NCBI GenBank assembly: GCA_024276795.1
Contig: JAJRWK010000063.1
Location: 3,800-67,799, forward strand
Length of the DNA stretch: 64,000 bases
Origin: an archaeon
Lineage (GTDB): Archaea; Asgardarchaeota; Heimdallarchaeia; Heimdallarchaeales; JAJRWK01
Reading direction: 5' to 3'
In this document: one piece after another, positions 1-64,000 of the stretch
Layout of the letters: every line of letters starts with the position of its first letter
Position numbering within the stretch: position 1 is the first letter of the stretch
The notes under the pieces: generated by a model
Told to the model about the DNA's origin: nothing
Seen by the model: only the letters and a program-made list of their open reading frames with translations
The model's database searches: none
Program-made: the position numbers and the translations under genes

Positions 1-71
1 AATTTCTCATTTATCTTGAATTCTAAACGTAAAAGGCGATACTCTTAACAATATGTTTTCTTATTCCTTCC

Positions 72-905
72 ATGATGTCAAATTTGAGAGCTCAGCTCTT
101 CGTTGAAGGCGATGGTTACCCAAAAGAAGTACTCGGAGGTATTTTAGAAAGAGCCCAGACCAGAGTAAATAAGGGCGTTTTCGAATATGAGGTTTTCGAC
201 ATTGCAACCAAGGAGGGAAAAGAAAAGGCCAAAGAACTGAAAGTGCAAGATGTTCCGACACTTATTTTTCACAGAATTGCAAGAATCTCTGGTACCTTGA
301 ATGAAGATTTCATAAATGCTGCAGCATTGTCTCTTGTTTCTAATACTTCAAGAGACAAGAGTGGTAACTTAGAGCTTCCAGCATCTGAAAAATTCAAACT
401 CGACATAGCTTCAGTTTTCATGGAGAATCAAGTCATCACAAAAACCAATAGCTCTCTTTTTGTTTTCTTAACCATTCCAAACCCCGACCTTGTCAATCCA
501 GAACACATCGAGGCTCTAGCAGAAAACCGAAAAATTTTCATTCTCTCGAATTTCGAAAAAGGTTCTCAGGAACAGCGAGCCAAACTCGGTTCTCTGGGGC
601 TCCACGAAAACATCGTTCTTGGCCATATTATAAGAGAAGATATGATGGCGTGTGGAAATCTTGTAGCAAGAAAGAGTCGACCCTTTAGTTCTGCATTCTT
701 CCGAGCTAAGATTAGTGGTGAACAAATCAAGGGAAAATGGACGTCTCTACTTTCAGATTCTAGTAAGTTCATCAAAGATTTCTACCTGATGCTCTTCATG
801 GCATCCTCCCCGGTCTCTCATGATGGAACAATAATGTCGGGATCAAATAGACAGGTCGCAAAAGCTAAGGACAGCATGGATGAAATCAACCGTGTCCTTT
901 GGTAG
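72..905 (+). CDS. Hypothetical protein. The N-terminal ~90 aa may have a thioredoxin-like fold but there is no CxxC.
   Basis: 277-aa ORF at the window edge. No diagnostic catalytic motif was recognised. The pattern FVEGDGYPKEV...VFDIATKEGKEKAKELKVQDVPTLIF resembles a thioredoxin-fold beta-alpha-beta unit but lacks the Cys pair. Confidence 0.3.
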   Translation: MMSNLRAQLFVEGDGYPKEVLGGILERAQTRVNKGVFEYEVFDIATKEGKEKAKELKVQDVPTLIFHRIARISGTLNEDFINAAALSLVSNTSRDKSGNLELPASEKFKLDIASVFMENQVITKTNSSLFVFLTIPNPDLVNPEHIEALAENRKIFILSNFEKGSQEQRAKLGSLGLHENIVLGHIIREDMMACGNLVARKSRPFSSAFFRAKISGEQIKGKWTSLLSDSSKFIKDFYLMLFMASSPVSHDGTIMSGSNRQVAKAKDSMDEINRVLW

Positions 906-983
906 AACTCCAATCTTGTGGGGCTCTTTGATCCTGAAGATTCTTATCTAATCAAGAATGCGTATAAAGAAAAACCAATATGA

Positions 984-1580
984 TTGGGTATGAAGGATCA
1001 AGACAAACAAAGAGACATGTATCAATTCTGCCTAAACATGAAAGAACGCTATCATACCCGCTACGATGACTTGTTCTGGCGATTCTTTACAATGGTCATT
1101 CCACCAAAACCCGTAACAATAGCAGAATACGGGGTAGGTCCCGGGCTATTTTTGAGAGATGCCATTGAGCGCTACTCGTTGAAAAAAGCATGGGCATTTG
1201 ACTATAGCGAAGTCATGCTTGATCATGCCAGTCAGCACATCCAAGGGGTGAATGCTGAAATACACTTTGAAAAGGTAGATCTACAAAATGAAGTCCCTAG
1301 AAATGTGCCTGCTGGAAGCATTGACATTATTTTTACAGGGTTTCTTTTCCGAGCACTGAACAAACCAATCCCCTTACTGGAGAACTGGAAATCACTCCTA
1401 AGTAAGAGAGGCACCATTGTAATTTATGATTTTGGAAAATTTGAGCTAAGAACTTTTGAAGAGGAATGGAGTAAGAAAGGAGAAGCAAGTTTCGAAGAAA
1501 TTGTGGATCGATATCGGAATTTTTCAAGATATAGCTTAGATGATCTAAGAGTACTTTTCGAAAGAGCAGGGTTTGGGTAG
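984..1580 (+). CDS. Class I SAM-dependent methyltransferase
   Basis: Glycine-rich motif-I-like stretch IAEYGVGPGLF, followed by an acidic residue after the beta2 region. Size (~198 aa) is typical of small Rossmann methyltransferases. Confidence 0.5.
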   Translation: MGMKDQDKQRDMYQFCLNMKERYHTRYDDLFWRFFTMVIPPKPVTIAEYGVGPGLFLRDAIERYSLKKAWAFDYSEVMLDHASQHIQGVNAEIHFEKVDLQNEVPRNVPAGSIDIIFTGFLFRALNKPIPLLENWKSLLSKRGTIVIYDFGKFELRTFEEEWSKKGEASFEEIVDRYRNFSRYSLDDLRVLFERAGFG

Positions 1581-1671
1581 ATTGCTAGTATCAATAGGTC
1601 TCTTACTGTGATCTTTGCGGCAACACATGCATAGAACAAGTATTCAATTATTCTGCCTTCGTTGAAAGACA

Positions 1672-2304
1672 TCATAATGTCCCAATAATGACCGCGATTC
1701 CGCCAAGAATGACAAACAAAACACCAGCAATTTTTTGAATCAAGCTTTCAGGGATCTTTGTTCTCAGTTTTTCACCTATGAGTACTTCAATTGAGGAAAT
1801 CAAGGAAAACGCTAATGTTGCACCAGCTACCGTAGCTAGTATTCCGTATTGAGTAACAAGCGCAACTACTGCGAATTGAGTCTTATCCAGAAACTCAGCT
1901 GCTCCTACAGAAACAAAAGAGAGCCACATCCACTTGAGACTGCTGTGTTGTTCTTTAATTGTGCCATCAATAGACATCTCTTCGTCTCCTTGTTTGGAAA
2001 GGAGCATTGTTGCACCAATTACTATAAAAACTATTCCGCCAATCATGCTTGCCATTTCTTTGCTAGGTAGGAGCTCAGTCAATAATTCTCCAGCGAGCGC
2101 TCCAATAACAGTCATGAAAAAAAGGCCCAGAGAGGAACCAATGAGAACTGGCAATCTTTGCCCAGATCTGCCGGCAAGAGCTATGACAAGTAGGCCCGTC
2201 TTGTCACCAATTTCCATGATGAAAACAACGAAAGAAATGATCCCAATAGATATTAAAAGTACCACAATGATGAAGAAACTATTAATCACATTAAATCTTA
2301 GCAT
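1672..2304 (-). CDS. GDT1/TMEM165 (UPF0016) family cation (Ca2+/Mn2+):H+ transporter
   Basis: Polytopic membrane protein of ~210 aa carrying the two family signature repeats E-x-G-D-K-T (EIGDKTGLLVIAL) and AEFLDKTQFAVVAL. Confidence 0.6.
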   Translation of the reverse strand: MLRFNVINSFFIIVVLLISIGIISFVVFIMEIGDKTGLLVIALAGRSGQRLPVLIGSSLGLFFMTVIGALAGELLTELLPSKEMASMIGGIVFIVIGATMLLSKQGDEEMSIDGTIKEQHSSLKWMWLSFVSVGAAEFLDKTQFAVVALVTQYGILATVAGATLAFSLISSIEVLIGEKLRTKIPESLIQKIAGVLFVILGGIAVIIGTL

Positions 2305-2412
2305 ATTTGCAAATGAATTTGACAGAAGTCAGATGTTGGCTGGGCAGGAGGATAGGGATACCTTAGACTTATAGGAAATAAAGAAAGGAGGGAGAGAGAC
2401 AAGGGTTGTTAG

Positions 2413-2574
2413 CTTGGGGAAGAGCCTTCCTCGGAGGGGCTCCACTGATGGCTACAGTTCCCACAAATAAATGAGGTCTTGTAGCGAGGAGTATGACCAA
2501 CCATTGCTACTACCTTGCTTTTATCTTCAACCGTTCGAACTTTTGTAGAACCGCATTTTGGACATCGTGGCATA
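2413..2574 (-). CDS. Small zinc-ribbon protein (~53 aa; below the cutoff of the ORF track)
   Basis: Read manually on the minus strand as MPRCPKCGSTKVRTVEDKSKVVAMVGHTPRYKTSFICGNCSHQWSPSEEGSSPS. Two CxxC pairs (CPKC ... CGNC) fit a rubredoxin-like or zinc-ribbon fold. Confidence 0.4.
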
Positions 2575-2943
2575 TTATCACCTTTGCTAATTGTTGTGTT
2601 GCTATAAAGTATTAATCTTTTTGCCCCAATAAAATTGAAAGCTGAAAATACTTGTCATGAGTGGGGCAATTGTGAACAGGAGGTTATTTAAAAGAGCGTT
2701 GCACCTTAGATCCAAATATTATTTGAACTGAGGGATTATTTCTGACTGTATTTTCGAAAAATTCTTAAACAAGCGTTCATCTAAACAAAACCCATATCCA
2801 GAATCAATTTCTGTTCAACTTAGCTAAGTTTATCGAATAACTTTGTCCAAATTTGTAGAACTAATGTTAAATTCTATTACAAAACTTTGTTTTTTGCAAA
2901 TAAAACTTATATATACCTCGCAGAGAAATACAACTTGGCTCAG

Positions 2944-2968
2944 TTATGAGTGATACCTCCACTCATAA
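2944..2968. promoter_or_regulatory. Perfect 9-bp inverted repeat (TTATGAGTG-N7-CACTCATAA), a candidate operator
   Basis: Seen directly in the sequence about 45 nt upstream of the start codon of the wHTH regulator at 3013, just upstream of the A/T-rich boxes. Confidence 0.35.
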
Positions 2969-2980
2969 ACTTAGCGATAA

Positions 2981-3000
2981 CGAATAAACAGCTATAAAAG
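2981..3000 (+). promoter_or_regulatory. Archaeal TATA-like boxes (aataaaca / ctataaaag) for the gene at 3013
   Basis: A/T boxes lie 13-30 nt upstream of the ATG at 3013. This is consistent with a leaderless archaeal transcript. Confidence 0.35.
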
Positions 3001-3012
3001 GGGTTAATATAT

Positions 3013-3270
3013 ATGGTTAGAAAATTACCAGAATCAGGAAGACCAATAGTAAGATTACTTGAAAAGGAAGGACCACTAACACAGAGAGACATTATTGCAC
3101 GATTGAATATTCCGACGCGCACGATTAGATACGGCATTCGCCGGCTAATGGAGAAAGGCTATATTAAGAAACTACCAAATCTTAAAGACATGAGAAGCGT
3201 CTATTATTATATTTCTCCTGACATTGATCGAAGCCTTCTCGAAGAATTACTCGAAGAGCCTGCCAAATAA
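3013..3270 (+). CDS. Small winged-helix (MarR/ArsR-like) transcriptional regulator
   Basis: 85-aa protein. The stretch LTQRDIIARLNIPTRTIRYGIRRLMEKGYIKK is a typical HTH recognition helix plus wing. Confidence 0.5.
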   Translation: MVRKLPESGRPIVRLLEKEGPLTQRDIIARLNIPTRTIRYGIRRLMEKGYIKKLPNLKDMRSVYYYISPDIDRSLLEELLEEPAK

Positions 3271-3422
3271 GGTAGAGTTCAGTTCTCTAAAAGCATCTAG
3301 CTCCCATTTCTCTCTGTTGGGGGCTCAAATTGTTTTTTCAAAATGATTGAGTTGTTATTTTGATTGCAGTGAATCTAGATTTTTTGAAGATAATTTATCT
3401 AGTTGAACATTGTAGATAAAAT

Positions 3423-3755
3423 ATGCATCGTGAATTAGAAGAAATAAAATCTAGCCTTTCTAAACTCATTGCAGAGCTTGAACGAAAGGCGCTTGAGGAT
3501 GACATAATCTCAAAAGACGAACAAGCACTATTGGAGTGCGTCCAAAGAGACATTGAGAATCTAGAGAGTCAACTAGCTGAAATGCTAGGATCTAGTTTAG
3601 ACGAACAAGAATTTAGGGACCTTGCCGCTCAAGTGTTGCAAGATATGTTTGAAAACGCTCTGAGGGTTGCAAAAAGTGATGGAAAAATAACTAGGGATGA
3701 AAAAGAACTCATTGATATTATCCAAAGGTTTTCTCTAGAGGAGGAAGCATTTTGA
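3423..3755 (+). CDS. Small coiled-coil protein with a TerB-like motif (DGKITxDEKELI)
   Basis: Acidic, helical 110-aa protein. The C-terminal AKSDGKITRDEKELIDII resembles the TerB/DjlA-N signature. It is a paralog of the protein at 36433-36780. It overlaps the next gene by 4 nt, which suggests an operon. Confidence 0.35.
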   Translation: MHRELEEIKSSLSKLIAELERKALEDDIISKDEQALLECVQRDIENLESQLAEMLGSSLDEQEFRDLAAQVLQDMFENALRVAKSDGKITRDEKELIDIIQRFSLEEEAF

Positions 3756-4492
3756 CGGATCATTCTAGGGTAAAGCAAAAGCCAGTAGAGCAACTATCAA
3801 GAGTTGTAGCCACGAGGAGAGAAACCAACGACACTAAGACGTTAAGACTAAGGCCAGAAATTCCTTTTGCTTGGCTTCCGGGTCAATTCATTACGGTTAG
3901 AGCAATTATTGACAATAAAAGGGTTACAAGGGCTTATTCGATCTCATCAAGCCCTACCAAACGGGAATGGCTAGAAATAACTGTGCGCCAAACGGCAACT
4001 CCGACCATGAGTAAGTACTTGAATGAAATTCCAGAAGGGTCAGAATTAATTATAAAGGGACCTTATGGGCGCTTCATATGGAGTGAGGAAGTCTCAGATA
4101 AAGTCGTTTTGCTTGGTGCTGGAAGCGGAATAACTCCGTTAAAGACCATTGTTGAATATATTCTTGACAAGCAGTTACGAGTCAAGATAAATTTGCTATA
4201 TTCCTGTCCACGGCTTGACAACGTGATTTTCTACGATATCCTCAAGAAATGGTCTGAATCGGCTTCAAATTTCGAGTTTAACTTATTTCTAACACAGGAA
4301 AAACATGTAAACTCAGAAAATGCGTTCTCAGGAAGGATCAACAGAGAGAGGCTGGGTAAATTGATTTCTGATTATGAAGAAGCACCAATCTACATCTGTG
4401 GGATGCCAGGATTTGTTGAATCAATGCAAGAAATGCTTTCAGACCTCGGAATTAACCCAAGACTAGTTAGGCGAGAAAAATGGTCAGGCTAA
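3752..4492 (+). CDS. Ferredoxin-NADP+ reductase-like FAD/NAD(P)-binding oxidoreductase
   Basis: FAD-binding R-x-Y-S motif (RAYSISS) and NAD(P)-binding glycine-rich motif (VLLGAGSGITP). There is no C-terminal Fe-S Cys cluster. Confidence 0.55.
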   Translation: MTDHSRVKQKPVEQLSRVVATRRETNDTKTLRLRPEIPFAWLPGQFITVRAIIDNKRVTRAYSISSSPTKREWLEITVRQTATPTMSKYLNEIPEGSELIIKGPYGRFIWSEEVSDKVVLLGAGSGITPLKTIVEYILDKQLRVKINLLYSCPRLDNVIFYDILKKWSESASNFEFNLFLTQEKHVNSENAFSGRINRERLGKLISDYEEAPIYICGMPGFVESMQEMLSDLGINPRLVRREKWSG

Positions 4493-4589
4493 TTGAAAAA
4501 GAGAAATCAATGGGTTATTCTGACACGGTGATCTTAGAAGAAATATTTCTGAGGAAACGTTAAAGTATGCAGATTGATCATTCACCACG

Positions 4590-5621
4590 ATGAAGGCAGC
4601 TTTTTTCAGACAACATGGCGGATTGGAAGTACTCGAAGTTGGGGATTTACCATCGCCCGAGATAAGAGATAATGAGGTTCTCATAAATGTGAAGGCCGCA
4701 GCACTGAATCGACTTGATTTATTCGTGAGAAATGGTATTCCAGGACTTAGACTTGAATTTCCTCATATAGGGGGGTCAGATTTTGCTGGAATCGTTGCGG
4801 AAGTGGGTAAGAATGCGTCAATAGAGGTGGGCACTCCAGTCCTAGTGAATCCTGGATATGGATGCATGAAGTGTAGAGCTTGTGTATCCGGAGAAGAATC
4901 ACTCTGCAAGCGATTTCAGATATACGGTGAGCATTCAAAGGGAGGATTAGCAGAATTTGTAGCTGTTCGAGCAGACAAAGTATTATAGTATCCACCCGAC
5001 GTTCTCTCCGTCGAACAGGCAGCTGCCACCCCTTTGACTACTCTTACGGCTTATCGTTTGTTATACACTAAAGCCCAGGTACGTCCAGGAGAGACGGTTG
5101 TTGTTCTTGGAGCTGGAAGTGGTGTATCAACCATCATGATCCAATTGGCCAAACTTGCAGGATGTAACGTGATTGCTACTACTAGTAGTCTAGAGAAAGA
5201 AAAGCTAGCCTATGAATTAGGGGCAGATCATGTTATCAATTATGTGGAAAACCCTGATTGGGAGAAGGAAGTCTATCGTTTGACAAACAAGCAGGGAGCA
5301 GAAGTGATAGTAGATAATGTTGGCGAGGCGACTTGGGAAAAATCAATAAAAGCAGTGGCCAAGGGAGGAAGGATCGTAACTGTGGGTGCAACAACTGGCC
5401 CAATAGGGAAGACAGACATAAGATACGTTTTTTGGAAGCAGATCAGCATCATTGGGTCAACAATGAGTAACCAAAGAGAATTCTTAGATGCAATGAAGCT
5501 TGTTTATGAGGGAAAAATCAGGCCGGTCATTGCGAAAGTGTTCGATCTGGAGGAAATCAAACAAGCATATGAGTACTTGGAAACTGGTTCTCAGTTTGGA
5601 AAAGTTGTTGTTAGAATATAA
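4590..5621 (+). pseudogene. Medium-chain (zinc-type) alcohol dehydrogenase / quinone oxidoreductase interrupted by a single in-frame TAG at 4986-4988
   Basis: ORF 4590-4988 encodes the GroES-like domain with the structural-zinc Cys4 motif (CMKCRACVSGEESLC). ORF 5034-5621 encodes the Rossmann domain (VVLGAGSGVST). Both are in the same frame, separated only by one TAG. Translation continues ...ADKVL*YPPDVLSVEQAAATPLTTLTAYRL. Confidence 0.55.
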
Positions 5622-5755
5622 GGGACAGACTGAACGCTTCTCTTCCCGATAATGCCGAGGGAGAAAAAGATACGGGTACCGATAGAGAGGGGGACTTGTA
5701 GTCCTTCCTTATGCTCAAAAGAAATGCTCTTATTCTATTTATTTGAATCAGTATT

Positions 5756-6078
5756 GGCGGAGAGGACGGGCGGCGACGGGGCACATGCTCCCAGGAACGT
5801 ACTGCCACGAAGGGCACCGGTGTGGTGAAAACCACAAGTCGAGAGGCTTGCTCTGGCAACAGAAACGATACGGGCTTGCATGAGATGAAAATGATGTGGA
5901 CAACCGCTGAGACATGCAAGCGACCGGTGAAACGGGCCAACACCGGCGTGCAACCGCAAATAGGGCCTGATGACTGGCTCCGGGAAGGCCGGGTAGCGGG
6001 CATAGAGAAATGCCGCCAGGGAAACGTGAGGGGAATCCTCACTTCCCGAACAGAAGCAGGCGTACGATCCTGACCGCC
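5756..6078 (+). ncRNA. rnpB: Candidate RNase P RNA (archaeal type A-like)
   Basis: An island of ~320 nt at >60% GC in an otherwise AT-richer genome, sitting in an intergenic gap. Its termini are complementary (5' GGCGG.AGGA / 3' UCCU.ACCGCC, a P1-like stem). Internal strings resemble conserved RNase P regions: GGCAACAGAAACG, CCGGUGAAACGGG, CAACCGCAAAUAGGGCC and ACAGAAGCAGGCGUA near the 3' end. The ORFs at 5611-6073 on both strands are almost certainly artefacts of this RNA. Confidence 0.5.
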
Positions 6079-6094
6079 TTCGAACTAAGCAAGA

Positions 6095-6670
6095 GTGAGA
6101 GTCAGAAAGATGAACGAGGAATCAGAAAGCAGTTTTGCTGATGTTAGAATTCCCGTCATCGTTGCTTATTTCAACCAATGTGATCCTAAGAAATGCTCGG
6201 GATTGCGAATGATCAGGCTTGGGCAAGCCAGAAGAATTGACACTCTCAAAGAGATTCCGCATCACGCTATTGTTCTGAACCCTTTCTCAGAAAAGGCTTT
6301 GTCATCAGAGGATAGAGCTCGAGCGGAAAAAAACGGGCTTGTCATAATTGATGGGTCATGGAACTCCTTAGAAGGCCATCGATCTTTGTTTAAGCGCGGG
6401 ATAGGACGAGCGTTACCATTTCTAGTGGCTGCAAATCCGGTAAATTATGGTGTTCCTACAAAGTTGTCTAGTAGTGAGGCAGTGATAGCATCCTTGTGGA
6501 TTCTTGGATTCAAGGGTCAAGCACTAGAAATCGCTGATTCTGTGAAATGGGGGCCAGCATTTCTACATATAAACATGGAAAGGCTGGAAAGTTATGCGAA
6601 TGCTAGATCAAGCAAAGAAGTAGTTGAAGCTCAGCTCAAAGCGATGAGAAAATTAGGATATGATGTTTGA
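6095..6670 (+). CDS. tsr3: Tsr3 / DUF367 16S rRNA aminocarboxypropyl (acp3U) transferase
   Basis: Family-typical N-terminal motif CDPKKCSGLRMIRLG and a size of ~190 aa. Confidence 0.6.
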   Translation: MRVRKMNEESESSFADVRIPVIVAYFNQCDPKKCSGLRMIRLGQARRIDTLKEIPHHAIVLNPFSEKALSSEDRARAEKNGLVIIDGSWNSLEGHRSLFKRGIGRALPFLVAANPVNYGVPTKLSSSEAVIASLWILGFKGQALEIADSVKWGPAFLHINMERLESYANARSSKEVVEAQLKAMRKLGYDV

Positions 6671-6700
6671 CAAAGGCTGAAAATTCTCAACGTTCTTGGC

Positions 6701-8455
6701 ATGAAGAAGAAAAAAACGGTTTCATGTTTTGTGTTTGATCTTTTCCTAAACATCTATGAATGCTTGCTCAAACTCTTGCTTGTGGCAGGTGTATCTTCAA
6801 CGAAACAACTTAATCCGAACATCATTTATGATAATGCACTTCATGGCGATCAAGCCGCACTGGAACGCGCTGAATCTTTATGGGGGGAAATCCACAGAAC
6901 GATTCATTCGGTTGTCAGTCGGTTCGAGAAGAAAGGCATTATTCCTCGTCAAGATCAAGATGCGATCTCTCGAGTTGAAGAATTGCAAAAGATACTTATG
7001 TCTTATCACAAGAGAATGGGAATATTGACTCCAAAGACAATAGAGAACATTGAATACCTGACTAATGGGTCAATTATGTCCGGCCAGCAACCGGTAATGA
7101 TGGGAGGTCCTGGCTTCATTGGAAACAAGCTTTCCTTACTCCATTTCTTGAGCGAACAGCTGGCATCAAAGGGCATAAAGCTTGCACCTGTCTTTCTTGT
7201 TGCAGACTACGATGGGCTCCACAAGGAATTAGTTCGAACTTACCTACCCAATCCTTTGTCAGAAAAAGCACACATCGTGGACATCTGGAATGCGCTTGAT
7301 TATCCGGAGGGAACTGCTTTTCATCGGGTAAATGCACCGGAGAAGTCTTGGCTAAACGAGACCCTTGAGGAAATCGAGAGGGTAACTCAGGAATTCAGAA
7401 CAAAAGTTAAGGGAGAAAAAAAGAAGATCCTTGCCCTTCAAGAACAGCTCATCTTTGATCTCTGGAAGCTTTCTTATGCCCCTAATGAGAAAATGCGAGA
7501 CTGGTTTACTAAGATCTGGGGATACCAGACAAATGAAATTCATGACTGGGGAATCGTTTACTTCCCGTTTGGAGAAAAAGAAATCCGGAAACTAATCGCA
7601 CCTTTTTATCTTCCATTTATCCTTGAGCACCACAAGTATGCAAAGGCCTTCCAAGAAGCAACTGAAAGACTAGAGAGTTTAGGATATAAGCCATCGCTGA
7701 GAAAAAGAGATGATCATTCTGCTCCGTTCTTTTTCGAGTGCCCTCATGATGGAATAAGGGTCGACCCAAAACTAGAACATCGAGAAGACGATAACACCAT
7801 CTCTGTCATTGCTGAGTGCCAACACTGTGGTGAAGTATTTGGCTTCACAGGGGCTCCTTCTCCGGACGGGCTGGTTACACATGCTTCGTCTCTCAATGCA
7901 AGAGTTGACTCTGCATCTGCAGTAGTTCAAGAAATATTGAACCCACAAGTTCGAATTAGCGGTCCTGGAGAGCTGGCCTACTACGCACAAGTGCGGTACG
8001 CTACAATAGCTGTGGGGTTTAGAGCGCCAATATTTGTTAAGTACAAAAGAGCATTCTACAATGCTCCCTGGATAGAAAGCCTAGGGAAACAATTAGCTAA
8101 AAGAGGCCTAAAAGTTCTGCATACTCCCGAGTTTTTCAAGCTCCTATCAAAGTGGGTGAAGGCTAAGAAAAATGAACACGCAGATGAAGTTCTTAACGCT
8201 GAAATTCAGATTGCCAAGTTTATTCAAGAGGTGTACGACGAATTAAGAAACAATCGCCAGAAAAAAGATATCTCCAAGTATCTGTCGTGGCAGTTTGGTT
8301 CTTTCAACCCTACAAAATTCGGTCAGGAGGTTTCATGGCTCTGGTTTGATATGGCCAGAATAACCGGTTTGTGGGACTACTTGACGACATATGAACGGAT
8401 GTACACACCATACTCGTCTTTCGGAGTAATGACCTTCTTGAATACTGGGCCCTGA
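6701..8455 (+). CDS. BshC-like protein (putative cysteine-adding enzyme of bacillithiol biosynthesis, YllA family), with an inserted CxxC...CxxC zinc ribbon
   Basis: SGQQPVMMGGPGFIGNKLSLLHFLSEQLASKGIKLAPVFLVADYDGLH matches the BshC N-terminal signature (GGQQ-G-L-GP-Y...K..S-I...P-V-F-W-VAGEDHD) as I recall it. It lies next to bshA-like and LmbE-like genes. The true start may be downstream of 6701. Confidence 0.5.
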   Translation: MKKKKTVSCFVFDLFLNIYECLLKLLLVAGVSSTKQLNPNIIYDNALHGDQAALERAESLWGEIHRTIHSVVSRFEKKGIIPRQDQDAISRVEELQKILMSYHKRMGILTPKTIENIEYLTNGSIMSGQQPVMMGGPGFIGNKLSLLHFLSEQLASKGIKLAPVFLVADYDGLHKELVRTYLPNPLSEKAHIVDIWNALDYPEGTAFHRVNAPEKSWLNETLEEIERVTQEFRTKVKGEKKKILALQEQLIFDLWKLSYAPNEKMRDWFTKIWGYQTNEIHDWGIVYFPFGEKEIRKLIAPFYLPFILEHHKYAKAFQEATERLESLGYKPSLRKRDDHSAPFFFECPHDGIRVDPKLEHREDDNTISVIAECQHCGEVFGFTGAPSPDGLVTHASSLNARVDSASAVVQEILNPQVRISGPGELAYYAQVRYATIAVGFRAPIFVKYKRAFYNAPWIESLGKQLAKRGLKVLHTPEFFKLLSKWVKAKKNEHADEVLNAEIQIAKFIQEVYDELRNNRQKKDISKYLSWQFGSFNPTKFGQEVSWLWFDMARITGLWDYLTTYERMYTPYSSFGVMTFLNTGP

Positions 8456-8467
8456 GGGAATTCAAGT

Positions 8468-9574
8468 TCAAGATATGCTTGCATAGAGCTTTTCGTATTT
8501 AGGAACAATGGTATTGGGCGAGAAACACTCAAGCACCCTTTTTCGACCATTCCTCCCCAATCGTTTCCGTAATGAAACATCTTCGATTAGAGTACACAAG
8601 TATTGCTGTGCCTCTTCAAGGCTGAAGTTCTCAAAGAGTAGACCTTCTCTATTATGTCTAACCACTTCCGGAACACCTCCAACGGCAGATGCCCAGACAG
8701 GGGTTTCGCTACTCATTGCTTCGGCTGCAACTAGACCGAAGCTTTCGATCTTACTGGGCACCGCTACGATATCAGCTGCAGCGAGAATTTCATTGATGTT
8801 CCTTCTAACTCCCAAGAAACGAACTTGATCCAGAATCTCGTTTTTCTTTGCGATTGTGTAACACTTTCTTCGTAGTGGGCCGTCTCCCACCATCCAGAGT
8901 TCTGTATCAGGATACTCCTTTCCTATGGTTGCGAATACCTTAACAAGAAAGGTTGGGTTCTTGACTTCTCTGAAATTACTCGCATGTGCGATTACTGTCT
9001 TTCCTTCTTTAGCGATACCGGAACTTTTCTCGGGGCTAAATAATTCAGGATCAACAAAGTTGTGAATTGTTAAAGGTGACTCGTCCAAGCAGAATACTTC
9101 TTTTGCAAGAGCAGAAAGAAAGTTTGAGACCGATGTCAATTTGTCCACAGAAAGAAGAAGTTTAGTAAGTGGCTCATTAAGGTACCAATCTTTTCCCAGT
9201 GTGTGAACATCAGATCCGTGAAGCGTGAGTGTTTGAGGGATGGAAACAAGCTGTCTCAACAGAAAAGCAGTCAGAACGTGGTGGACTCCGTAATGGTAAT
9301 GAATCACATCGGGTTGATATTTTCGAGCAATTTTTGCCAAGGAAGAAGCAAGAAGCATGGAGTAAGGAGGCCCTACATCTCTAAAAAGAGGGTAATTTCT
9401 GAGTGGAAAGGTAACAATTTTGATTCTTTCGGTAACTCCTTGCTTGAAAAACACTGGTACTTCATATGACAAGAGTGTGATTCGGTGTCCTCTGTTTGCT
9501 AATTCCCTTGCGAGGTAAGATGCAAACAAACCCGATCCGCCCACTGTGGGAAAAGCTACCATAACGACGTGCAT
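8468..9574 (-). CDS. bshA: GT4 glycosyltransferase resembling BshA (N-acetyl-alpha-D-glucosaminyl L-malate synthase)
   Basis: The N-terminus HVVMVAFPTVGGSGLFASYLARELANRGHRITLLS aligns with Bacillus BshA ([30 protein letters not shown]). Other conserved blocks follow the BshA order: HYHYGVHH, TLHGSD, SNFREVKN (compare SNFRKVKR), VGDGP and ESFGLV. Confidence 0.6.
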   Translation of the reverse strand: MHVVMVAFPTVGGSGLFASYLARELANRGHRITLLSYEVPVFFKQGVTERIKIVTFPLRNYPLFRDVGPPYSMLLASSLAKIARKYQPDVIHYHYGVHHVLTAFLLRQLVSIPQTLTLHGSDVHTLGKDWYLNEPLTKLLLSVDKLTSVSNFLSALAKEVFCLDESPLTIHNFVDPELFSPEKSSGIAKEGKTVIAHASNFREVKNPTFLVKVFATIGKEYPDTELWMVGDGPLRRKCYTIAKKNEILDQVRFLGVRRNINEILAAADIVAVPSKIESFGLVAAEAMSSETPVWASAVGGVPEVVRHNREGLLFENFSLEEAQQYLCTLIEDVSLRKRLGRNGRKRVLECFSPNTIVPKYEKLYASIS

Positions 9575-9593
9575 TTACTTCACGAGGATAAGC

Positions 9594-9609
9594 TTTAGAT
9601 ATATCTAAA
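9594..9609. promoter_or_regulatory. 16-bp perfect palindrome TTTAGATATATCTAAA centred on a TATA box
   Basis: It sits ~20-35 nt upstream of the minus-strand bshA-like start (9574), in the divergent intergenic region shared with the LmbE-like gene. It is a likely TATA box, and possibly also an operator. Confidence 0.3.
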
Positions 9610-9732
9610 ACGATTTTGGCATTCAGTAATTCATTGAAACTAATTTTTCCTAAATTAATGAAGTCGGGAATTCTTATTATGCAATAGCGCGAAACAACGA
9701 CTTGCCAGAAAAGAAAAGAGGAAGAAAGAACC

Positions 9733-10398
9733 ATGAACACAGAAATAATGACTATTTTCGCCCATCCGGATGATGAGACTTTTTCTGTAGGTGGCTTATT
9801 AGCGATCACTGCAAAATTGGGAAAAAAGGTAATAGCAGTTTCAGTCACTACGCAACCAGAGAGACGAGTAGAATTTCAGAAAGCATGCGAGATCCTTGGG
9901 ATACAGGGCATGTCTCTTCCTTATTCCTCAGTGGAGGGTTCTAACTTTGAAGAGATTACACGTGAAGTAATAGATTTGATAATAGAACATCGACCCCGAA
10001 ATATAATCACCCATACAAGTTTTGATTATCATCGAGAGCATAGACTTGTTCACGAAATAACTCTCGAAGCAACAGAATGGGCGTCTCATGTATCACAGTT
10101 TGGCGAAAAGGCACATCAAGTAGATCACCTTTACAGTGCGGAAACAGTAGTCTTGTTCCCTATTCCGCATTTGTTGATAGACATTTCCTCGGTTATTAAA
10201 ACCAAACAACAAGCAATTGAGGTTTATCAAAGTCAGGCCCATAAAGGAGGAATAGGTTTCTATGACTCGTTCCAATTTCACAGAACCAGAATGAGAGGAG
10301 CTCTTGCAGGAGTAGACCATGCAGAAGCCCTACAAGTGATTCCAATTCCAATTGTTGGTTCATTCAAACCCAAGAAGGTCTTGGATGAATTACCTTAG
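9733..10398 (+). CDS. LmbE/PIG-L family N-acetylglucosaminyl deacetylase (BshB-like)
   Basis: The N-terminal metal-binding motif IFAHPDDETFSVGG is diagnostic for PIG-L/LmbE deacetylases. The later motif HREHRLVH supplies the second His. Confidence 0.6.
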   Translation: MNTEIMTIFAHPDDETFSVGGLLAITAKLGKKVIAVSVTTQPERRVEFQKACEILGIQGMSLPYSSVEGSNFEEITREVIDLIIEHRPRNIITHTSFDYHREHRLVHEITLEATEWASHVSQFGEKAHQVDHLYSAETVVLFPIPHLLIDISSVIKTKQQAIEVYQSQAHKGGIGFYDSFQFHRTRMRGALAGVDHAEALQVIPIPIVGSFKPKKVLDELP

Positions 10399-11121
10399 CT
10401 AGTTAGCTTTCCGATTGGTTATGCTTTTTATAAATTTCAACGCGGGTTGGATTGCAAGATGGAAATCTTCGCCATGCACGGTTTCTGAAGCAGCTTTAGC
10501 AACAGATTCATGGGATGGGTTGAAAGCGACACTGAAGTCAGCCCATTTGAATAAAGAGATGTCGTTTACTGAATCACCAATTGCAATAGTGGTTACATGA
10601 GGTCTGCCGTTCATAAAAGACATTAGATTCTTGGCGATGTCGTCCTTCTCCATCGAAACATATTGTGGGCAGGGACCGACGATCCTGCCTTCATCATCCA
10701 ATATGAAGTCGTTTGCAACGAAAGCGTCTGCTCCGATTTCTTTTGCCAGACGCTCGACCAAAGCGATTAGGCCTCCTGAGATGAGTACCACGAAGGCTCC
10801 TTCTTCTTGGAGTTTTCTGATCGCAGATTTTGCACCAGGTCTTGCCCTAATATCGGAAAGGGCTTCATGTACTTCTCTGATGTGTCTTCCTTTCCAAAGT
10901 CCTACGTCTAGCTCTGCCCATTTGCCGTAGTCAATCTTGCCTTTGAAGAATAATTCCGTGTGGACTCTACCTTCATCAACAGTATTGAAAGCTTGATGTA
11001 AGTGTTCCCAGGCACTGGGACCAGAAGTGATCGTGTTGTCAACATCTATGAAGACGACGAATTTGGCATCTCGGAATGCATCAAGAGGCTTTAAGAAGTA
11101 ATAGCCATCTTTTTGAAACAT
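10399..11121 (-). CDS. HAD-superfamily phosphatase, phosphoserine phosphatase (SerB)-like
   Basis: HAD motif I (FVVFIDVDNTIT) and motif IV (GDSVNDISLF). Size and spacing are typical of subfamily IB. Confidence 0.55.
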   Translation of the reverse strand: MFQKDGYYFLKPLDAFRDAKFVVFIDVDNTITSGPSAWEHLHQAFNTVDEGRVHTELFFKGKIDYGKWAELDVGLWKGRHIREVHEALSDIRARPGAKSAIRKLQEEGAFVVLISGGLIALVERLAKEIGADAFVANDFILDDEGRIVGPCPQYVSMEKDDIAKNLMSFMNGRPHVTTIAIGDSVNDISLFKWADFSVAFNPSHESVAKAASETVHGEDFHLAIQPALKFIKSITNRKAN

Positions 11122-11130
11122 TGAGAGACT

Positions 11131-12759
11131 TCACCTTTGACGGAATTTCTCCGTTAAGAAAGAATTGACCTTGTTCTTTGCTTTCTTTGAGACTTTGATT
11201 TTTCCGTAAAGCGTGGTAAGTCCTGCGAACAACATTGCTTGGTCTTCGGGAGTACCTTCCATGATGTTTGTGCCTTGGTTTAGGATTATTTCTCGAAGGT
11301 CGTTATGCGACAGAAGCATTTCTGTGAATTGTTTGTTGAAGAGTAGCTCCAAATTCTCAACAATCGGGTTGAAACCTACTGATCCTCCGGCTGCGACAAT
11401 TCGCATTCCTTTGATTTTTTCCAAGTTATCAGGCAGATCAAATGGAGGCAGAACAGCCACTCTCCTTCCTCCGCCTTTTTTAATGACTGCTGCATAGAAG
11501 GGGATGTAAAGAGTATGTGTTGATCCACTGGCATTGGGGATCGCGTCTGCGGGTATTAAAAGTCGTTCAACATCGCTTTCTGGCAACTTCAATTGATCTA
11601 TGATTGCGTTAGCTTCAGTTTGGAATTGCTCTAACTTCTGATCAAGAGCAACGATGTAATTCTCAATTTCGAGCTCTTTTTGTCTGAGTTCTTCTTTGAA
11701 TGGTTCTAATTCGGCTTTCTTTTGATCGATGAGTGCTTGATAGTGTTCACGTTTTGATCTCTCGTCTACTCGTAAGGTGTCTTTGTTCTGCTCAGTTTTT
11801 TGCATCTCGTAACGGATCTGGTGCAGAGTAGAGTTCACAGTGGTTCGGAAGATATCTGTAACTTCTGCCAGAGAATTAAACTCTCGTTCTAATGCTATAA
11901 AGTCTTTATCAGGATCGCTAACTTTCTTTGCTAATTCAAGAGCCTTCTTGAGTTGACTGGAGACTTCTTGGAGATCACGGTTGAGGTTAGGCGCGAATCG
12001 GGCATAAATGTCTTTTAGAGATTGCTTGTTTTCCTTGTCGATTTGATCTTTGAGATCTTTGAGCTCTTTCTCTAATTGGGTCATATATTGTCTTTCTTGG
12101 TCAGCAATCTCTTTTTCTTTGTCTTTTATTTGCTTCTGATTTTCTTGCTTAAGCTTTTGTAACGCCTGCTGAGCGTCTTTTTTCTCTCTAGAAAATTCGT
12201 CAAGGACAACTTGCACGATCGCCTGAACTCCTTCTTTGAACCGTTGATGATTTTCGACTCCCTTCTTGATCTGAGCGGCCGCTTTTTCGATGTCAGACTT
12301 CTCAATAACTGTTGGGAGGGTGACCGCATCTGAGGAGTTTTCCAGATAGCCCAATGCGCTTCTGATTGCCCTTACTTCAGGAGGACTCAAGACTCCTTGA
12401 ATCTCAATCGGGGCAGATACGGGTTGACGTATTTTTTTCAAGATATTATCAACTTGTTGCAGAGAATCGTCTCCACCAAGCATGGTCTTGATTTCTTCTC
12501 TGCTTGGTAGCTGGGTACTCATAAATGCTGCTCTGGAAATTCCGAATCCATGAAATGGAGAGTAAGCTTCCGGGGAAATTTTTTGTAGAACAACCGGAAA
12601 TGCTAACTTCACGAGTCTTTCGAGCTCTGCATCTCCCCTGAATCCTCCTTTCTTGACTTCGTCCGCGAAGAAGAGAATCGCAGCAGTTCGCTCGATTCTG
12701 GGGAGGTCATCGAAAGGAACTTGAGTTTTCATTTGTTTGATAAATGATCTGTTCGCCAT
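11131..12759 (-). CDS. Large coiled-coil protein (hypothetical), co-oriented with the MacB-like ABC transporter
   Basis: 542 aa. The central ~250 aa are heptad-rich (QKLKQENQKQIKDKEKEIADQERQYMTQLEKELKDLKDQI). The N- and C-terminal globular parts carry no recognisable motifs. Confidence 0.35.
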   Translation of the reverse strand: MANRSFIKQMKTQVPFDDLPRIERTAAILFFADEVKKGGFRGDAELERLVKLAFPVVLQKISPEAYSPFHGFGISRAAFMSTQLPSREEIKTMLGGDDSLQQVDNILKKIRQPVSAPIEIQGVLSPPEVRAIRSALGYLENSSDAVTLPTVIEKSDIEKAAAQIKKGVENHQRFKEGVQAIVQVVLDEFSREKKDAQQALQKLKQENQKQIKDKEKEIADQERQYMTQLEKELKDLKDQIDKENKQSLKDIYARFAPNLNRDLQEVSSQLKKALELAKKVSDPDKDFIALEREFNSLAEVTDIFRTTVNSTLHQIRYEMQKTEQNKDTLRVDERSKREHYQALIDQKKAELEPFKEELRQKELEIENYIVALDQKLEQFQTEANAIIDQLKLPESDVERLLIPADAIPNASGSTHTLYIPFYAAVIKKGGGRRVAVLPPFDLPDNLEKIKGMRIVAAGGSVGFNPIVENLELLFNKQFTEMLLSHNDLREIILNQGTNIMEGTPEDQAMLFAGLTTLYGKIKVSKKAKNKVNSFLTEKFRQR

Positions 12760-12788
12760 AATTAATTCCTCTATATTATGTTTGAGCG

Positions 12789-13463
12789 TTATACAATGAT
12801 CTCTCCATCTAGGAAGCGAACGACTCTATCTGCGTAGCGTCTCAGTGACTCATCATGTGTTGCAACAACAGTGCCTGTTCCTCCTCTGGTTAATTTCTTT
12901 AGCATTCTCATTATTATGTCACCAGTCTCTGAATCGAGGTTTCCAGTAGGTTCGTCAGCTAAGAGCAAGTTAGGCTCAGTAATGAGGGCACGGGCGATCC
13001 CTACTCTCTGCTGTTCTCCCCCGGAGAGCTGTGTGGGAAAGTGTCGCTCTCTTTCATAAAGATCGACTTGTCTAAGAAGCCTCATTGCCCGAGCCCTTAT
13101 TTCGTCAGTGGGCAGTTTAGTGGGATAAAGAGGGACTTCGATGTTTTCGATTGCAGTTAGGTTGTTGATGAGTTCCCATGACTGGAAGATATAACCGACA
13201 TGTAGTCTCCTATACTCAGTTGTTCGCTTTTCGTCCCATTTTGTAATGTCTTCACCTTGAAAGACGATCTCTCCTTCCGTGGGAGTGTCAAGACCCCCCA
13301 GCAAGTGCAACATAGTAGATTTTCCACTTCCAAATGGGCCCATGATCATGACAAGCTCATTAGGCATTACTTGAAGGTTTACATTTCTCAAAGCATAGAC
13401 GGTTTCTGAGCCTCGCTTATAGATTTTCGTAATATTTTTGGCTTCGATTAGTGGTTCAACCAT
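12789..13463 (-). CDS. ABC transporter ATP-binding protein (MacB/LolD/FtsE-like)
   Basis: Walker A (GPFGSGKST), ABC signature (LSGGEQQRV) and Walker B (LLLADEPT). Confidence 0.75.
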   Translation of the reverse strand: MVEPLIEAKNITKIYKRGSETVYALRNVNLQVMPNELVMIMGPFGSGKSTMLHLLGGLDTPTEGEIVFQGEDITKWDEKRTTEYRRLHVGYIFQSWELINNLTAIENIEVPLYPTKLPTDEIRARAMRLLRQVDLYERERHFPTQLSGGEQQRVGIARALITEPNLLLADEPTGNLDSETGDIIMRMLKKLTRGGTGTVVATHDESLRRYADRVVRFLDGEIIV

Positions 13464-13467
13464 TTTT

Positions 13468-14661
13468 TCACCCCGTGTCCCTCAATACATCTAATGGCCT
13501 CACTTTGACGAGTGAATAGCTTGAAATTAGCACAGATGGAAGGTCGAAAAGCACGACTATTGAGAAGCTTAACAAGATTACGTCGAAGGAAAGGATTGAG
13601 GATATTAAAGACGCTGCTTGATAGACCAAATAGCTTTGGATTGCGAAAACACCAATTAGATAGCCAACAAATGAAATCGAGAGAATTTCAGCTAATAGGG
13701 AGAGCCGAATATTCCAACTATCGTAACCAACAGTTTTCAGTACTGCGATTTCGGTTTTCCTGAACCGGCTTAGGAGGATGCCATAAAGCAACGAGAGTAA
13801 AATGCCCGCCAGAATGCCAAAACTGAAGTTCAGAAGATCGCTATTTCTTTCCTCGATACGGGTGTCAATATTTTGCTCGATGCCATTCGGGACTGTGAGA
13901 AATGATGGAGAGAGACCGAGGTCAAAGTAATCATTCTTGAGCTGCTCAACCAAGAACCGCTTGTTATTATATGGTTCTTCAGAAAGTAGCAGATTTCCTT
14001 TGGCCAGCACTGTGATTTCATATATGTAGGTTGTTGGCTGGAGTGCTACAAGCATTGCGTCAAATGAAGCACTGTCGACAAAGATCCAAGCCTTATTTTC
14101 GGGATCGTTATAGACATCTTTGGTTATTTCGCCAACGATTTTGACCACTACTGAAGAACTGTTTCCCTGAAGGGTTAGCTTATCTCCCGGTGAGGGATCG
14201 ATTGTTGCGTTTCCGAGTAGAGTCGATTCCAAGTTTAAAGTACTTCCGGTTAGTACGAGTGCTTCGCCACTACCGGAAACGAATCGACCAGTTGCAATGC
14301 TTCTAGGTGTTATTAGTGTGAAAGCCCATGGGTTTTTCTCATCTAGCTCAAAGATTCGAATGGAAGCTCCAAAATCGAAATAGCGATGAACAATTACGGA
14401 CTCTGTTTGTTCATAGCCATTGGCACGTGCAATGAATTCCTGCACTGTATCGTTTGTTTGATCAACAGTGTTATACGCGATTTGATTTGTAATAATTCCT
14501 TTATTCCTTAACAAGTCTGTTCGATAGTATTCTGTAAATGTGTTTGAGAAGAAGATGACATATGCTGACAGGATTGTGAACAAGGCGATGAAGGCGATTG
14601 TTCGTTTCCTATTTCTAAATGTAAATCTTGCAGCCTTGAGAAAAACCCGTAAGTTTCCCAT
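13468..14661 (-). CDS. FtsX/MacB-like ABC transporter permease
   Basis: An N-terminal TM helix, a large extracytoplasmic domain and a C-terminal bundle of 3 TM helices. It lies immediately upstream of the ABC ATPase. Confidence 0.55.
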   Translation of the reverse strand: MGNLRVFLKAARFTFRNRKRTIAFIALFTILSAYVIFFSNTFTEYYRTDLLRNKGIITNQIAYNTVDQTNDTVQEFIARANGYEQTESVIVHRYFDFGASIRIFELDEKNPWAFTLITPRSIATGRFVSGSGEALVLTGSTLNLESTLLGNATIDPSPGDKLTLQGNSSSVVVKIVGEITKDVYNDPENKAWIFVDSASFDAMLVALQPTTYIYEITVLAKGNLLLSEEPYNNKRFLVEQLKNDYFDLGLSPSFLTVPNGIEQNIDTRIEERNSDLLNFSFGILAGILLSLLYGILLSRFRKTEIAVLKTVGYDSWNIRLSLLAEILSISFVGYLIGVFAIQSYLVYQAASLISSILSFDVILLSFSIVVLFDLPSVLISSYSLVKVRPLDVLRDTG

Positions 14662-14750
14662 TCTTTATCATTTTATGAGGATTTTCCATTGGTAAAAAAT
14701 TCTTCGGAATAATTCCTCTTTTTGAATGAAATATCGAAGAAAATCAGAAG

Positions 14751-15974
14751 TTATCGAATATTTGGGTTTCGTTTAAGCAAACCTTCAATACGGTCTCGCA
14801 TGATTTTCGCAGGAATATCATAAAGCGTAATTTTGGCTCTCCTACCTCGCCCTTGGTCAAGATTCTTGACTGCCATGCTAATAATACCCACTTTTTCAAG
14901 AGTTGATAAGTATTGTCGAAAAGTTGCCATACTGGCTGGTTTTTCTTGTAACCGAGCGACTTGATTCATTTCTTCAACGACGAGTTGATATTCTTGATAG
15001 GCGTCCTTGATAGTAGTTTCAATAGTGTCTGGCCGGGAAAGTATTCGTGCAATAGCCAGAGACGCGTACAATTCATGAGAACGCAGATCGTAAAAGACAT
15101 CAGGGCGTAGCTCGGGATAAACTCTGTTTTTAGCTTCTCGAATGAAGTCTGCTTTGATCTCTCGGTCTCCCGTTTCATCCGCAATTCTTCCAGCGCGAAG
15201 CATTATTTCGATCCCATGTCTTGCATTTCTTGTACTAGCAGAAATCTCTGCAACCATTTCAAGAATTTGGTCTGAAATTACGCCTTCCCAGAAAGCTAGT
15301 TTTGCTCGATATTTGAAAATATCAAATAATTCGTCCTTGTTGTATCCGTCTATGTCTATTTGATCCAGAATATGACCGCTTAGAGGGGCGTTGAGTAGCG
15401 CTCTCCATTCAGCAGTCCTTGAAATAATCACAGTGCTAATTCTAGATTGGCCAGATCCAAACACTTCATTCGCGTGTATGATGCTCAAAATATCTTCCGC
15501 TCTAAGCATGTTAGCCTCATCAATACCGATGACGAGGCGTAAATCCTCTTTTTCACAACGTTTGACAATCATTTCGAGAATCTCTTCTTCCCCAAAGCCA
15601 CGGCTCTGCACTCCGAATTTTTCAGTCAGGACATGTCTCAAAATACTAGCTTTGGTCCTCATAGAATGACAGTTGTAGTAAACAAAATCAAGTTTGACAT
15701 TTCTGTCTCTGCCTACTTCGACTAGATCCTCCATTGTTCTCTTTACAAGCGCGGTTTTCCCAACTCCTGGATCACCAATCACTGCCACATGGACACTTCG
15801 AGGTCGGTCACGCTTCAAGATTGAACGAAAATTCTTGGCAAGTCTCATCATTTCTCTTTCACGGTGGGGAAGCTCCCCGGGAACGAAATCCGGGAACAAC
15901 GTGGATTCATCTTTGAAAACGTCAGAATCACTAACTGCTTGCTCAACTAGTCTTTTTCTCACTTGAATTCCCAT
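14751..15974 (-). CDS. cdc6: Orc1/Cdc6 replication initiator
   Basis: AAA+ Walker A (IGDPGVGKT), Walker B (VIGIDEAN) and a C-terminal winged-helix domain. The ~400-aa length is typical of archaeal Orc1/Cdc6. Confidence 0.8.
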   Translation of the reverse strand: MGIQVRKRLVEQAVSDSDVFKDESTLFPDFVPGELPHREREMMRLAKNFRSILKRDRPRSVHVAVIGDPGVGKTALVKRTMEDLVEVGRDRNVKLDFVYYNCHSMRTKASILRHVLTEKFGVQSRGFGEEEILEMIVKRCEKEDLRLVIGIDEANMLRAEDILSIIHANEVFGSGQSRISTVIISRTAEWRALLNAPLSGHILDQIDIDGYNKDELFDIFKYRAKLAFWEGVISDQILEMVAEISASTRNARHGIEIMLRAGRIADETGDREIKADFIREAKNRVYPELRPDVFYDLRSHELYASLAIARILSRPDTIETTIKDAYQEYQLVVEEMNQVARLQEKPASMATFRQYLSTLEKVGIISMAVKNLDQGRGRRAKITLYDIPAKIMRDRIEGLLKRNPNIR

Positions 15975-16010
15975 TGAATTATTGGCTTTCTAGCTTTAGA
16001 TAGTTTCGCT

Positions 16011-17513
16011 TTAAGATTGTGAACCAAGTATCATGTTTTTTCTAAACGCTCTCATCCAAGGTCTTAATCCAGTTATCAGTTCTTCTAAAGTGTGAAGGAA
16101 AGAAATATTCGAGAGAATGCTTATGTCCAGTTGGTCGAATGATGGGATCATTTGAATTCTTTTTATTTGTGCATCCACTGATCTGGACCAACGAATATAG
16201 CCTTCATTGACCATCTGTTTCAAAACATCTAAAAGCTTCTTTCTAGGTTTCTTTATCCATGATTCTAACTCGAAATCATTGATTCTTGGTCCGTATCTTG
16301 AGGAAGACTTGAGAATACCGATGAATTTCTTGAAGCTCTGGTTGGAATAAGCATCTATCCTTTTTTCGAGAATCAAAGGAGAGTTCGTTTCTGAAAGGGA
16401 ATACACGACGAAGAGAAATAGATTGGGATCAATTTCGGTTGGTCTTACTTCAATTATGGGAAATCCGAGACGGGTTAAGTATTCCTTCGTTTTTCTAGCA
16501 TTCTTCCAAAGTTGAGACCAGATTCTGTCTTCAGGCAGAAGACCGGTTTCAATCTGAATAAACTTGAGAAATTGCAAGTCGCTTTCTCGGTGGGCAGATA
16601 GTGGAAGAGGTTGTGGAGATTTGAAGAAAGAGGAAGAAGGAAAGTGCAGGAAAGATTCACATGCAAGTTTGATGTTTGACAGGGTGCTAGGGGAAACCAC
16701 GCTTGCAACGTTTCTATTCGGATCTGTTGGATCAGGGAAGTAGAATGATGCTTTGCCCCATTTGCTAAGCGCTTCTTCTGCTGTCAGCCTCGGGCTATCC
16801 AAGTGAAATATTGCCCCTGGAGTTATGGTGGCAAACTTTCTTATCGCATTAATTGCAGATCTGGAGTAGATGACAACCAGCTCTGTGAGATAACCACTGA
16901 ATCCCTGGGTCTTTATCTCTGACCCATAGCTTCCAATGCTTTTCAAGAATTTCTTGAAAACCCGAATTTCACGTTCTAGACCGGGCTGTTGTCCGATTTT
17001 CTCAATGATATATTCTGTGTGCAGTGGAGTTCTATCTACGGGAGTTAGGACTCCAAATGTCTCGGTAGGAATTGATCTGACATCAACAGCAGGAACAACG
17101 TCTATCGAGATATCTTTGTTAAAAAGATATACGTAGGGATGGGTAGAATGTTTTCTTAGAGTTCTAAGGCTCAGTCCGCGCTCAGAGAATTCAGAAGGAA
17201 GGCACTTGGTTAATTCGTCAACCAAAGCACGAAAGTTGTTTCTCTCCTCTGATGGAAAAAGGATGAAAATGTCTATGTCGTAATCGCCTCGCAACCATGT
17301 GCCCTTAGCTAATGAACCCACCAGTTGAATGTTAGAATAGGAAATAGAGAGTTTTTCGCAACAGTTCTTCACACATTTCACTGCCAAATCTGCAACTGCC
17401 TTGGCTTGCTCTGATTCCTTAGCTGTGGGAGACAACAACGCCATAGCTTCGCTGATGATTCTGAGTTGGGCAGTACTGTCTGAAGTCATATCGCTGGATC
17501 GAGAGTTAGACAT
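16011..17513 (-). CDS. cca: tRNA CCA-adding enzyme, archaeal class I nucleotidyltransferase
   Basis: Polymerase-beta-type motif LVGSLAKGTWLRGDYDIDIFILF. The ~450-500 aa length matches archaeal CCA enzymes. Confidence 0.7.
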   Translation of the reverse strand: MSNSRSSDMTSDSTAQLRIISEAMALLSPTAKESEQAKAVADLAVKCVKNCCEKLSISYSNIQLVGSLAKGTWLRGDYDIDIFILFPSEERNNFRALVDELTKCLPSEFSERGLSLRTLRKHSTHPYVYLFNKDISIDVVPAVDVRSIPTETFGVLTPVDRTPLHTEYIIEKIGQQPGLEREIRVFKKFLKSIGSYGSEIKTQGFSGYLTELVVIYSRSAINAIRKFATITPGAIFHLDSPRLTAEEALSKWGKASFYFPDPTDPNRNVASVVSPSTLSNIKLACESFLHFPSSSFFKSPQPLPLSAHRESDLQFLKFIQIETGLLPEDRIWSQLWKNARKTKEYLTRLGFPIIEVRPTEIDPNLFLFVVYSLSETNSPLILEKRIDAYSNQSFKKFIGILKSSSRYGPRINDFELESWIKKPRKKLLDVLKQMVNEGYIRWSRSVDAQIKRIQMIPSFDQLDISILSNISFLHTLEELITGLRPWMRAFRKNMILGSQS

Positions 17514-17706
17514 AGATATTCACAAGCTCGGAGCAGTCAAGCCTAACTCTGAAACAAGGTTTTAAAGTCCTCGCTCCATAATTTCCAGTCAAACTAGCTT
17601 CTCGGAGAAACAGAGCCAAGAACACATGCTGGTTCTGAATAGTTCTCCAATGAATTTTGAGAAATACATATCAACATTGAATTGGTTGGTTTTATGAGGT
17701 AGGGCT

Positions 17707-18267
17707 ATGCGTCTCTTTGTCGCGATTTTCATTACCGAGGAGGAAATCAAAGACAGAATCATTTCGCTACAAAACAAAGTAAATTCTCTTTCGGGAAAGT
17801 TGAAGCTAGTAGAACCAAACAACCTTCATTATACTCTTCTTTTCTTGGGAGAGGTTCCTAAAGCTAAAATTGACATTCTTAAAAGAGAATTAGAGCATGT
17901 GAAACATGTTTCTCCCTTTGATCTCGAGCTGAAGGGCATAGGAGTATTTCCCAATCTAGGGAGACCGAGAGTATTCTGGGTCTCATCAGGAAAAGGATCT
18001 GAGGAACTTATTAAATTAGCCAAGGAAGTAAGAAATGTCTTGAAACCTCTCGGTCATAAGGATTCCAAAAGTTTTAAGCCCCATTTGACAATTGCACGAA
18101 TCAAGTGGTTGGAACCGAAATCGGGAGAAACAATTAGATCACTAATACAATCGTATGAAGAGACAAGCTTCGGAAGCCAGCTTGTTAGTCAATTTTCTTT
18201 AGTCAGTTCGACGCTTACTCCTCAAGGGCCCGTATATCAATCTATTAAGGATTATTCACTACAGTAA
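17707..18267 (+). CDS. thpR: RNA 2',3'-cyclic phosphodiesterase (ThpR/LigT, 2H family)
   Basis: Two H-x-T/S-x motifs (LHYTLLFLG and PHLTIARI) in a ~185-aa protein. Confidence 0.7.
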   Translation: MRLFVAIFITEEEIKDRIISLQNKVNSLSGKLKLVEPNNLHYTLLFLGEVPKAKIDILKRELEHVKHVSPFDLELKGIGVFPNLGRPRVFWVSSGKGSEELIKLAKEVRNVLKPLGHKDSKSFKPHLTIARIKWLEPKSGETIRSLIQSYEETSFGSQLVSQFSLVSSTLTPQGPVYQSIKDYSLQ

Positions 18268-18327
18268 AGACTAATTCGAAAACCGTGAATGTAGTAAATG
18301 TTGAACTCGACTAGATCAATCAGCTCA

Positions 18328-19353
18328 TTATACGATTTCATGAGCAGCTTTCAGAGCACGATTCATTACGGCTAATCCTACTCCTTCAAAAGTTATGCCT
18401 TCGAAGATCCCGACATCATAAGAGGCTTCATCCAGTATTCTCAGGCTAGCAAAGAAGTTAGCTTGGATTTCTTGTGGATTTTTCCCTACAAGAATAGACA
18501 TCAAGTCATGTTGGTGTTGCGAATTGGTGCAAAGAACCAAGGGCTGTCCTCCTTGAGCTCGACCTATGGAGTCAATTTCTCTTGGAGACTTATCATGCCC
18601 ATCTAGTATAACCACGAGCTTTGTTTCAGGAGAATAATGTTTGTATTTCATTCCTGGTGAAATCGGCTGGTCAGAAGAGAAATCGGGTGGAACAACTATG
18701 TCTGAGATCACCGATCGCAGTTCTTCGAGCGTGATTCCTCCAGGACGAAGCAGAATAGGAGGATCATGAACAAGACTAATAACTGTTGATTCTACTCCGA
18801 CCAGTGTAGATCCTCCATCGAGAACCAAGGGAATCCGACCATTCAAATCTTGGATTACGTGGATCGCTTTCGTTGGGCTTGGTTTTCCAGACAAATTCGC
18901 ACTTGGTGCTGCTATGGGAACACCACTCTGTTCTATTAGCAAGAGAGCAACCTTATGAGCCGGCATTCGTATAGCAACGGTATCGAGATTCTTAGTTACT
19001 TCAGATGAAATGTATTCTGATCGGGGAAGGACAAAGGTAAGAGGGCCAGGCCAAAAACGCTCTGCGAGTCTTTTGGCTAAAGGAGGAAACTCAGTAACGC
19101 ATTTTTGAGCTTGATCAATGGAAGCTACATGAACAATGATTGGGTTATCTTGTGGTCGATTCTTGGCTTCAAATATTTTCCTAACCGCAAAAGTATTGGT
19201 AGCATCTGCCCCTAAACCATAAACGGTTTCTGTAGGGAATGCGATGACTTCTCCTTGCCTAATTAGATTTGCGGCGAGTTGCATTTCGCGAAGAGAAGGA
19301 TTGAGAGGATCTACTGAGACTAGTTTTGTATCTAATCGCGCGTTTTCGACCAT
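18328..19353 (-). CDS. sua5: Threonylcarbamoyl-AMP synthase (Sua5/YrdC with C-terminal Sua5 domain)
   Basis: YrdC fold block IAFPTETVYGLGADA. The ~340-aa length indicates the long Sua5 form. Confidence 0.7.
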   Translation of the reverse strand: MVENARLDTKLVSVDPLNPSLREMQLAANLIRQGEVIAFPTETVYGLGADATNTFAVRKIFEAKNRPQDNPIIVHVASIDQAQKCVTEFPPLAKRLAERFWPGPLTFVLPRSEYISSEVTKNLDTVAIRMPAHKVALLLIEQSGVPIAAPSANLSGKPSPTKAIHVIQDLNGRIPLVLDGGSTLVGVESTVISLVHDPPILLRPGGITLEELRSVISDIVVPPDFSSDQPISPGMKYKHYSPETKLVVILDGHDKSPREIDSIGRAQGGQPLVLCTNSQHQHDLMSILVGKNPQEIQANFFASLRILDEASYDVGIFEGITFEGVGLAVMNRALKAAHEIV

Positions 19354-19474
19354 TATATCAGCTAGTTATGAATACAACGAAGACTAAAACTTATTTGATT
19401 GGCACAACTGGAACGGTGCTTTTTTTGTTATCTAACTGAATGCACTTTTAAAGACACATTCGAGCTAAGGCATA

Positions 19475-20917
19475 ATGGAGGACTTGGCAAACATCTTAAT
19501 GACTGAGGCAGCAAACCAAGGAATTGAGCTTACCCAAATACGAATGAATAAAGAGTTCCTAGAAGAAATCAGATTTAGAAATGGCAATCTCGAGCGTGTG
19601 AATACGTCAATTCTTCAAGGAATTGGAGTAAGAGTTCGGCTAAAGTCGGCCTGGGGTTTTGCCTCAGTCGATTCTTGGGAAAAAACTGAAGCACTGGAAG
19701 CATTACGAAGAGCAATCAAAATTGCTAAAGCAAGTTCCTTGGCCAAGAGAAAAGATGACGGAAATCTTGTTGAGGAACCAGCACACCAGGATACATACGT
19801 CGTCTCTGTAAAGGAAAATCCTTTTGATAAAGATCTTGAAGAAAAAGTAGCGTTTCTCAAAGAGACCAATATTAGAATTAGGGATTCCCACGAGACAATT
19901 CGCATGTACCTAACAAATTATCAAGCCAGAAAAGTGGACACTTGGTTTTTCAGCTCAGAAGGAGCCCAGATTCATCAAGTCTTGCCCTACACTGGAGCTC
20001 AGCACACCGCAGTTGCAGTTGCTCCCCCTGAAATCCAGAGGAGAACCTTAGAAAACTTTCAGTCTCGAGGATGGGAAGCAATTGAAGACTTAGACTTGTT
20101 TTCTTTAGCAGAAAAAGTGGGAAAAGAAGTAGCAGTTCTTGCAACTCAAGCAAAAAAATCACCATCAGGGGTAATTCCGTTGATTTTGGAACCGTATCAG
20201 CTAGGCTTAACAATCCATGAGTCTCTCGGCCATCCCACTGAGCTCGACAGAGTATTAGGGTATGAAGCTGACTTTGCGGGAACATCATTCATGACTCCAG
20301 ACAAGCTTGGCATCTTGAAATATGGCAATGAAAGAGTAACCATGACGAATGATCCAACAATGAAAGGCGTGTTAGCACACTACAAATACGATGATGAAGG
20401 GACACTTGCCAAGAAGTTTCATCCAGTGAAAGAAGGGATATTCCAGGAATATCAGTCAGACAGAGAGCATGCTGGAATGTTAGAAAGAAAGTTCAGCACG
20501 GGGAATAGCAAAGCTCAGTCGTATAGATTTGTTCCAATCATTCGCATGGCTAATCTTTACATGGAACCAGATCCTTCGGGCTACAACGGGATTGAGGAAT
20601 TAATTGAAGATACTAAATATGGTGTTTATGGGCTTAACTGGAAATCACATTCAATATCGGATAAGCGTGTGAATTTTCAGTTTGCAACACAGATGGGTTA
20701 CCTTATCGAAAATGGAGAAATCAAACATCCCATCAAGAATCTTACCTACCAAGGAATAACGACTGATTTTTGGAACAGTGTTTCTGGAATGACGAAGCAG
20801 ATGCAAATTTGGGGCTTACCCTACTGTGGAAAAGGGGCACCCATGCAGGTTGGCTATGTTTCTCACGGAGGTCCGTGGACGCGATTTGACAATGTCAGAA
20901 TAGGAATATCAGATTAG
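19475..20917 (+). CDS. tldD: TldD-family metalloprotease
   Basis: H-E-x-x-x-G-H zinc motif (HESLGHPTELD). It is paired with a PmbA-like gene downstream. Confidence 0.7.
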   Translation: MEDLANILMTEAANQGIELTQIRMNKEFLEEIRFRNGNLERVNTSILQGIGVRVRLKSAWGFASVDSWEKTEALEALRRAIKIAKASSLAKRKDDGNLVEEPAHQDTYVVSVKENPFDKDLEEKVAFLKETNIRIRDSHETIRMYLTNYQARKVDTWFFSSEGAQIHQVLPYTGAQHTAVAVAPPEIQRRTLENFQSRGWEAIEDLDLFSLAEKVGKEVAVLATQAKKSPSGVIPLILEPYQLGLTIHESLGHPTELDRVLGYEADFAGTSFMTPDKLGILKYGNERVTMTNDPTMKGVLAHYKYDDEGTLAKKFHPVKEGIFQEYQSDREHAGMLERKFSTGNSKAQSYRFVPIIRMANLYMEPDPSGYNGIEELIEDTKYGVYGLNWKSHSISDKRVNFQFATQMGYLIENGEIKHPIKNLTYQGITTDFWNSVSGMTKQMQIWGLPYCGKGAPMQVGYVSHGGPWTRFDNVRIGISD

Positions 20918-20928
20918 GAGGAATAATA

Positions 20929-22272
20929 ATGAGCACTAACTTAGAGAAAATTCTCACAGAACTAGAAAAAAGAGGAACGAGTTCCGCACAAATAGAACTT
21001 TCCGGTATTTCGAGGATTTCTACCCGATTCGGAGAAAACCATATTACCCAAAATCAATGGCAAGTGGAGACTCAGCTCTCTATTGTTGTAGAGATTGACA
21101 AAAAGGTAGGATCAATTAGTGGCGATTCTCAATTACTAAAACGATCTCCAGAAGAAATCGCCGAACAAGTGATAAAAATTGCGAGAATATCACCACCAGA
21201 CAGTGAGTTTCCAGGCTATGCTCCCCCTTCAAAATATCACCAAATTCAGAGAACCCAAGAAGAAGTAGAGCCCGAAAAAATAGGTGAAGAAATAAGACAA
21301 GCCATCGATTCTGCTCTAAACTACGACGAAAAGGTCGAAAAAGTCGCCGGAAACGTGTTTGCGACAAAAACAAGATATCATCTTGTTAACTCACTTGGTT
21401 TAGACGCTGAACGAATATCCGTCATGTACGCGTCGACCATCAACGTAGCTGCTTTCGACGGAAACAATGAATCGCGTTCGACGGATAGAACCACTGGGAT
21501 CAAGTTAACGGATCTTGGCCTAGCAAACATGAGCAAAGAAGTCGCACAGATAGCAGTGATGGGATTGCACCAAAAAGAAATCGAGCCAGGAATATATCAA
21601 GCTATTCTTGAGCCTTTAGCAACTCAAGAAATACTTGTATTCTTCTTACAGGCAGCATCTGCAAGGATAGTGCAAGACCATCAATCTTTCTTGAAAGACA
21701 GAATTGGAGAACAAGTGGTCTCTGAGAACCTAACCCTTTCTCATGTTCCACTTGATGCGGAAAATGTCATGAACCGTGAATTTGACGTTGAGGTAACACC
21801 AACTAAAGACATCACATTTCTTGAGGATGGAGTATTAAAGGCATATGCGTACGACCGTCGAACAGCCAAAAAAGATGGAATTGAAAGTAATGGAACGGCT
21901 TGGAGAATATTTGGAGGACTTGTGCCAATGTTCGTCGGAAATAAACTGGAACCAGGAATCAAAACCAGAAAAGAACTCATTTCACAAATCGATTACGGGG
22001 TGCTTATTACTAATCTGTTCTACAATAATCTTGTAAATCCTCCATTGGGCACAGCCACTGGATTGACGCGCGACGGGCTATTCTTAATAGAGAAAGGAGA
22101 GATCACCGCTTCGCTAAAGAACATGAGATGGACGGATTCTATCCTTGAGATACTCAAGAACGTGGAAGTTGCCAATAATTTATCACAAAAAGCTAGATTT
22201 TTCTTCGGAGCAGACAGAACATGCTCTATTCTCACAGATCACTTTGCGTTTTCTTCTAAAACGGGCCATTGA
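20929..22272 (+). CDS. pmbA: PmbA/TldE-family partner protein
   Basis: Lies directly downstream of tldD. Size and C-terminal region are consistent with the PF01523 family. Confidence 0.6.
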   Translation: MSTNLEKILTELEKRGTSSAQIELSGISRISTRFGENHITQNQWQVETQLSIVVEIDKKVGSISGDSQLLKRSPEEIAEQVIKIARISPPDSEFPGYAPPSKYHQIQRTQEEVEPEKIGEEIRQAIDSALNYDEKVEKVAGNVFATKTRYHLVNSLGLDAERISVMYASTINVAAFDGNNESRSTDRTTGIKLTDLGLANMSKEVAQIAVMGLHQKEIEPGIYQAILEPLATQEILVFFLQAASARIVQDHQSFLKDRIGEQVVSENLTLSHVPLDAENVMNREFDVEVTPTKDITFLEDGVLKAYAYDRRTAKKDGIESNGTAWRIFGGLVPMFVGNKLEPGIKTRKELISQIDYGVLITNLFYNNLVNPPLGTATGLTRDGLFLIEKGEITASLKNMRWTDSILEILKNVEVANNLSQKARFFFGADRTCSILTDHFAFSSKTGH

Positions 22273-22284
22273 ACAGGAGTGAAG

Positions 22285-23382
22285 TTAGAGATAAGACACT
22301 TGAGCTCCTGCTCCGGGAAAGACCAGAGAAAAAGAAGAGTATCCCATATCCTCAAGAATTTTGGCAATGTTTGAGACATTATGCCTTTTTGGGAAACAGG
22401 CAATGACAGCGCCTCCTTTGCCTGAACCATTGATTTTTGCTCCATTAGCACCAATCGAAGCTAAGTCAGTAATGGTCTGGGAGACTTGTTTGCTACGAAT
22501 CTGAAAATCATTGAACACAATGTCTTGCTGGGAGAAAAAGAGCTGGCCTAGCAAAACCGAACTTATCATTCCTTCGTTGGAGACTAGATTTGTTACCAAA
22601 TACCGAGTCAGATCCCTCATCTTCAAAACACCACAGACAACTCGCTCCACATTAGCTTCCAATCCTAAGGCAGAGACCTCTTCGACTGTTGTTTTTTGAA
22701 GATCAAATTTTGGTAACACTTCCCTAACTTTCTGGATACTTGTCTGAATTTCTGAACGAAGCGATTTTAGGTCTGAAACAGTATTTTCTTTTATAGACCC
22801 GGTATTAACAATCAGTAGATTTCCCATTAGGGTGAAAGGCAGATTACCAACTCGAATACGAGGAGAGAACTCAAGATAATTCACACCTCCGTATGATGCT
22901 GCAAGATGATCTTGCATTCCACCAGCTTCATGAAATTCGAGAATTTCAGCTTGGTATGCAAGATTCGCAATAATACCGGGATTCAATTCTTCTTTTCCTT
23001 TCAGATATAGGAAAGCAACAATGAGGGCAGTAACAAAAGAACTAGACGAGCCCAGACCAGAAGACACTGGGAAATCAGTAGTAGAAATCATCGCAGCTCC
23101 GTTAGAGGGATGCTCTGGAAATGCTTGCTGAACTACGTTCCAAGCTGAGCGGACGTAGTCTCTCTGTTGGAAATAGGGAACACGTGATGACTCAACGGGA
23201 ATCTCAATGTCTTCACCAGTGACTGAGGAATGAAAAAGAATTCTCGGTGCAGATAAAACCTCCACATTGATTCGTTGGTAATATGGGAGGGCGTAAGAAA
23301 TAACTGGAAGGCCTAGGTAGTCTTGATGTTCACCACAGAGAACAGCTCTGCCGGGGCTTGTAACTATGAACTGAGATCGCAT
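22285..23382 (-). CDS. GHMP-family kinase (mevalonate kinase or pantoate kinase-like)
   Basis: N-terminal SPGRAVLCGEHQDYLG and the GHMP ATP-binding loop SSGLGSSSS. Confidence 0.55.
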   Translation of the reverse strand: MRSQFIVTSPGRAVLCGEHQDYLGLPVISYALPYYQRINVEVLSAPRILFHSSVTGEDIEIPVESSRVPYFQQRDYVRSAWNVVQQAFPEHPSNGAAMISTTDFPVSSGLGSSSSFVTALIVAFLYLKGKEELNPGIIANLAYQAEILEFHEAGGMQDHLAASYGGVNYLEFSPRIRVGNLPFTLMGNLLIVNTGSIKENTVSDLKSLRSEIQTSIQKVREVLPKFDLQKTTVEEVSALGLEANVERVVCGVLKMRDLTRYLVTNLVSNEGMISSVLLGQLFFSQQDIVFNDFQIRSKQVSQTITDLASIGANGAKINGSGKGGAVIACFPKRHNVSNIAKILEDMGYSSFSLVFPGAGAQVSYL

Positions 23383-23896
23383 ACTATTCCCTCCGAGAAG
23401 TTACTCCGAAAAGCAATACGAAAGAGGTTAGGCTTCCTATGCGTTCTATTGTCAAGACAACTTTTGGGAAAAGACCCAACATTGATCCAATATTTTTTTC
23501 CCCAAACATCCACTCAACTCTTCCTTCCATTAAGTCTTCTTCTAAGTATTTTATCCGACTCCTTAAAAGAAATACCACTTCACTGGTAAGCTGGAACAAT
23601 CCTTTAAACAACAGAAATAGTGGGAATTCCTGACTCACTGGAAGCTCTAACCAGAAAAGGTAGTAAAGTTGTTCTCTTGAGAAATGAATAACTGTCTCGT
23701 TCTTGGTAGGTTATATCCGCTATTGGTTTAGCTTTAAGGGAACAAGAACGTCCTTTCGTTCAATCAGTTAAACCAGAAAGGCGTCGCGATGGCACGAAAA
23801 GATCTCTGAAAAAATAGTCTAACAATATAATGAACAATAAAGTAAACTAAATCCCTTCCAATAGCAGATCTTGGCATGGAAGGAACCAACAACAAG

Positions 23897-24643
23897 CTAT
23901 TTGGGGGAAAAAAGCTCCCAATGCGTATCGTCTTTGGGTAGAATAAAGGGTCTTGTAATCTGGTCTTCTTTCTCCCATACGTCTTCGTAGGTGTGAACAA
24001 GGTAAATCCTTTTGGCGTCGATTTTGTCTTTTTTCTTGATAATTTCGCTAAAACTAAGATGCTGTGGAATACTCTGGTCAAATGTCGTGCATTCTGTAAT
24101 TACCGTATCTGCTTTAAATACATGATTCCATAGGTCTTCGGAATTGGGACCAGTGTCGCCCGTGTATCCCACTTTCCCTTGTTGGGTTTCAATTAATAGC
24201 AATCTAGCATGCGCATCATGATCGGCTGGAAAGGTAGTAAATTTGATTCCTTTAAAATCCCATTGAGTGTCTATCCTAAACTCAAAATGTTTCTGCCAGC
24301 CCTTGTTACTCATCCCCGGATAAACAATCTGCATTACTTGTTCCAAGACTTCTTTTCCTCCCTCTGGGAGAAAAAGTGGAAGGGATTTGTCTGGTGGAGT
24401 AAGATAAGTAAATTCTAACGCCACAAATACAAGCCCTAAGATATGATCACCATGTAAATGAGATAAATAAATCATGTCAAGATCAGCAGGTGTTAAGCTA
24501 TGTTTCTTCAAAGAGGAAACAACGGAAGGCCCAGCGTCTAGGAGTATTCTGGTGCCATCACACGTAATGAGATGGGAAGAGAGATTTCGACCGAGAGAAC
24601 CAAATGCCGCTGCTGTTCCTAAAAACAAAATTGACCCACACAT
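23897..24643 (-). CDS. Metallo-beta-lactamase-fold hydrolase
   Basis: H-x-H-x-D-H motif (YLSHLHGDHILGL). Confidence 0.6.
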   Translation of the reverse strand: MCGSILFLGTAAAFGSLGRNLSSHLITCDGTRILLDAGPSVVSSLKKHSLTPADLDMIYLSHLHGDHILGLVFVALEFTYLTPPDKSLPLFLPEGGKEVLEQVMQIVYPGMSNKGWQKHFEFRIDTQWDFKGIKFTTFPADHDAHARLLLIETQQGKVGYTGDTGPNSEDLWNHVFKADTVITECTTFDQSIPQHLSFSEIIKKKDKIDAKRIYLVHTYEDVWEKEDQITRPFILPKDDTHWELFSPK

Positions 24644-24654
24644 GTTTAATCCCG

Positions 24655-25410
24655 TTAGGAAGAAACTGTTTTCTTCTCTTTGTTGTAAAGGGGATAAGGT
24701 GATTCTCTTTTGGCGAGATGGATAACCAATGTCAATGACAATATCAGCAACGATTGAGCAAATATGGGCAAGACAGCATCATCATATCCCTTTGTAGCGA
24801 TGGAGCCGATATAGGTCAATTCAAAAAAGAAACGCAAAAACATTCCACTTATGAGGAACTTCGAGCTGTAGGGAGCATGATAAGCCGCCAAAGTTAAAGA
24901 CATGTGAGCAATAATTATCGCGAGCAAAATGAAGTAATATGAGGTATACTGCAAAGGAGATTCACTGCCTCCAGTAAGAAGGGGAGGAAGCAAGTATCGG
25001 CCAATGATTTCGCCAGCAGTCCACCCAAGCCCTGCTTTAAGAGTTAGGAGTTGAGTCGAAGACTGTCCTTCTGCTCCTTTTAGTATGGATCCATAACGTA
25101 TTGCTTCTGCCACAAAAGAAATGGCAAGAAATGCTAAGAACGCAATGGGTCTCACCTTTTGGTAAAGTTCAACAAATCCTGTGAGTCCTTGGATGAGTAG
25201 GAAGAGAACCAAGGGCAAGTATGTAATCAGTGCTGCCGAGCCCCAGAGAATGAAACCCCAGAGAAACGCTGATTGCCTCGCTCCAATAAGGGTTTTGGTA
25301 TGAAGACCGTAGGCGTAAGCTGCAACTGAGAAAAAAGAAGTAATTATTACGCCGATCATTAATGAAAGAGCAGCCATTGTGATTTGTGTAAAAAGCTTAG
25401 CAAAAAACAT
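24655..25410 (-). CDS. Polytopic membrane protein (hypothetical)
   Basis: About 7 predicted hydrophobic helices. No clear catalytic motif. Confidence 0.3.
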   Translation of the reverse strand: MFFAKLFTQITMAALSLMIGVIITSFFSVAAYAYGLHTKTLIGARQSAFLWGFILWGSAALITYLPLVLFLLIQGLTGFVELYQKVRPIAFLAFLAISFVAEAIRYGSILKGAEGQSSTQLLTLKAGLGWTAGEIIGRYLLPPLLTGGSESPLQYTSYYFILLAIIIAHMSLTLAAYHAPYSSKFLISGMFLRFFFELTYIGSIATKGYDDAVLPIFAQSLLILSLTLVIHLAKRESPYPLYNKEKKTVSS

Positions 25411-25427
25411 TTGCCCTTGGATTCTGC

Positions 25428-26630
25428 ATGTCTGAAGGTCTTCAACATTATTTGTGGACTAAGAATTGTTCTTTTGGACAAACTCAAATAAGAAATAGCT
25501 TCAAGACTCAAAATCTGATAGAAATGCCAGTCGATGATGAAAAGTTCCTTCAATATCATTCACGTAACTTACCGCTTCAAATACTCGGCAAGGAGGCTTT
25601 GGAAGATTTTAGATACGAGAGAGTAACAATTGCTGGAGTGGGTGGTTTAGGCACGGTCATTGCAGAACAGCTAGCTGCTTGTGGAGTTGGAAAACTACGG
25701 TTGATCGATCAAGATTTCGTAGAACTTCATAATTTACCCCGACAAAAATTATTCTTCGAAAAGGACATAGGAAGACCAAAAGTGGAAGCGGCTAGAGAAT
25801 TCATCGAGAAAAGAAATCCCTTTGTTGAAATCGAGGCCATTCACACGCGATTAGATGAGAGTAATGCGTTTCAGTTATTAGAAGGCTCAAGTGTGGTAAT
25901 TGACGCTTTGGACAATTTTGAAACTAGAAAAATCATCAATATAGAATGCTATAAACTCGGAATTCCTTGGATCTTCGGTGGAGCACTTGTTGAAACAGGA
26001 AATGTGATGAGCATTACTTACAAGGAAAATACGCCATGTTTTCATTGTCTTTTTGAGGAGTCGACTGATGAAGGAGCTCCAACTTGTGCTACTGCTGGGG
26101 TTTATCCTCCTATTTTAGGACTGATTGCCAACATTCAAGTCGAGGAAGCAATTCGAATACTCAGACATATGAAACCGCTCTTAGAAAGCAAGCTGATGGT
26201 GATAAGTACCGCAGATCTCAGCTTTGAAAAGATTGCCGTAAAGAAACGTGAAAATTGCCCTGTATGCGGAAAAACTCCAAGAATAAGACGTGCGCGTGGG
26301 GACTCTGTCAGAGAAGAGATTCATCACCCAGTTCTTGGAGACATAACCATAACGGGAATCTGCGGTTCAGGCAATTTCATAGCACACCCTCAGCAAGAAC
26401 CAAAGTGGGACTTTGAAGCTGTCGCTCAAAAACTGCTTAACAGATGGGAAGGCAAGAGAATAGGAAAATCAGTGGTGAGATTGCTTCTCGGAGACGGAAG
26501 AAGAGTGCAAGTTGCAAAGAGCGGAGTAATGACCATCGTCGTCAATGAAACCGTGGAGGAAGCCATCGAAATTTGTCAAGAAGTGTTGTCTGTCGCAGTC
26601 CAAAGCATCGAACAAGAACGCCAAACATAG
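25428..26630 (+). CDS. E1-like ThiF/MoeB/HesA-family adenylyltransferase with a ~120-aa C-terminal extension
   Basis: Nucleotide-binding motif VTIAGVGGLGTVIAEQLAACGVGKLRLIDQD. Zinc-binding CxxC pairs (CFHC ... CPVC). The real start is probably the ATG at 25524 (MPVDDEKF). The C-terminal ~120 aa (ITITGICGSGNF...) have no signature I could assign. Confidence 0.6.
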   Translation: MSEGLQHYLWTKNCSFGQTQIRNSFKTQNLIEMPVDDEKFLQYHSRNLPLQILGKEALEDFRYERVTIAGVGGLGTVIAEQLAACGVGKLRLIDQDFVELHNLPRQKLFFEKDIGRPKVEAAREFIEKRNPFVEIEAIHTRLDESNAFQLLEGSSVVIDALDNFETRKIINIECYKLGIPWIFGGALVETGNVMSITYKENTPCFHCLFEESTDEGAPTCATAGVYPPILGLIANIQVEEAIRILRHMKPLLESKLMVISTADLSFEKIAVKKRENCPVCGKTPRIRRARGDSVREEIHHPVLGDITITGICGSGNFIAHPQQEPKWDFEAVAQKLLNRWEGKRIGKSVVRLLLGDGRRVQVAKSGVMTIVVNETVEEAIEICQEVLSVAVQSIEQERQT

Positions 26631-26631
26631 A

Positions 26632-27861
26632 TCAAGATCTGAACCAATATCGATCCAGCACACTTTCAATGAATTGTTCCAAGAAATGGGTCAATGCAAT
26701 GATGAAATCATATTTTTCTTGGATGTCACGCTTAAGTATTTCAATACCATATTCAAACTCATCAATCTCTTGGTAGACCTTCTCCTCAGGAACTTTACCT
26801 GAAGCATTGAGCAGAGCAAAGACAAGATTTTTCGCTTCTTCAGCGGGATTCGAGGTATGACGAAGGGCTTCAATCCGTGTCTTCAAAGCATTGTCGACTT
26901 CTTCTCTCCACTGACGAGGAGGCATGTCTAACTCGTAAAGAGCCTTTATTTCGAAGAGAAGAGAAGTATCAACATTGGCTTTAGCCGCTACGTTTCTGAC
27001 TTCTTCTGCTTCTTTCCCACCTTTTTGGAGCGCTAGTAATAAGTTCATCCCTGTTCTTGGAATCCCGGCTATAACAACTTGGGAAGTTATTTCGAGAGAC
27101 TCAGGGCTTTCGTCAATAAGCTCTCTCCAGCGTCGGATTTGAGCAATGCTTCTTTCAACCCAAGAACTATGTTGGGGGCGTTCAAACAATTGTTCGAATT
27201 TGCTTAATATATGATAAAAGTATTGCCTTGCAGCTTGGAAGATAGGCCCTATTTCCTCAATCTTCCTTTTATGAAGTGAGGCGAGAATAGCAAGTGCTGC
27301 ATCTTCATAACTTGAGCTAGGATGGTTCTCTCTCCAATATTTTAGGAGCGGTGAGATATAATTTTGTTCCAGAATTTTTTGTTCGACAACATGTACCGCA
27401 GCAGAATCAGATGAGAATTCTTTAGCGATAAAAAGATCTTTTTCCACCTTGTTTAACTTTGTACGCTTGTCGATTATGAATTCTCGTAGTTCTCCGCGCA
27501 AGAGCTTTACCCAGGATCCTTCAGTAATGGCAAACTGCAAGTGAAAAGTAGGAATATCTGGGATAGTAACACCAGCGATCGTTCTTCTTTTTTGCTCAAA
27601 TTCCAAATCGCCCAAGGTTAATTCAATAGGTAGACCATAATAAATCTGTAGAGCAAGACTCACCCTCACAATTGACTCGTTGCGAATCTGACTTGCTTCC
27701 ATCAGCCGTTGAACTTCATCTTGATCTATTCTATCGAACAAAGGAGCCAAGTCCTGAAAAACCTTGTCTAAGCGCTCCTTTAAATTCTGGCTCGTAAATC
27801 GATCTTGGGCATAAGCAATTGCATCGTATGACAATTCATTCACCATTTTGGGTTTTTTCAA
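26632..27861 (-). CDS. Hypothetical alpha-helical protein, 409 aa
   Basis: Long ORF with good coding appearance. No motif recognised. Confidence 0.3.
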   Translation of the reverse strand: MKKPKMVNELSYDAIAYAQDRFTSQNLKERLDKVFQDLAPLFDRIDQDEVQRLMEASQIRNESIVRVSLALQIYYGLPIELTLGDLEFEQKRRTIAGVTIPDIPTFHLQFAITEGSWVKLLRGELREFIIDKRTKLNKVEKDLFIAKEFSSDSAAVHVVEQKILEQNYISPLLKYWRENHPSSSYEDAALAILASLHKRKIEEIGPIFQAARQYFYHILSKFEQLFERPQHSSWVERSIAQIRRWRELIDESPESLEITSQVVIAGIPRTGMNLLLALQKGGKEAEEVRNVAAKANVDTSLLFEIKALYELDMPPRQWREEVDNALKTRIEALRHTSNPAEEAKNLVFALLNASGKVPEEKVYQEIDEFEYGIEILKRDIQEKYDFIIALTHFLEQFIESVLDRYWFRS

Positions 27862-27996
27862 AAAAATCCTTTAGCTCCCAGCAGTTTCAAGATTGACATT
27901 GTTCAGATCCGTATAAGAGATTTACCCAAGAATAGTAGAAGCCCGTTATTAGGGAAACGTATTTTAATTGGCTTGCGGGTTTTGGATTGAAGATAT

Positions 27997-28302
27997 ATGG
28001 GTAGCTTTGAACCAGTATTGTCAGGATTCTGGCTGAACTTTCTATTCTGGACATTCTTAATACTAGGTATCGCGTCTGTCATTTGGTTCTTCTTGTACTA
28101 TGAATCATGGTATAGAGTTTACTCGCAAGACAACGTTACTTTGAGAAATGTGTTTTCGAGCCTAAGAGAAGGTGATTTCTTTGAAACCACTCTTAGATTC
28201 TTACGGAAACTCCTAATGCTGTTCCTCTCCATGTTAGTCACAGCCATTCTTCTTGGAACAGCTGTTCACTTGTTCCTTTACAAATTTGGCCTATCGATCT
28301 GA
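27997..28302 (+). CDS. Small membrane protein (hypothetical)
   Basis: Two to three hydrophobic helices. Confidence 0.25.
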   Translation: MGSFEPVLSGFWLNFLFWTFLILGIASVIWFFLYYESWYRVYSQDNVTLRNVFSSLREGDFFETTLRFLRKLLMLFLSMLVTAILLGTAVHLFLYKFGLSI

Positions 28303-28320
28303 GTTGATTTGTGATCACCC

Positions 28321-29028
28321 TTGCTAAACCAATTGCAACTTAAACTAAAGACAATAATAAACGATCGCGAGTTTAACTTTCTTGAATTCCTAGCACTTCT
28401 AGCACTCACTGCCGCACTTGCTGGTATTTTCTATTGGTATCAGACCCCGTATTTGACTCATTGGGAACCATGGGCATATGTGGCTTTTAGAGCAACTCGA
28501 ATGACTTTGATTTACGTGATATTCCCATTGATCTATGCGAAACATAAGGGACTCAGTCCCAAAAAGTGGGGAATAACATTTCCACGAAATATCGAATCTG
28601 TTCTGTTGGGAATGGGAGTATACGGAATTGCATTGGCTGTCTTTTGGCGCTACCGTATTTTCTTTGATTCATGGGCTGGTGCTGATCTGGCTACTTTGCT
28701 GACGGTAATACCGTTTGTCTGTATAATGGCAGCAATAACGGATTTTTGGACCCGTGGTTTTGTATTGCTAACCCTAAGCGATAGATACGGATGGCTTGTA
28801 GGGATCATAACACAAAATGTTTTCTGGTTCATCCTCCACTATTATGAGATATTGTTACTCGAGCCATATATTTCGTTCTGGGGAGGAGTCGCTCTGACCT
28901 TGATTCTGGGTTTATTGGGTGATATGGTAACTCTCCACTACCGTAACATTTGGGGTTTAATGATCGGCCACTCGCTACTAAACATCATGGTTGCGGGTTT
29001 GGCGTCAAATTGGTATGGTTTGGCATGA
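28321..29028 (+). CDS. Membrane protein, possible CPBP (CAAX-protease/bacteriocin-processing) family intramembrane metalloprotease
   Basis: Six to seven TM helices. F-x-x-x-H (FWFILHY) and H-x-x-x-N (IGHSLLN) motifs. No clear EExxxR motif was found, so confidence is low. Confidence 0.3.
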   Translation: MLNQLQLKLKTIINDREFNFLEFLALLALTAALAGIFYWYQTPYLTHWEPWAYVAFRATRMTLIYVIFPLIYAKHKGLSPKKWGITFPRNIESVLLGMGVYGIALAVFWRYRIFFDSWAGADLATLLTVIPFVCIMAAITDFWTRGFVLLTLSDRYGWLVGIITQNVFWFILHYYEILLLEPYISFWGGVALTLILGLLGDMVTLHYRNIWGLMIGHSLLNIMVAGLASNWYGLA

Positions 29029-29485
29029 TTCGAACCATGAACTGACTTTGTCCGAATTCAAAGTCTTTATGCGCTCTTTGGTATTCTCGGGAACACTGCC
29101 GCCCACCCAAGAATAACGGTCATCTCACAACGCCCACTATTTCGTAGCTTTGCTTGAAAAGCATTGGAAATACTTTTTTCCAATATTTATAGTTGTACAA
29201 ACGTTTCGCCTTCCGAGTGTACTGCATCAAAGCGAAGGGAGGGTTCAATCTGATTCTCTCAATAAGTTGCTTTTTTCTCACGGGAAAACAGAGCACACCT
29301 CTACTCTTCTTAATGCCTATTTTTCAAGATTTAAGCTTAGGATCAAAAGGCATTTCAAGAGAAAAAAAGACAGCCCTTCTCAAAAAGAGGATACAAAAAA
29401 GATCAGAAATAGGTTAAACATCGTTAAGATTTTCTTAAGAGAATTAGGCGGAAGGTGACGACTCTGGGGTGGAACGTTAAAGAAA

Positions 29486-30439
29486 TTATTGGCCCAGGAT
29501 GTGAAGTAATTCTCGCGCTCCATTTGATGTTTTGATTCTCCCCCAATGAGGAACTTTAAGACCAAGGTCCTCGGTTTCAACTTCAACCCTCGTGCCGACC
29601 TTGTCAAGCTCATAGCGAACTTCCTGGCGGGATCGTATTCCAGCAAGTCCCCGCCTTACATCGTCTCCCTCGAACGTGATGCGCGAAACCCCAGAAATCC
29701 CTGTAGTATCTCTCCTAATAACTATAGAGAGCAAATAAATTGGCCTTTTCTGTTCATAGGATTCCGTAACATACGTACTGACATGTTTTGCCCAGAAACG
29801 AACGGGCTTTAGTGTGCCATCAAATGAAGAGTTTAAGTCGTCAATTAGCAGATGTTGCAAATATTCGTTCCTGGTTTCAATACCAACAATAATGTGATCA
29901 GATAAATCCCACACGCTAATAAACGCGCGCTGGAGAGGATGTAATAAAACTCGTTCACTAAGGGCTTTCGCTCTTTTCATGCTAACAGTTGTCAAGACTA
30001 GGTTTTTTGCAATTCTGCTGTTGCTCATTTCGTAACCGTAAAAGCCGTGTTGTTCGCAAATGGCGTTAATGGTTTCTTTGACCTCCGCTCGTTTGACATT
30101 ATTTGAAAGGAGGATCCGACTCCAGTTTCTCCCTAGATACTTCCAAGTGGCATAAAACATCAGTTTCTTAAGCGCGTTTCCTTTGAGGCCAGTTAGTCCT
30201 TGTATCCATTCTTCTTTCCAAAGCTGATGTGGCAGAAGAATTCGATCCTCGTCCCAATAGTCTTCAGGTAAGGGAATAGGGAAAACGCTTTGAATTACGG
30301 GAATATCCTTACCTCTAACAGGGCCAATCATTGAAGAAAGTTCAACAGCAAGCGAGTAGGACAAGTTAGTGCTCTTGTGATCCGACCGCGTACCGGATTT
30401 GGGCTGTGGCTTTTTCATCTTAGGATAACCGCCCACCAT
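29486..30439 (-). CDS. Hypothetical protein with a basic N-terminal tail
   Basis: 317-aa ORF with N-terminus KMKKPQPKSGTRSDHKS. No recognised motif. Co-oriented with the Zn-ribbon/wHTH gene. Confidence 0.3.
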   Translation of the reverse strand: MVGGYPKMKKPQPKSGTRSDHKSTNLSYSLAVELSSMIGPVRGKDIPVIQSVFPIPLPEDYWDEDRILLPHQLWKEEWIQGLTGLKGNALKKLMFYATWKYLGRNWSRILLSNNVKRAEVKETINAICEQHGFYGYEMSNSRIAKNLVLTTVSMKRAKALSERVLLHPLQRAFISVWDLSDHIIVGIETRNEYLQHLLIDDLNSSFDGTLKPVRFWAKHVSTYVTESYEQKRPIYLLSIVIRRDTTGISGVSRITFEGDDVRRGLAGIRSRQEVRYELDKVGTRVEVETEDLGLKVPHWGRIKTSNGARELLHILGQ

Positions 30440-30462
30440 ATATTTTGCTCGGTGAAAGGCTA

Positions 30463-30909
30463 CTAGGCATTGGGAATGAATGTTCCATCCTTGAGTTCGC
30501 CATTAATTTGTCCCTTTTTGATCATCATTGAAATGATTTTTTCAACATTCCGAGGATCGAAGCCGAGCTCTTTCGAAACATCTGCAACGGATACGTTTTC
30601 TCCAGAATTTAGTCGGTCAATAAGTATCTCCTTCTTGGATTTTCCTGAAAATTCGCCCTTGGTCTTTCCCATTGCTCCCCTAATTGTGGCACCACAGTCA
30701 GGGCATGACCATACTGCCATTTGAGTGATCGTAACATTCCCATCTTTGTCCGGCATAGGACTGACATTTGTCCATGTTTTGTTGGGTTTGAGTTCTGTGG
30801 GTTGGAATTGAAACCCACATTTTTTGCACTTGATGATCTTCTCCTTTGGTTTGCGTTTCTTGCGAGTACTCATTATACGACACCATCTCGATATTCCTAT
30901 CTTGTTCAA
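30463..30909 (-). CDS. Zinc-ribbon plus winged-helix DNA-binding protein
   Basis: CKKCG...CPDCG ribbon followed by an HTH-like segment VSVADVSKELGFDPRNVEKIISMMIKKGQI. Basic N-terminal tail (RKKRKPKEK). Confidence 0.4.
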   Translation of the reverse strand: MNKIGISRWCRIMSTRKKRKPKEKIIKCKKCGFQFQPTELKPNKTWTNVSPMPDKDGNVTITQMAVWSCPDCGATIRGAMGKTKGEFSGKSKKEILIDRLNSGENVSVADVSKELGFDPRNVEKIISMMIKKGQINGELKDGTFIPNA

Positions 30910-31062
30910 CTTGTACCTCTAATTAACAGTTTTTCCTCTTGCTTATCTAAATATCGAAAAACTACCAGTAACAAACAAAACAGTGGAGCAATTGTTATTC
31001 AACTCAATTGCTTAAGTCTTTCAGAAAGGAAACAAGGGGAGAAAAGAGGAGGAGAACCTAGC

Positions 31063-32676
31063 TTATCGTCTTCTCATGTTAAAGATTACTGCTACAATGA
31101 ATGCGGAAACGGTAATTGCGATTACCGTGCCGACATCCATTCCAACTTCGTCCGTATTGACAACGTGAGCGTTTACCACAACGATGAACCAGTCTGAGAC
31201 AATGTTGCCAGCTCGATCTCCAACAATAACAGTGACGTTGTACGTTCCATCGATAACATATCTATGGCTAACAACGGTTTGATTCACGTAGGTTTCTGTA
31301 ATATTATCCCCATAATTTATGGTGACAAGCGCAATTCCTGCCTGTCCTTGATCTTCAAGTGTGAAGTTTAACTCGAGGATTCTATCTTGATCTGTAATTT
31401 CAACAGTTCCTCGAAGTATGGATTCGCCATTAGCGGTGGTTTTGATATCAAAAGACGGAGCAGAGCGATCAGCTATGATCGTGAAGTTCGCAGTAGTATT
31501 GAGGCCTTTGTCAGTGAAAGCTACAAGAGAAATGTTGTATGTTCCTTCGTTTGTTAAGTCTAAGACATAATAAGTTGTATTTCCAGGAAGTTGCTGGCTC
31601 GAGGTAACTGCTCCAGTAATATTCAATTCGTAGTTCAAAATTTCTCCTTTCGGAACGGATGCTGAAAATGTGAAATTAACGCTTTCCTCGTTGGTGTACG
31701 CGGGAGGTGCAACAAGATTGATTGTTGGACTGCCATCAAAAACACCCACAACATGTAGAGCGGGCTCGAAAATTTCAAGCAGTGTTTTGGACAAAGAATC
31801 GTTGTGCAAGACTCTAATTCTGTACTGGATCTGAGTATCGATTGGAAAATCACCAAGAGAAATATTCGTAGCATAGTCTCCAAGTTCACTAGGCCCAAGC
31901 GTTATGTTGATGGGTATTCTCTGGAAGGCCCCTTCTTGTGCAGTTTTCCATTCCAAGAAGTAGCTCGCATTTCCACTTATGGATGTAAGAGAAACTTCGA
32001 TGGTAACGTTTTCTTTTTGGATGTAGAAGGATTCGATTGCTGAAGAGGATAAAATCCCTCCCGTAGTTAGAAGATTAGAGACATCATCAGGGCTTTCTTT
32101 GAAGGAAAATCCTTTTGCGTTAAGATAAGCGTAGAACAAAATGTAGTCAGACGTTACATTTAATTCAATGGTGTAGTAGCTCACAGAAACATCGGTTAAT
32201 TCTTGAATTGGATCTTCGTACCAAAGAGTTACATTGGTAAGCTCTGTTTTTTCATAAACCATGGGTAAGCCGTCATCGGCGATTGAAAAATTAAGCTGTC
32301 CGGAGCCATCACGACCATAAAGAAGGGGAATAGTGGTATTGTCTCCATTAACAACCATATATCTGATAGTTACATTCTTGTACGGTGTTACTCTAAACAA
32401 TCCTCCCAGACCTTCAGAATCATTCCTTGATTGTAGCGTTTCAATGTAACCAACGCCTTAAACATCAACTAGAATTGGTCTGCTAAGTCCACTAAACGTG
32501 TCTTGATCAATTTTGGGTGCTATTCGCTGGGACCCTGGTTGCACTATTGCCGTAGCGCTTGGAACAATTAGGAATCCAAGAATAAGCATGATTGTAAGGG
32601 ATAAGATGATATTTCTTGCGAGTCTCAATAAGATCACCGTACTGAGGTTTCTCGTTTCCTCGTGCTGGAGACTCAA
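31063..32676 (-). pseudogene. Heavily N-glycosylated surface (S-layer-like) protein with an N-terminal signal peptide and a C-terminal TM anchor. The signal peptide is separated from the body by an in-frame TAA at 32458-32460.
   Basis: About 20 N-x-S/T sequons in the 445-aa body. C-terminal hydrophobic helix plus RRR. ORF 32458-32676 encodes a signal peptide (IILSLTIMLILGFLIVPSATA) and is in the same frame as the body ORF. The codons after the stop read ...DV*GVGYIETLQSRNDSEGLGG then LFRVT. Confidence 0.5.
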
Positions 32677-32886
32677 AATTCTTAGTTAAAAGTGTTATGA
32701 AATTTCATCCTACCAAAGACGGTTGCAAATATCTTACTATCAGAGTTGTATCTTTAGAAAACATGCTTTTTCCAAGCTGTAACTGCTAAGAAAGGAGACG
32801 TAAGAGATAAATTGATCGTAGCGACGCACTCAAAGTGAGATTTTTACACAAATACTTAGCTAACGATTGGAGGTATATTAGAAACG

Positions 32887-34176
32887 TTAAAACGGAGGAA
32901 GAATCTTTGTTTTTGATAACAATGCATATGGAAATTCACCAGAAACTGGGAGAATAGAAGGAGAAGTCCAAAAATTCTTAGTAGTGGGATTCATTCCTGT
33001 GAGAAGTGATTGCATGCTCGGCGTGGCAAAGTTCAGAAATGGTACTTGTGCGACAAGCTCACCTTCCTGAATGAGGATACACCTCAGACCGGTAAGAATG
33101 GGGGTTCTGGAAGCGCCGAAAACGGTAGTGATTGGAGCAATATCATTGACTAGAATTACTTGTGATGGACTGTCAACAACGTCGCTAATTTGAAATTGCA
33201 TGTGGATAGGAGTCTCTTTCAAATCGTAGGATGAGTCATGGAGAGGGTTACCAAAGTCTTTTGCTCGGATATGAGGCAAGGGGTTTACTATTTTGATATC
33301 TTTAAGGAATGACTCTCCTCTGTCGTCCAAGCGCAATCCAAAACATGCATTTCTTGAAGACGGGGAAGCAATTACTTTTTCATGGTCAAGTAAAGATCTT
33401 TTGAGTAATTGGGGAGAGTATAGTCGAAGATTATAGAAAAGAGTAAGCATTGCTTGTGGAGATAAGATTACGGGGACATTTTCAGGGACTCTCCTAATAA
33501 TTGTGTCCATAAGCATTTCAACTGGTAAAGATCTGTCGTTAGAATGAGCAACGGGTTTAGAAATCTCGTACTGTGCTGTAAAACCTTCTCCGGCCCCCCC
33601 TTTTCCGCCCACAATTCCAGTGAAAAACCGAGTCACCCTTACTCCTGCTACTTGCGATAAATGATCATTGTCTATCACATGTCGCATCAAGACATAAGTT
33701 GTTTCCGAAATCTCTGGCAGAACAACATTGCTATTTTTCATTTCCATCCATGTGTCTTTAAGGGACTCTTCACAGTCGGGAGAATGCTCTAGTAAATCTT
33801 TCAACTCTGTTTTTTCTTGATTTGGCAGAATCACCGTTCTCTTTTCCTCAAGCATTTCAACTGGGAACCCTTCATTTGAAACAGAAGAGAGATCAATGGC
33901 AGGAGCAAGATTCAATCTCTTGGCAACTAAAGGATCGATTGAACCTCTAGTCAAAGTCTTGAGAGAGTTCTTTTCTGGACGCGGAGTAATGGAGTACCCA
34001 CCACGAAACTCAGTCGTTTGTTTCATTCTTCCGAGACCATCGATTTCGAGTCTTAGGACAATCGTGAAAATGCCGACCACTAGGGGACTAGGAATTTTTT
34101 GGCGCACTTCTTCCCAGAGAAGGCGTGAATGTTCAAGGCTCGGTAATACCTCGTCTTTACGCAACATTATTTCCAC
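32887..34176 (-). CDS. PmbA/TldE-like protein (second pair)
   Basis: PF01523-like. Overlaps the upstream tldD-like gene by 20 nt. Confidence 0.5.
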   Translation of the reverse strand: MEIMLRKDEVLPSLEHSRLLWEEVRQKIPSPLVVGIFTIVLRLEIDGLGRMKQTTEFRGGYSITPRPEKNSLKTLTRGSIDPLVAKRLNLAPAIDLSSVSNEGFPVEMLEEKRTVILPNQEKTELKDLLEHSPDCEESLKDTWMEMKNSNVVLPEISETTYVLMRHVIDNDHLSQVAGVRVTRFFTGIVGGKGGAGEGFTAQYEISKPVAHSNDRSLPVEMLMDTIIRRVPENVPVILSPQAMLTLFYNLRLYSPQLLKRSLLDHEKVIASPSSRNACFGLRLDDRGESFLKDIKIVNPLPHIRAKDFGNPLHDSSYDLKETPIHMQFQISDVVDSPSQVILVNDIAPITTVFGASRTPILTGLRCILIQEGELVAQVPFLNFATPSMQSLLTGMNPTTKNFWTSPSILPVSGEFPYALLSKTKILPPF

Positions 34177-35584
34177 TCCTCAGGAATAGTGATGTGGGTT
34201 CTAGCCTCATGAATGGTGAAATACTCCCAACAGGAACTTGAGCCCCATTTTTGTAACAATACCCAGCTGCAGGTTCAACACATGATCCAATTAAAGAGAC
34301 GCTTTCAAACAAGTCTCGAACCCGCCCTTGAATAAAGGGTGACTTTATCCATCCCATGGGTTCTCCTCCTTCAAATGCAATGCCGAAACTGAAAACAGCT
34401 TGGATGATTCCGTTTATTGCATCGGTTACAGAAGAAGTCGAATCACCGATGAGCAAACCAGAAAAGTTCTCAGTTAGTTCCTCGTAGGAAGCATCTCTTG
34501 GCTCAATGTAGAGATTTGATTGTCTAACGTACAGATCATGTTTTGCAGAAGGAGCACGAGCATTTCCGGAAGAAATCATTCCCAATTCATAAGCTGTTTC
34601 TCTCTCATTTAGGTACTGTGTAAAAATCCCATCATCCACAATTAGGCTCCCTCTAGATTTGACCCCTTCGTCATCGACCAGATAATAAGAAGCACTTTGA
34701 ATTGCGGGATCGTCTACGACTGTAATTAGGGGACTTGTAATTCTCTGCCCCAATGCCCCAGCCAAATAAGATTTCCCAGAAAGAATCAAGTCGGCTTCAC
34801 TTGGATGACCCAAACCTTCATGAACTACGGTCCAGGCCGCATCGGGTGAAAAGAGTAAAGGTGTAGTGGGGGCTAGCCGTCTGTCCCTCAAAATGGGTAA
34901 GGAAAGATAATCTTCTAGCCATGTCAGATATGCCTCAAAAGATTCATCTGGAAATTCCTGAGGTCTGCCACTCCAGCCAATACGATGAATCACTACTCTA
35001 TTTTCAAACTCCAGCTTAAAAGTAGACATCCAAATTGGTTCGATTTTTGCAAAAAAAGTGCCTTCAGAGCTTGCGTAAGAAATATCTCTATTCAAGAAGC
35101 TGATTTCGACTGTTGAGGATGCATGTGGAAATCGGGTTCTGAGAGAGGCTAGAATTTTCGTGCCTGCCAGTTTGACATCACTTGGATCCGGTTCATAATT
35201 GTAGAAATCATAAATTCCTTGAATTATCTTGTCGGGTGCGATCCCCAGTGGAGGCGAATCCGGATCAACGGATTGAGTCTTTCTTTTAGCGTTGGAGGCC
35301 ATTTGCGCTAATACAGACTCAACGTTTCGCGGAAATGAATTTGAATAAAAATAACGAGTTGTGGGGGTGATTAAACGAGACGCAACCGCTGACTCCTGAC
35401 CGAGAAACTCAGAAAGCAACCTACTTTGTTTACCATCGTATTTTAGTTTGTACTCAATTTTGAGATCATGCTCTACTCTTATGTCAAGAAAAGTGTGTTT
35501 TGGAAGCGCCAGTTTGTTAATGATTTGAGCAAGTTCTTCAGGAGGAACATCATTGCTAATGACCGAAAACCACCTAAGTGTCAT
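34157..35584 (-). CDS. TldD-like metalloprotease (second pair)
   Basis: HEGLGHPSEAD H-E-x-x-x-G-H motif. Confidence 0.65.
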   Translation of the reverse strand: MTLRWFSVISNDVPPEELAQIINKLALPKHTFLDIRVEHDLKIEYKLKYDGKQSRLLSEFLGQESAVASRLITPTTRYFYSNSFPRNVESVLAQMASNAKRKTQSVDPDSPPLGIAPDKIIQGIYDFYNYEPDPSDVKLAGTKILASLRTRFPHASSTVEISFLNRDISYASSEGTFFAKIEPIWMSTFKLEFENRVVIHRIGWSGRPQEFPDESFEAYLTWLEDYLSLPILRDRRLAPTTPLLFSPDAAWTVVHEGLGHPSEADLILSGKSYLAGALGQRITSPLITVVDDPAIQSASYYLVDDEGVKSRGSLIVDDGIFTQYLNERETAYELGMISSGNARAPSAKHDLYVRQSNLYIEPRDASYEELTENFSGLLIGDSTSSVTDAINGIIQAVFSFGIAFEGGEPMGWIKSPFIQGRVRDLFESVSLIGSCVEPAAGYCYKNGAQVPVGSISPFMRLEPTSLFLRSGNNVA

Positions 35585-36360
35585 TAACTATCCTCCATAA
35601 AATATTCCAAGGAAACATTAGGCCTTGACTGATTTCTCATTTCTTCAACGATTTTTTCAAGATTAGCCCGTTTAAATTCAAAACCCAATGATTTCAAATA
35701 GTTAAGCGCTTTGAAACCAATACCCGGGGCTACAAGAACCCCTCTTACTGATTCTCTTCTCTGCTCACACAATGCTTCAACATATCGGCGCAACTGTTGT
35801 ACATCTTTTGTTCCGGCAGTTCTTCGCTTTACTTCGACAATAGTTAGAACCCCATCACGATCTAAGCCAAGAATGTCGATATAACCAAACTCGGTGTTCC
35901 GTTCCTTAGATAATACTTGAAATCCAGGCATGATCAAGTTTGGATGTCGCTCCAAGTATTCAACCAAATCAGCTTCACTCCCGACTAAGCTCTGTTGCGT
36001 CTTTTCTCCTTGATAGATGATAATAGCGTCTATTGTTGAAAATCGAACCTCGATATAGCTCCCTCTTTTTGTTCGAGATTCTGCACGTATGATCAATTCT
36101 CCATTCTCAGCCTTTAGTGAAATAGCGGAGGATGTTTGCCAATTGATAGGTTTCATTCCTTGCAAACCATGAAGTAATGCGGTCTTGTCTTTCTTTAACA
36201 AGAGAAGCTTTTCCCCTAGCTCTGTTGTTGCAGAAGCCGAGCCTTCATAGAACGCGCTACATTTGCCATAAATTGAGATAAGCGCCGTTCCCAAGTATTT
36301 GGAAATCGCTTGCTTAACTGCATCGGCAGAATCATCTTGAATAACGATCACTCGGCTCAT
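35584..36360 (-). CDS. nucS: Endonuclease NucS / EndoMS (mismatch-specific, RecB-like nuclease)
   Basis: C-terminal PD-(D/E)xK block GYIDILGLDRDGVLTIVEVKRR and a length of ~250 aa. Confidence 0.7.
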   Translation of the reverse strand: MSRVIVIQDDSADAVKQAISKYLGTALISIYGKCSAFYEGSASATTELGEKLLLLKKDKTALLHGLQGMKPINWQTSSAISLKAENGELIIRAESRTKRGSYIEVRFSTIDAIIIYQGEKTQQSLVGSEADLVEYLERHPNLIMPGFQVLSKERNTEFGYIDILGLDRDGVLTIVEVKRRTAGTKDVQQLRRYVEALCEQRRESVRGVLVAPGIGFKALNYLKSLGFEFKRANLEKIVEEMRNQSRPNVSLEYFMEDS

Positions 36361-36432
36361 GAGTTACCAACTTTCTGATATTATGCGAAGACTTCAAAAA
36401 ACATCTTGGAAAAAAAATGACAAAAACGTTTG

Positions 36433-36780
36433 CTAATTAGAATTGACTGCGCGTTCTTGCATTATTCTGACGATTTCATCGATCACGGCCAGCAAGATTT
36501 TTTCTTCCCTTTCATCAATGTGTTTATCCTCTTCGATAAGCAGAATAATGTTTTCTATGATTTCCCGTTTCTTTTTTTCAAAGAGTTCTTCTGAAGAAGA
36601 ACGCACAAAGCCAAAATCATTGAAGTCTTCTGTTGCTTTTGAAATTGCTTCCAGTAACTTGAATTCATCGATTGTTACTTTTCCATCCTCACTCGCTGCT
36701 TTGATAGCGGCCTGAATGACTCGTTTCCATTCTTTTTCCATCGAATCACTTGATTGATTCTGTTGAGTTCTCCCATGCAC
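36433..36780 (-). CDS. Small TerB-like protein (paralog of the gene at 3423-3755)
   Basis: ASEDGKVTIDEFKLLEAI motif. Acidic and helical. Confidence 0.35.
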   Translation of the reverse strand: MHGRTQQNQSSDSMEKEWKRVIQAAIKAASEDGKVTIDEFKLLEAISKATEDFNDFGFVRSSSEELFEKKKREIIENIILLIEEDKHIDEREEKILLAVIDEIVRIMQERAVNSN

Positions 36781-37519
36781 TGATAAATAAGAGCTTTACT
36801 GAATCGTGAAACCCTTTATCGCTTGATTGAAGACAAACGAAATCCTTCTCTCCCCTTTCATTAATCATTCCAAATCCTCCCAACAAAGTATCGGGTTGTT
36901 CGCTAACACACCAAATCGTGTCGAGTTTCTCCATTACTCGGACAGGTACGTGTTCCATCTCCTTTAGGATTTCTTTTTCCCCTGGATCATCGATACCTGT
37001 AAAAGAAGTGAGTATTCGGATGTCGACACCTTCTAACTTCTTCTCCTTTATAACTGGCAATAAGGAGTATTCTTGAATGTCAAAAAGAGTATCAATTGCC
37101 AGATAAAAGTATTCGGTTGACATTTCAAGGATCTCATGGATTGTCTGGAAAACAGACCGGTTACCGCGGAGCGTCCACATGACAGGAAAGTCTTTTCTCT
37201 TAGCTCTTTCCCAGATTGCTGAGAGCCCTCTTCTCGCCAGACGAATCTTGTCAATATACTCCGCTTCGATATTGTCGATCACCTTATCAGGGGTTTCAGG
37301 GACATAATAGTTAGCAATTGAATCTCCTATTTGTCCTTTAACGAAGCCTTTGTCTTGCAAACGATCAAGCGTTTGGTAGACCCGATTGGTTGGAACCAAT
37401 GATGTTTTGGAAATCTCAGCAGCAGTCCCCCCTCCTAGCTGAACAAGGGCAATGTAGACCTTGGCTTCGTACTCGCTAAATCCAATGAATTTTAACGCCT
37501 CGACAAGATTTCGATCCAT
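36746..37519 (-). CDS. TrmB-family transcriptional regulator
   Basis: N-terminal HTH LKFIGFSEYEAKVYIALVQLGGGTAAEISKTSLVPTNRVYQTLDRLQDKGFV. The ~250-aa length with a C-terminal effector domain fits the family. Confidence 0.65.
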   Translation of the reverse strand: MDRNLVEALKFIGFSEYEAKVYIALVQLGGGTAAEISKTSLVPTNRVYQTLDRLQDKGFVKGQIGDSIANYYVPETPDKVIDNIEAEYIDKIRLARRGLSAIWERAKRKDFPVMWTLRGNRSVFQTIHEILEMSTEYFYLAIDTLFDIQEYSLLPVIKEKKLEGVDIRILTSFTGIDDPGEKEILKEMEHVPVRVMEKLDTIWCVSEQPDTLLGGFGMINERGEKDFVCLQSSDKGFHDSVKLLFISAWENSTESIK

Positions 37520-37681
37520 GCATTCTTCAATGGCTTTTTTCAGTTAAAACCTTAACCTTCATGTTGAAGGAGAATGTTATATCTTGATCGCATTTACTTT
37601 GTTCAGGGATAAATTCTGGTCATTAATTCCCTAGGACTATAGAAAAAAGGTTAATGGGCAGGAATGGTGGAGTCTTAACGC

Positions 37682-38668
37682 TCACGATTGATTGGGTTCT
37701 TGTTCTAGTGTTGCAGAGGGATCAGCGACAGGTTCTTCATCAGTTGAAGAAGTTGCTGTTTTTGGTATCATATTATTAAGTTCGTCAATAATATTGTCGA
37801 TGGGATCTTCGACGATTCTTGAGGCTATGTTGTGAGCTAGGTTAGCAATCTGATCTTTGGACATTGAGTGGGGAATTCCGTCGTAACTAATTGAGACTGA
37901 TGCAACGGCAATTGCGTAGGACAGAGCTTCTTTTATGGATTTGTCTTGTGCTCTCAAATACGCGTATGTTGCTATGAGGACATCACCCGCACCGGTGGTG
38001 TTTACATAACTCACAGAAGGAGCAGTCGCATCATATTTGATTCCTTGATGCATGATGGTAGCTCCCTTACGCCCTCTGCTAACCAGTATTTCAACAGAGG
38101 AAAGAAGTTGCCGAAGCTCGTCTCTGTTAAAGTGGTGAAGGTCTAGTAGAAAGGTCAACTCATAATCAGATGCTTTAATAAGATTTGCTGACTCAATCGC
38201 GTGATAATCTGAAAGGAAATATCCGCGCTTAACAGCTCCGATTTCACCGGTTCTAGTGAAGCCTTGAATATCAACTGCGAGAAATTTTGACTGGCTTCGT
38301 ATTTGCTTGAGGACGCCATTTGTTACTTCCCGGCACACCGGACTCACGATTGCCAGATCGCTAGCCACAACAGCTTCGATCTTGTCGGCCTTTGTTAGGA
38401 GCTCCATCTGGTGCTCATGACCTCTGCGGGGAAAAGAAAACTTCGTTGTTTCTTTCGAAAGGCTCACAATGTAATTTAGCTTATCTTGGGTTTCTCTAAT
38501 GAAACGAGTCATATCAGAAGGGTTACAGGAAGTTATAATGATCGGTTTGATTTCAAAAAAGTCGAAAAGAATGATGCCTCCGTAGTTAGGGGGCCCTCCA
38601 ATCATTAGTTCTCCTTCTATGTCATCAAGCGTGACATGCCCATAAATAGTTACTTTCATTCTTGTCAC
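37682..38668 (-). CDS. PfkB-family carbohydrate/nucleoside kinase
   Basis: Ribokinase-family anion-hole motif (NTTGAGDVLIATY). Overlaps the guaA stop by 4 nt, which suggests an operon. Confidence 0.6.
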   Translation of the reverse strand: MTRMKVTIYGHVTLDDIEGELMIGGPPNYGGIILFDFFEIKPIIITSCNPSDMTRFIRETQDKLNYIVSLSKETTKFSFPRRGHEHQMELLTKADKIEAVVASDLAIVSPVCREVTNGVLKQIRSQSKFLAVDIQGFTRTGEIGAVKRGYFLSDYHAIESANLIKASDYELTFLLDLHHFNRDELRQLLSSVEILVSRGRKGATIMHQGIKYDATAPSVSYVNTTGAGDVLIATYAYLRAQDKSIKEALSYAIAVASVSISYDGIPHSMSKDQIANLAHNIASRIVEDPIDNIIDELNNMIPKTATSSTDEEPVADPSATLEQEPNQS

Positions 38669-40188
38669 TCCAGTTCAATTGTTGCGGGAGGTTTTTGAGT
38701 AATGTCATAGACAACCCGATTTACACCGCTAATTTCATTGACAATTCGGGATGAGATTCTAATAGCTAATTCTTTTTGTAGGTTATAAATGTCCGCGGTC
38801 ATTCCATCAGTGGATTCGACCAGCCTCACAAGAACCATGTCTTCGTAAGTGCGCTGATCACCCATTACTCCCACAGTTTTTACGGGTAGTAGAGCCGCGT
38901 AGGCTTGCCAGATATCGTAATAGACCTTTGCTTTTCTTAATTCATCTATGAGGATAGAATCTGCTTTTCGAAGAGTTTCAACTCTTGAAGGAGTAACTTC
39001 CCCAACTATTCTTACTGCAAGGCCCGGGCCAGGAAACGGATGTCGGAATAGAACCTCGTATGGGAGACCTAGCTCCAAACCCAATGTTCGAACTTCGTCT
39101 TTGTAAAGATCAGCTAATGGTTCAATTAGGGAAAGTTTCATTTTCTCCGGTAGGCCACCGACGTTGTGATGTGATTTGATGGTGGCGGCGTTCTGACTTG
39201 CCTTAGCACTTTCAATCCGGTCAGGATAAATGGTTCCCTGTGCAAGATACCTAAATTGGCCAAATTTTTGAGCCAAGTGTTTTGCTTCCTGCTCAAAAAC
39301 CTCGATAAAAATACGCCCAATAATTTTGCGTTTTTCCTCGGGATCACGTATTCCTCTAAGCGCATCTAGAAATCTCTCTGAAGCGTCGATCCTAATGAAA
39401 TGTTTTAGACCAATAGTTTTGGCAACAAGAGATACATGCTCGTAGTCATCATTTCGTAACAATCCCGTGTCTATGAAAACACAATAAAGATTGTCGGTGT
39501 ATTTTCGATGCAAGACGGCAGCAGTAACAGAACTATCCACACCACCAGAGAGTCCTAGTAAAATGTTTCCTTCAATGTCAGGCAAGCAGATTCTGTCCAA
39601 GATGGGGGTTTGCGTCTCCTTGGGAGAGAATCCGGCAAGTTTTAAGAAATTGCGTAGCATTACTCGCCCGTTAATTGTATGAGCAACTTCAGGATGAAAT
39701 TGTAGTGAATAAATCTGACATTCGTCATTTGCTATTGCAGAATAAGGATCATTAGTCGAGAACGCGATTGATTCAAACCCTTCTGGCAGTTCTCGCACGA
39801 AGTCTCCATGGCTCATCCAGACCTGTTGGGAACGTTCAAGTCCATGAAATAATGAGTGGTCATTCTCGATTTGAATTTCAGCAATGCCATACTCGCGAGA
39901 TGTGCTTGATTCAACCTTTCCCCCTAACATGTGCACAATGAGTTGGTGACCGTAGCACACTCCCAAAATGGGGATTTTCTTCTTGAAGATGGTCAATGGT
40001 GGCATTATTGCATCTAAGTCATAAACGCTCCTGGGCCCACCTGACAAGATAATTGCTTGAACAGAATCGAGTCGTTCAATCTGAAAGGCTTGAACGGGGA
40101 TTAGTTCTGCGGTAATGCCAAATTCTTGTACACGTCTGAGAATTAGGTGAGAATACTGGGATCCAAAGTCAAGGATCAAAACTTGCAT
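38665..40188 (-). CDS. guaA: GMP synthase (glutamine-hydrolysing), fused GATase plus ATP-pyrophosphatase
   Basis: GATase Cys (GVCYGHQL), PP-loop SGGVDSS and a C-terminal dimerisation domain. 507 aa. Confidence 0.85.
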   Translation of the reverse strand: MQVLILDFGSQYSHLILRRVQEFGITAELIPVQAFQIERLDSVQAIILSGGPRSVYDLDAIMPPLTIFKKKIPILGVCYGHQLIVHMLGGKVESSTSREYGIAEIQIENDHSLFHGLERSQQVWMSHGDFVRELPEGFESIAFSTNDPYSAIANDECQIYSLQFHPEVAHTINGRVMLRNFLKLAGFSPKETQTPILDRICLPDIEGNILLGLSGGVDSSVTAAVLHRKYTDNLYCVFIDTGLLRNDDYEHVSLVAKTIGLKHFIRIDASERFLDALRGIRDPEEKRKIIGRIFIEVFEQEAKHLAQKFGQFRYLAQGTIYPDRIESAKASQNAATIKSHHNVGGLPEKMKLSLIEPLADLYKDEVRTLGLELGLPYEVLFRHPFPGPGLAVRIVGEVTPSRVETLRKADSILIDELRKAKVYYDIWQAYAALLPVKTVGVMGDQRTYEDMVLVRLVESTDGMTADIYNLQKELAIRISSRIVNEISGVNRVVYDITQKPPATIELE

Positions 40189-40421
40189 GTCTATGATCTC
40201 GTTTTCGCATGAGTTGATAACTCTTCCTCATTTCGAAGATAGAATTCCAAAAGAATGAAAAAATGATCTGATCCTTTGTATAAAGATAAGGAAAAATTAA
40301 TTCACTAACAACACGTGTAGTATTCTAAAGCAGATGATGAGAACAAGAGACAATAGAAGAAAGAAGCTCTGGAGCGGATAACAGTTTTTACACTTACAAT
40401 CTATTTGAAGTGGATTCAGCA

Positions 40422-41393
40422 TTAATCATCTGAGGGTTTTGCAGCACGTATTGATAGTGCATGCAGTGATGCGCCAGAAACTTCGAATTTTGTAAAATTC
40501 CCATAAGAAAGAATCCGGTTTATAATGCCTCGAACCTCGGATTCCTTTTGGGCGAAGAACCTAACTTTTCCGCCAAAAAGCCCAAAATCTGGCCAAATTC
40601 TTCGAGCTTCAGATTTTTTGAATTTCTTTTTCGGGGTCATGATGATTTCGTATTTATAGGGTAATTCCATGATCAAGTCATGAGCTTGCATTATTCTAGC
40701 AACGGTCCCGCCTCGATTTAGAATCATGACTCGCTCACATAACCGATCCACAACTTGGCTATCATGGTCTACCATAATCATGGTTTTCCCGTTAAGGTAG
40801 GTGGACAGGAATTCTATGACTTGTTCTTTGCGATTAACGTCTAGAGTGGCTGTTACCTCATCAAGTAATACGAGCGGAGCGTCTTTCATCAGACCAATTG
40901 CTAACCTAGTAAGTGCTTTTTGTCCTTCAGAAAAAGATTCGATTCTATCATTTAATTTATGAGTGAGATTCATTATCTCGATAAACTCGAATGCGGGGTC
41001 TGGGCTGGCCTTTTGAGCCCTAGCAAAGAATTCGAGGGTTTCCCTCAAAGTCAGTTTACGGTGAAAATCAAGACCTGGAGAAACAAAAGAGATCAGTTTT
41101 CGGACTTCCGCTTCTTCGGTTACTAGGTCATAACCCAAGATTGAGCAGTCTCCTTCATCTGGTAAGTATAGGGTTGCCAGAATTTTCATCAGAGTTGTTT
41201 TTCCACTTCCGTTTGGACCCACAAGTGCAATCTTATCATGCATAGGCAAGCTAAACGTAATATTGTCTAAGACACGCTTGGGTTCTGACGCGCCAGGAAT
41301 TTTGAAATCTTTTGCCAGACGACGAGCGGTAACAGCATACATCATAATGGATCGCCCTCTAGTAGAATTCCAATGTGCCCCATTTTCTGGCAA
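40422..41393 (-). CDS. ABC transporter ATP-binding protein
   Basis: Walker A (GPNGSGKTT), signature-like (FSEGQKALTRLA) and Walker B (LVLLDEVT). Confidence 0.7.
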   Translation of the reverse strand: MPENGAHWNSTRGRSIMMYAVTARRLAKDFKIPGASEPKRVLDNITFSLPMHDKIALVGPNGSGKTTLMKILATLYLPDEGDCSILGYDLVTEEAEVRKLISFVSPGLDFHRKLTLRETLEFFARAQKASPDPAFEFIEIMNLTHKLNDRIESFSEGQKALTRLAIGLMKDAPLVLLDEVTATLDVNRKEQVIEFLSTYLNGKTMIMVDHDSQVVDRLCERVMILNRGGTVARIMQAHDLIMELPYKYEIIMTPKKKFKKSEARRIWPDFGLFGGKVRFFAQKESEVRGIINRILSYGNFTKFEVSGASLHALSIRAAKPSDD

Positions 41394-42342
41394 TTCTGGT
41401 CGCCCTATCGACCACGAACCAAGAAAAAGCGAAGAACACGAAAGAAAGCAAGAGCATGAATTGAATCACAAAGTCTCCAAATCCTACCGAATGAATCGGG
41501 ATACCATATACTTCTGGGAACCCCGAGAAACTATGTCCGTCTTTTGAGATTCCCCCAGAGGTTATGCTTGCTGAGCTATTGACTGTAAAGATCCATCGCA
41601 TGAGTTCTATGCTGAAAGTTGCGGGAAACCAAATGAGAATATTCGAGAGCTTAAACCCAAGAGAATTCTGGGTTGCAGAGTCAAAACTGAATATTGGGAC
41701 AATTCCCCCCACAATTACTCGGACGAGATACATTGAGACTTTATTGAATGTTGTTGTTTTCTTAAAGAGTAGGGAAACACTGGCAATTAGGAAAGTAATA
41801 CCAGCAAAGAAAAACCAAGAGATAACAAAGGTTACAAGAATTCCTTCATAGAGTTCTAGGGATGAAGGAAGCATTCCTCTCATCAAGAGGGCAGGTACAA
41901 CAATTAGGATCAGAACCAATGTCCACTTAATAGTTGCCGCAATGTATCTGCCAAAAAGTACTATGGAAGGAGTTACATTATTGGTGATGAGAAACCCCAT
42001 TGTGCCAAGTTGAGATTCTTCTTGGATTGCCGTGACTGTTGTGTCTGTTACTCCATTAAATACTGTGAAGAAGGCAGTACCAACAATGAAGAAACTGATC
42101 ATGTCGTACGGAACGTACTGAACATCTCCTCCGGTGGCACTCCAAGCAGCCCCAAGACCAACAAAGACAATAACATTCAAATAACTCCAGCCAATTTCGA
42201 CTCCCAATTGAAATTTGTAACGAAAATCAATTTTCAAACTTCTCCAAGCTACAAGAAATGCTAACATTGCTTGGGTGAATATTGAATAAGCATAGTTCTG
42301 GATTGTATTAAATGTCGGAAACCTAGACAGGTAAGAAGCCAC
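41359..42342 (-). CDS. ABC-2 type transporter permease
   Basis: Six TM helices. Overlaps the ATPase gene. ABC-2-like topology. Confidence 0.5.
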   Translation of the reverse strand: MASYLSRFPTFNTIQNYAYSIFTQAMLAFLVAWRSLKIDFRYKFQLGVEIGWSYLNVIVFVGLGAAWSATGGDVQYVPYDMISFFIVGTAFFTVFNGVTDTTVTAIQEESQLGTMGFLITNNVTPSIVLFGRYIAATIKWTLVLILIVVPALLMRGMLPSSLELYEGILVTFVISWFFFAGITFLIASVSLLFKKTTTFNKVSMYLVRVIVGGIVPIFSFDSATQNSLGFKLSNILIWFPATFSIELMRWIFTVNSSASITSGGISKDGHSFSGFPEVYGIPIHSVGFGDFVIQFMLLLSFVFFAFSWFVVDRATRIARKWGTLEFY

Positions 42343-42388
42343 TGAGAATACTGTAAATTAATTCATAATTGGGTTTTTTGTTTGTATT

Positions 42389-45043
42389 CTAATGCACATG
42401 TCTTTTTGCCTTGGCGCGTTTTTTTCTTGTAGATTTCTTTGACCTTTGTTTCTTCTTAGAAGGCGATTTTACAAGTTCTGCATATTCTTTTGCTACCTTT
42501 GCCTGGGATTCCATTCCAAGAACAGTGGAAATTCGATAAAGAGCTTCAAACCGATGAACCACAGCGTCAAGGAAAGTAACCAAATCCCCAGTATACGCGG
42601 TGAGATCATAATTCGATTCAAGAAATGATATGACTTTTGAGGGAGTATCCCCTTGGATTCTTCTCTGGATAATGAGCTTTGCAATACTGATTTGACCACA
42701 GTCACAGAATGGTCTTTCTTGATGAGAACATGGATACAATAGATCAATCCATAGCCTAAGTCTGTCCAAAACATAGGGATCCATGTCTTCTTTTCGGTAT
42801 AATGTAAAGTCTCCGCTAAGTAAATCGAGAACACGGTTTGAGAAAAATTTCGTGCTACCTCTTGCTTTAACTATTCGTTCTATCCGACTTTGGATGCGAG
42901 AAGCAAGATGAAGATTTTCGAAAGGTTCTAGTCTTGCAACAATATCAAGGACATCCATGCCTTTTAATTGCTGAACTGTACGATGCACAACAGTTGGGTA
43001 AATGAAACTGGTAGATGTAGCAATTCCAAGGGATGTTGCTTCAAATCCTTTTCCTTTAGCATTAATCAGTTTGATTTCAAGCAACGGTTTTACCAAATCC
43101 TTAGTTCGATTCGTTTGATAATACATCGATTGGTGGAGTTTTCGAAGGGTTCTTGCGGGAACTAGCTGTGTGGATGAGATCATTGCAAGTAATTGATCTT
43201 GCTCGGCCTCAAACGTGATGTTACCTTCGATAGCTTCGATAGGTGCGGTAAGCAATTTTAGCCCTACTTGATCCTCTGTTTCGTCCATTTTGGCATATAG
43301 CTTTGCGCCGGGTTCTAGGAGAAGATAGACTTTCCCTATTTCATGTTTTCCATATCTCCCTGCTCGCCCCATCATTTGGTGGAATTCGGCGACTCTAAGC
43401 CATCGTGCACCCATAGCAGGGCATTCAAAAATAACTTGACTTGAAGAAAAATCAACACCAGCTCCCAGTGCTGCAGTAGTAACGATTGCATCGTATATGC
43501 CTTCTTCGAACCCTTTTTCGATTCTTCTTCTTTTCACATACGGTAAACCAGAGTGATAATAAGTAGCTTTGATGTTGTCTCGACCTAGTTTGGAAGCTAA
43601 TTCTTCACATCCTCTTCTAGTTGGCGAGAAAACAATTGTTTGCCCTTTGAACTTCATTTTTTTTGTTCTTCTAAGTTCATTTCTAATGAGCTTCGAGATG
43701 ATTGGGATTTTGCTCTCTCCTGGCTGTGTAAGAATGACATGTCGTTCTAGAGCCACAGGTCGGTCATGATTCTCAACTAATCTTAGTCCGTAATGATTTG
43801 CGATTTCTTTTGAATTACCAATGGTGGCGGAAAGAGCAATGATTTGAACAGTGGGAAATAAGTGTCTTAGCCTAACGAGAGTCCCATCAAGTTCAATGCC
43901 CCTCTCTTCGTCACCTAATAGTTGAAATTCATCTATGACAACAGTGGCCACGTCTCCTAATTCGTTAGCGCGTTTGCTTCTCAATAGAAAGTCTATCGCT
44001 TCAATAGTTCCGACAATAATGTCACGATCCTCTATGCGTGTATCAGGCATGATTCGGTCTTCGTCTCCGAGATCAAGACGAGTCATTCCAACACGAATCC
44101 CAACTTTCAGCCCAGAGGGTGAATATCTCCGGAGAAAGTAGTCATATTTCTGATTAGTAAGAGCCACTAAGGGGGTCAGAAAGAGCATTTTCCCTTTTCC
44201 AGAAAGAAGGTTGTATAGTCCAGCAATTTCACCAATTAGGGTTTTTCCAGAAGAGGTCCCAGCAATAACAAGCAGATCTTCACCGTCGAGGAGACCAGCG
44301 TTTAATGCTTCTAACTGAATCGGCAGTAATTCGGAAATTCCTTTTCTTATGAATAGCTTCTTTAACTCAGGAGACAACGGAGTCTCATTTAGAGGTTTTG
44401 GTTTGACTGGAGCAGCTTCAATGATGTCATAAAGTGTATGGGACTTGGAAAAACTTTCTTCATGAGTTGGGCTGACTGGCTCTAATGTTTCGAGGGCATC
44501 TTTGAGGGTTCTCGTCTGAAGCAGTTTTTTCCGTGCATAGTCAATGAGCGATTGGGTCTGATGAAATCCCAGATTTGAGATATGAGATTTTATGATTTCC
44601 ATGGCACAATCAGAACATAATATTCTACCGTCAAAGCCGCGAATTACTTCTTTTTCTTGGAGCAGGGTAAGCCTTTGATATTTTTGTAAGCAATCATAGC
44701 AGAGAGGCGCTATTTTGTAAGGGTTAATTTTGAACGCACGCAGATAAGAAAGGAAATCTTGTTTTCTCCAAAGAGAGGAATTCAAAGGTACTAAGATGTA
44801 CTTTGCACCAACTAGTAACTGAGTAAACTCTTCTGCTTTCCAGAACTGACTCATCCTAGTTTTCATCTTGACAAACTTGTATGGTCTGAGACCCCCAGGA
44901 TCGTCAGTGAAAAACGCCTTTCCATGCAAGAAGGGCTTTGATGAAATGTTCTTTTTCAAGATTTTATACCCAAGAACCTCTATGGAAAGCAGGGAGGAAT
45001 CCCAATTTGTGAGAACAACGAGGTAGTTGGGCGGAAAAATCAT
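42389..45043 (-). CDS. Large SF2 helicase (Ski2/Hel308-like core) with N-terminal CxxC zinc ribbons and a basic C-terminal tail
   Basis: Motif I (AGTSSGKT), motif II (DEFQ), motif III (SAT: LSATIGN) and motif VI (QMMGRAGRYG). CYDC...CSDC zinc ribbon near the N-terminus and CDCG near the C-terminus. KR-rich tail. Confidence 0.65.
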   Translation of the reverse strand: MIFPPNYLVVLTNWDSSLLSIEVLGYKILKKNISSKPFLHGKAFFTDDPGGLRPYKFVKMKTRMSQFWKAEEFTQLLVGAKYILVPLNSSLWRKQDFLSYLRAFKINPYKIAPLCYDCLQKYQRLTLLQEKEVIRGFDGRILCSDCAMEIIKSHISNLGFHQTQSLIDYARKKLLQTRTLKDALETLEPVSPTHEESFSKSHTLYDIIEAAPVKPKPLNETPLSPELKKLFIRKGISELLPIQLEALNAGLLDGEDLLVIAGTSSGKTLIGEIAGLYNLLSGKGKMLFLTPLVALTNQKYDYFLRRYSPSGLKVGIRVGMTRLDLGDEDRIMPDTRIEDRDIIVGTIEAIDFLLRSKRANELGDVATVVIDEFQLLGDEERGIELDGTLVRLRHLFPTVQIIALSATIGNSKEIANHYGLRLVENHDRPVALERHVILTQPGESKIPIISKLIRNELRRTKKMKFKGQTIVFSPTRRGCEELASKLGRDNIKATYYHSGLPYVKRRRIEKGFEEGIYDAIVTTAALGAGVDFSSSQVIFECPAMGARWLRVAEFHQMMGRAGRYGKHEIGKVYLLLEPGAKLYAKMDETEDQVGLKLLTAPIEAIEGNITFEAEQDQLLAMISSTQLVPARTLRKLHQSMYYQTNRTKDLVKPLLEIKLINAKGKGFEATSLGIATSTSFIYPTVVHRTVQQLKGMDVLDIVARLEPFENLHLASRIQSRIERIVKARGSTKFFSNRVLDLLSGDFTLYRKEDMDPYVLDRLRLWIDLLYPCSHQERPFCDCGQISIAKLIIQRRIQGDTPSKVISFLESNYDLTAYTGDLVTFLDAVVHRFEALYRISTVLGMESQAKVAKEYAELVKSPSKKKQRSKKSTRKKRAKAKRHVH

Positions 45044-45152
45044 TGACGATGTATTTTTCGTTTGTGGGTTAATAATTTAATAGGTTGGTACTTAATCGAA
45101 ACCTCTTGACAAGTTCTATCTTTACTGGGGAGGGGATGTTGATTCCCGTATA

Positions 45153-46226
45153 CTATTCTGCGGGTACTCCCGTTAGTTTCTGCATCATTTCGAGAAGGTC
45201 TTGACGCTTATCAAAGTATTTGTGAATCGGTTCAAGAAGAGTGTTGATAGCCTCAACTACTCCAGATTTTAGATCGACGGGAGAAAGTTCGCCTTGCGAA
45301 TATGCCTTTTCGAATGCTTCCCATGTTGCGTATGAAACATCTCCCCCATATTTCTCTGGCCTTCTGACGTCAAACCGTTCTAGATTGGGGAATATAACTA
45401 GTTTGACTATTTGAGCGACAGGATTTCCATCGATTTCTTTTGGAGGGCATAATGCTTTCTTGATTTTCTTAGAAACAGTCTTTGGTTTGTCATGAATAAA
45501 GATTGCGGACATTGGCTTAGATTTGCTCATTTTTATCTCTTGCATTTCTTCTGGGGTTAAATCCATTCTCCCCCCAGCGCCTGTTAGCCCCATAAGCAAA
45601 GGGGTATGGATCACGATCGGCTTTTCCCAGCCAAGTTTTGGAAATACTTCTCGAGCTAAAACATGTATTTTTCTTTGATCTGTCCCACCAAGAGCAATCT
45701 GGAGATCCATTTCTCTGATATCAGCAGCCTGCATTGGAGGGTAAAATAACCATGAACTATTGATATCTTGACTTTCTTTTCTCCCCATGATTGGAAGACA
45801 GCGAATTATTCGGGTAAGCGTTGCTTGTTTCGCTACCCGCAAAACTTTTTCCCAATATTCGGCTCTTGAGGCTAGTTCTTTTGAATAAATGTATTCAATG
45901 TTTGCTCCTTCCAAGCCAACCGAACGCATGGCATGTTCGAAGTATTCACCGGCCATTCGAATTGCCTCAATATCGCCACCTAACTTGTCGTTGATGTAGG
46001 AATGCCAATCAGCAAGGAAGACAATAGTATGAATGCCGGCGTCAGCGAAGTCTTTGAGTTTCTTACCTACAATGAAGCCTGTTCCCAAGTGGAGATATCC
46101 GCTGATTTCGAAGCCGGCGTATGCACGAATTTGTTTTTTCTCTTCTAAGATTGTTTTGACTTCGTCAGGTTGAATTACTTCCTCAGTGTTGCGAGTAACA
46201 AGATTGTATCGTTCTTCAACAGACAT
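45153..46226 (-). CDS. tyrS: Tyrosyl-tRNA synthetase (archaeal type)
   Basis: HIGH-class motif (GYLHLGT) and KMSKS. Collinear with M. jannaschii TyrRS (NTEEVI...AYAGFE.SG..HLG....ADWHSY...KMSKS...PEKYGGD). Confidence 0.85.
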   Translation of the reverse strand: MSVEERYNLVTRNTEEVIQPDEVKTILEEKKQIRAYAGFEISGYLHLGTGFIVGKKLKDFADAGIHTIVFLADWHSYINDKLGGDIEAIRMAGEYFEHAMRSVGLEGANIEYIYSKELASRAEYWEKVLRVAKQATLTRIIRCLPIMGRKESQDINSSWLFYPPMQAADIREMDLQIALGGTDQRKIHVLAREVFPKLGWEKPIVIHTPLLMGLTGAGGRMDLTPEEMQEIKMSKSKPMSAIFIHDKPKTVSKKIKKALCPPKEIDGNPVAQIVKLVIFPNLERFDVRRPEKYGGDVSYATWEAFEKAYSQGELSPVDLKSGVVEAINTLLEPIHKYFDKRQDLLEMMQKLTGVPAE

Positions 46227-46363
46227 GCTATGAGGAGTTTCTTACAACAAGATTAAATGTCTTGGCGTTTTGTTTTGCAAAGAAAGGAGGATTTATCGAA
46301 ACACGAAATTTTTAAGGAAGGAATAATGGAGGAGGGGAATCGCTCGCTTCTAGTGGATGGTGA

Positions 46364-47755
46364 TTAGGCTTGATCTAGTGTGAGAAGCCTTACTCGTTCG
46401 GGGCTGCCTCGAATCTCTCCTTTCACGGTGGCAGCAACGACGTCGATGTTTTTCTCTGCTGCAGCTTCTGCAATTCTACGAGTCAAAACACCGTCATACA
46501 CAATTGCGTGAATTCCGTTGTCCAGTTGTTTGATTTTATCGTAGAGCTTTGCTGTGGGTACTTGTTCAATAACGACGTAGTCTTTATCAAGTAGGTATGA
46601 TTGGAATGAACCCTTTAATTTGGGTGCGTATGCTTGAATGGCTGCTTTTAAGGGAGGGTCTAAGGGTGGGAAGCGTGAAGAAGTGGAGGCTCTGTGTGAA
46701 TCATGTCTTCTCCCTGTTCTTTCCGTTCTTCGATGTTTGCGTTCTGGTCTTCGTGTACTTGATTTAGATTTTGTCCGCCTTGTTTCTGTTTTCGCCATTC
46801 TTTCAGAAGGCTTTTCCCGACGAGGCTTTTCTAGCGTCTTCGCCTTGGTAACATATTCTCCAGACCGATGTCCTGTGAGATATTTGGTCTGTTCTAGTGG
46901 GGTCTTATTTGCCAATGCTTCGTGGATTTCCTTTGGTGTCAGATCTTCAACTTCTTTTCCTTTTGGAGCCCGGGCTACAAAATCGGGTCTTGCGACTTGG
47001 AGAAGTTCTTTTAGGATAAATTCGCCGCCTCTGTCCCCGTCAAGGAAAGCAGTTGTCGTTCGTTTCTTGGTAAGTTCTTTTACTGTGTCCGGAATACTTG
47101 TGCCGCCCACTTCGATTGCATTCTTGATACCGGCTCGAAGTAGGTTGATTACATCAGCTCTTCCTTCTACGATGATGATTTCTTTGCTTGTTGGTAAATC
47201 TTCGCCTGCAGCAAGGTTCTCAGGACCGTATTTGATAAGTCCCTCAACCTTCTTTTGCTTTTTCTTTTGACTGGAAGGCGCTTTCTTGGTTTTTTTGGTT
47301 TTTTCCTCGATAAGCGAGGTTACTTCTGGAAACTCGGTTTCCTCTTCTTCCCACCCTTTAACGATTTCTGCTGCACGCTCAATGATTTCTAGACGCTTGG
47401 CTTCTCGAACGTCCTCAATCTTTTCTAGCGTTACTTTTGCATGACATGGACCCACTCGATCCACAGTTTCAACTGTTGCTGCAATTATAGCAGTTCGAAC
47501 CTTATCGAGGTTTGTAGGGAGTTCAATGACTCCTGTTGTTTTTCCCCCTTCGCTTTTGGGCTTAACTTCAATCCTACCTAATTGGCCGTTCTTTTGAAGA
47601 TCACGCAGATTGAGATCTGGTGGCAACAAACCATCGGTTTGACCGAAGATAGCACCGATAATGTCGGGGCGTTCTACAACACCATCCACTTCGAAGCGAG
47701 CAATGATTTTGTATTTGATGGTGTTTTCATCCATTTTTACGCCCATTACGTTCAC
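46364..47755 (-). CDS. dnaG: Archaeal DnaG-type primase (TOPRIM; exosome-associated)
   Basis: N-terminus KIIARFEVDGVVERPDIIGAIFGQTDGLL is typical of archaeal DnaG. TOPRIM block EIIIVEGRADVINL ... FLDGDRGGE. It carries a basic low-complexity insert (RRTKSKSSTRRPERKHRRTERTGRR). Confidence 0.8.
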   Translation of the reverse strand: MNVMGVKMDENTIKYKIIARFEVDGVVERPDIIGAIFGQTDGLLPPDLNLRDLQKNGQLGRIEVKPKSEGGKTTGVIELPTNLDKVRTAIIAATVETVDRVGPCHAKVTLEKIEDVREAKRLEIIERAAEIVKGWEEEETEFPEVTSLIEEKTKKTKKAPSSQKKKQKKVEGLIKYGPENLAAGEDLPTSKEIIIVEGRADVINLLRAGIKNAIEVGGTSIPDTVKELTKKRTTTAFLDGDRGGEFILKELLQVARPDFVARAPKGKEVEDLTPKEIHEALANKTPLEQTKYLTGHRSGEYVTKAKTLEKPRREKPSERMAKTETRRTKSKSSTRRPERKHRRTERTGRRHDSHRASTSSRFPPLDPPLKAAIQAYAPKLKGSFQSYLLDKDYVVIEQVPTAKLYDKIKQLDNGIHAIVYDGVLTRRIAEAAAEKNIDVVAATVKGEIRGSPERVRLLTLDQA

Positions 47756-48097
47756 CTGTCATTGTTGTTTTTGTTTCAGTGATTTGTTTTAACGCATTGT
47801 ATAGCAGTAATGTGTTAATCAGCTAGGGGTCTTACTTATTGGAGAAAAACCCCAATCGATTCTCAGATTGACAGCAATATTCCACAAACAATTGGCATCG
47901 TCGCTTAGGTTTGTGTTCGATATACGATAGGGAGAACCTATTCTTTGCAAGGACGATCGCATCGACGACACCTAATTGTTCGCGTGGAAAGTTCCGCCAG
48001 CTTGAATCAAATAATAAGCTGTCAAGTACTTTTTGACTGGATCTGTTTTATAATGTTATCTCTAAGACATTTTTCAAGCCAAAATTGTCTCAATAAG

Positions 48098-48442
48098 TCA
48101 ATCAGGGACTACTTCCTCGATTTCGTGTTCCTCTATAATTATCAAAGCTACGCTCTCTATAGTGGCGATCGCTTGCTCAACATATTCGTCAATGTCCGCA
48201 GCTCTGTCTTGCCACGTAATTCTGAAAAAAAAGAGTAGCTCTACTGATCCTTGTAGCTCATCGTAAAAATTCAATTCTAGTCTTGGCTTACGAAAACTTC
48301 CTCTGGAAAGTTCCTCCTCGGCAGTCCAGATTCTAACATTAAGCTCATCTTCGTCGATATAGTCTATGTCGCTTCTGACGTAACCCCGCAAAACCATGTG
48401 AACTTTATAGTATCCCGAGAACATGACTAGCTTCCCATGCAT
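48098..48442 (-). CDS. Hypothetical acidic protein
   Basis: 114-aa ORF. No motif recognised. Confidence 0.25.
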   Translation of the reverse strand: MHGKLVMFSGYYKVHMVLRGYVRSDIDYIDEDELNVRIWTAEEELSRGSFRKPRLELNFYDELQGSVELLFFFRITWQDRAADIDEYVEQAIATIESVALIIIEEHEIEEVVPD

Positions 48443-48459
48443 TATGGAGATTTTCTGAA

Positions 48460-50784
48460 TTATAAGGATGGGCTTGGCTGAGTAGGTTTAGAAGTAGATA
48501 GCATGCCTTTGTCTTCTCTTTGAGTCGCATCGGGTAAGTCAATGAAACGCCTTGCCAGGTCAATATGTGCTGGTAATAAGATGTTTTCAAGAACTTCAGA
48601 TATTGTAGAGACGGGAATAATCTCCACCTTGTCTTTAATATCGTCCGTTAGGACTAGATCAGCGACATTCTGTTCAGGTAACAAGACACGTTTGATGCCT
48701 GCTTCAATAGCTCCTTCTACTTTTGCTGTCACACCACCAACTGGAAGAACTTCGCCTCTAACACTGAGGCTCCCTGTCATGGCGGTGTCTTGTCTAATAG
48801 GAGCGTTTTCAATGGCAGAAATCACTGCTGATGCGACTGCAATGGAAGCGCTATCTCCCTCAACGCCATAGGTACTCACGAATTGCACATGGATGTCATA
48901 ATTCGTAATGTCGTGTCCTAAGAATTTCTTGACTAGAGCAGAAACGTTTTGGACTGCTTCTCGAGCGATTATCCTAAGTTGTCCTGTGGCAATTATCTTA
49001 CCTTCTCTGGAACTACTTGCTGGTGCAATTTCAGCCTCAATGGGAATGACGACACCAGAATCAGAGCCATAAACAGCTAACCCATTAACGCGTCCAACTT
49101 TCGTTCCCTCTGTAATTATTAGGTTGTATTCTTTTCGTTTCGAAACTAGTTGATCGGTTACTTGATGTTCAAGAGTTCTTGCTAGGATCTTAGCATCTCT
49201 GACTTCTTGTTCCGTGACATAAGGCTTGTTGCGCTCGATGGCAAGATCTCCAGCAGCACGAATGAGGCCACCTAAGTCTCTTAACATAAGGGTCAGTCTG
49301 TTTTTCCTTCCAGCTCTTCGTCTAGCCTCAATAATGATTTCTTCAACAGCATGTTTAGTAAAGTGTGGGATATGTTTATCCTTGACTACTTCCTGAGCAA
49401 CAAATCGTGCTATTTTTCGTCGATTGTCGAGAGTGTCTAGCATAGTTGTCTCCATGTAGATTTCGTACCCTTGTCCTCGGATTCGAGATCTTAGAGCGGG
49501 ATGCATGTTTCTGACGGTCTCCATGTTTCCAGCAGCAACAAGGATGAAATCACATGGTACAGGATCGGTTCTGACCATTGCTCCAGAAGATAATTCGCTT
49601 TGCCCTGTGATCTGGAATTTCTTTTCTTGAATTGCCGTGAGCAATTGCTGTTGTGTCTTGATGTGCAATGTCCCGATTTCGTCAATGTAAAGCACTCCTC
49701 GATGTGCGCGATGAATTAGACCTACCTCTACTCTTTCATGAGGAGGAGTTCCAAGTCCTCCGCTCTGAAAGGGATCATGCCTAACATCTCCTAACAATGC
49801 TCCAGCATGTGCTCCAGTTGCATCGATGAAGGGAGCCATATCCGAGTGCGAATTATCGACTAGCAATTTTGGAACCAAGATATCGCTCCTAAGACGCATC
49901 TGGGAAATAACCATGAATGCAAACAACGCGACGAGCATTGCCAGCAGTATAGTGTCGATACTTCCCCCAGAATAAAAGATTGCAATCAAGATGATTGAGA
50001 GAGGAATGATAAAAGCAAGCATCTGTTTGAAACCCTCAGATTTCCGGGCTTTTTCCAAAGCAAGGTCAACATGAAGTTTGCCTTCACCGGCTGGGAGGGT
50101 AATAATTTTGGGATTGTTGGGGTTCTTAAAATTCGCAACACAGAGGATATCTTCTAATCTTTCTTTGGGGAGCAACTCGGCCAAAGCGTGACCAAGCATT
50201 GATTTACCAGTGCCAGGTTCACCGATAAGCAAAACGTTCCTTCTTTGAAGCGCAGCTTTTTGGATAATTTTGACTGCCTTGTCCTGTCCTATAACTTGGT
50301 CAACAAGCCTAGGAGGAACTGTAAGCTCGTCAGTTGTTTTGAATTCAATATCTAGCAAAGGGTCTGATGATAGGACAGTTTCTTCTTTTTTCTTATTGTC
50401 TGGATTCATTATTCGATCCTCGCTATTGCTGTTTTGCTTTTCAGTCTGTCCGTCTCTGCTCGAGAATGCAATCACGATTCTTGTTTTCCAATGTGCGATG
50501 TTCCTGAGAAACCGATCAAGGTCGATTCTTTGCAGAGAGGCTTCTTTTCCGATTAGCTCTTTTGCCAGCTCTAAGATTATTTGCTCTGTTTCTACTTTTA
50601 TGAGTGGCGGAATAAACAGATTCCATGTTTGGTCTGTATCTTGGTAAAGGAAGGCACCGATACCTTCTTCTGGCAATAAACGGATGTCATTCTTATTTTC
50701 TGAGACAATGCCTCTTCTGAATAGGTCATGGACATCTATGTCCCTAAATTCTTCTGCATTCAAGTCATAAAGGAAGATTCTCAT
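48460..50784 (-). CDS. lon: Archaeal membrane-anchored Lon protease (LonB)
   Basis: AAA+ Walker A (GEPGTGKS) with TM helices inserted in the ATPase domain. The C-terminal protease domain has the catalytic Ser/Lys context (DSASIAVA ... GGVTAKVEGA). Confidence 0.85.
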   Translation of the reverse strand: MRIFLYDLNAEEFRDIDVHDLFRRGIVSENKNDIRLLPEEGIGAFLYQDTDQTWNLFIPPLIKVETEQIILELAKELIGKEASLQRIDLDRFLRNIAHWKTRIVIAFSSRDGQTEKQNSNSEDRIMNPDNKKKEETVLSSDPLLDIEFKTTDELTVPPRLVDQVIGQDKAVKIIQKAALQRRNVLLIGEPGTGKSMLGHALAELLPKERLEDILCVANFKNPNNPKIITLPAGEGKLHVDLALEKARKSEGFKQMLAFIIPLSIILIAIFYSGGSIDTILLAMLVALFAFMVISQMRLRSDILVPKLLVDNSHSDMAPFIDATGAHAGALLGDVRHDPFQSGGLGTPPHERVEVGLIHRAHRGVLYIDEIGTLHIKTQQQLLTAIQEKKFQITGQSELSSGAMVRTDPVPCDFILVAAGNMETVRNMHPALRSRIRGQGYEIYMETTMLDTLDNRRKIARFVAQEVVKDKHIPHFTKHAVEEIIIEARRRAGRKNRLTLMLRDLGGLIRAAGDLAIERNKPYVTEQEVRDAKILARTLEHQVTDQLVSKRKEYNLIITEGTKVGRVNGLAVYGSDSGVVIPIEAEIAPASSSREGKIIATGQLRIIAREAVQNVSALVKKFLGHDITNYDIHVQFVSTYGVEGDSASIAVASAVISAIENAPIRQDTAMTGSLSVRGEVLPVGGVTAKVEGAIEAGIKRVLLPEQNVADLVLTDDIKDKVEIIPVSTISEVLENILLPAHIDLARRFIDLPDATQREDKGMLSTSKPTQPSPSL

Positions 50785-50963
50785 GGTTCTTCTCCTTGGC
50801 GAAAATCTCCTTCCAAGAGCTCCTCCTTGCGTTCAAGGCTGAATGGAGAGTTTTCCTTGTGCTAAAATGGGTTCAAACCCTTAAAAACTAAACGTTATCT
50901 CGAAAGTTTTGACTCCCTCCGCAAAGATTTTCTGCTTTTGCGAGAAACACAATTCGAAGTAGC

Positions 50964-51848
50964 ATGCTATTGTGCCCGGGATCGAACCAGCGCAGCATAA
51001 GTCGGGAACTGGCGGAGATATTGGACATAGATATCTTAAACACAAACATCAGCACTTTCCCAGACGGCGAAGTGTATTTGCGAATCGAGGACCATGAGAA
51101 GGTCCCCGGAGAGATCGTCGTCGTGGTTCAATCCCTTTACGCTCCTCAGGAGCGAAATCTGTTCACAATACTGAATCTCTCAGAAACCTTAAAGGACTTG
51201 GGCGCAAGAGAAGTTTGGGCAGTTATTCCTTACCTTTGCTATTCCAGAGCGGACAGAGTCGTTTTACCTGGAGAAGCGGTCTCAGCAAAAACTGTGTTGA
51301 AACTCATGGAAGCGAGTATGATTTCAAGATTATTCGTGGTCGATGTCCATAATGAAGCTATTTTCAAGTTCACTGACATGGATGCGATGAATATCTATCC
51401 ATCTAAGGACTATGCTCAATATCTAAAAGAACATGGTGTCAGCCCTGATTTAATCGTAGCACCTGATGAGGGGGCAAAGCTCAGAGCCCAGCTCCTTGCA
51501 AACGAGTTCGGCATTCCAGCTGTAGCAATGAAGAAAATCCGAGACCCGTTCACAGGAGAAGTACAAACATCATTAGGAGAATTTAATCGGGAAGCCGCAG
51601 AGGTCGTCATTGTTGATGACATTGTTTCGACAGGAAGCTCGATCGCAGAAGCTAGCAGAATGCTGATAGCACAAGGAGTGGAAAAAGTTCATGTGATTGT
51701 TTCCCATGTTATTGGCGAAAGGGCCCCGGAACGGCTCCACTCGATGGCCAACGGGGTCATTGCAGCAAGTACTTCAATTCCATCATCCATATCAGTGATC
51801 AATATAACCAAGTCTCTCGCAGAAGCCATTGAGGCTTCCGGTGAGTGA
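50964..51848 (+). CDS. prs: Ribose-phosphate pyrophosphokinase
   Basis: PRPP-binding loop VIVDDIVSTGSS and the N-terminal Prs fold. Confidence 0.8.
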   Translation: MLLCPGSNQRSISRELAEILDIDILNTNISTFPDGEVYLRIEDHEKVPGEIVVVVQSLYAPQERNLFTILNLSETLKDLGAREVWAVIPYLCYSRADRVVLPGEAVSAKTVLKLMEASMISRLFVVDVHNEAIFKFTDMDAMNIYPSKDYAQYLKEHGVSPDLIVAPDEGAKLRAQLLANEFGIPAVAMKKIRDPFTGEVQTSLGEFNREAAEVVIVDDIVSTGSSIAEASRMLIAQGVEKVHVIVSHVIGERAPERLHSMANGVIAASTSIPSSISVINITKSLAEAIEASGE

Positions 51849-52914
51849 TACAATGATCGATGTTTTCTTCAAAATCTCCTTTAGATACGATGACTTAGGA
51901 ATGCTTGAAGCAAGAGTATTTATCGAGGATATAGCTGAGGGAAAAATCAGACAAGAGTGGGATTCCTTAGGGATAGGGGCGAGTATTCCTCAAGAATCCA
52001 TTGCATCAGCAAAGCGGCTGGCACTAACACAGAGGTTATTGGTTTCACCCGTTTTCCTAAAAGAACCACCACTGCAAGAAAGAATGATTGAAAGTTTCAT
52101 ATCCAAGCTACATGAATATTCTTTCACAATTCCGAAAGTTGTGAGAAATCATGCATCCTCCTTTCGAGTCAGAGTTAAGAGGCATGGGCATGGAGTCCCC
52201 AAACGACTCACTCCCCTTCTCGAAAGACAAGTTGGTGCACTAGTGAAGAAAAAAATTGGTCTCAGAGTCAACCTTCAAAATCCAGATATAGTCCTTTATG
52301 TGGAGTACTCCAAGGATTTAGCAATTATTGGGTGGGGAATCCCGGTTTCAAGCGTGTATGAATATGAGAAAACAGGACCAAAAACAAGACCGTTTTTTGG
52401 AGTGGGTGTGTTGGATCCGGTGGTGGCGAGAGTACTGGTTAATCTTACAGGAATTAAGAAGTCAGAGGTTCTTCTAGATCCCTTTTGCGGAATGGGAGGA
52501 ATACTCATAGAAGCAGGTAAGGTTGGTAGCTTCGCCATTGGAGGAGACATTTCGAGACACAAAGTGTACGGCGCTAGAATTAATCTAAAAAGCGAAGGCC
52601 TCCCTAACAGCGAAGTGGTTAGACATGATGCAGTTCACTTACCCTTTCGAAGAATCAGTTACGTCGCAACAGACCCTCCCTATGCAATTGGAACGAAAGT
52701 CTTCGGTGAAAAATCTGCAGAAAAATTGGTCGAAAACTTCCTCTCAAAAGCAAGGGAAATGATGAATGACAAGGGAAGAATAGCGATGGCACTACCGGAT
52801 TATATATTTGAAAAAATTAATGTGGGGAAAGCAGGATTCAAAATTCTTCATGAAGGAAAACAAAAAGTCCATGGAGGGCTCCACAGATTAGTAAGGGTGC
52901 TTTCAGTTGCCTGA
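51829..52914 (+). CDS. THUMP-domain tRNA (guanine10-N2)-methyltransferase (Trm-G10/Trm11-like)
   Basis: THUMP-like N-terminal region followed by an RFM methyltransferase domain with LDPFCGMGGILIEAG (motif I) and TDPPY (motif IV). Confidence 0.6.
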   Translation: MRLPVSDTMIDVFFKISFRYDDLGMLEARVFIEDIAEGKIRQEWDSLGIGASIPQESIASAKRLALTQRLLVSPVFLKEPPLQERMIESFISKLHEYSFTIPKVVRNHASSFRVRVKRHGHGVPKRLTPLLERQVGALVKKKIGLRVNLQNPDIVLYVEYSKDLAIIGWGIPVSSVYEYEKTGPKTRPFFGVGVLDPVVARVLVNLTGIKKSEVLLDPFCGMGGILIEAGKVGSFAIGGDISRHKVYGARINLKSEGLPNSEVVRHDAVHLPFRRISYVATDPPYAIGTKVFGEKSAEKLVENFLSKAREMMNDKGRIAMALPDYIFEKINVGKAGFKILHEGKQKVHGGLHRLVRVLSVA

Positions 52915-53827
52915 ACCAATTAAGATCATATTTGTTGGAACGTCTGCAGCAGTTCCAAGTATTAAGAGGGGACAATCGTGTACTGCGATACAGTTCAGTC
53001 AAGAAACAGTTCTTATTGATGTGGGCGAGAATGCTCAGCAAGCTATTCAAAGATTCAAGGTCAAAATTGGTAAGAAGCTCACAATTCTTTTGACTCACCT
53101 TCATCCAGATCATACTTTGGGTCTAATAGGAATACTTACCTCTCAAGAAATGATAGGACGTAAGAGACCGATCCAAATAGTCGCTCCTAAAGGGTTCATC
53201 GAGTTCATGAAGCTTTTATTCAGAGCTTATGGGATAAGGATTTCTTACTCCTTACAAATCTTTGAAATCCGTGAATCAAGAGGAGCTCTAGATATGGGGA
53301 GTTGGGTTCTTGAGTGGTTCCCAGCGATTCACTTTGATCCTTCCTATAGTTATGTTATCAGAGAAAAAGATCATCCTGGCAGATTTAATATCGAGAAGGC
53401 TCAACAGCTAGGAGTGCCCAAAGGACCTCTGTGGGGAAAGCTACAGCACGGAGAATCCGTGGAAATCAATGGCAAGAAAATATCATCAGAAGATGTTTTG
53501 GGGCCATCAATTCCTGGAAAAACCATTGTGGTGTCTGGAGACACGTCTCCCAACGAGGAACTAATTGAGAAAGGACAGAATGCAGACTTGCTCATTCATG
53601 AAGGGACGTTTCCCGCCGAGGAACAAGAAAAACACGAAAAATACAAGCATTCTAGAACAATTGACGCAGCAAGAATTGCTCGTCGTGCAAATGTTAAGCG
53701 TCTTGTGATTAATCATGTTTCCACGAGAGTTACTGATCATCGAAAAGAGGAAGAGAAACTTCGTGAGATTTTTCCAGATTTAGAAATTGCCACTGATGGA
53801 TTAGAAATCGTTCTTCGTTATGAATAG
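52907..53827 (+). CDS. rnz: Ribonuclease Z (tRNA 3' endonuclease)
   Basis: MBL motif LLTHLHPDHTLGL, a ~300-aa length and the C-terminal histidine motifs. Confidence 0.75.
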   Translation: MPEPIKIIFVGTSAAVPSIKRGQSCTAIQFSQETVLIDVGENAQQAIQRFKVKIGKKLTILLTHLHPDHTLGLIGILTSQEMIGRKRPIQIVAPKGFIEFMKLLFRAYGIRISYSLQIFEIRESRGALDMGSWVLEWFPAIHFDPSYSYVIREKDHPGRFNIEKAQQLGVPKGPLWGKLQHGESVEINGKKISSEDVLGPSIPGKTIVVSGDTSPNEELIEKGQNADLLIHEGTFPAEEQEKHEKYKHSRTIDAARIARRANVKRLVINHVSTRVTDHRKEEEKLREIFPDLEIATDGLEIVLRYE

Positions 53828-53930
53828 ATGTGTTGGTTGTGAGTAGGAAGCATGAAAAGAAGATGAGATTTTAAATCAACATTCATTACACTTGAGAAAC
53901 ATTTTTCTCCATGGAAATAACTAGTGTCGT

Positions 53931-54455
53931 GTGGCAGATTATCCGGTTTGGTTACTTCAATTAGTGGAAGCATTTATTTTCATTGCCCCAGCCTATTTTG
54001 CGAATGCAGTTCCTGTGATAACCAGTGGGTTAGGCCCAATTGATCGTGGAATGAAGTTTTTTGACGGAAAACGGCTTTTGGGTAAGAACAAGACGATTGG
54101 CGGATTATTAGGAGGAATATTGGCGGGAGAGATTCTTTGGATTGCCGCCATGAGCTGGCTTCCAGATTTTTACGAGGGATATCCCTTTTGGACAGGATTT
54201 GTTATGGGATTTGGAACAATCCTAGGAGACGCCACGGGGTCATTTGTTAAGCGCCGAATTAATTTACCGCCTGGTGGGCCGTTCCCTGTCATGGATCAGC
54301 TCGGCTTTGTCTTAATGGCTTATCTCTTGGTTTGGCTAGCGGGGATTAGTTTTCCTCTCTGGTATCTGTGGTATGTAATACCTATTACTTTGCTTGGACA
54401 TTTGGGAGCAAATTATCTAGCTTATTTAATAGGCTGGAAAGATGTATGGTGGTAA
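53931..54455 (+). CDS. carS: CDP-archaeol synthase (CarS, DUF46)-like membrane protein
   Basis: N-terminal PAYFANAVPV and a ~170-aa length with ~5 TM helices, matching the CarS family. Confidence 0.5.
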   Translation: MADYPVWLLQLVEAFIFIAPAYFANAVPVITSGLGPIDRGMKFFDGKRLLGKNKTIGGLLGGILAGEILWIAAMSWLPDFYEGYPFWTGFVMGFGTILGDATGSFVKRRINLPPGGPFPVMDQLGFVLMAYLLVWLAGISFPLWYLWYVIPITLLGHLGANYLAYLIGWKDVWW

Positions 54456-55444
54456 AATTAGCAAGCCGATCATTAGAACATTCAGAAGAAAAGGGGTTTA
54501 TTGACCTATTTTGCGGAGGTGGAGGGGCAGCTAGAGGATATGTTCTCGCAGGATTTATGCCTCTCATTGGAATAGACATAAATCAATATGCTCTCTCTAC
54601 TTATGAAGCGAATTTTCCCACTGCCCAGATCATGAATAGAAACATTGCAGAGCTCCGAGGGGAAGATATTCTAAGCCAAATTAGCATAAAAAAAATTCCC
54701 ATGGTAATTGCTTCTCCTCCATGCGAACCGTATACTTCTGCCAATGTGTCGCGAAAAAAGAGGCCAGAAGATAGGCTATATGAAGACCCAAAAGGACAAC
54801 TCATGCTTCACGCGATCAGACTAATAGGAGACATTCAACCCGACGTATTCATTATCGAGAATGTTGTTCCCGCAATTTCAGGAGAGCTCGGTACAATATT
54901 GAAAGAAGAGTTAGCATATCAAGGGTACTCACGAGTTTACTATAATGTGATAGAGGCCCATCGTCATGGTATCCCAAGCATTAGGCGCAGAGTATTCATT
55001 TCCAATGTAAGGTTCACACTTCCGAACAGAAGACCTCCCAAGGTATTGAAAGCCATCGGTGATTTACCAGATCCAAGACTGCCACATGGGATTAATGGGC
55101 ATGAATTTGTGCCTCTACCAGCTAAGCACGAAGAAACAGTATACAAAGTCCAGCCCGGTCGGTCTCTCGTTTTCTTTAGGGGTGCACACGAGGAGTTCAA
55201 CAACTATACTAGACTCCGAGACAACGAAGTTGCACCAACAATTATGGGTAAATCAAGATTTATTCATCCAATTGACGATCGATTACTCACTCCACGAGAA
55301 CACGCCAGATTGATGAGCTACCCAGATACACACGTGTTTTTCGGAGGAATAAGTGAACAGTTTAATATTGTGGGAGAGTCAGTTCCTCCGTTCTTAACAA
55401 AAATGATGGGGCAAGCCATTCAAGAAAAATCAGACCAACTCTGA
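54446..55444 (+). CDS. DNA (cytosine-5)-methyltransferase, apparently orphan. Motif IV reads PCE instead of the canonical PCQ.
   Basis: Motif I FIDLFCGGGG. Motif IV ASPPCEPYTSA. Motif VI IIENVVP. C-terminal motif X RLLTPREHARLMSYPDTHVF. The start is placed at the second in-frame ATG (MVVKLAS). It overlaps the carS-like gene by 10 nt. No restriction endonuclease gene is adjacent. Confidence 0.7.
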   Translation: MVVKLASRSLEHSEEKGFIDLFCGGGGAARGYVLAGFMPLIGIDINQYALSTYEANFPTAQIMNRNIAELRGEDILSQISIKKIPMVIASPPCEPYTSANVSRKKRPEDRLYEDPKGQLMLHAIRLIGDIQPDVFIIENVVPAISGELGTILKEELAYQGYSRVYYNVIEAHRHGIPSIRRRVFISNVRFTLPNRRPPKVLKAIGDLPDPRLPHGINGHEFVPLPAKHEETVYKVQPGRSLVFFRGAHEEFNNYTRLRDNEVAPTIMGKSRFIHPIDDRLLTPREHARLMSYPDTHVFFGGISEQFNIVGESVPPFLTKMMGQAIQEKSDQL

Positions 55445-55631
55445 TCTGAAGCGATCCGTCAACAGGTGAACAACTCATAATATGTTATTGTTAGGCCCCC
55501 TTAACCAAACAAGTCCTAGCCCCCAAGTGGGTTTGTAAGTGAGTGTCGTATTTCTTAGCAATAGCAAAGCGTGGATTATTAATTGGTTGTGAGAAGAAAG
55601 GAGTGGAATATTTAGATCTGGTACTTAGCGC

Positions 55632-55862
55632 TTAGTCCACGCATATCATTGTCATCGTGGAACGAACTTTGTCGAGGCTTCGCAGATGCTTAGTTACGTC
55701 TTCTTTTAATTCTTCTAGCGTATCTGCCTCAACTTTGGCAATCAAGTCATAAATGCCATAGACAAGATGAGCTTCTTTTACCTCGGGGAGTTTCTTTAGC
55801 TTCTCCAAAACTTCTTCTTCTGCTGCCACTTCTGTGTTAATTAGAATATAGGCTGTTGCCAT
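55632..55862 (-). CDS. Stand-alone AsnC/Lrp-type ligand-binding (RAM) domain protein
   Basis: A 76-aa beta-alpha-beta-beta-alpha-beta-like sequence (YILINTEVAAEEEVLEKLKKLPEVKEAHLVYGIYDLIAKVE). Confidence 0.4.
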   Translation of the reverse strand: MATAYILINTEVAAEEEVLEKLKKLPEVKEAHLVYGIYDLIAKVEADTLEELKEDVTKHLRSLDKVRSTMTMICVD

Positions 55863-56089
55863 CTTTTCAATTCACCTCTTCAGAGCGAGATGCTCATCAT
55901 AATTATGGAAAGATCCCCCATAAACTTTTTTGTCAAAAGTTGAGAGGGGCTTTTTCAAATCAGGTGAAAAATTATACAATTGAACGGAGCAATGACTCAA
56001 GAAAAATGATTTTCTGTGCAAATCCGTTCAGAATCGGGTGTATTCCCAAATCATTGGTCATTGCAGTCTCCAGTTCGAGAAGCGTAAAC

Positions 56090-57427
56090 CTAGGTAACGA
56101 TTAGAGTATATATTACTATAAACACTGTAGATAACAATAGTCGAAGAATTGTTAGTGTTCCTCCAACCTTGAAAAACTCTCCCCAACCAATCTTCCGCCC
56201 TGTCTTTTTGTAGTACAATGATAGGCCGAGGACTACAGGGGGTGCGCCGATTGGAGTAAAACCGCCGCCAAGATTGGTTCCAAGAATGAGAGCCCAAGCA
56301 ATCGCAGTTCCATTCAATGATGAATCCTGGGTGGCAACTCTTAGAACGGGAGCAAGTGCCGCCGCCAAGACAATATTGTCAAGAATCCCACTAATTATCG
56401 CAGATGCCCAGAGAACAATGATAGCAGCTATCCACGTTTTCTCTCCGAGCATTCCAGAAATTACGTCGGCTATTGCTTCCATGACTCCAACTTCCTCAAG
56501 GGACGCTATGATAACGAAGAGTCCTTGGAAAAAAGCAAGCAAAGACCAGTCTAGTTTTGCAAACAACGAATCAAGGTTCTTTCCTGAAACAAGCACCATT
56601 AGAAGTGCTCCACCAATTGCAAGAACGGCAAGTTCTATACCCAATGTATCTGAGAACATAAAACTCAGCATAGAAACTATAAACGCAACACTTGTTCGAT
56701 AAAATGCGTTTTTGTCTCTAACGACGCTCCATTCGTCGAATGCTTCAATCTTCTGCAACCGAACCTCTTCATTTAACTCAAATTCAATTGGAACGAGCTT
56801 CAGAAAAGCGTACATGACAAGGAAGAACATGGGCAAGCCAAAGAATAATGAAACCTTGAGAAAAGCGAGATAGCCGATGTTAAATTGAACACCTATTATC
56901 AGGTTAGTGGGTGAAGAGATAAGAGTGGTAAGACCACCTGTATTCGTTACAATGATTTCCATTAGAATATATGGCCAAGGATCGTAACCTAACTCATCAC
57001 AGATAACGAATGTCAGAGCACCTACCACTAAAATGGCAGAGATTGTGTTAACAATGGCAGACAGAACCATAGTCAAAGCTCCTAAGAGCCAAAAAAGACG
57101 AAGGGGATCTCCTTTGGTTTTTTTGAGGAGTTTGATTGACACGTATTGGAAAATACCAACTTGTGTTGCGACTTCCACCATTAAGAGATTCCCTAAAATA
57201 ACGCCTAGAATCAATAGATCATGTATTCGAATGAGACCTTCGTCGGGAGTTTCACCCACTAGAGGAATTCCTAAGAAATGGCCGGCTAAGATCGCGAAAA
57301 AGCCTCCTAAAGTCGCCGCTAGCACCTTGTCAAATTCCTTGTGAATAATTCCTACGTAAGTGATAACTAAGATCCCGACTAGAACTATCGCATCTGTTAG
57401 TGCCACAGCTTGCCCTACGCCGACCAT
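56090..57427 (-). CDS. ArsB/NhaD-superfamily (CitMHS-like) ion transporter
   Basis: ~12 TM helices with internal duplication and glycine-rich reentrant-like segments. Confidence 0.55.
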   Translation of the reverse strand: MVGVGQAVALTDAIVLVGILVITYVGIIHKEFDKVLAATLGGFFAILAGHFLGIPLVGETPDEGLIRIHDLLILGVILGNLLMVEVATQVGIFQYVSIKLLKKTKGDPLRLFWLLGALTMVLSAIVNTISAILVVGALTFVICDELGYDPWPYILMEIIVTNTGGLTTLISSPTNLIIGVQFNIGYLAFLKVSLFFGLPMFFLVMYAFLKLVPIEFELNEEVRLQKIEAFDEWSVVRDKNAFYRTSVAFIVSMLSFMFSDTLGIELAVLAIGGALLMVLVSGKNLDSLFAKLDWSLLAFFQGLFVIIASLEEVGVMEAIADVISGMLGEKTWIAAIIVLWASAIISGILDNIVLAAALAPVLRVATQDSSLNGTAIAWALILGTNLGGGFTPIGAPPVVLGLSLYYKKTGRKIGWGEFFKVGGTLTILRLLLSTVFIVIYTLIVT

Positions 57428-57440
57428 TATTTTTCACCAA

Positions 57441-58610
57441 TCACCAGACGACCAATATGGGAATGTCCTGTCGAAGGCCTTCTTTAATTCCTTCTGCTAT
57501 GACTTGATCTAAACTTTTAGCACCAGTAATTCGAGGCGAAAAAACTAAGAGTTGGGGCGGTTTCTCTTCCGCGATCTGCTTGACAATACGAGCCATTTCA
57601 CCTACTTTGACCGTCCTCCTCACTGAGACATCCTTAAAGGGCGTATTGATTTTGACCATTTCGAGCCTTGCTTCCTGTTTCTTAATAAGCTCTTGAAGAA
57701 CGTCTTCTGGAGCCTTTTCTTCGGCTAACATAGACGCAGCATCCAGAGCTTGCTGATCAATAATATCCACTATTTCAACGGTTGCTTCGTTCACTAAGAA
57801 CGTCAAAGTGGCGGAAAGAAGAGAAACAATGGAATCATCTTTTTGAGGCGAATAGAGAAAGCAAGTAGCGTTTTTGACCAAATTCGCTAGGGGATTGGTT
57901 ACCATAAGTGTTAGAACATCCCTAGGCAGTTTTGTTATAAGGTTTTGCGCGAATTCTCCTAACGGATTGCTACTGTCCATGTCTCGAAATTCTGTAAGAG
58001 GAGGGGAAAACACGATTAGATCCGGGTCGAACCATGACATGATCGACATGAGTTGATCCATGACACCTTTTCCCTCGTCAAGAGGGCTCAGCAACAGATT
58101 AACCAAATCTTGGAACATTTCTGGTGAAAGCATCATTTCTTCCTTTGAGGTGGAAGAAAGCTCTTGTGTGGGGTCTCCTCCGAAGATTTCTGCTTCAAGA
58201 GGTGCTTTTTCTTCTTTTTCATCTTCCTTTTTCGGATGAGGAGAATAGAGTTCAGAAATTTTATCAAAAAACGTGGCAACCCTTGGATCCACGATCATTT
58301 CAACTTCTGTAAATTCGCGGTAGTGTTCATAAATTCGGCGTTGCTCTTTGATCAGAGCCAGGAATTCTTCGTATGAATCCTTAGCTGCGAGAAACAAACC
58401 ACGGGGGTCGTAAATGAGGACCTTCATCACTTCCGCTCCAAGTAGGTCTCCCAAGTACTGAGCAGTCCAGAGAACGCTTTGATCGCCTTCGTATTCATCT
58501 AGGACAGCCATGACTCGGACAACAGTTCTAGGAATGGTTACTTCGAGCCGGGGACGCTTTGAGGCTCGGAATGCTTGTTCAAGGTTCTCAAATTTTGATT
58601 CGTCCGTCAT
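57441..58610 (-). CDS. Acidic cytoplasmic protein, possibly tandem universal-stress-protein (Usp)-like domains
   Basis: Two ~140-aa repeats, each ending with hydrophobic beta-strand-like segments (IPILVVW at the C-terminus). Sits immediately upstream of the transporter. Confidence 0.3.
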   Translation of the reverse strand: MTDESKFENLEQAFRASKRPRLEVTIPRTVVRVMAVLDEYEGDQSVLWTAQYLGDLLGAEVMKVLIYDPRGLFLAAKDSYEEFLALIKEQRRIYEHYREFTEVEMIVDPRVATFFDKISELYSPHPKKEDEKEEKAPLEAEIFGGDPTQELSSTSKEEMMLSPEMFQDLVNLLLSPLDEGKGVMDQLMSIMSWFDPDLIVFSPPLTEFRDMDSSNPLGEFAQNLITKLPRDVLTLMVTNPLANLVKNATCFLYSPQKDDSIVSLLSATLTFLVNEATVEIVDIIDQQALDAASMLAEEKAPEDVLQELIKKQEARLEMVKINTPFKDVSVRRTVKVGEMARIVKQIAEEKPPQLLVFSPRITGAKSLDQVIAEGIKEGLRQDIPILVVW

Positions 58611-58780
58611 TTCGATTCAACTCGCAAAGTAAGTAAGCAACTGAGATGTATTCATTGAACCCATTCCCCTTTAGTTAAGTATCCCGTTTTAAAATCTCGC
58701 AAAGAAAACATGAAAATATTTCAAGATTTTAATAAGGGAAAAAGAACACAATTTGGTTTGGAGACCGTAAGACTAATCTT

Positions 58781-60154
58781 TTGAACGTAAAAAGAGATGC
58801 TATGAGTATTGATTTTCGCGTTTTAGAAAAAGATGAAATTGTGCAATGGTTGGTAGATATCCTCCAAATTGATACCACGAATCCCCCAGGAAACGAACTT
58901 CCGTTAGCAAACTATCTTGCAAAAGTTCTTCAAAAGGAGGGTTACGAGCCCGAAATCATTGAAACTGAAAACAATAGAGGGATTCTTTACCTGAGAATTC
59001 CCGGAAAATCTGGCAAGCCGAAGCTCTTGCTCATGTCTCATTCAGATGTTGTTCCTGCCGAAAAGGACACATGGAAACATCCACCATTCTCAGGGAAAAT
59101 CGTTGATGGAGAAATCTGGGGAAGAGGCGCCCTTGATTGCAAAGGACTAGTGATTATGGAACTAGCAGCAGTAATCGCTCTGAAAAGATCAGGGTTCAAA
59201 CCGGAACATGATCTAATCTACTTAGTTGTCCCAGATGAAGAAGTAGGAGGGGAAAAGGGAGCAAAATACATGGTGGAAAATCACCCAGACAAGGTGAAAG
59301 TTCCTTATCTCATAAATGAAGGAGGAGGAGGTGGATTGCGGAAGAAAAACAAGTGGCTATTTACAATAAGTAATGCAGAGAAAGGTGCTTTTTGGGCTTG
59401 GGTTAAAGTTTTCGGTACTCCGGGTCATGGTTCTGTTCCTAGAGCCTCGAAAAACGCTCTCCATGATCTTGCTAAGGTTATTCACATTCTAGAGAAACAC
59501 AAGACGAAGATTAGCCCCACGGAAGATGTGCTAAAACAAATCGAAATGCTGGGAGGTGGAAAAACCGCTAGATTCATTTTTTCACATCAGAAACTAGCAG
59601 ATTTCATTCTTTCACATCCCATAGGAGAACTGAAGAAAGCAGGAGCGATGTTGGACGCAATGATACGACCCACAATTGCCATAACCATGGCAGAAGGAAG
59701 TGATAAGGTGAATGTTATCCCGGGAGAGGCTCGAATCGGAATTGACGCGAGATTATTGCCAGGCCAAAATTGGGAAGACCTTGAAGAAGAGCTCAACCGT
59801 GCACTAAGGGGAAAGGTGAAGTACTCAATTGAGCAACAGAAAGGCATGGGCATGCCCGGAAGCATTAGTCCATTTGATACTCCTTTGAAAGAATCTATCG
59901 AAAAAGTACTCATTCGGCATGAACCAAGCGCGATGGTGGTTCCTTACCAATTAACTGGCGCAACGGATTCTCGTTTCTTCAGAACTACTTTCGGAACAGT
60001 TGCCTATGGATTCATGCCTTTTAAGATTACTGGCAACATAGACGAAGTCTTTTCACAAGTACATGGAAGAAACGAAAGAATCAGCATCGAGAATCTAGTT
60101 TGGGGATCCCAAATCTTGACAGAAGTTGTTGATAATTTCTTATCGATTCCTTAG
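58781..60154 (+). CDS. M20-family metallopeptidase (ArgE/DapE/CPG2-like)
   Basis: LLLMSHSDVVPA (H-x-D metal site), GRGALDCKG and the EEVGG metal-ligand block. Confidence 0.7.
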   Translation: MNVKRDAMSIDFRVLEKDEIVQWLVDILQIDTTNPPGNELPLANYLAKVLQKEGYEPEIIETENNRGILYLRIPGKSGKPKLLLMSHSDVVPAEKDTWKHPPFSGKIVDGEIWGRGALDCKGLVIMELAAVIALKRSGFKPEHDLIYLVVPDEEVGGEKGAKYMVENHPDKVKVPYLINEGGGGGLRKKNKWLFTISNAEKGAFWAWVKVFGTPGHGSVPRASKNALHDLAKVIHILEKHKTKISPTEDVLKQIEMLGGGKTARFIFSHQKLADFILSHPIGELKKAGAMLDAMIRPTIAITMAEGSDKVNVIPGEARIGIDARLLPGQNWEDLEEELNRALRGKVKYSIEQQKGMGMPGSISPFDTPLKESIEKVLIRHEPSAMVVPYQLTGATDSRFFRTTFGTVAYGFMPFKITGNIDEVFSQVHGRNERISIENLVWGSQILTEVVDNFLSIP

Positions 60155-60169
60155 CGGGGCTCAAAAGCC

Positions 60170-61186
60170 TCATCGATTATGGCCGGGATTAGAAAGGTGA
60201 TCAAGCACAGGGTATTTCTCTTCATGCACTTCATCTATCGGAATCTCATCTTCTGTATATTTGGGACGGGTAGGTTTATAGATAGTTCTCGTAACCACGT
60301 AAGATGCAATTAAGGCATAAGTTGTTCCCATGATCAAATCAATGATGTAATGATGCTTCAAGTAAACGGCAGAAAAGAATACTCCAATAGGGTAGAGAAC
60401 AACAGGAATAGCCTTTTTGCCATAGTTCCGTATGGCAAAGAATGCGACCATAAATGAATATGCAGCATGCAGAGACGGAACCGCAGCAAAAGGATTAGAA
60501 TTAAGAGTACCATAGACTTGAGAAAACAAGTCTATCCCTAGGAAATTGTCGATTTTTCGCAAACCAGCTGCCGATTCGGTTGGAACAAACCTGGCGGTGG
60601 GCTGTGTAAATCCGTGTCCCCAGACCCACCATGGAGGGGCAGCGGGAAATCTCCAAAAAGTGAGCAAAGCCAGATAACTAGTAATAGTGAGTGTCCAAGT
60701 GAATTCAAAGAATGGACGCTTGTCCTCTGGATTCTTCCAAAGAAAATACCCTAGTAGAATGGGTGCAAACAAGTGCAGTGAATACAGAGTAGCCGTCAAG
60801 AAATCGAGTACAGGATTCTGGAAACGATCAAGCCAAAAAGCGGGTATGTCGCCTCCGAAGAAACTACCAAATAGGATTTTTTCGATTTCATAGGGCTCTC
60901 TTACATGGATGTACTGATTGTCATCAGCAAGAGAACGCAAGAGATCATACATTACGAAGAATGAAATAAGAGGAAACCAGTCTCTTGTGAATTCCTTACC
61001 AAATCCGAACCGAATGAGTATTAGAACGATAGTAACTATGAGGTTGAAAATGGTGAAGCGGTTATGCACTTGATAAGTCAGGAAGAAATAAGTTACGAGA
61101 AAAACTGTCCCGACTGTTACTTCGGGTATCTCGTCCTTAGCAACACGCCTAATACTGCGCCAGTCGAATTCGTCGAAAGTGATCAT
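60170..61186 (-). CDS. PAP2-superfamily membrane phosphatase/phosphotransferase (Aur1/SMS-like motifs)
   Basis: PSLHAAYS (C2-like) and HHYIIDLIMG (H-x-x-x-D, C3). Multiple TM helices. Confidence 0.45.
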   Translation of the reverse strand: MITFDEFDWRSIRRVAKDEIPEVTVGTVFLVTYFFLTYQVHNRFTIFNLIVTIVLILIRFGFGKEFTRDWFPLISFFVMYDLLRSLADDNQYIHVREPYEIEKILFGSFFGGDIPAFWLDRFQNPVLDFLTATLYSLHLFAPILLGYFLWKNPEDKRPFFEFTWTLTITSYLALLTFWRFPAAPPWWVWGHGFTQPTARFVPTESAAGLRKIDNFLGIDLFSQVYGTLNSNPFAAVPSLHAAYSFMVAFFAIRNYGKKAIPVVLYPIGVFFSAVYLKHHYIIDLIMGTTYALIASYVVTRTIYKPTRPKYTEDEIPIDEVHEEKYPVLDHLSNPGHNR

Positions 61187-61440
61187 GTGTAGTTCCTCAG
61201 GATTAAGATTTAGTTCTGAAATTGGCGGAAGCGCTTTCGATTGGGAGACCTTAATCCATCAAAAAGATCACATGAAACATTAAGAAACTTTACTTTTCTA
61301 CGCTAATTCGTCCTTTCTGAGTCAAGTGATTATGAATTATTTTTCATGATCACCCAAAAGTCGAAGGTTCCAAGGAAGGAGTCCCTTCGATTTGGACACA
61401 ATTAGCTAAAGTTATAGAGGGGCTTTTTGATGATCCCACA

Positions 61441-62016
61441 ATGAGCTCTCTTGCTTCAGTAGTAATAGGGGTCACGGGTCTTCCTGCGTCGGGAAAAGGA
61501 GTTTTTGCTGAAATCACAAAACAACATGGTTTCTCAGTAATAGTGATGGGAGACGTTATTCGTGAAGAAGTAAAAAAAAGAGGGCTACCCGTTACAAGGG
61601 AGCATTCAAATAAAATAATGATTGAGTTGAGAGAAGAGCATGGCGAAGGGGTCGTTGCGCTAAAAACGATTCCTTGGGTCAAGAGAGCTCTTAAGGAGGG
61701 AAAGAATCGGATTCTCATTGACGGATTGAGGTCACTGACTGAGGCAGAAATATTGCGAAAGCAATTTTCAGATTTTTTAGTAATTGGCATTCATGCTTCT
61801 CCACGTGTTCGGTTCGACCGGATTAGATCCAGACACCGCAAAGACGATTCAAGCACGTGGGATGAGTTTCAAAAAAGGGACGAACTTGAACTTTCAGTGG
61901 GTATTGGTAATTTATTGGCCTTAAGTGATATTCTTGTTTCAAACCAAGGGAACATTGAAGAAGCCAAGAAACAATTCGAAGAAGTGATCAATGATGTCCT
62001 TGCCCAATTCAAATGA
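61441..62016 (+). CDS. UPF0200-family P-loop nucleotide kinase (dephospho-CoA-kinase-like)
   Basis: Walker A GVTGLPASGKG. ~190 aa. Adjacent to a UPF0201-like gene, as in many archaea. Confidence 0.55.
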   Translation: MSSLASVVIGVTGLPASGKGVFAEITKQHGFSVIVMGDVIREEVKKRGLPVTREHSNKIMIELREEHGEGVVALKTIPWVKRALKEGKNRILIDGLRSLTEAEILRKQFSDFLVIGIHASPRVRFDRIRSRHRKDDSSTWDEFQKRDELELSVGIGNLLALSDILVSNQGNIEEAKKQFEEVINDVLAQFK

Positions 62017-62422
62017 TACAAATCTCGAGGTTTATGTCACTATCGAGGCTCCCCTTTTTCCAACCGAGAAACCAGAAAAACTGATTCACGCAATGTCTAA
62101 CATTCTGCCTACAGAGTTTTCAAGAGACGAAAGGTCAACGGGCATATTTATCGTAGGAATGGCAAAAGGGCTAGAGAGCCTAACCAAGTTCAGGGAATTA
62201 GTGAAGAAATTTCAAATCGGTCCCATGATCAGAAATCGGCTTCTTCACAGCATTCTTGATAATATGACCACATTATACATGAATAAGCAAGCAGCATTCG
62301 TGGGAAAAATTGCTTTACTTGACGTTAACGAAGAACCACCGCTGGGCGTCATTTCATTTTCTATAGTCAGCAACAACCTTGAGAAGGTAATCGATTGGAT
62401 TTTCAGCAGAGAAAATAAGTGA
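61991..62422 (+). CDS. UPF0201-family protein
   Basis: Conserved archaeal partner of UPF0200, ~140 aa. Overlaps the upstream gene. Confidence 0.4.
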   Translation: MMSLPNSNDTNLEVYVTIEAPLFPTEKPEKLIHAMSNILPTEFSRDERSTGIFIVGMAKGLESLTKFRELVKKFQIGPMIRNRLLHSILDNMTTLYMNKQAAFVGKIALLDVNEEPPLGVISFSIVSNNLEKVIDWIFSRENK

Positions 62423-62481
62423 ACAAACAAAAAACCACGTTGCCGAAAAATAGACACGTCAGTGGGAATAATTACGTCAAC

Positions 62482-62748
62482 CTAGATGTTCTTCTGACCA
62501 TATTTGAGTTCCCGAGCTAACAAGAGAACTAGCAATCCTACTCCACCACCTATAGCGATATTGATCGCTAGAGAATGGATATTCTGCCCGGAAAGCTTGG
62601 AAAATAACCACCCTAAGAACAGAAAAATCCAGATCCAAAAGAATCCAACCGTCCCCCCAATTAAGATTCCATAGTAAACGCGAGAAACACCAGTTTGTTT
62701 TTCAGATGCGGTCCCCGGATCAATCATTACGTATATTGTAATTATCAA
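62482..62748 (-). CDS. Small membrane protein
   Basis: Two hydrophobic helices. Confidence 0.25.
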   Translation of the reverse strand: MIITIYVMIDPGTASEKQTGVSRVYYGILIGGTVGFFWIWIFLFLGWLFSKLSGQNIHSLAINIAIGGGVGLLVLLLARELKYGQKNI

Positions 62749-62841
62749 AGCTTTAAATTCTAGGGAATATAGCTTCTGTCCATTTCTCTTTCTTCATTAG
62801 AGGTGATATGGTTAAGTATTGGATGCCCACAATAGCTACCA

Positions 62842-64000
62842 ATGAAACCTTCACGAACCAAATTTGAACAATTTCTAAATATCGAATTAGCAGGGGGGGG
62901 CTCATTTTACGGGAATGAAAATGCAATAGTTTTCGTTTATGACAGCCCGGGAACGCTGCAGATTTTCAAACAATCCTTAGGAGATCAACACTGTAAGTGG
63001 CCCCAGAGACTAACCTTTCACGAGGATCGTTGTACTGACCCTAGAGTGTTGCCGGATGACACGATCGTTTTTTGCAAGGACAAGGGAGGAAATGAAAATT
63101 ATCAAATTCACGCCATTTTTCCCAGTGGAGATGAAGCCGTCCTATCCAGCGATGAGAATGCGAAGCACATGTTGGGCTTTGTTGGAAGATCCCACTTCTA
63201 TTTTAGTGCAAACCTAGAAGACAAAACTCGATTCGATGTGTATCGATTTAGCGTTCCTATCAAGGAAGATTGTGAATTCAAGCTCGTCCATAAGACTCAG
63301 CCGGGAATCATCGTGATTCCACGAGCAGAATCGCCTAGTGCGAAAAAAATAGCAACACTGTATGCCAAGAGCAACATGGATTCTGACATCTATCTCTATG
63401 ATTTTGAAACGAAGACGTTGAAGAATGCTTCCCAGGAAATCAAAAACAAAAGAACAGCACGCTTCACCCCATGGGAATTTCTTGATGATGAGAAGCTGAT
63501 TGTAACTTCAGATCTCAATAGGGAATTCATGTGCCTAGCAATTCTGGACACAACTTCAAATCAACTTATTTGGCTGGAGGAAGATCTTTGGGACACTGTT
63601 AATGTCCTGTACCACAGAGAAACAGATCAACTAGTTTATACTAAGAACGAAGACGGAATAACAAAACTCTATTTGATGAGAGACTTCTCAAAAAGCCAAG
63701 AACTCAACCCACATGAACTACCACTTCCTGGTATTGGTAACATATTGGCAGGAGACTACAGATCATGGACAAAAGCAATTCAGTTTTCCAAAAACGGAAA
63801 ACACTTGCTATTCTCCTTTTCCTCGGGCAAACTTAATCCCAATCTATGGATGCTATACATTGAAAAGAGTGAACTAAAAAGATAACCTATGCGGGAACTG
63901 CCGGTCTATCAGAAGAAGACTTTGTAAGTGCAGAATTGCGGCACTTTGAGAGCTTTGATGGTCTTAAAGTTCCTTACTTCATTTATGTGCCAAGAAATGC
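62842..64000 (+). pseudogene. S9 prolyl-oligopeptidase-family peptidase: beta-propeller ORF ending at 63885, with the catalytic domain continuing in another frame after a frameshift at an A5 run (63876-63880)
   Basis: Propeller-like ORF 62842-63885. Downstream, the +2 frame reads ...KKITYAGTAGLSEEDFVSAELRHFESFDGLKVPYFIYVPRN, which is the canonical start of an S9 catalytic domain (F-x-S-x-DG-x-x-I-P-x-x-x-x-x-P). This frame runs off the window end. Confidence 0.5.

What the first reader, a model, noticed from the sequence alone, without database searches (positions are those of the whole stretch)
6701..10398. Bacillithiol-type biosynthesis cluster (bshC-like, bshA-like, LmbE/bshB-like) in an archaeal genome
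Three adjacent genes match the three enzymes of the Firmicutes bacillithiol (Cys-GlcN-malate) pathway. Gene 8468-9574 is a GT4 glycosyltransferase whose N-terminus and internal blocks align closely with B. subtilis BshA. Gene 9733-10398 is a PIG-L/LmbE deacetylase with the AHPDDE metal site. Gene 6701-8455 is a large protein carrying the BshC-type GQQ-x-M-GGPG-x-x-x-K signature plus an inserted CxxC zinc ribbon. The genomic context is unambiguously archaeal (Orc1, LonB, DnaG, Tsr3). LmbE and GT4 are individually common in archaea. What makes this notable is the combination with a BshC/YllA-family protein, as a convergent/divergent trio with a palindromic TATA-centred promoter between bshA and bshB. 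An archaeon making a bacillithiol-like thiol, or a variant with a different acceptor acid, would be unusual, and the cluster probably arrived horizontally. A SerB-like HAD phosphatase sits immediately downstream (10399-11121).
Basis: partly seen in the sequence, partly recalled or inferred. Interest (0 to 1): 0.75.

Follow-up and report, generated by a model that had tools for sequence, protein, structure and literature searches.

The report
Asgard archaeal bacillithiol-like gene cluster
A Heimdall-group (Asgard) archaeon carries the three-gene set that bacteria use to make the protective thiol bacillithiol; the cluster is real and conserved across Asgard and Bathyarchaeota, but it was already noted in the literature and in database annotation, and its cysteine-adding enzyme belongs to a distinct archaeal, zinc-ribbon-bearing branch of the family.

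Summary
Three adjacent genes encode a BshC-like protein (6701-8455, likely start 6782), a BshA (8468-9574, minus) and an LmbE/PIG-L deacetylase (9733-10398). BshA passes NCBI's BshA equivalog model (292 bits, cut-off 273.7). The BshC-like protein passes Pfam PF10079 but not the BshC equivalog (77 vs 265.8). The deacetylase passes PIG-L but not BshB1 (68 vs 182.5). The trio is syntenic in 20 archaeal loci (Heimdall, Kari, Hod, Thor, Loki/Prometh, Bathyarchaeota). So this is an old archaeal cluster, not a recent import or a curiosity of this genome. The BshC-like protein belongs to a branch named only in archaea so far. That branch keeps canonical BshC's invariant residues and fold (best PDB match 4WBD). 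It adds a conserved zinc ribbon that bacterial BshC lacks. The most likely product is bacillithiol or a close Cys-GlcN-acid analogue. Novelty is limited: a 2020 review reported BshA/BshC homologues mostly in Asgard, and NCBI/JGI already name these proteins. The thiol has never been detected in archaea. The palindromic "promoter" is at chance level and not conserved. The HAD phosphatase link is weak.

The parts
6701..8455 (+). BshC-like putative cysteine-adding ligase of the archaeal 'G1' branch of PF10079. The ORF is 584 aa. The probable true start is GTG at 6782, giving 557 aa.
   Evidence: PF10079 60.8 bits (cut-off 27), but TIGR03998 only 77.3 bits (cut-off 265.8). The AF2 model (pLDDT 72.9, pTM 0.79) matches PDB 4WBD BshC best: E 4e-16, TM 0.54-0.58. 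hhalign against canonical BshC gives probability 100%, E 1e-40. The N-terminal extension is not shared by homologues and the ATG is not conserved in L001.
7082..7129 (+). GQQPVMMGGPGFIGNK motif (residues 128-143), at the first strand-loop-helix of the Rossmann fold. It is the counterpart of GQQAGLLTGPLYTIYK in bacterial BshC.
   Evidence: Q and K are invariant in both the archaeal (A2) and canonical (A3) alignments and are aligned by hhalign.
7739..7828 (+). Zinc-ribbon segment C347-x-x-D350 ... C373-x-x-C376 inside a beta-rich subdomain (strands 343-384).
   Evidence: C347, C373 and C376 are invariant in 9 close homologues. C347 and C373 are invariant, and C376 at least 90% conserved, across 31 G1 proteins. 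The pattern is Cx2-4C...CxxC in Bathy/Loki/Thor/Hod members and CxxD...CxxC in the Heimdall subgroup. It is absent from canonical BshC and from 4WBD. Metal binding is inferred, not shown.
8468..9574 (-). BshA: GT4 UDP-GlcNAc:L-malate N-acetylglucosaminyltransferase.
   Evidence: TIGR03999 292 bits over the full length, above the 273.7 cut-off. Best PDB relatives are BshA structures 2JJM/3MBO/5D00/6N1X. All positions at least 85% conserved in 122 BshA sequences are kept except a few clade-specific ones (HYAIPH to HYGVHH, R206N). The kept positions include GGSG, H92/H94/Y95/H99, TLHGxD, NF, SNFRxVK, E277, E285 and GGxPE.
9575..9732 (.). Divergent bshA/bshB intergenic region, the presumed promoter region. 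It contains the perfect palindrome TTTAGATATATCTAAA at 9594-9609, 20 nt upstream of the bshA ATG.
   Evidence: Sequence read. The divergent PIG-L/BshA arrangement is conserved in Asgard and Bathyarchaeota loci. The palindrome itself is expected by chance (1 found, 1.19 expected) and is not conserved. Promoter function was not tested.
9733..10398 (+). LmbE/PIG-L family metallo-deacetylase, the functional counterpart of BshB (GlcNAc-malate to GlcN-malate).
   Evidence: PF02585 68.5 bits. The best NCBIfam model is BshB1 at 68 bits, below the 182.5 cut-off. Metal ligands and base H11/D13/D14/H103, and the Arg53 equivalent (R44), are kept. Bacterial RHPDH is replaced by YHREH, and DYHxEH is conserved in all 10 archaeal cluster-linked copies.
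10399..11121 (-). HAD-IB phosphatase (archaeal phosphoserine-phosphatase-like), convergent with bshB. It is a possible accessory gene, with low confidence.
   Evidence: TIGR01488 HAD-IB 97.3 bits (cut-off 45). TIGR01491 137.5 bits (below 151.9). SerB 80.5 bits (below 144.15). It is adjacent to bshB in Heimdall/Kari loci L002, L005, L010 and L015, but not in Bathy, Thor, Loki or Hod loci.

Best explanation
This is the Heimdallarchaeial copy of an old, archaea-wide three-gene pathway (Asgard plus Bathyarchaeota) for a bacillithiol-type low-molecular-weight thiol.

Step 1 (well supported by homology): BshA transfers GlcNAc from UDP-GlcNAc to L-malate, giving GlcNAc-malate.

Step 2 (inferred from family, metal site and gene linkage): the LmbE/PIG-L enzyme removes the N-acetyl group, giving GlcN-malate.

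Step 3 (inferred): the BshC-like protein adds cysteine to the free amine, giving Cys-GlcN-malate. It has a class-I aminoacyl-tRNA-synthetase-like Rossmann fold. It keeps the invariant residues of bacterial BshC and adds a Cys3-Asp/Cys4 zinc ribbon.

bshA and bshB are transcribed divergently from a shared AT-rich intergenic region. bshC lies tail-to-tail with bshA. The product would serve as a redox buffer and detoxification thiol, as in Bacillota.
For: - BshA exceeds the curated equivalog cut-off, and so do all seven cluster-linked archaeal BshA tested, including the window's (292-407 bits against 273.7).
- The best solved relatives are the experimentally characterised BshA enzymes. Their catalytic and binding motifs are intact. 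The functional residues named for S. aureus BshA (H118, T120, N171, K209, E280, E288; PMC10361700) are present, with T120 as Ser.
- The 584-aa protein hits only the BshC family by sequence, by profile-profile comparison and by fold.
- It keeps the residues that are invariant in canonical BshC: Q, K, D, E, R, GPGE..Y and QE.
- The LmbE enzyme keeps the HxDD...H metal and base site and the Arg53 equivalent.
- The three genes are adjacent or within a few kb in 16 genome loci and 4 further Asgard loci. These span proteins only 30-45% identical. This is the same co-occurrence logic by which bshC was first discovered (PMC5790435).
- NCBI and JGI independently name these proteins BshA and BshC.
Against: - The BshC-like protein scores 77 bits against a 265.8 cut-off, and the deacetylase 68 against 182.5. 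Both are separate subfamilies.
- The archaeal branch (G1) is as close by profile to an uncharacterised 'HQPN' family (G2; E 7e-49) as to canonical BshC (E 1e-40).
- In the deacetylase, the residue docked against the malate moiety (Arg109) is Tyr, and Asp112 is Glu.
- The window's BshA is the most divergent of the set. It sits only 18 bits above the cut-off and has substitutions in the otherwise conserved HYAIPH loop.
- Bacillithiol has never been detected in any archaeon (PMC7278568).
- The BshC reaction has never been reconstituted even for Bacillus, and the cysteine donor is unknown (PMC5790435).
- No bacilliredoxin, Bdr/YpdA or Bst-type protein was seen among the 36 window ORFs scanned.
Confidence: 0.6

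Rival explanations
1. The scaffold is the same but the molecule differs. The cluster makes a bacillithiol-like compound with a different aglycone acid (for example glycerate, made from a phosphorylated acceptor and then dephosphorylated by the adjacent HAD enzyme, as in mycothiol or mannosylglycerate synthesis). Alternatively, the BshC-like ligase attaches a different or further modified aminoacyl group.
For: - BshC-like and BshB-like proteins are distinct subfamilies below the equivalog cut-offs.
- The malate-facing Arg109 of BshB is Tyr in all archaeal copies.
- The Heimdall BshA has clade-specific changes (HYGVHH, R206N) near conserved N-domain motifs and is barely above cut-off.
- A HAD-IB phosphatase abuts bshB in five Heimdall/Kari loci, counting the window.
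Against: - BshA still passes the malate-synthase equivalog. Bathy, Thor and Hod copies pass it by more than 100 bits while pairing with the same G1 BshC-like and DYHxEH deacetylase types.
- The HAD gene is absent from Bathy, Thor, Loki and Hod clusters and is convergently transcribed.
- The unrelated Tsr3 gene is just as syntenic in Heimdall genomes, so adjacency there is weak evidence.
Confidence: 0.2
2. This is not a thiol pathway. The trio makes a GlcN-malate-derived metabolite (a compatible solute, or a cell-surface or cofactor precursor). The PF10079 protein would then catalyse a different ligation.
For: - No biochemical activity is known for any PF10079 protein (PMC5790435).
- The related G2 family sits next to PIG-L with an ATP-grasp enzyme or a DUF3492-GT4 in Thaumarchaeota-type soil contigs. 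This shows the superfamily is used in other amino-sugar pathways.
- No thiol-dependent enzymes were found in the window.
Against: - G1 keeps the full set of residues invariant in canonical BshC, including GPGE..Y, which G2 has lost.
- B. subtilis bshC mutants lack bacillithiol and accumulate GlcN-malate (PMC5790435). The homologous step after BshA and BshB is therefore cysteine addition.
Confidence: 0.12
3. The cluster is a recent horizontal import from a bacterium of Firmicutes type into this genome.
For: Bacillithiol is otherwise a bacterial trait. BshA is about as similar to bacterial BshA (31-38%) as to BshA of other Asgard lineages.
Against: - GC content is 0.42-0.44 across the cluster against 0.38-0.44 in the window.
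- The same Tsr3-bshC-bshA-bshB order occurs in Heimdall genomes with only 39-55% protein identity.
- All named members of the G1 BshC branch are archaeal.
- In a rough NJ tree, the Heimdall BshA sequences form their own deep clade.
Confidence: 0.05

Closest known systems
Bacillithiol biosynthesis BshA/BshB/BshC of Bacillus subtilis, B. anthracis and Staphylococcus aureus
   Same: The three enzyme families occur in the same logical order. BshA is a true family member (equivalog passed, 31% identity to B. subtilis BshA). The BshC-like protein has the same fold as 4WBD and the same invariant residues. The deacetylase has the same HxDD...H zinc site.
   Different: - The BshC-like protein is a separate branch whose named members are all archaeal. 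It has 16% identity to 4WBD in the structural alignment and scores 77 against 265.8 bits.
- It has a conserved zinc ribbon where Bacillus has a Cys-free hairpin, and a C-terminal region that was not aligned in the profile comparison.
- The deacetylase has YHREH instead of RHPDH and lacks an 8-residue loop.
- All three genes are clustered here, whereas in B. subtilis bshC is apart from bshA-bshB1.
- The host is an archaeon, and no thiol has been detected.
Mycothiol biosynthesis MshA/MshA2/MshB/MshC/MshD of Actinomycetota
   Same: The logic is GT4 glycosyltransferase, then LmbE deacetylase, then cysteine ligase of class-I synthetase ancestry. A phosphatase step (MshA2) exists there, which is why the HAD neighbour was considered.
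   Different: MshA, MshB and Mca models score far lower (78, 32 and 31 bits). MshC is a CysRS paralogue, not PF10079. No MshD-type acetyltransferase is adjacent.
Asgard/Bathyarchaeota 'BshA' and 'BshC' annotations (Rawat & Maupin-Furlow 2020, PMC7278568; NCBI and JGI names; Heimdall LC_2 'putative cysteine ligase BshC')
   Same: This window is one more genome of exactly that set. Its BshC-like protein is 39-45% identical to named Heimdall and Kariarchaeaceae proteins.
   Different: The earlier report was an InterPro hit count. It did not describe the conserved three-gene cluster, the LmbE partner, the subfamily split or the zinc ribbon. A 2025 RefSeq BLAST survey found no archaeal pathway (PMC12719100).
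Uncharacterised 'HQPN' PF10079-related family (G2; e.g. Nitrososphaeraceae NOJ29969.1, Longilinea arvoryzae WP_152031698.1)
   Same: It shares the Rossmann core and a zinc ribbon at the same position. hhalign gives probability 100%, E 7e-49. It is often next to a PIG-L deacetylase.
   Different: It has HQPNLF instead of GQQP..GGPG, and the GPGE motif is degraded to GxGG. Its partners are an ATP-grasp enzyme or a DUF3492-GT4, not BshA. It does not reach the Pfam threshold (25.8 against 27).
Class I aminoacyl-tRNA synthetases (LysRS-I 1IRX, GluRS, MetRS)
   Same: These are the next-best structural matches after BshC. Several carry zinc-binding knuckles in the connective-peptide insertion (my background knowledge). 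This is the same topological region as the ribbon here.
   Different: There are no HIGH/KMSKS signatures and no anticodon-binding domain match. TM-scores are only about 0.3.

Membership tests
[quoted passage not shown] | Full-length score at or above the curated equivalog cut-off (273.7 bits) | tested here: met
   292 bits, residues 1-367 on model positions 1-373. Cluster-linked copies in six other archaeal loci score 303-407 bits.
[quoted passage not shown] | Conserved catalytic and substrate residues (S. aureus H118, T120, N171, K209, E280, E288; GGSG loop) | tested here: met
   TLHGSD (Thr to Ser), N172-F, SNFRxVK205, E277, E285 and GGSG are all present. Clade-specific changes are HYAIPH to HYGVHH and R206N.
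[quoted passage not shown] | Uses L-malate as acceptor and UDP-GlcNAc as donor | not testable with these tools
   Needs an enzyme assay. The papers listing the malate-contacting residues were not available.
BshC (TIGR03998, cysteine-adding enzyme) | Score at or above the curated equivalog cut-off (265.8 bits) | tested here: not met
   77.3 bits, covering only model positions 42-281. Other archaeal G1 proteins score 19-85 bits, while canonical bacterial representatives score 477-539.
BshC superfamily (Pfam PF10079, Rossmann-like BshC N-terminal domain) | Score at or above the gathering threshold (27 bits) | tested here: met
   60.8 bits.
BshC superfamily (Pfam PF10079, Rossmann-like BshC N-terminal domain) | Fold of B. 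subtilis BshC (4WBD) | tested here: met
   4WBD is the top Foldseek hit: E 4e-16, probability 1.00, TM 0.54/0.58 over 557 columns. The model has moderate confidence (pLDDT 72.9).
BshC superfamily (Pfam PF10079, Rossmann-like BshC N-terminal domain) | Residues invariant in canonical BshC (GQQ, K, D..E, R, GPGE..Y, QE) | tested here: met
   These residues are invariant or nearly so in both alignments. All but QE are aligned to each other by hhalign. QE lies beyond the hhalign range and is aligned only by MAFFT.
BshC (TIGR03998, cysteine-adding enzyme) | Required for bacillithiol formation (adds Cys to GlcN-malate) | not testable with these tools
   Genetic evidence exists only for Bacillus and Staphylococcus. 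The reaction has never been reconstituted (PMC5790435).
BshB1 (TIGR04001) / BshB2 (TIGR04000) deacetylase | Score at or above the curated cut-off (182.5 / 195.25 bits) | tested here: not met
   68 and 54.9 bits. Thor and Hod cluster-linked copies score 79 and 97.5 bits.
LmbE/PIG-L superfamily (PF02585) | HxDD + H metal-binding and general-base motif | tested here: met
   H11, D13, D14 and H103 align with His12, Asp14, Asp15 and His113 of BC1534. PF02585 scores 68.5 bits.
BshB1 (TIGR04001) / BshB2 (TIGR04000) deacetylase | Substrate-contact residues proposed for GlcNAc-malate (Arg53, Arg109) and Asp112 | tested here: inconclusive
   Arg53 is kept (R44). Arg109 is Tyr and Asp112 is Glu (YHREH against RHPDH), consistently in 10 archaeal copies. 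The bacterial assignments come from docking only.
Bacillithiol system as a whole | Co-occurrence and co-localisation of the three biosynthetic genes across genomes | tested here: met
   Of the 16 genome loci, 9 carry all three genes and the other 7 carry BshA plus the BshC-like gene. Hod, Prometh, Thor and Loki loci carry PIG-L, BshA and PF10079 side by side.
Bacillithiol system as a whole | Presence of bacillithiol-dependent enzymes (bacilliredoxins, Bdr/YpdA, Bst/FosB) | tested here: inconclusive
   None was found among 36 window ORFs scanned with Pfam. The rest of the genome is not available. The Hod neighbour with a Pyr_redox domain is TrxR-like, not YpdA.
Bacillithiol system as a whole | The thiol itself is detectable in cells | not testable with these tools
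   Never detected in archaea according to PMC7278568.
SerB phosphoserine phosphatase (TIGR00338) / archaeal PSP-like (TIGR01491) | Score at or above the curated cut-off (144.15 / 151.9 bits) | tested here: not met
   80.5 and 137.5 bits. Only the broad HAD-IB subfamily model is passed (97.3 against 45).

The most novel reading that the evidence does not exclude
Asgard and Bathyarchaeota would use their own ancient lineage of the BshC superfamily. This lineage keeps an ancestral, aminoacyl-tRNA-synthetase-like zinc ribbon that bacterial BshC lost. Paired with a private LmbE subtype (DYHxEH), it would make a thiol that is not identical to bacillithiol (a different aglycone or aminoacyl part). 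The sister 'HQPN' family next to PIG-L in soil Thaumarchaeota would then mark a third, undescribed amino-sugar conjugate pathway. The superfamily and this kind of thiol chemistry could be archaeal in origin rather than imported from bacteria.
Probability: 0.2. Interest if true: 0.65.

Novelty: new member of a known kind. Interest (0 to 1): 0.4.

Why it matters
[quoted passage not shown] This cluster is the best genomic candidate, and it is now shown to be a conserved three-gene unit across Asgard lineages and Bathyarchaeota. That makes the question directly testable, by thiol profiling of cultured Asgard strains or by expressing three genes in a heterologous host.

The cysteine donor and chemistry of BshC remain unsolved even in Bacillus. 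A deeply divergent, zinc-ribbon-bearing orthologue gives a second, independent protein for reconstitution and structural work.

The gain is incremental. The presence of BshA/BshC homologues in Asgard genomes was already published and annotated.

Tried and rejected
1. Looking up the contig of the identical protein P0001 found nothing on record. The organism was therefore inferred from relatives (88% relative L001 is a Heimdallarchaeota MAG).
2. I tried to read the primary structural papers on BshA, BshC and BshB (PMC2943542, PMC5954418, PMC4303302, PMC6511738) to get the malate-contacting and BshC active-site residues. None is held. I used family-wide conservation and secondary sources instead.
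3. The palindrome as a promoter or operator was rejected as evidence. It is at chance level and not conserved. The sigma-70 scanner was not used because the organism is archaeal.
4. The HAD phosphatase as a pathway member (a phospho-acceptor route like MshA/MshA2) is kept only as a low-probability rival. It is linked only within Heimdall genomes, where the unrelated Tsr3 is equally linked.
5. A bacterial donor was sought with a BshA neighbour-joining tree. The tree gives separate deep Asgard clades with bacteria between them and no donor. It is distance-based and midpoint-rooted, with no support values, so it cannot settle ancient transfer.
6. A metagenome scan with the broad G2 alignment failed for lack of a conserved block. 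It was repeated with six closer sequences.
7. The profile search of the 5.8-billion-protein collection with the G1 alignment returned only 23 hits because of the word-index cap. It added little beyond the LC_2 annotation.
8. tRNA and Rfam scans of the window were run to see whether the in-frame TAG in the ADH gene could be recoded. There is no tRNA in the window.

Full report
**What is at the locus.** The ORF scan gives three genes:
- a 584-aa gene on the plus strand (6701-8455);
- a 368-aa gene on the minus strand (8468-9574);
- a 221-aa gene on the plus strand (9733-10398).

A 240-aa minus-strand gene follows (10399-11121). GC content over the cluster (0.42-0.44) does not differ from the rest of the window (0.38-0.44). 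The surroundings are archaeal housekeeping genes:
- Tsr3 (6095-6670)
- archaeal RNase P RNA (5758-6076)
- Orc1/Cdc6 (14751-15974)
- archaeal CCA-adding enzyme, Sua5, NucS, TyrRS, a DnaG-type Toprim protein and LonB

The closest relative in the genome collection is a Candidatus Heimdallarchaeota MAG. It is 88% identical for the large protein and has the same gene order.

**The glycosyltransferase is a BshA.**
- It matches NCBIfam TIGR03999 end to end at 292 bits, above the curated cut-off of 273.7. The next model scores 121 bits and MshA 78.
- Its best solved relatives are the BshA enzymes of B. anthracis, B. subtilis and S. aureus (E 1e-57 to 1e-49), against 1e-18 for MshA. It is 31% identical to B. 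subtilis BshA over 370 columns.
- I aligned it with 119 other database relatives (120 proteins, itself included) and the two Bacillus sequences. It keeps every position that is at least 85% conserved except a dozen, and those are shared by its own Heimdall subclade. The kept positions include GGSG, H92/H94/Y95/H99, TLHGxD, N172-F, SNFRxVK205, E277, E285 and GGxPE.
- These cover the residues named as functional in S. aureus BshA (PMC10361700).
- The subclade-specific changes are HYAIPH to HYGVHH and R206N. They are the only hint that acceptor specificity could have drifted.
- Cluster-linked BshA from other Heimdall, Thor, Hod and Bathyarchaeota loci score 303-407 bits.

**The large protein is BshC-like but not a canonical BshC.**
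- It passes Pfam PF10079 (60.8 against 27). It reaches only 77 bits on the BshC equivalog model, whose cut-off is 265.8.
- Its only sequence hit in the PDB is B. subtilis BshC, 4WBD, at E 1e-9.
- An AlphaFold model built from nine homologues has pLDDT 72.9 and pTM 0.79. Its top structural match is 4WBD (E 4e-16, TM 0.54-0.58, 16% identity). Class I lysyl- and glutamyl-tRNA synthetases follow.

**The BshC superfamily splits into three groups.** A profile search of 1.84 billion representatives found 735 relatives, but only 54 below E 1e-30. Aligning the full-length hits shows the split:
- G1, the window type. It has G[QH]QP..GG...NK, a zinc ribbon, (S/G)GPGE..Y and KFGQEVSW.
- G3, canonical bacterial BshC. 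It has GQQAGLLTGPLYTIYK and GPGEIAYW and no cysteines at the ribbon position. It scores 477-539 bits on TIGR03998.
- G2, an unannotated family with HQPNLF and a ribbon. It scores 0-21 bits on TIGR03998.

hhalign relates G1 to G3 at probability 100%, E 1e-40 over 435 columns. It relates G1 to G2 at E 7e-49 over 393 columns. The residues invariant in canonical BshC are invariant or nearly so in G1. These are the second Q of GQQ, the motif lysine, a D..E pair, an arginine, GPGE..Y and a C-terminal QE. G2 has lost the GPGE glutamate. G1 therefore probably does the same chemistry as BshC.

Every G1 protein that carries a source name is archaeal: Heimdallarchaeota including LC_2, Kariarchaeaceae, Hodarchaeales, Thorarchaeota, Promethearchaeota, Ca. 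Harpocratesius and Bathyarchaeota.

**The zinc ribbon.**
- C347, C373 and C376 are invariant in the nine close homologues. C347 and C373 are invariant, and C376 at least 90% conserved, across 31 G1 proteins.
- Bathy, Loki, Thor and Hod members have Cx2-4C...CxxC. The Heimdall subgroup has CxxD...CxxC, and the window has C-P-H-D.
- The segment lies in a beta-rich subdomain (strands 343-384, pLDDT about 80). It aligns with a Cys-free hairpin of B. subtilis BshC that is about 12 residues shorter.
- It is therefore a metal-bearing version of an existing element, not a foreign insert.
- G1 and G2 both have it, and class I synthetases often carry zinc knuckles in this connective-peptide region (my background knowledge). 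Loss in bacterial BshC is the simpler reading, but I did not test it phylogenetically.
- Metal binding itself is inferred.

**Gene start.** Homologues begin 5-10 residues before the conserved NPN motif. The window ORF has about 27 extra residues. The ATG at 6701 and the sequence after it are not conserved in the 88% relative, whereas the stretch just upstream of GTG 6782 is. I take 6782 as the probable start.

**The deacetylase.**
- It is a PIG-L/LmbE protein (68.5 bits). Its best NCBIfam model is BshB1, but at 68 bits against a cut-off of 182.5.
- Against B. cereus BC1534 (2IXD), the metal ligands and base (His12, Asp14, Asp15, His113) and Arg53 are conserved (H11, D13, D14, H103, R44).
- Arg109 is Tyr and Asp112 is Glu, so RHPDH becomes YHREH. 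An 8-residue loop is missing.
- The motif DYHxEH is shared by all ten cluster-linked archaeal copies I extracted, from Heimdall, Kari and Bathyarchaeota loci.
- It is a dedicated archaeal LmbE subtype that travels with BshA.

**Synteny.** A pattern scan of one genome per species found 16 loci with a G1 protein: 12 Heimdallarchaeota (two labelled 'uncultured archaeon'), one Kariarchaeota and three Bathyarchaeota.
- tblastn with the window proteins shows BshA in all 16 loci and the LmbE gene in 9.
- The order bshC(+), bshA(-), bshB(+) seen in the window recurs in L002, L005, L009, L010, L012 (Bathyarchaeota) and L015.
- Gene tables for BshA-bearing contigs of Hodarchaeales, Promethearchaeota, Thorarchaeota and Lokiarchaeota show PIG-L(-), BshA(+) and a PF10079 protein side by side.

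The trio is thus a conserved unit over very deep divergence (30-45% identity for the BshC-like protein). In a rough neighbour-joining tree of BshA, the Heimdall sequences form their own deep clade. Thor, Loki and Hod form others, and bacterial sequences lie between them. No donor can be named.

**The HAD neighbour and the palindrome.**
- The HAD-IB protein follows bshB in L002, L005, L010 and L015, but not in Bathy, Thor, Loki or Hod clusters. Tsr3, an rRNA-modifying enzyme, is equally syntenic in Heimdall genomes. This adjacency may therefore be plain conserved gene order.
- The palindrome TTTAGATATATCTAAA (9594-9609) resembles an archaeal TATA box in both directions. It lies about 27 nt before the bshA ATG, so it would suit a leaderless bshA transcript.
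- It is the one 16-nt palindrome found where 1.19 are expected by chance. The equivalent intergenic regions of relatives have nothing similar.
- Upstream of bshB there is a purine-rich GAGGA-containing leader.

**Comparison with what is known.**
- Rawat and Maupin-Furlow (2020) reported 39 archaeal InterPro hits each for BshA and BshC, mostly Asgard. [quoted passage not shown]
- NCBI and JGI name these proteins accordingly, including 'putative cysteine ligase BshC' in Heimdall LC_2.
- A 2025 RefSeq BLAST survey found no archaeon with the full pathway (PMC12719100). That fits the divergence of the BshC-like and BshB-like proteins and the absence of MAGs from RefSeq.
- The BshC reaction has never been reconstituted and its cysteine donor is unknown (PMC5790435).

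The core claim of the finding is therefore not new. Four points I did not find described:
1. The conserved three-gene architecture.
2. The private LmbE subtype.
3. The split of the BshC superfamily.
4. The conserved zinc ribbon.

**Verdict.**
- Most likely (0.6): the cluster makes bacillithiol or something chemically very close.
- Less likely (about 0.2): a variant aglycone or aminoacyl group.
- Less likely still (about 0.1): a non-thiol product.
- Recent horizontal acquisition is unlikely.

I file it as a new member of a known, already reported but experimentally untested, kind. Interest is moderate, because it makes the identity of the Asgard thiol directly testable.

Noticed in passing
window 4590-5621 (+), stop at 4986-4988: A zinc-type alcohol dehydrogenase / quinone oxidoreductase gene is interrupted by one in-frame TAG. 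The reading frame continues unchanged after it. Relatives have sense codons there: Glu in the 88% relative L001 and Pro in L002. This is a nonsense mutation, a sequencing error or, improbably, a recoded TAG. No tRNA gene is in the window.
   Followed up: partly
window 5758-6076 (+): Archaeal RNase P RNA (RF00373, 158.9 bits, full length). The mechanical ORFs at 5611-6042(-) and 5822-6073(+) overlap it and are spurious.
   Followed up: yes
loci L017-L096 (soil metagenome contigs), e.g. L043 7239-9617 and L029 8001-11544: There is a third, unannotated branch of the BshC superfamily (the 'HQPNLF' motif, with a zinc ribbon). It is named only 'hypothetical protein' in Nitrososphaeraceae and Longilinea arvoryzae. 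In 27 of 80 loci it lies within 1-2 kb of a PIG-L deacetylase, next to a PylC-like ATP-grasp enzyme or a DUF3492-GT4. It may mark an undescribed amino-sugar conjugate pathway in soil Thaumarchaeota.
   Followed up: partly
window 6701-6781: The first 27 codons of the BshC-like ORF have no counterpart in homologues. The ATG is not conserved in L001, while about 50 nt just upstream of GTG 6782 are almost invariant between the two genomes. That stretch could be a conserved promoter or leader element.
   Followed up: partly
L099 3241-4617 and L100 3320-4693; L098 7136-7663; L097 859-1830: In Thor and Loki loci a phosphoglucosamine/phosphomannomutase-type gene lies two genes from the cluster, which could supply UDP-GlcNAc. 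In one Promethearchaeota locus a nitroreductase gene is inserted between BshA and the BshC-like gene. In the Hod locus a TrxR-like flavoprotein (not YpdA) lies 4 kb away.
   Followed up: partly
window 11131-12759 (-): A 542-aa protein with a long coiled-coil middle part and no Pfam family lies directly downstream of the HAD gene. It is 56% identical in L002, where it is also followed by the same ABC ATPase.
   Followed up: no
window 25428-26630 (+): A 400-aa ThiF/E1-like protein (PF00899, 222 bits). It is possibly part of an Asgard ubiquitin-like or sulfur-carrier system. Its neighbours were not examined.
   Followed up: no
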